Of a DNA stretch of 16,747 nucleotides, positions 1 through 16,747 are shown piece by piece (position 1 is the stretch's first letter; each line of letters begins with the position of its first letter). Location: NCBI GenBank assembly GCA_038740245.1, contig JAVYLZ010000002.1, positions 39,399 through 56,145 of the forward strand. The letters run 5' to 3'. Both the position numbers and the translations under genes were made by a program. The notes below the pieces were generated by a model. It saw nothing but the letters and a program-made list of their open reading frames with translations. It ran no database searches and was not told where the DNA came from. This DNA is from Candidatus Micrarchaeia archaeon (GTDB taxonomy: Archaea > Micrarchaeota > Micrarchaeia > CAILAH01).

Positions 1-1296
1 CGGGAGGCCGTTCCCTTCTGTTTCGGCAACGGCACCGGCAAGCACAGCATCCGCCACAACGGCTTTCACCTCCACCTCAATCTCACCAAGCCGTGCGGAG
101 TAATTGCCCATATCCTCTCTTTTTATCTTGCCATTGAGCATCTGCTCAACTTCTGATTTCAGGCCTTTGAGCCGGCCGCCATATTCGCTGCCCATATCTA
201 TTTTTTGCTCGGCCTGCGTTATCTGGCTGAGCACTTGGTCCCGCTTTGACCTGAGCTGGTCATACTGCACACTGTATGCCTTTATGCTGAACAAAAGCTT
301 GTCTATTGATGCGTTAAGCAACTTCCCCTTATCAATTGCCTGCCTGTAATTGCCCTCCTCCGCCAGCTTCTTAATCTCAAAGCTGCTGTTTTTAATTTCC
401 GCAATCTTCACATTAATCTCATCATCCACGTACATAGCGTTATTGTAAAGCGATTCTGCCTTTGCATAGCCGTCAACCACATCCCCTACAACTGCCCTGT
501 AAGTTGCCTCCCTTGTCTCAAGATACTTCAGCCGCGCCTGGCCGTTATTGTATATGCGCTTTGCACGCTCGCGCACTGCACTCTCGCTCGCAAGCGCCTG
601 CGACAGCGCCTCAGCATCATCAATTGCAATATCAAGCGCACCATAATCAATGCTCATATTTTTGCAGTAGGGTATATCATAGATCCGTGAGTCCTCAAGC
701 TTGTGCAGCGCATCATCAATGTCCTCAAGCTCATCCTCCATCTCCGCATACTCCTGTGATGTGTCAAGCCCGCTCTCATACAGTATAAACGCCTCAATCA
801 TCTGCTTGTCAAGCTCCTGCCGCGCAGTGTTCCACTCAAGTATCGCATACACCAAATCATCCCTGATTTGCATTGCGCACAGGGGCACCGCATAGCACGC
901 CTTTATGCAGCTCTCCTTGTCATAGCAGGGCATCTTGTCCACGCCCGTGGTCCGCTCACACTCGGTGCGCGCCGGATACTCGCTCTGGTTGACCCTGCGG
1001 AGCATCTCGATTATTTCACGGTTCTTTTCGCTTACCTGCGAGCTCTCATAAAGGTTAAGTATGAGCACATCCTCAATCTCCTTTTGCGTGTTTAGGGTTT
1101 CAGCACGCTCGTTGAACACGAATGTCTCCACACTGCCAATCTTCATTACCCAATACTTATGGCCCCCAGCCGAGAACTCGCTCAATGTATATGTCTCAGC
1201 TGGCTCGGCAAAGGATTGTGCCGCTTGTGCAACTGTTGTGGCATTCACGCACTGCACCAGCAGTGCCGACAGCATAATAAGTATAAGCAATCGCAT
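1..1296 (-). CDS. Secreted or surface hypothetical protein with a Cys cluster and a long helical region; 3'-partial, more than 432 aa
   Basis: Absent from the ORF track because it runs off the window. Manual translation from ATG at 1296 is open to base 1: MRLLILIMLSALLVQCVNA (signal peptide) ... CERTTGVDKMPCYDKESCIKACYAVPLC ... E/K/A-rich helical region ... AGAVAETEGNGLP. Confidence 0.85.
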   Translation of the reverse strand, partial: MRLLILIMLSALLVQCVNATTVAQAAQSFAEPAETYTLSEFSAGGHKYWVMKIGSVETFVFNERAETLNTQKEIEDVLILNLYESSQVSEKNREIIEMLRRVNQSEYPARTECERTTGVDKMPCYDKESCIKACYAVPLCAMQIRDDLVYAILEWNTARQELDKQMIEAFILYESGLDTSQEYAEMEDELEDIDDALHKLEDSRIYDIPYCKNMSIDYGALDIAIDDAEALSQALASESAVRERAKRIYNNGQARLKYLETREATYRAVVGDVVDGYAKAESLYNNAMYVDDEINVKIAEIKNSSFEIKKLAEEGNYRQAIDKGKLLNASIDKLLFSIKAYSVQYDQLRSKRDQVLSQITQAEQKIDMGSEYGGRLKGLKSEVEQMLNGKIKREDMGNYSARLGEIEVEVKAVVADAVLAGAVAETEGNGLP

Positions 1297-1395
1297 GCCT
1301 TATTATACAGCCGCATCCTTTTATTTGTGAATGGGGCCAGGGAGAAGGCAAAGACACATAAGGCAGAAAAGCAGCTGTAATTTTTTACTATTTTT

Positions 1396-2796
1396 TCACA
1401 TTCCAAAAATCTCAGAAGGGTTCCTGTCATCCGTTATTACATTCCCGCGCTCAACTGCAATCATTTCGTGCCCATATCTCTCAACAAATTCCGGGCTTTC
1501 CGAATCGGTTGCTATCAGGATAATGTTTTTTTTGCCGTCCCACTTTTGCACTGGAAAGACGTATACGTGCCTGAACACTTCGCTGTAAGTCCCGTAAACG
1601 AATTTCAGGTAGTCGGAATCCTCCCGTGCTATTAGGTTGACTGCCACCGCCCCGCCGGCGCCCATCCGTGACTTAAGCAGGCGCACAAATTCAACGGATG
1701 CGAGGTGCGGCGGTGGGGAATGCGCCCTGAACGCATCAATGAAAACGATGTCATATGTGGAGTTGGTGCTGTGCAGGAACCTGCGCGCATCCTCTATGTA
1801 GATTGATGTCCTGCCGTCCGAGTCATTAAGCGAGAAATACTCCCTGCCAACCTGCACAATCGACGGGTCAATATCCACGCCGTCCACGTATATTTGCGGG
1901 TAACGGCGCTTGAGCAGCTCAACCTGCGTTCCCGCGGCACAGCCGAGCACCAGCCCGCGCGACGGGCTTTCAACAAGGTCAAACACACGTGCTGCCATAA
2001 TCACATACTCAAATGACGGCTTACCGTTGGTCTCACCGCTTGAAAGTGCATTATCAAGAAGAAGTGTGCGCTCAACACCTTCTGGGGTTTCCTTTTCAAG
2101 CACAGTTATAAGCGCATAGTGGCCGTTCTTCTGGAATATCTGGCCGTCGTAGCTTATTGAGGGGTTCACGATCATTACTCCAAGAAGCACCAATGCAAAC
2201 ACCGCACGCTCAATGTTGTCTACCCCCTTCCTGCAAAGCGCTGCAGAGCACGCGCCCATAAGCAGCCCGCCGAGAATGTATATGTGGGTGAGGCTCATGT
2301 TCGGGACCAGCAGAAAGCCCGTGATGACCACACCTGCAATGCTGCCCGCAGTTGAAAGCGAGAAAACAGTCCCCACACTTGTGCCCTCCTTGCCTTTTTT
2401 TGACACTATCTTGATTGCGTACGGGGAGACCATGCCGTAGAAGAAGCTTGCCGGTGCGAGTATAAGCGGGGCCAGCAAAGCCGCGATGTATACAGGCAAG
2501 TCAAGCGCCAGCTCACCGGCCACCAGCGTAAGCGGCGGCACTGCTACGGTCAGCATGCCTGCAAGCAGGAGTATGCGCGAGAGATGGGCCGGGCTTTTGA
2601 GCTTGTCCGCAGCCTTCCCGCCTGCCCAGTAGCCGAGGCTGAGCGCGCCCAGCACAACTGCAATTGTGCCGGTCCACGTATATATTGTATTGCCAAGATA
2701 GGGGTAAAGTGTCCTGCCCCCGGCAATCTCCACGAGCATTGAGCACGCTCCCGCTATGAATACAACTGCAAAAAGGGCACGCTTATTTATTTCCAT
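1396..2796 (-). CDS. Fused membrane (MFS-like) / spermidine synthase-like SAM-dependent transferase
   Basis: N-terminal multi-TM region (GACSMLVEIAGGRTLYPYLGNT; GALSLGYWAGGKAADK; STAGSIAG). C-terminal class I SAM-fold motifs LVLGCAAG, GVDIDP, EDARRFL, YDIVFIDAF and terminal TDDRNP. Confidence 0.85.
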   Translation of the reverse strand: MEINKRALFAVVFIAGACSMLVEIAGGRTLYPYLGNTIYTWTGTIAVVLGALSLGYWAGGKAADKLKSPAHLSRILLLAGMLTVAVPPLTLVAGELALDLPVYIAALLAPLILAPASFFYGMVSPYAIKIVSKKGKEGTSVGTVFSLSTAGSIAGVVITGFLLVPNMSLTHIYILGGLLMGACSAALCRKGVDNIERAVFALVLLGVMIVNPSISYDGQIFQKNGHYALITVLEKETPEGVERTLLLDNALSSGETNGKPSFEYVIMAARVFDLVESPSRGLVLGCAAGTQVELLKRRYPQIYVDGVDIDPSIVQVGREYFSLNDSDGRTSIYIEDARRFLHSTNSTYDIVFIDAFRAHSPPPHLASVEFVRLLKSRMGAGGAVAVNLIAREDSDYLKFVYGTYSEVFRHVYVFPVQKWDGKKNIILIATDSESPEFVERYGHEMIAVERGNVITDDRNPSEIFGM

Positions 2797-3374
2797 TGCG
2801 GCAACACCATTTCTATGCGTTTGGCCACTTCATCAACAGTGCCCTCGCCGCTCACTGTAACCATTTTTTCTGCGAAAAACGCCTCAGCTGATATTGTTAG
2901 GTAATTTGCGCGCACCTTCTCAAGAAACTCCTCTTTCTCAAAAATCTCTTTCTCGCCCCCGCCAAGCCGCTTTATCCCAACCTCTGCGGGCACATCTATG
3001 ATTATCACAAAATCCGGCTTGATAACGCCGAATCCTTCAATAATTTTCTTGCCCAGCTCATAGTCAAACCCCTGCGCGCACTGGTATGCGAGTGTTGAGT
3101 GGCAATACCTGTCCAAAACTATATGCTCATCTGGGTTTCCCTTGAATTTTTCAAGTATCTTATTGTCCTTCACCATATCCATGAGAAACATGGGGAACAG
3201 CTGCGGGCCTTCAAGCACAAAGCCGGCCCGCCCCTTAAGCACATTGTTGAATATCCCCCCAAAAACGCCTTCCCTGTCTGGGTAATTCTTTCTTGCGCAA
3301 TTAATCTTCTGCCGCAGGAGCTCAATCTGCGTGCCCTTGCCGCACCCGTCAATCCCCTCAAACACGATTATCAT
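2787..3374 (-). CDS. tmk: Thymidylate kinase
   Basis: P-loop VFEGIDGCGKGTQ, LDRY motif, STLAYQ and KPDFVIIID. GAGGAG SD-like sequence upstream. Overlaps the next gene by 10 nt. Confidence 0.93.
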   Translation of the reverse strand: MIIVFEGIDGCGKGTQIELLRQKINCARKNYPDREGVFGGIFNNVLKGRAGFVLEGPQLFPMFLMDMVKDNKILEKFKGNPDEHIVLDRYCHSTLAYQCAQGFDYELGKKIIEGFGVIKPDFVIIIDVPAEVGIKRLGGGEKEIFEKEEFLEKVRANYLTISAEAFFAEKMVTVSGEGTVDEVAKRIEMVLPQWK

Positions 3375-3403
3375 GGTATTGTATCTCCTCTAACAATTAA
3401 AAA

Positions 3404-3497
3404 GAGTGGACCCGCCCAGAGCAGGGGCACTTCGTCCCCTGCAACCCCCGATATTTTCGCTCCGCGAAAATGTAAAATTTGAGTGGACCCGCCCAGA
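3404..3497. repeat. 17-bp exact direct repeat of the tRNA-Val 3' end (3404-3420 and 3481-3497) around a 60-bp spacer containing two hairpins
   Basis: gagtggacccgcccaga occurs twice. Spacer hairpins: GCAGGGG/CCCCTGC (3421-3442) and ATTTTCGC/GCGAAAAT (3453-3471). Confidence 0.95.
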
Positions 3498-3604
3498 TTT
3501 TCAGAGCTTTTTCGCAAGCCTTTTTAGGCATCCCGAAAAAGGCTTATTGAACTGGGGATCTTTCCCGTGTCAGGGGAACGTCTTAACCACTCGACTACGG
3601 GTCC
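3484..3604 (-). tRNA. tRNA-Val(GAC) with a 48-nt non-canonical T-loop intron (predicted position 59/60, 3498-3545)
   Basis: Acceptor GGACCCG/CGGGTCC plus A73; anticodon arm TTCCC-CT-GAC-AC-GGGAA (anticodon 3569-3571); T-stem CCCAG/CTGGG interrupted by an insert. BHB/BHL-like motif: helix TTCA/TGAA with bulges ATA and AAT. Spliced length 73 nt; CCA not encoded. Confidence 0.92.
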
Positions 3605-3626
3605 ACGGGATAGTTAAATTTAGGAA

Positions 3627-3638
3627 TGCTTATATTGG
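3627..3638 (-). promoter_or_regulatory. Putative TATA-like box of tRNA-Val
   Basis: Minus-strand CCAATATAAGCA lies about 25-30 nt upstream of the tRNA 5' end, the usual archaeal spacing. Confidence 0.45.
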
Positions 3639-3664
3639 TTTTGAGGGGGGCCTTCAAAAGTAAA

Positions 3665-4441
3665 TTACCCCCCAAGGGCAACCTTCATGTAATACATCAG
3701 CACAAGGCCCAGCACAATCATGCCGAACTGCATCACGGATATGACGGGCTTTCTTTCCCTGTGCAGCTCGGGCACCAGGTCCACAGCCGCAATGTATATG
3801 AACCCGCCTGCGGCTATCGGCAAAAGCAGGTTGGCCAGCCCGCCCACAGATTCAAGCGCGTAATAAGTAAGCAGTGCCCCGAACACCGCACCCAGCGCGG
3901 ACATGAAGTTGTAAAGCAGTGCTTTCCTCGGGGTAAGCCCGCTGTGGACGAGCACCGCAAAATCACCGAGCTCCTGTGGTATCTCGTGCAGCGCAATCGC
4001 AATCGTGCTTGCAATGCCCAGCGGCACGTTGGCCATAAACGACGCGGAGATTATTGCCCCGTCAACAAAGTTGTGTATCATATCGCCGACGAGGTTAAGG
4101 TATGCAACCGGCTTTACTCTTGCCTTGGCATTGCTGTTCTCATGGCCGTGCATTTCACACCCTTCATCGTGGCAGTGCCGCCAGTGCAGGAACTTCTCTA
4201 TTATGAAAAACGCAAGGAACCCAAGCAGCGCAAGCGCAAACACAAGCATTGGCTCCTCGGTTTCTTCAATGGCTTCCGGAAGCAGGTGGAACATTGCGCC
4301 GCCCAGCATGCCGCCCACTGCAAACGCAACCATATATGCTAGCACGGACGGCCGCAGGCGCTCATTCAGTGCAAGCAGTGCAATCCCGACTAGCGATAAG
4401 ACACTGACTAACAGTGTAGCAAGCACAATCTCAATTATCAA
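3665..4441 (-). CDS. ZIP-family divalent metal (Zn/Fe) transporter
   Basis: Multi-TM protein with ZIP signatures HNFVDG and HEIPQELGD, and a His/Cys-rich loop HWRHCHDEGCEMHGH. TTG start with GGTGG SD-like sequence. Confidence 0.93.
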   Translation of the reverse strand: MIIEIVLATLLVSVLSLVGIALLALNERLRPSVLAYMVAFAVGGMLGGAMFHLLPEAIEETEEPMLVFALALLGFLAFFIIEKFLHWRHCHDEGCEMHGHENSNAKARVKPVAYLNLVGDMIHNFVDGAIISASFMANVPLGIASTIAIALHEIPQELGDFAVLVHSGLTPRKALLYNFMSALGAVFGALLTYYALESVGGLANLLLPIAAGGFIYIAAVDLVPELHRERKPVISVMQFGMIVLGLVLMYYMKVALGG

Positions 4442-4452
4442 TTATACCACCA

Positions 4453-4671
4453 TTACAAATATGACAGCAGCGCAAGTGCCGCATGCACAAGTGCAAGCAA
4501 AATGCCGATGCGCGCGGCCCACACATGCCATTCCAAAGGCATTTTGCGTATTCCTTTTTGGGTAAGCACGGCTATTGCAGCTGTGCAAGCGATTGACACG
4601 ATGGCGAGCACACCAAGCCACATTATGAGGGGCAGCCCGAGCACCTGCGCGTATGATATTTCAGCAAGCAT
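4453..4671 (-). CDS. Small two-TM membrane protein with an H-x13-H helix, possibly heme b binding
   Basis: The ORF track gives 4453..4692. ATG at 4671, after a GGGGG SD-like run and just past the upstream stop, is the more likely start (72 aa). The second TM reads WHVWAARIGILLALVH. Confidence 0.75.
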   Translation of the reverse strand: MLAEISYAQVLGLPLIMWLGVLAIVSIACTAAIAVLTQKGIRKMPLEWHVWAARIGILLALVHAALALLSYL

Positions 4672-4675
4672 GCGG

Positions 4676-5029
4676 TCAACCCCCGAATTCACCTACATAA
4701 ATGCCTTTAAGCGCATCGTTTGAGTGCTCATACGAGCGGAAGGAAGAAGTCGCATCTTTGCCGCAGAATGGGATTATGCACTTTGCAACGTTCGGATGCT
4801 TGCCCATTATTGAAGTCACATCGTATACCTTTCCTTCAACAACCACCCAGCAGTCCTGCGCAGTTGAGTGCCTAGCCACCTCTTCAGGGCCAATTTTCAC
4901 GGCTGCTGTTGGCACAGGCAGGCCGCCACCCGCAGTTTGGCCGGCGGTTTCCTGCTGTGCGGGCTGGCCAATACACCCGGACACAAGCATTAGCAGCATA
5001 AACGCAATGGCCGGAACAAATGTTCTCAT
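4676..5029 (-). CDS. Cytochrome b5-like heme-binding domain lipoprotein
   Basis: Lipoprotein signal LLMLVSGC, a linker, then b5 signatures EEVARH, DCWVVVEGKVYDVT, HP(NV), GKDAT, EHS and YVGE. Both axial His positions are present. Confidence 0.88.
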   Translation of the reverse strand: MRTFVPAIAFMLLMLVSGCIGQPAQQETAGQTAGGGLPVPTAAVKIGPEEVARHSTAQDCWVVVEGKVYDVTSIMGKHPNVAKCIIPFCGKDATSSFRSYEHSNDALKGIYVGEFGG

Positions 5030-5107
5030 AAATGGATTATCGCGGCAAAGCTTAAATGCGCACGGTCGCGTATCCTTTCTATAAACAGTGCAGTGCGGGC
5101 ATGCGGC

Positions 5108-6865
5108 CTATGCCTCTGTGTCCGTGCTTTTCTCAACACGGCGCTGCGATTTGTACATCCCTATTATCTCGTCAACTGTGGTGGCATCCTCCGGCCGCTT
5201 GTCAGTGCGCACATCGCCAACCATGCGCGGGAACCTGAGCGCATATCCAAGCCCCTCTGCATCACGGCCGCACGTGTGCTGCGGTGAGCGCGTAATCTCA
5301 TCGGCCCGCACCGTAATAACATACTTTGGCTCAACCCAGAAGGTGGGCTCCATAAGCGAGCGTACGCGCGCATTCGGCTTTTTTGTCTTTATCTGGGAAA
5401 GTGCCCCCTCAAGCGTTTTCATCTGCTCCTCGGTGAACCCAGAGCCCACTTTTGCAATTGTCTGGAAGTTATCCTCCTGCGGGTCGTACACCGCCCCAAG
5501 CACACCGCCAAACTTAAACTGCGCTCGCGCACCTTTGCCCGCATAATACCCTATTATTACAAGGTCAATGGTATCGCTCAGCTCGCCACGGTATGAGCGC
5601 TTAAGCTTAACCCACGCAAACTTGCGTGCGCCGGCAGTATACGGCGCCGACAGGTCCTTCGCCATCAGGCCCTCAAGCCCGCGCGACACAAAATCCTGAA
5701 AATGCCTTTCAATCTCTTCAGCGGAGCCTGTTATGTATGATTCTGAAGGCATGATCAGCCCATTGCCCTTTATGAGGGCCTCAAGCATTTTTCGGCGCGC
5801 GTGCAGCGGCTCCTGTGTGATATCCTTGCCGTTGATGTAAAGAAGGTCAAATGCAAACAGCCGCAGCGGCATCTCGGCAGCCATCTCATCAACGCCATGC
5901 TTGCGCTTGCGCTGTATGGTCTGCTGGAACGGATAAAATTCGCCCGTTTGCTCGTTATAGGCGAGCGCCTCACCCTCAAATATCACGTCTTCGCACTTAA
6001 GCTGCCTTATGGCCGCAACAACCTCAGGCAGCATATGCGTCATACGCTCAAGCCGGCGCGAAAATATCTCAACCTTCTCCCCCTTTTTGTGGCACTGGAG
6101 CCTGAACCCGTCATACTTGGCCTCCACGAGGCACTTGCCAAGCTTTTTTGATATTTCTTCAGGGGAAGATAGGCGCTCGGCAAGCGCAGGCCGCACCGGC
6201 ATAAGCGGCTGCATCGTGAATTTTGCGATTGATTTTGGGTCGCGCAGGTACGACTCGGCAACAAGGCCAAGGTCAGAGCACTTGTTATAGGCCGCTTCAA
6301 GCACTTCACGGTCACTTTTGTCGCCTTTGTGCATGAATGAAAGCGCGTCAAGCACCGTGGGATCGCCGACACCGAGGCGCAGTCTGCCAATCGGGAAGCG
6401 CGCAATGTATTTTGCCTCAAGCGGTGATGCGTTGTTGAGCAGCTCTGCAAGCAGGCCTATTTTTGCGTCCTGTGAGCCGTGCCCGCTAAGCGTGGCGATC
6501 CTGTAAAATGCCTGGAACACCTTCTTTATGGTAAGCTTTTCAGAGAACAGCGCTGCCTGGCGCTTTGCAGAGCACAGCTTCTCGGCGACCGCGCCCAAAT
6601 CTCCAAGCTTGAGGTAGTGCGACTGCACATCCTTCTCCGAGTAGCCGAACGCCTTTGAAAGCGCCTGCTCAACAAGCTTCTCGCCAAGGCCGACCTCAAC
6701 ACCAGCAAAAGGCGGTGCCACCGCACCCTGCAGGAGGTATACGGAGAAGCGGGCTTCCTCGGACGACTGCTGCTTGAACAGCCAGGCCATCACCTCAACC
6801 ATCTCGTTGCGCGACTTGGTTGACTCAAGCGCAAGCATTGTTTCAGCAAGCACTGAAAAGTCCAT
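5108..6865 (-). CDS. lig: ATP-dependent DNA ligase (archaeal LigI type)
   Basis: Motif I EAKYDGFR (adenylated Lys), FEGE, LFAFDLL, EGLMAK, WVKLK and motif VI LRFPR; 585 aa including the N-terminal DNA-binding domain. Confidence 0.97.
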   Translation of the reverse strand: MDFSVLAETMLALESTKSRNEMVEVMAWLFKQQSSEEARFSVYLLQGAVAPPFAGVEVGLGEKLVEQALSKAFGYSEKDVQSHYLKLGDLGAVAEKLCSAKRQAALFSEKLTIKKVFQAFYRIATLSGHGSQDAKIGLLAELLNNASPLEAKYIARFPIGRLRLGVGDPTVLDALSFMHKGDKSDREVLEAAYNKCSDLGLVAESYLRDPKSIAKFTMQPLMPVRPALAERLSSPEEISKKLGKCLVEAKYDGFRLQCHKKGEKVEIFSRRLERMTHMLPEVVAAIRQLKCEDVIFEGEALAYNEQTGEFYPFQQTIQRKRKHGVDEMAAEMPLRLFAFDLLYINGKDITQEPLHARRKMLEALIKGNGLIMPSESYITGSAEEIERHFQDFVSRGLEGLMAKDLSAPYTAGARKFAWVKLKRSYRGELSDTIDLVIIGYYAGKGARAQFKFGGVLGAVYDPQEDNFQTIAKVGSGFTEEQMKTLEGALSQIKTKKPNARVRSLMEPTFWVEPKYVITVRADEITRSPQHTCGRDAEGLGYALRFPRMVGDVRTDKRPEDATTVDEIIGMYKSQRRVEKSTDTEA

Positions 6866-6985
6866 AATCCATACTTTACTGGCAATATTTTTATGCTGTA
6901 GGCGCAGGTGCGGCGCTTATGAATGGACAGCCGTTCCGTTTAGTATATAATAACCTTTATTAATATCAGGGCATAAATCCAACTT

Positions 6986-7579
6986 ATGAACCGCGGGTTC
7001 ATATTCGTGCTTGATGCGTTCATTGCGCTTGTTGTAATCATAGCTTTCGTTGGCACGCTAAGCCAGTTCTCGCGTGATTACTCATACCTTCAGGATGAGA
7101 CGCTTTACTCATACGGCAGGAGCATAATGAATGTCCTGCTTTACCACGAGATTACTGTAAATGACGCGGTTTACGGAGAGCGCACGATTCCGCTGATACA
7201 CGCGCTGCGCGAGAGCGAAGCCGAGGACATGTGGGAGGGGCAGATAGATCCGCTCATACCTCCGCAGATAGGGTATTCCATTGACTATTACACGGGTAGC
7301 AAGTGGAAGCCCTTTAGCGATAAGTACGTGCGCAAGAAGGAGGGCGCACGCAAGGCTGTGGCGGTTGTTTCAGCAGTGCCCGTGATTGTGAAGGGCGAGC
7401 GCATACAGTACCCATACACGTACGGCCGGTATTGCCCTCCAGGTGGCGGCACAAGTGCGATAAGCACGAATGTGTGCATGCTGCCGGCCGAGCTTTACAC
7501 GCCTGACGAGTTTGCAACCGGCGATTACAAGGACGCCCCCTACGGCGCCACGTTTGTGAGGGTGATGGTGGAAATATGA
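6986..7579 (+). CDS. Class III signal peptide (type IV pilin-like) protein
   Basis: MNRG/FIFVLDAFIALVVIIAF: basic residue plus Gly cleavage site, then a hydrophobic helix. First gene of a translationally coupled operon. Confidence 0.75.
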   Translation: MNRGFIFVLDAFIALVVIIAFVGTLSQFSRDYSYLQDETLYSYGRSIMNVLLYHEITVNDAVYGERTIPLIHALRESEAEDMWEGQIDPLIPPQIGYSIDYYTGSKWKPFSDKYVRKKEGARKAVAVVSAVPVIVKGERIQYPYTYGRYCPPGGGTSAISTNVCMLPAELYTPDEFATGDYKDAPYGATFVRVMVEI

Positions 7580-9168
7580 AGAGGGGGTTCGCACTCACAC
7601 TTTCAGTAATCATACTTCTCATGTTCCTGGTGCTCATACTTACAGTTGAGTCGCAGAGGATTGCGGTGGATGAGCAGACACGTTCAATGCACGCGCGGCT
7701 CACAGCCACATCGGCGCTTTTCTCGGACATTGATTCCCCGGCGCTTGATTACTCGCTTGAACGGCTTGCCAAGCGCTCGCTTTACGATATAGACATGGAG
7801 GTAATAAACGGGACAGGCAAGTACACAAAGGACTGGGCGGGCGAGAAGAAGATAGGCGGGCCGAACGGTCTTCTGTGCAAGAATTTCACGGGCAAGTTTA
7901 AGGGATACCTTGAATCGCTGAGGGCGCGTGCGCAGGATGCGGGCCTTGACCTTGCATATACCGAGCCCACCTGCGATTCATACCTGAGCGGGCCGTTCAC
8001 CGCCAACATTTCAACGGGCACGGTGATAACCGTTTCCGGGAACGGCGTGTACGCAAACAAGACGCTCGCGCGCGACATATCATTCTCAATTGAAGGGCTT
8101 TACGACCCCATGCTTGCACTTGAGTCCAGGGAGGAGTATGACAAGGGCAGGGTGCTGAGGCCAGTGATTGAGTATTCAGTCCCGCTCTGGAACGAAAGCG
8201 ATGATGAGTGGTCGCTTACGCCGGATGATACGGTGACGGCGCATTACGGGCAGGGCTGGGTGTACGGCGAGGTTATAACCTCTGCAGATGCACTTAAGGC
8301 AGATCCTTCAACATGGGGCCTCTACATACTTTTCGTACCCGGCTCTGACGCGCTTTCATTGTGGAGTGCGTCAAACCTGACAAAGTTCAGGGGCGTGATA
8401 CTCCGCGCGCAATCCGCACAGCCGACAGTGCAGAAAGACCAGATAGTCCCCGGCATTAAGAACGGGCTTGCGTGCGAGTTCCACATGGATATTGAAAGAT
8501 GGGATGAGGATGCAACGTGCATCGGGTGCGGCATATACATTTACGGAAAAGGCCTTACCCCCACAAGCGAATGCGAGGTTGACAAGAGCAAGATGACGCC
8601 GGGCATACTGTTTGAGCGTCACGGCAATAACTATTACTGGTACCAGCCGGGCACGGGCATACAGCTTGGCGGCGTGCCGTTTGCGGTGGTATCCGGCAGC
8701 TTAAGCACCGGCGATAAAGTGCTCATAACTGCACCTGCGGGTGCCGGCATACCGGTGCACAAGAATATGCATGTTTATGACATGGAGGAGTCACGCGGCG
8801 CGGTGCTATGCGGCAACTATTTCGCGCTCGGCAGCTATTATTCCGGCGGCGACCCATTGATTCCTGAACAGCTTTACGGACCGGACTTTTTCCAGAGGCT
8901 TGAGGGGGATATCAGCAGCACTTCCAAGTATGGCATACAGACCTTTGTGGTGGGCAACTGGGCCAAAAAGGAATATTCAAAGCTTGACTGGCAGTATTAC
9001 GGCAAAAAAGAAGGCATTCCCGTTAAGGGCATGCCTTCCTGCCTTGATGAGAAGATGTGCACTGAGCGTGATGACGACCAGATATACATCGGCAGGTTCA
9101 GGATAAATGATGATGATAGCGACCTGCTGGACGCATACGGCTTCAGCGATATATTATACGAGGAGTGA
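7576..9168 (+). CDS. Large (530 aa) pilin-like, putative adhesin with class III signal peptide
   Basis: MKRG/FALTLSVIILLMFLVLIL, followed by a long Gly/Tyr/Cys-rich predicted extracellular region. ATGA overlap with the upstream gene. Confidence 0.72.
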   Translation: MKRGFALTLSVIILLMFLVLILTVESQRIAVDEQTRSMHARLTATSALFSDIDSPALDYSLERLAKRSLYDIDMEVINGTGKYTKDWAGEKKIGGPNGLLCKNFTGKFKGYLESLRARAQDAGLDLAYTEPTCDSYLSGPFTANISTGTVITVSGNGVYANKTLARDISFSIEGLYDPMLALESREEYDKGRVLRPVIEYSVPLWNESDDEWSLTPDDTVTAHYGQGWVYGEVITSADALKADPSTWGLYILFVPGSDALSLWSASNLTKFRGVILRAQSAQPTVQKDQIVPGIKNGLACEFHMDIERWDEDATCIGCGIYIYGKGLTPTSECEVDKSKMTPGILFERHGNNYYWYQPGTGIQLGGVPFAVVSGSLSTGDKVLITAPAGAGIPVHKNMHVYDMEESRGAVLCGNYFALGSYYSGGDPLIPEQLYGPDFFQRLEGDISSTSKYGIQTFVVGNWAKKEYSKLDWQYYGKKEGIPVKGMPSCLDEKMCTERDDDQIYIGRFRINDDDSDLLDAYGFSDILYEE

Positions 9169-9638
9169 GATGGATGAATGCTGGCGAGCACGGGCAATGG
9201 GGGGCGATGCAGCCGTACCCCAACCATTTGCGCGGGCAGTCAAGCGTTGAGTTCCTTGCCGTAGTTGCACTGCTCCTGCTGCTTGTAGTGCCGGTATTCC
9301 TGTACTTTTACTGGGAGGCCCCGCAGCGGGACTATTATGCAAGTGCAGTGCAGGCCGAATCCTGCGCCGATGAGATAGCAAAATACGGCGAGCTTGTGGG
9401 TGTGCAGGGCAACGGCACAAAAGTATCACGCATAATAGTGGTCCCAAAGTATGCCGAGAGGATAGAGCTTAACGGCAGCCACGTTATGGTGCGGGTCTCC
9501 TATGCCGGCATGAGTTCGGACATAGTGCGTGTTGGCCCTGTAAACTTTAGCAGCACGCAGCTTAGCCTTTCAGGAGGCGCATACGCGCTGGTGTTTGAGA
9601 ACAGGGACGGTGTTGTTTATGTATCAGCAAGCCAGTAA
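9165..9638 (+). CDS. Class III signal peptide pilin-like protein
   Basis: LRG/QSSVEFLAVVALLLLLVV with Q+1 and E+5. Start is either GTG 9165 (GTGA overlap) or ATG 9207. Confidence 0.82.
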   Translation: MRWMNAGEHGQWGAMQPYPNHLRGQSSVEFLAVVALLLLLVVPVFLYFYWEAPQRDYYASAVQAESCADEIAKYGELVGVQGNGTKVSRIIVVPKYAERIELNGSHVMVRVSYAGMSSDIVRVGPVNFSSTQLSLSGGAYALVFENRDGVVYVSASQ

Positions 9639-10074
9639 AAGCACATTCATTAGGCCGCAGAAGCGCGGCCAGACCGCAGTTGAGTTCCTTTCCTACTTTA
9701 TGGTATTCCTGCTCATAGCGGCGGCATTCTCATCGTTTATGTTTTCAACATCAAACCAGGAGCTTTCAAGGCGCTCGCAGGAGCGGTTCAGGTCAATGGC
9801 GCTTTATGTTTCACAGGGGGTTGTTGATGCGGACAGGCTTGCCTCCAGCGCGGATTACGCGATGGTGAACATAACAATCCCGACCGTGGTACGCGGCACG
9901 CCAATAACTATTGAGGGCGACGGCGGACAGGGCATCATAGTTGCAAACACTACAGACCCAACGTACGGTGATGTAAGGTATTACATCCGCACAGGCAGGT
10001 TCACATCTGACGTATGCATGCTGGCGCAGGATACTGTAACTGTTGCAAGCGAGGGGAAGGGGGTATGTCCATGA
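9619..10074 (+). CDS. Class III signal peptide pilin-like protein
   Basis: KRG/QTAVEFLSYFMVFLLIAAAF with Q+1 and E+5. The ORF track starts at TTG 9595; the in-frame ATG at 9619 is preferred. Confidence 0.82.
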   Translation: MYQQASKSTFIRPQKRGQTAVEFLSYFMVFLLIAAAFSSFMFSTSNQELSRRSQERFRSMALYVSQGVVDADRLASSADYAMVNITIPTVVRGTPITIEGDGGQGIIVANTTDPTYGDVRYYIRTGRFTSDVCMLAQDTVTVASEGKGVCP

Positions 10075-10580
10075 TGCGGGCGGCTAACTGCAGGGCAGTT
10101 TGGGGCGCAATGCAGGCGGATGGTGCGCGCGGTTCCCATAGGGGCCAGGCGCTTTCATACGACGCAATAGGCGGCGTTGTGATATTCGCGATAGCGATAG
10201 GCATACTTTTTGCATACTGGTCCTCAATGAGCGCTTCATTCTCTGACGAGGATGCGATGCTGGTGCTTGAGGCCAATACTGCAATAGACCGCATCCTTTC
10301 AAAGGATATGCTGCTCTCAAATGAATATGAAATCAACAAGACCCGCCTCACATCCTGCGATATAGATAAAGATGCGGCGGGCCTTGCGCACGATTATTTC
10401 TTTGCGCTTGCCAAGCAGGAAGGTGGCACGCTGGTCCCCATAGGGCAACAGTGCAGCAGCAGGGATATTGATGGCAAGCCATATCCCCCGCAAAACCCGC
10501 GTAAAATTGTGCGCAGTGAGCGCATAGTGTTTTATGATGGCGAGCCCGCTAAGGCCGTGCTTGCGGTGTACATAGAGTAA
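10071..10580 (+). CDS. Class III signal peptide pilin-like protein
   Basis: HRG/QALSYDAIGGVVIFAIAIGILF. The ORF track starts at 10014; ATG 10071 (ATGA overlap with the previous stop) or ATG 10110 is more plausible. Confidence 0.78.
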   Translation: MMRAANCRAVWGAMQADGARGSHRGQALSYDAIGGVVIFAIAIGILFAYWSSMSASFSDEDAMLVLEANTAIDRILSKDMLLSNEYEINKTRLTSCDIDKDAAGLAHDYFFALAKQEGGTLVPIGQQCSSRDIDGKPYPPQNPRKIVRSERIVFYDGEPAKAVLAVYIE

Positions 10581-10608
10581 CGCGGCTGTTGAAGAATGCG
10601 CGCCTGAA

Positions 10609-10935
10609 TTATCGTGCCAGTTTTCTGGCTTTTTGCGGCGCGGCCCGCCTCTCTGCGCTCTTTTGTGCAATCTGGTTCCTGTTCCTGCCCTTAACCTGAA
10701 GGTCGGCAACGTACAGCTCAAGCTCCGAAGCGGCAGCAGCCGCATCGTCCGGATCATACCCAGATGACTTGACAAGCGAATCAAATTCTTCCTTGTTCTG
10801 CTGCCTTGCCCTGGCAACATCCACCAAGAATGAGGAAGGCACGTCTTTCACTTTATCGCGTATGTTCTCCTTTTTTCCTATAAGGCGTGACATGACGCGC
10901 TTGAACTTTTTTGCAAGGCCGGCAACGAGTGCCAT
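10609..10935 (-). CDS. Hypothetical small basic helical protein
   Basis: 108-aa ORF that fills the gap between the pilin operon and the peptidase. Basic termini and an acidic middle; no family recognised. Confidence 0.65.
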   Translation of the reverse strand: MALVAGLAKKFKRVMSRLIGKKENIRDKVKDVPSSFLVDVARARQQNKEEFDSLVKSSGYDPDDAAAAASELELYVADLQVKGRNRNQIAQKSAERRAAPQKARKLAR

Positions 10936-11018
10936 GAGATAGCTATGTTTCTAAAGCTTAAAAATGAGCAGGAACGTTACAATCCGGCCGGTTAACTCAC
11001 ACCGCTGGAATTGGCAAC

Positions 11019-11939
11019 TCAAGCCCCCAGAATATGCACACGGTCTATGTCCACACGTTTCAGGAATACTGCGAAACAGCCGACTAAAAGCGAGGCGGGC
11101 ACCTTGGCCCACTGCAACTGCGGCGGCAGCACCAAGTATAGCATTGCCAGCGAGACAAGCATTGCAATGCCCGCAAGTGCATATGCCCGCCGCACCCACC
11201 CCTGCACAAGCAAGGTGATAATTGCGAGTCCCGGCAGGTAAATGCACATAAACGTTGCAAATGAATTGAGGACGAGCAGCGAGCCATAGTCCGCGAGCGT
11301 AACCCCGAACCCTCCACTTACTACAAATGCAAACGCAATAAATGCGATGCACACCAGCGTAAACACGGGCGCGCTGCGCGCAAAAGAGAGCATGCTCGCA
11401 ATGTCCCCCGTGCTTGCAGCCGCACCCGGCACTGTGATTGCCATAAGGTATACAAGGAGGAAGTCAAGCGGGCTGTCAAGCCTGAATATGTCCGCCATAA
11501 GCACAGCAAATTTGCCCACAAAGTTCTCATTAAGCGCGAACGCAAGTGGCTGGTAGCCGCCGGCAACCAGCGCAATTGCAAGAAAGAGGAGCGGCAGTGC
11601 AAGGCCCGGCCCGAAACCCATAACAAGCACGGACACGAACCCGAATATGTTCTTATCAAATGACACTGAGACGTGGCCCTCGCTTGCCCCAAGCAGCACA
11701 CCTCTCACGCGGCTTCCGCTCAGCACTGCGGGAATAAGATGGCCGAAGACCTCGTGCAGGAAGACGGCGGGCACCCCAAACAGGTTGCCTAAAAGCGGGA
11801 TTCTTGAGAGCCGCGCATGGTTGACGGATGCAATGCGCATTAGGAGATGCTGTGTGCCCGCGGCAATAACAAAGAGTGCGGCCAGCCGCACAAGCGATTC
11901 AATCACAGGGAACAACTCAGCACAAAATGATAAAAACAA
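11019..11939 (-). CDS. Intramembrane zinc metallopeptidase-like protein (M50/M50B-like)
   Basis: Polytopic membrane protein with FLHEVFGHLIPAVLSG, a later GFGP (equivalent to AGP) and ASTGD (candidate third ligand Asp). The start may be GTG 11906. Confidence 0.65.
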   Translation of the reverse strand: MFLSFCAELFPVIESLVRLAALFVIAAGTQHLLMRIASVNHARLSRIPLLGNLFGVPAVFLHEVFGHLIPAVLSGSRVRGVLLGASEGHVSVSFDKNIFGFVSVLVMGFGPGLALPLLFLAIALVAGGYQPLAFALNENFVGKFAVLMADIFRLDSPLDFLLVYLMAITVPGAAASTGDIASMLSFARSAPVFTLVCIAFIAFAFVVSGGFGVTLADYGSLLVLNSFATFMCIYLPGLAIITLLVQGWVRRAYALAGIAMLVSLAMLYLVLPPQLQWAKVPASLLVGCFAVFLKRVDIDRVHILGA

Positions 11940-11992
11940 GCAGTGATGCTATGCAGTGAGTGCCGGCAAAAATCAGGGAATGCACAGGCGCT

Positions 11993-12220
11993 TTACCTGT
12001 TATACTTGCTCATTGCCTGCCGCTTCTTTTTCTCAAATATTTTCCTGTGCTTTGCGCAGCTTATGCAGTAGTACACTTTCCTGAAGTCGGTGAAGCTGAC
12101 ATCATCGCCTGTTCTGAGCTCAGTTGAGTATGAAACCCTCTTGTTGTCCTGCACTGCCTTGCTCCTAGGCACACTGCGCCCGCATGAGCCACAAGAAACC
12201 AATGGATCCTTTCCTCTCAC
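11993..12220 (-). CDS. rps26e: 30S ribosomal protein eS26 (S26e)
   Basis: VSCGSCGRSVPRSKAV ... YYCISCAKHRKI matches the eS26 zinc-finger pattern CxxC...YCxSCAxH. GTG start with a GGGGG SD-like run. Confidence 0.85.
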   Translation of the reverse strand: MRGKDPLVSCGSCGRSVPRSKAVQDNKRVSYSTELRTGDDVSFTDFRKVYYCISCAKHRKIFEKKKRQAMSKYNR

Positions 12221-12233
12221 AAAATAACCCCCG

Positions 12234-12896
12234 CTATTTTATCCGTATGCCGTTAAGCAGGTATATTCTTGCGGACTTCCTTATAAATATATCTTCCCGC
12301 ATAAGCGGGCCGAGCGTATCCTCACCGGAACCGTAAGGCGGCCCTGCGCAAAATGAGGGCATCAATACAGCCCCGATGCCTTTCCGTATCCTTGCCCTCT
12401 CCCCGTAATGCCCCCTTAGCCCGCCAGTGCTAAGCTTGCCAACCACCCACACCTTCTCTGCATATTTGAATTCCTTTCCAAACACCATTTTGGGGTGCGA
12501 GTGCCCCATAATAATGGTGCCACACCTGAGCAATTCTTCCGCGGGCCACGCATGGCCGTGCAGCGCACCCAGCCCGTCAAAAATCCCGCCACCAGGTCCG
12601 TAAACCGTGCAGTATGCGCTGTATTTCTCAAGGTTGCCGTCGTGGTTGCCCTTTGTTATGTGCAGGTCAAACTCCTTGCCGAGCGCACGGATGAGCTTGC
12701 CCGCCTCCGGCTCGGTGCCAGTATACCCTGCCTTAATGTCCCCCAGCATAAGCAGCTTTTTCTTTTGTTCTGAGTGCATAATGCCCCGTATCACTTCCGC
12801 AGTGGCCAGATAGCCCGGCGAGCCGCGGCTGCCCAAATGTATGTCTGATATGATGAGCCAGCCCTTCCACACGGCCACCGGCTCGCCCCAAATCAT
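12234..12896 (-). CDS. Calcineurin-like (ICC-like) metallophosphoesterase
   Basis: Motifs SDIHLG, LGD, GNHD, HGH, GHSHP and MPSF. The ORF-track start at 12947 lies in the AT-rich promoter region; ATG 12896 is preferred. Confidence 0.88.
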   Translation of the reverse strand: MIWGEPVAVWKGWLIISDIHLGSRGSPGYLATAEVIRGIMHSEQKKKLLMLGDIKAGYTGTEPEAGKLIRALGKEFDLHITKGNHDGNLEKYSAYCTVYGPGGGIFDGLGALHGHAWPAEELLRCGTIIMGHSHPKMVFGKEFKYAEKVWVVGKLSTGGLRGHYGERARIRKGIGAVLMPSFCAGPPYGSGEDTLGPLMREDIFIRKSARIYLLNGIRIK

Positions 12897-12958
12897 CCTT
12901 AATGCCACGAATATAATACTCAGAAATGTTTTTATATTAATTATCACATAAAATATGC
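12897..12958. promoter_or_regulatory. AT-rich divergent promoter region (phosphoesterase / RSH)
   Basis: TTTTTATATTAA at 12929-12940, about 20-30 nt upstream of the RSH ATG. No SD is visible, consistent with a leaderless transcript. Confidence 0.5.
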
Positions 12959-14449
12959 ATGGGGCAACTTAAGGGGCTGAACCCAGAGCTGCTTAGGAAG
13001 GACGTGGAGCGCGCTAAGGACATATTCCATAAAAGGAGCTTTTCAAGGGTGCTTGTTGACCACCATCTTAACCTGTATTTCACGCTCAGCTCTATGCTCA
13101 ACCACGTTTCATTAAACAGGGATGCAGGAAGGGACAGCAGGGCGCTCCTGAACCTTGCACTTTACCACAACAATTTCCATCCCAAGTCACTGCCGGCCGA
13201 GCTGAGGCCCGACTTATCGGAGCTGCTCCAGCAGTTCCTTGAGCTTAAGAAAGTGGATGAGAACTACCACACCAGCGTGTCCAAGTACGCAGATTACATT
13301 TCCAATAACCTCCCGCTGTTCATTTTCAGGATGATTGACCTCTCGCTGCTGCCGCTTAACAGGGATGTAATGGTAAGGGTGTTTGGGTACAACAGCTCAA
13401 AGGTTGACAGGGAGATTGAAAATATCGCGCACGCAATGTTTTACATATATGCACCCGTTGCAGACATATTCAAGCAGGCACAGCTGTGCGCGCGCCTGAA
13501 GGACAATTCCACAGAAGTCCTTTACCCGTTATTCCATTCCGAAATAAAGAAGTTTATGGCTGAGAATATTCAGAACCTAATGGATTCACAGCGCGCACTT
13601 TCAATAAAGCTTTCGGATATCATAATGGGGGCGTCGCTTTTTGACGGTGCCTCCTTTGTGGAAATCGGAGACGGCGAGCACCCGCACCTGAAAAGCCGTA
13701 TAAAGTCAACGGGCAGCATAGTTGCAAAAATGATAAGCCGCGATATGAAGCCAAGCGACGTCCGCGAGCTGCACGACCTTGTCGCATTCACAGTTGTCAC
13801 AAAGGACAGTGAGAGCTCGCAGAAGTTTGTTGAGCACCTTAAGGTGAACCTTGATTTGCCGAACTCTGCGATTGAGGACTTTCTGGACAGGCCGCGCAAG
13901 AACGGTTACCGCGCAATACACGTTGATGTGCCGTTCAACGGATTTTCAATAGAGGTGCAAATCCGCACAGAGGATGTGCACAGGGAATGCGAGGATGTGA
14001 ACGGTACGCTTGCGCACGGCATATACAAGAGCGGCCAGCTTCCGCCCTCAATACAGGAAAGGCTTTCAACAAGCAAGGATTTCATAAAGGAAGCATCGCC
14101 AGATCAAATAAAGCAGCGCGTGTTGCAGGAGAACCAGCCGCGCATATCGGTTTATGTAACGGTAGGGCAGAAGCGCAAGCTTATTGATTTGCCCCTCGGA
14201 GCGATTATGTTTGACTTGCTGGCGCAGGCTGTGCCAAACCCCCAGTCATATTGCGTGTGCTCGGCTGATTCCCCGGATAATAAGTATTCTGCGCTTGCGC
14301 TGGTCTCTCCGTCCAAGGAATACATAATCGTGGACTCAACGAACCCCCCGTCATGGCAGACCATAAAATCCATTGTGCCATCATGCAGGACAGATGAGGC
14401 AAGGATAGCGCTGCGCAAGCTCATCCGCGAAAAAAGGGATTGGGCCTGA
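12959..14449 (+). CDS. RelA/SpoT homologue (RSH): degenerate hydrolase region, (p)ppNpp synthetase domain, TGS-like domain and start of the helical domain
   Basis: SYNTH motifs SRIKSTGSIVAK, HDLVAF, EDFLDRPRKNGYRAIH, IEVQIRT and AHGIYK. Upstream IYAPVADIF...LKD...LYP resembles the long-RSH HD/linker. Downstream VYV...LPLGAIMFD (TGS) and RTDEARIALRK (helical domain). Confidence 0.88.
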   Translation: MGQLKGLNPELLRKDVERAKDIFHKRSFSRVLVDHHLNLYFTLSSMLNHVSLNRDAGRDSRALLNLALYHNNFHPKSLPAELRPDLSELLQQFLELKKVDENYHTSVSKYADYISNNLPLFIFRMIDLSLLPLNRDVMVRVFGYNSSKVDREIENIAHAMFYIYAPVADIFKQAQLCARLKDNSTEVLYPLFHSEIKKFMAENIQNLMDSQRALSIKLSDIIMGASLFDGASFVEIGDGEHPHLKSRIKSTGSIVAKMISRDMKPSDVRELHDLVAFTVVTKDSESSQKFVEHLKVNLDLPNSAIEDFLDRPRKNGYRAIHVDVPFNGFSIEVQIRTEDVHRECEDVNGTLAHGIYKSGQLPPSIQERLSTSKDFIKEASPDQIKQRVLQENQPRISVYVTVGQKRKLIDLPLGAIMFDLLAQAVPNPQSYCVCSADSPDNKYSALALVSPSKEYIIVDSTNPPSWQTIKSIVPSCRTDEARIALRKLIREKRDWA

Positions 14450-14451
14450 AG

Positions 14452-14595
14452 AGCCCCAGGGGAGATTTGAACTCCCGGCTTCGTCCTTTTTGTCCCATCC
14501 CAGAGGGGAATCAGGAATCAAGGAAAACTGAGGGGGATTTCTCCCCCTCGGTTGTCTTACCAAGGACGCACTCTACCAGGCTGAGTTACTGGAGC
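14452..14595 (-). tRNA. tRNA-Thr(GGU) with a 70-nt intron at canonical position 37/38 (14488-14557)
   Basis: Acceptor GCTCCAG/CTGGGGC plus U73; anticodon stem CGTCC/GGACG with loop TT-GGT-A[intron]A (anticodon 14559-14561); T-arm GGGAG-TTCAAAT-CTCCC. Spliced length 74 nt; CCA not encoded. Confidence 0.92.
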
Positions 14596-14619
14596 GCACA
14601 CCGATTTTAGGGCGGTTTG

Positions 14620-14635
14620 TTTTTTAATGTTTTAA
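14620..14635. promoter_or_regulatory. TATA-like element between divergent tRNA-Thr and dys
   Basis: TTTTTTAATGTTTTAA within a 55-bp gap; the first T/A run is about 25 nt from both the tRNA 5' end and the dys ATG. Confidence 0.45.
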
Positions 14636-14650
14636 GGGTAGAGCATACCC

Positions 14651-15574
14651 ATGGAAACCATACAGGGGTTTGACCTTGACAAGGTAAACTCATTTCCGGA
14701 GCTGCTGAAGGCATATTCAACACTGGGCATACAGGCATCAAACCTTTCGCTTGCAGATGAGATCCTCTGGGAGATGGTCAGGGACAAGCACAACACCATG
14801 TTTTTTGCGTTCACATCAAACGTGGCAAGCTCAGGCATGCGCGAGATTGCAGCCCAGTTCATACGCGACGCGCGCCCAAAGGTTATAATCACGACGGCCG
14901 GCGCAATTGAGGAGGACATAATGAAATCGCTGGGCGGCTTTTATTTGGGCTCATTTTATGTGAATGACAGCGAGCTCAGGGAACAAGGCATAAACCGCAT
15001 AGGCAACATATTCGTCCCGAGCGAGAGGTACGAGCAGCTTGAGGCGTACGTGAAACCCGTGCTCAAGCATCTTGACAATGGCACGCCCGTTTCCGTAAGC
15101 CAGCTCATAACAGGGCTTTCGCGCCCAATAAAGGACGAGGGCTCATTCCTGAAGGCGGCCCGTGACTCGGGTGCGCGGGTTTTTTGCCCCGCCATAACGG
15201 ACGGCGCGCTTGGGATGCAGCTGTATTTTTACAGGCAGCAGCACAGAAATTTCGTGCTTGACCAGCTCGCGGACATGAATGAGCTCGCACAAATAACGCT
15301 TAATGCCGAGAGGACCGGTGCGCTCATAATAGGCGGCGGCGTGGCCAAGCATTACACAATAGGAGTTAACCTGATGCGGGAGGGCCTTGACAGGGCCATA
15401 TACATCTCAACCGCACAGGAGCATGACGCATCGCTCAGCGGCGCATACCCGCGCGAAGCGGTGAGCTGGGGCAAAATCAAGTCATCCTCGCGGCACGTGC
15501 TCGTGAATGACGAGGCCTCAATCTCGTTCCCGCTGCTTGCACTTTCACTGCACCAGAAGCTCAGGGGCAAGTGA
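14651..15574 (+). CDS. dys: Deoxyhypusine synthase
   Basis: FTSNVASSGMRE, TTAGAIEED, GINRIGNI, CPAITDG, GGGVAKH, DASLSGA and EAVSWGKI (catalytic Lys). Confidence 0.96.
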   Translation: METIQGFDLDKVNSFPELLKAYSTLGIQASNLSLADEILWEMVRDKHNTMFFAFTSNVASSGMREIAAQFIRDARPKVIITTAGAIEEDIMKSLGGFYLGSFYVNDSELREQGINRIGNIFVPSERYEQLEAYVKPVLKHLDNGTPVSVSQLITGLSRPIKDEGSFLKAARDSGARVFCPAITDGALGMQLYFYRQQHRNFVLDQLADMNELAQITLNAERTGALIIGGGVAKHYTIGVNLMREGLDRAIYISTAQEHDASLSGAYPREAVSWGKIKSSSRHVLVNDEASISFPLLALSLHQKLRGK

Positions 15575-15575
15575 T

Positions 15576-16067
15576 ATGATGGCCTGTGGCATAAACCAAC
15601 CCCCTACTAACAGAACCGCCTTTCCGTTATCCCCCGCACTTTTCCTGATTGTGCTTATGCTCCTGCTGTGGGCACCTGCATTGTTTGCGCACAGGGGGCT
15701 CGGCCTGAAGGTTGAGTATGAGATCGGCCGCACGCTTGTTGCGCAGAACGTAAGCTGCGAAAACCTCTCGGATTTTGAGCTTGAGATGATAGGCGACTAT
15801 TATCTTGAAACCAAGTATCCCGGCAGGTACCACGAGATGATAGACAGCGGGATGGGCTCGCGCACCGAGGAGGAAATAAACCAGTTCCACAGGGACATTG
15901 CGTATGAATACTACTGCAGGTACCGGCCGGCCAACAAGGAAAAGATTCAGCTCATTGATTACACGTATATGGGCCTGCAGCTGCTCCAGCTGCTTGTGGT
16001 GCTCGGTATACTCTACCTGATCTACAAGATAGTTTCAGAGATAAGGTCTGAATTACGGCAGAAATAA
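15576..16067 (+). CDS. Membrane-anchored exported hypothetical protein with His/Met/Cys residues
   Basis: ATG 15576, right after the dys stop, is preferred over 15507. Signal peptide ending ALFA-H, a domain with C...HEM...H...C, and a C-terminal TM helix followed by a charged tail. Confidence 0.72.
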   Translation: MMACGINQPPTNRTAFPLSPALFLIVLMLLLWAPALFAHRGLGLKVEYEIGRTLVAQNVSCENLSDFELEMIGDYYLETKYPGRYHEMIDSGMGSRTEEEINQFHRDIAYEYYCRYRPANKEKIQLIDYTYMGLQLLQLLVVLGILYLIYKIVSEIRSELRQK

Positions 16068-16074
16068 GGAAAAA

Positions 16075-16362
16075 TTATTTTATGTAAGGGGTCAGGATTT
16101 TTATCGCGCGGGTGATGGCGTTCTTGACCTCTTCCTCGCTTTTACCGCCCGTGCATATGATTTTTCCATTCTTGAAGAGGAGTAGCGAAGCCTTCGGGTT
16201 TTTCAGCTTCAGGATAGCGCCCGGGAATTGCTCGGGCTCATACTCAACATCCTCAACTTCCATCGCAATGGAGTACAAATCAAGCTCAACATTCAAGCTG
16301 GCGGAAGCAACGATATTTTCAATCCTGAATTTCGGCTGGGGTATTTTCTTGACTTTGGGCAT
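16075..16362 (-). CDS. tbp: Single-repeat (half-size, 95 aa) TATA-box binding protein
   Basis: IENIVAS, LDL, EYEPEQFPG and LLFKNGKIICTGGKS make up one complete TBP repeat. GGGTGA SD upstream and a T-tract immediately after the stop. Confidence 0.92.
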   Translation of the reverse strand: MPKVKKIPQPKFRIENIVASASLNVELDLYSIAMEVEDVEYEPEQFPGAILKLKNPKASLLLFKNGKIICTGGKSEEEVKNAITRAIKILTPYIK

Positions 16363-16475
16363 AGTTTCACCCTATTTTTAAACTGACGTAAAGAAATAGC
16401 CGCATAACTTTAAAAAGGTATTCAGCCCAAAACTAACCTGTCCTAAGCGAGATTACTTCGTAAAAGGCTGATAGC

Positions 16476-16747
16476 ATGGTTAAGAGGTCAAGAGGCACAC
16501 TTTCAACGCACTCGCGCAGGCTGAAGTCAAAGGGAAGGCTTGGCGTTACAAGGGTATTCAGGCAGTTCAAGCCGGGCGACAGGGTGGTTGTGAGCATAAA
16601 GGCAGGCCACGGCGGCATGCCGCACCCCCGCTACAGGGGCAGGCACGCGACCGTTGTCGCGGCGCAGGGCGGCGCGTATGTCATTGAGGTGCGCGACGGC
16701 AACGCCACAAAGCGCCTGATATCCGGCCCGGCACACCTTGAGCCGGC
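16476..16747 (+). CDS. rpl21e: 50S ribosomal protein eL21 (L21e), 3'-partial
   Basis: Not in the ORF track. Manual translation: MVKRSRGTLSTHSRRLK...FKPGDRVVV...GMPHPRYRGRHATVV...AYVIEVRDGNATKRLISGPAHLEP. Confidence 0.93.
   Translation, partial: MVKRSRGTLSTHSRRLKSKGRLGVTRVFRQFKPGDRVVVSIKAGHGGMPHPRYRGRHATVVAAQGGAYVIEVRDGNATKRLISGPAHLEP

Follow-up and report, generated by a model that had tools for sequence, protein, structure and literature searches.

The window, the whole 16,747-nt stretch of DNA that was analysed, carries close to its end a gene for a single-repeat TATA-binding protein (TBP). The gene occupies positions 16075–16362 on the minus strand and encodes a 95-aa protein, P0001, identified by translation, Pfam, tblastn, a family HMM, AlphaFold2 and Foldseek. 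Read directly from the letters, a Shine-Dalgarno-like GGGTGA (16367–16372, minus strand) stands 4 nt ahead of the ATG, and a T5 tract (16070–16074, minus strand) that may be terminator-like follows immediately 3' of the TAA. A candidate promoter for the TBP gene spans 16409–16424 on the minus strand, where a BRE-like TGAATA is followed after 2 nt by the T/A box TTTTTAAA (TTTAAAAA on the plus strand). On the plus strand, the divergent gene for ribosomal protein eL21 (PF01157; 16476–16745) starts 113 nt from the TBP gene and reaches the window edge, and a convergent ORF at 15507–16067, with two hydrophobic stretches and no Pfam match (ORF list and Pfam search), stops 7 nt from the TBP stop. Because that ORF ends so near, there is no space for a second repeat downstream, and because the stop-to-stop frame of the TBP gene is 98 aa, none is possible within it. 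An earlier note on this DNA had described a 95-aa gene with exactly one TBP repeat, its own Shine-Dalgarno sequence, a T-tract past the stop and no room for a second repeat, and translation, the Pfam match and the coordinates bear out each of these readings. Elsewhere in the window, the ORF at 12959–14449 (plus strand) encodes 496 aa that include a RelA/SpoT synthetase-like region (PF04607, E 4e-18), here in an archaeal genome, and a run of ORFs (6986–10580, plus strand) has N-terminal RG(Q/F)-hydrophobic starts that resemble archaeal pilin-like signal peptides.

P0001 has the sequence and the fold of a TBP, once over. Pfam finds a single PF00352 repeat (residues 11–91, model positions 1–83 of 85, E 2e-30) scoring 104.9 bits against a cut-off of 22.9, and the AlphaFold2 model is one TBP lobe with the helix-grip fold (pLDDT 85), which Foldseek matches to 2Z8U (rmsd 1.1 Å over 79 columns, E 4e-8) and for which the significant matches are TBP chains. 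Comparison with the M. jannaschii TBP gives an E value of 6.5e-44. The repeat and fold are common to P0001 and the canonical archaeal TBPs of M. jannaschii (2Z8U), S. acidocaldarius (1MP9) and P. woesei (1AIS, 1PCZ, 1D3U), with which P0001 also aligns at the FPG and LLF phenylalanines, the N16 and T71 positions and the YEPE stirrup. We take F46 and F63 to be the wedging phenylalanine pair, and N16 and T71 the DNA-face residues, that mark a canonical TBP. The two stirrup glutamates described as binding TFB (C.L3.2 and C.L3.4; PMC7221094) probably correspond to E42 and E44, judging from the YEPE motif.

The departure from canonical TBP lies in the number of repeats. Whereas canonical proteins hold two in a chain of about 180 aa, P0001 holds one in its 98-aa frame, so that any saddle would be intermolecular and exactly symmetric; it also carries an FKNGK signature, and its repeat type stands apart from both the canonical N and the canonical C repeat. 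Because P0001 appears to work in a TBP-like manner but falls outside the two-repeat definition, we class it as a TBP variant. Its scores against the two repeats of three solved archaeal TBPs are about equal (76.2/75.2, 76.3/66.6 and 62.1/68.3 bits). The residues N16, F46, F63 and T71 and the motif EYEPEQFPG, all singled out by the earlier note, are present. Its further suggestion of mixed repeat-1 and repeat-2 features stands only insofar as EYEPEQFPG is there; the description of P0001 as a mosaic of repeat-1 and repeat-2 motifs was dropped, because that motif occurs in both repeats of M. jannaschii TBP and is not distinctive.

These residues have been conserved across the half-type TBPs. Among 119 distinct single-repeat cores, N16, F46, P47, G48 and F63 never vary, while 118 of the cores retain E42 and E44 and 108 retain T71. 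Removed before counting were duplicates (L136, L137, L139), fragments or contig-edge frames (L071, L093, L135, L156) and cores that were out of register or differed from 77 aa in length. Six family-level genes give pN/pS values of 0.02–0.09 in 15/15 pairs, at a pS of 0.62–0.96 that is near saturation. Close relatives thus carry halves under strong purifying selection, contrary to the scenario, entertained in the earlier note, of full-length relatives and relaxed selection. The position of the gene is conserved as well: a divergent eL21 gene lies within 700 nt upstream at 106 of 143 half loci and 65 of 70 two-repeat loci (tallied without de-duplication, leaving out loci with under 600 nt upstream), and many of the half loci without eL21 are second paralogues. 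Since divergent eL21 flanks both kinds of gene, the half gene occupies the TBP position of its fused relatives.

P0001 is also the only TBP that we find in its genome (G000), an assembly of 688 kb in 41 contigs that is 81% complete; the placement of the lineage in Micrarchaeota comes from named relatives. Pfam, tblastn and the family HMM each return one match above noise, the P0001 gene, and two weak matches considered as a second TBP (13.4 bits on contig C4 and 11.0 bits on C28) fell under the cut-off. The genome search proposed in the earlier note therefore yielded neither a full-length TBP nor a second half. Because the genome is 81% complete, a TBP gene could have been missed if G000 alone is considered, and P0001 might then be an accessory or split TBP that regulates a full TBP, or heterodimerises with a partner half, encoded in the missing fifth. 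The single-repeat TBPs described in PMC3597702 do coexist with full TBPs, and families f3 and f4 of the phylum carry two diverged half paralogues that could pair. However, four other genomes of the same family (G043, G030, G170 and G238, 89–93% complete) likewise have one repeat each, in frames of 100–105 aa, the single-contig genomes G038 and G042 each contain one half as their only TBP match, and the P0001 gene sits at the eL21-linked TBP position. We regard an accessory or split role as very improbable. For the family of P0001 in particular, a heterodimer with a second half and a regulator of a full-length TBP, both raised in the earlier note, are unlikely, since no second half and no full-length TBP was found there. 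The half-TBP gene is real and conserved and most likely encodes the working TBP of the organism, and its presence as a sole copy with pN/pS under 0.09 suggests that it is essential.

Archaeal promoters present a BRE followed by a TATA box, and the orientation of transcription is set by the BRE. Of the genome's 301 free upstream regions, 45 contain the motif TTTATA, where mononucleotide shuffles predict 10.7, and a TTTAAAAA(G/T)GTATT-like box recurs in intergenic regions of family relatives. In a seeded motif search upstream of eL21, TATA-like boxes appeared as TTTATATA (29/78) and TTTATAAA (15/78) at half loci and as TTTAAAAA (23/57) and TTTATAAA (11/57) at two-repeat loci, among which kin are not independent. 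The same search of 78 and 57 loci found no gain of palindromy in the boxes of half lineages, which keep ordinary TATA boxes upstream of eL21 with an A-rich stretch ahead. A single central T/A box (16409–16416) lies between the divergent TBP and eL21 genes of the window and could serve both directions; boxes like it are common also in two-repeat relatives and are not specific to halves. Of the 13 tRNA genes called in the genome only 3 lack introns, too few for a comparison of tRNA promoters, and near-identical GC-rich inverted-repeat elements stand directly upstream of two predicted tRNA genes (G000:C8, about 3600–3663; C11, about 11431–11500). As in the context of a canonical TBP, TATA-like motifs are accompanied by TFB genes: the genome has two, on contigs C4 and C27, whose translations retain RG(K/R), PRT and a C-terminal EVTIRNR helix, elements of a type that contacts TBP and the BRE (in part PMC7221094).

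Structure prediction points to a homodimer. A two-copy fold of P0001 from a 94-row alignment scored 0.67, against 0.01 for the best of three controls; the mark set for a dimer is attained by 20 of 30 homodimers with solved structures and by 1 of 23 single chains. The dimer runs share at least 93% of contacts, with pLDDT at least 87. In the predicted interface (β1–β1'), strand 11–21 runs antiparallel to itself with the dyad at I17, and helix 76–94 contributes; we take this interface to be the S1–S1' join of the TBP saddle. Because S1–S1' pairing is the known intrachain fold, the passing score may reflect memory of solved TBPs. A homodimer prediction, which the earlier note had proposed with DNA and TFB, thus gave saddle-like pairing for the protein by itself, and the leading idea of the note, a homodimer forming a symmetric saddle, is supported by the sole half, its eL21-linked TBP position and the predicted dimer. 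In the mechanism that we propose, two copies of P0001 would join by their first strands, giving a saddle of two-fold symmetry that binds TATA boxes and recruits TFB. The four wedging phenylalanines would be F46 and F63 from each subunit, E42 and E44 would form a TFB site on each lobe, and it would be TFB, through its reading of the BRE, and not TBP that determines direction.

Alternatively, P0001 may be the sole TBP and yet work without a classical saddle, as a monomer or weak dimer held on DNA by TFB or another factor. That the homodimer is a prediction whose score may be memory is compatible with this idea, as is the finding that TBP lobes act singly in RNase HIII (PMC7221094). It is harder to reconcile with the predicted dimer strand being among the most conserved parts of the protein, E15–S20 being invariant in 96/96 aligned halves, with the persistence of the eight-bp TATA-like boxes upstream of eL21 in half lineages, or with the existence of natural head-to-tail fusions of P0001. 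We therefore think a saddle-free TBP very unlikely and favour the homodimeric saddle.

The half type is widespread in the phylum. Among 401 genomes, including two unpublished (G198, G029), 390 had a match and 120 had exactly one; six of the 120, which may be fragments, come from families in which two matches are the rule. One genome of the family of P0001 (G335) gave no TBP match, and one match was found in every matching genome of families f10 (6), f11 (19), f13 (3), f14 (7) and f17 (4). To place double matches, 73 chosen genomes were searched and their loci fetched, and two matches often proved to be two unlinked half genes, as in 11/11 f3 genomes searched and most of 18 f4 genomes. Seven of nine single-contig genomes were examined, and six of these have no two-repeat TBP: G038 and G042 carry one half each, and G016, G033, G108 and G194 carry two unlinked halves each. 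In the seventh, G302, the TBP gene contains two repeats. Such two-repeat genes occurred in families f2, f5, f6, f8, f9, f12, f18, f20, f22, f32 and f35, which account for 136 of the 401 genomes; extrapolated from the members examined, about two-thirds of the genomes of the phylum belong to half-type families. G141 and G027, from half-type families, additionally carry a canonical-type two-repeat TBP away from eL21, through either contamination or transfer. In a second phylum (31 genomes, reached through an Iainarchaeum-labelled record), most matches lie in frames of 88–145 aa, and fused repeats occur in G410, G411, G412 and G413. G434, tried as a true member of Iainarchaeota, fell within the phylum of P0001. 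Half-TBP genes are often annotated "hypothetical protein".

Several variations on the half type deserve mention in their own right. In f3 and f4 (L176–L195, L225–L230), each genome has two unlinked half-TBP paralogues about 50–60% identical to P0001, one at the eL21 locus and the other in a distinct clade (SH-aLRT 100), and the two could heterodimerise. At L048:2955–4560, two half-TBP genes with 99% DNA identity lie 1.3 kb apart, possibly a pre-fusion intermediate. There are also TBP-like proteins with three or four repeats (G410:C8:9538–10695, a 726-aa frame with four repeats, and P0128, P0242 and P0243), and several TBPs with the repeat type of P0001 bear long Lys/Ala-rich N- or C-terminal tails (P0091, P0342, P0388, P0414).

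The two-repeat relatives of P0001 resemble doubled halves. Its 120 best longer homologues contain two or three repeats that are 62–94% identical within a chain (median 71); for 139 distant two-repeat TBPs drawn from a 50%-identity library, the median is 39%. The likeness of the 120 homologues to P0001 itself is inflated, because they were chosen as its best matches. P0122, on one 1,119-bp contig, consists of two copies 99% and 95% identical to P0001, joined tail to head, with repeats 94% identical to each other, and P0123–P0127 reach 81–90% internal identity. Together with P0198 and P0222/P0225, these proteins (81–94% internal identity) nest among halves of different lineages and look like recent independent fusions. 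Identical DNA runs of at least 40 nt join the repeats of one gene in 29 of 61 pairs, the longest being 98 nt (canonical-type L003 and L224 were left out of this test only). Such runs occur within genes in 8/20 pairs at 70–75% identity, 11/15 at 75–80% and 8/8 at 80–90%, and in 2/7 and 0/11 pairs at lower identity; between genes, the corresponding frequencies in the three upper classes are 0.14%, 0.36% and 1.3%. The tracts are thus gene-conversion-like. The two-repeat TBPs of Micrarchaeota and of Diapherotrites-labelled records (e.g. P0122–P0127, L196–L223, P0015/P0414) have the repeat type of P0001 and, at the loci tested, its eL21 linkage as well; they differ in being two or three fused copies with conversion-like tracts.

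Phylogeny against separate N and C repeats, another check that the earlier note had suggested, sets the half type apart from both. In quick trees with AU tests, built on 77 columns, every half falls on one side against the canonical repeats, together with the two repeats of each fused gene of the phylum (support 89 in a quick C20 tree of 119 rows, SH-aLRT 97.5 in a 64-row tree), and P0001 clusters at 98 with the repeats of P0122 and P0123, both from each protein. The AU test rejects a division into all N and all C repeats (p-AU 1.4e-49) and also one into ingroup N and ingroup C (4e-76), and monophyly of the canonical N repeats is compatible with the data (p 0.635). By the first of these tests, the two-repeat TBPs of the phylum are not canonical N+C pairs. 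The Diapherotrites comparison, comprising one labelled protein and its unlabelled relatives, forms an N+C clade of its own (100), while the sequence of P0018, a TBP labelled Aenigmatarchaeota, is canonical in appearance. The pattern of the trees agrees with repeated duplication-fusion as well as with gene conversion.

We consider it likely, from distribution and parsimony, that the half state is derived and has been re-fused repeatedly rather than being a relic, with the root and the direction of change left unfixed because the trees have 77 columns and canonical-N monophyly is not rejected. An ancestor of Micrarchaeota and neighbouring phyla may have cut a canonical TBP to one repeat type, by repeat loss or by conversion and then deletion, and several lineages would later have rebuilt two-repeat genes through tandem duplication and fusion. 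The half-TBP could instead descend directly, never fused, from the TBP ancestor that preceded duplication, an explanation that concerns origin only and is compatible with a homodimer. P0001 indeed resembles canonical N and C repeats to about the same degree, and a tree with a canonical N clade and a canonical C clade beside the half type is not rejected. Direct survival would, however, require fusion to have been repeated or transferred in all other archaea and eukaryotes, given the canonical look of P0018; furthermore, in the quick C20 tree the half type sides with the canonical N repeats (SH-aLRT 89, not starred), and conversion tracts offer an easy path from two repeats to one. The link to a primordial single-repeat ancestor is by likeness only, and we hold direct survival to be a slim prospect beside a derived half state.

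The last alternative is an assembly collapse, in which gene conversion would have left the true gene with two nearly identical repeats that short-read assemblers then merged into one. Such a collapse is a serious rival because the repeats of two-repeat genes share long identical DNA runs, and some halves in short-read assemblies could be collapses because two-repeat relatives carry identical tracts of up to 98 nt, a ceiling that could itself reflect assembler word length. P0122, with its 94% internal identity, is moreover a two-repeat form very near P0001. Logan contigs from six runs, five of them with contigs on this stretch, show no repeat joint, and none of the aligned contigs bridges the whole gene. 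One contig of run X2 has a loose end at 16112, where 240 nt with one difference give way to codons of L034 (20/20 bases), which fits a chimera or recombinant and not a linker. In the 90% cluster of P0001, 11/11 members are 94–98 aa long, in assemblies from NCBI, JGI, Logan and ENA and on contigs of up to 216,714 bp. Collapse would also require separate homogenisation and merging in each of six family-level relatives whose synonymous sites are nearly saturated (pS 0.62–0.96), is at odds with six single-contig genomes that have halves only, and did not befall the two 99% identical half genes of L048, assembled as two. We hold it to be very improbable, unlikely for the lineage and excluded less strongly for the contig of P0001 itself.

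Our findings can be set beside what is known of single-repeat TBPs. A 100-aa ORF on pNRC100 (L236:30044–30346), which we take to be TbpA, also encodes one free-standing repeat and keeps TBP-like residues; over 76 aa it shares 43% identity with P0001. Full two-repeat TBPs are encoded on the same plasmid, and the ORF matches the C repeat of one of them at 58% identity. P0001, by contrast, is the sole TBP found, at a core locus, with no second TBP match in G000 or the four family relatives. Halobacterial TbpA is described as single-domain and non-essential (Brindefalk et al. 2013, PMC3597702). The monopartite TBP-domain proteins of Thermococcales (e.g. NP_578195) likewise have a single TBP domain; they are 82–136 aa long and strongly diverged and cluster apart from TBP, and each listed genome also holds a TBP of 174–192 aa (PMC3597702). 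Going by that description, P0001 differs in lying near true TBPs and in replacing them, having neither the strong divergence nor a full TBP in its genome. Single-lobe versions of TBP receive one sentence in the part of Ravarani et al. 2020 (PMC7221094) that concerns them, the relevant parts of PMC8407392 and PMC8204110 say of DPANN that they have TBP and no more, and the term "TBP" is absent from PMC12892359 and PMC13257274. In literature other than subscription journals and supplements, we found no account of a DPANN archaeon whose only TBP has a single repeat. Published single-repeat TBPs are extras beside a full TBP, and a half-TBP that stands by itself, as sequence searches indicate here, appears to be new.

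Taken together, we put at roughly three in four the probability that the only TBP found is a single repeat which likely forms a homodimeric β1–β1' saddle for TATA and TFB, the half state being derived and later re-fused. With less assurance, we lean towards the broader proposal that in most Micrarchaeota, and in a small phylum close to them, all transcription begins on an obligate homodimer of 90–120-aa half-TBPs, a fully symmetric saddle with two TFB sites that would be oriented only by BRE and TFB; TBP duplication-fusion would have been replayed several times, and where a family has two paralogues, homo- and heterodimers may occur side by side as promoter-selective TBPs.

Archaea and eukaryotes need TBP for transcription, and the protein is described as one chain of two pseudo-symmetric lobes, thought to have arisen when a single lobe was duplicated and fused (PMC7221094, PMC3597702). 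A lineage with a single lobe as its only TBP would be a natural test system for this duplication-fusion model. The homodimer hypothesis is directly testable with an 11-kDa protein, and the half-TBP would open to experiment the function of a perfectly symmetric saddle, the direction of transcription without TBP asymmetry, the loading of two TFBs per TATA box and the benefit of fusion. The natural tandem doubles, with internal identities from 94% to about 60% or lower, may serve as a time series of regained asymmetry, and in the Micrarchaeota clade high similarity between TBP repeats would be no sign of antiquity.
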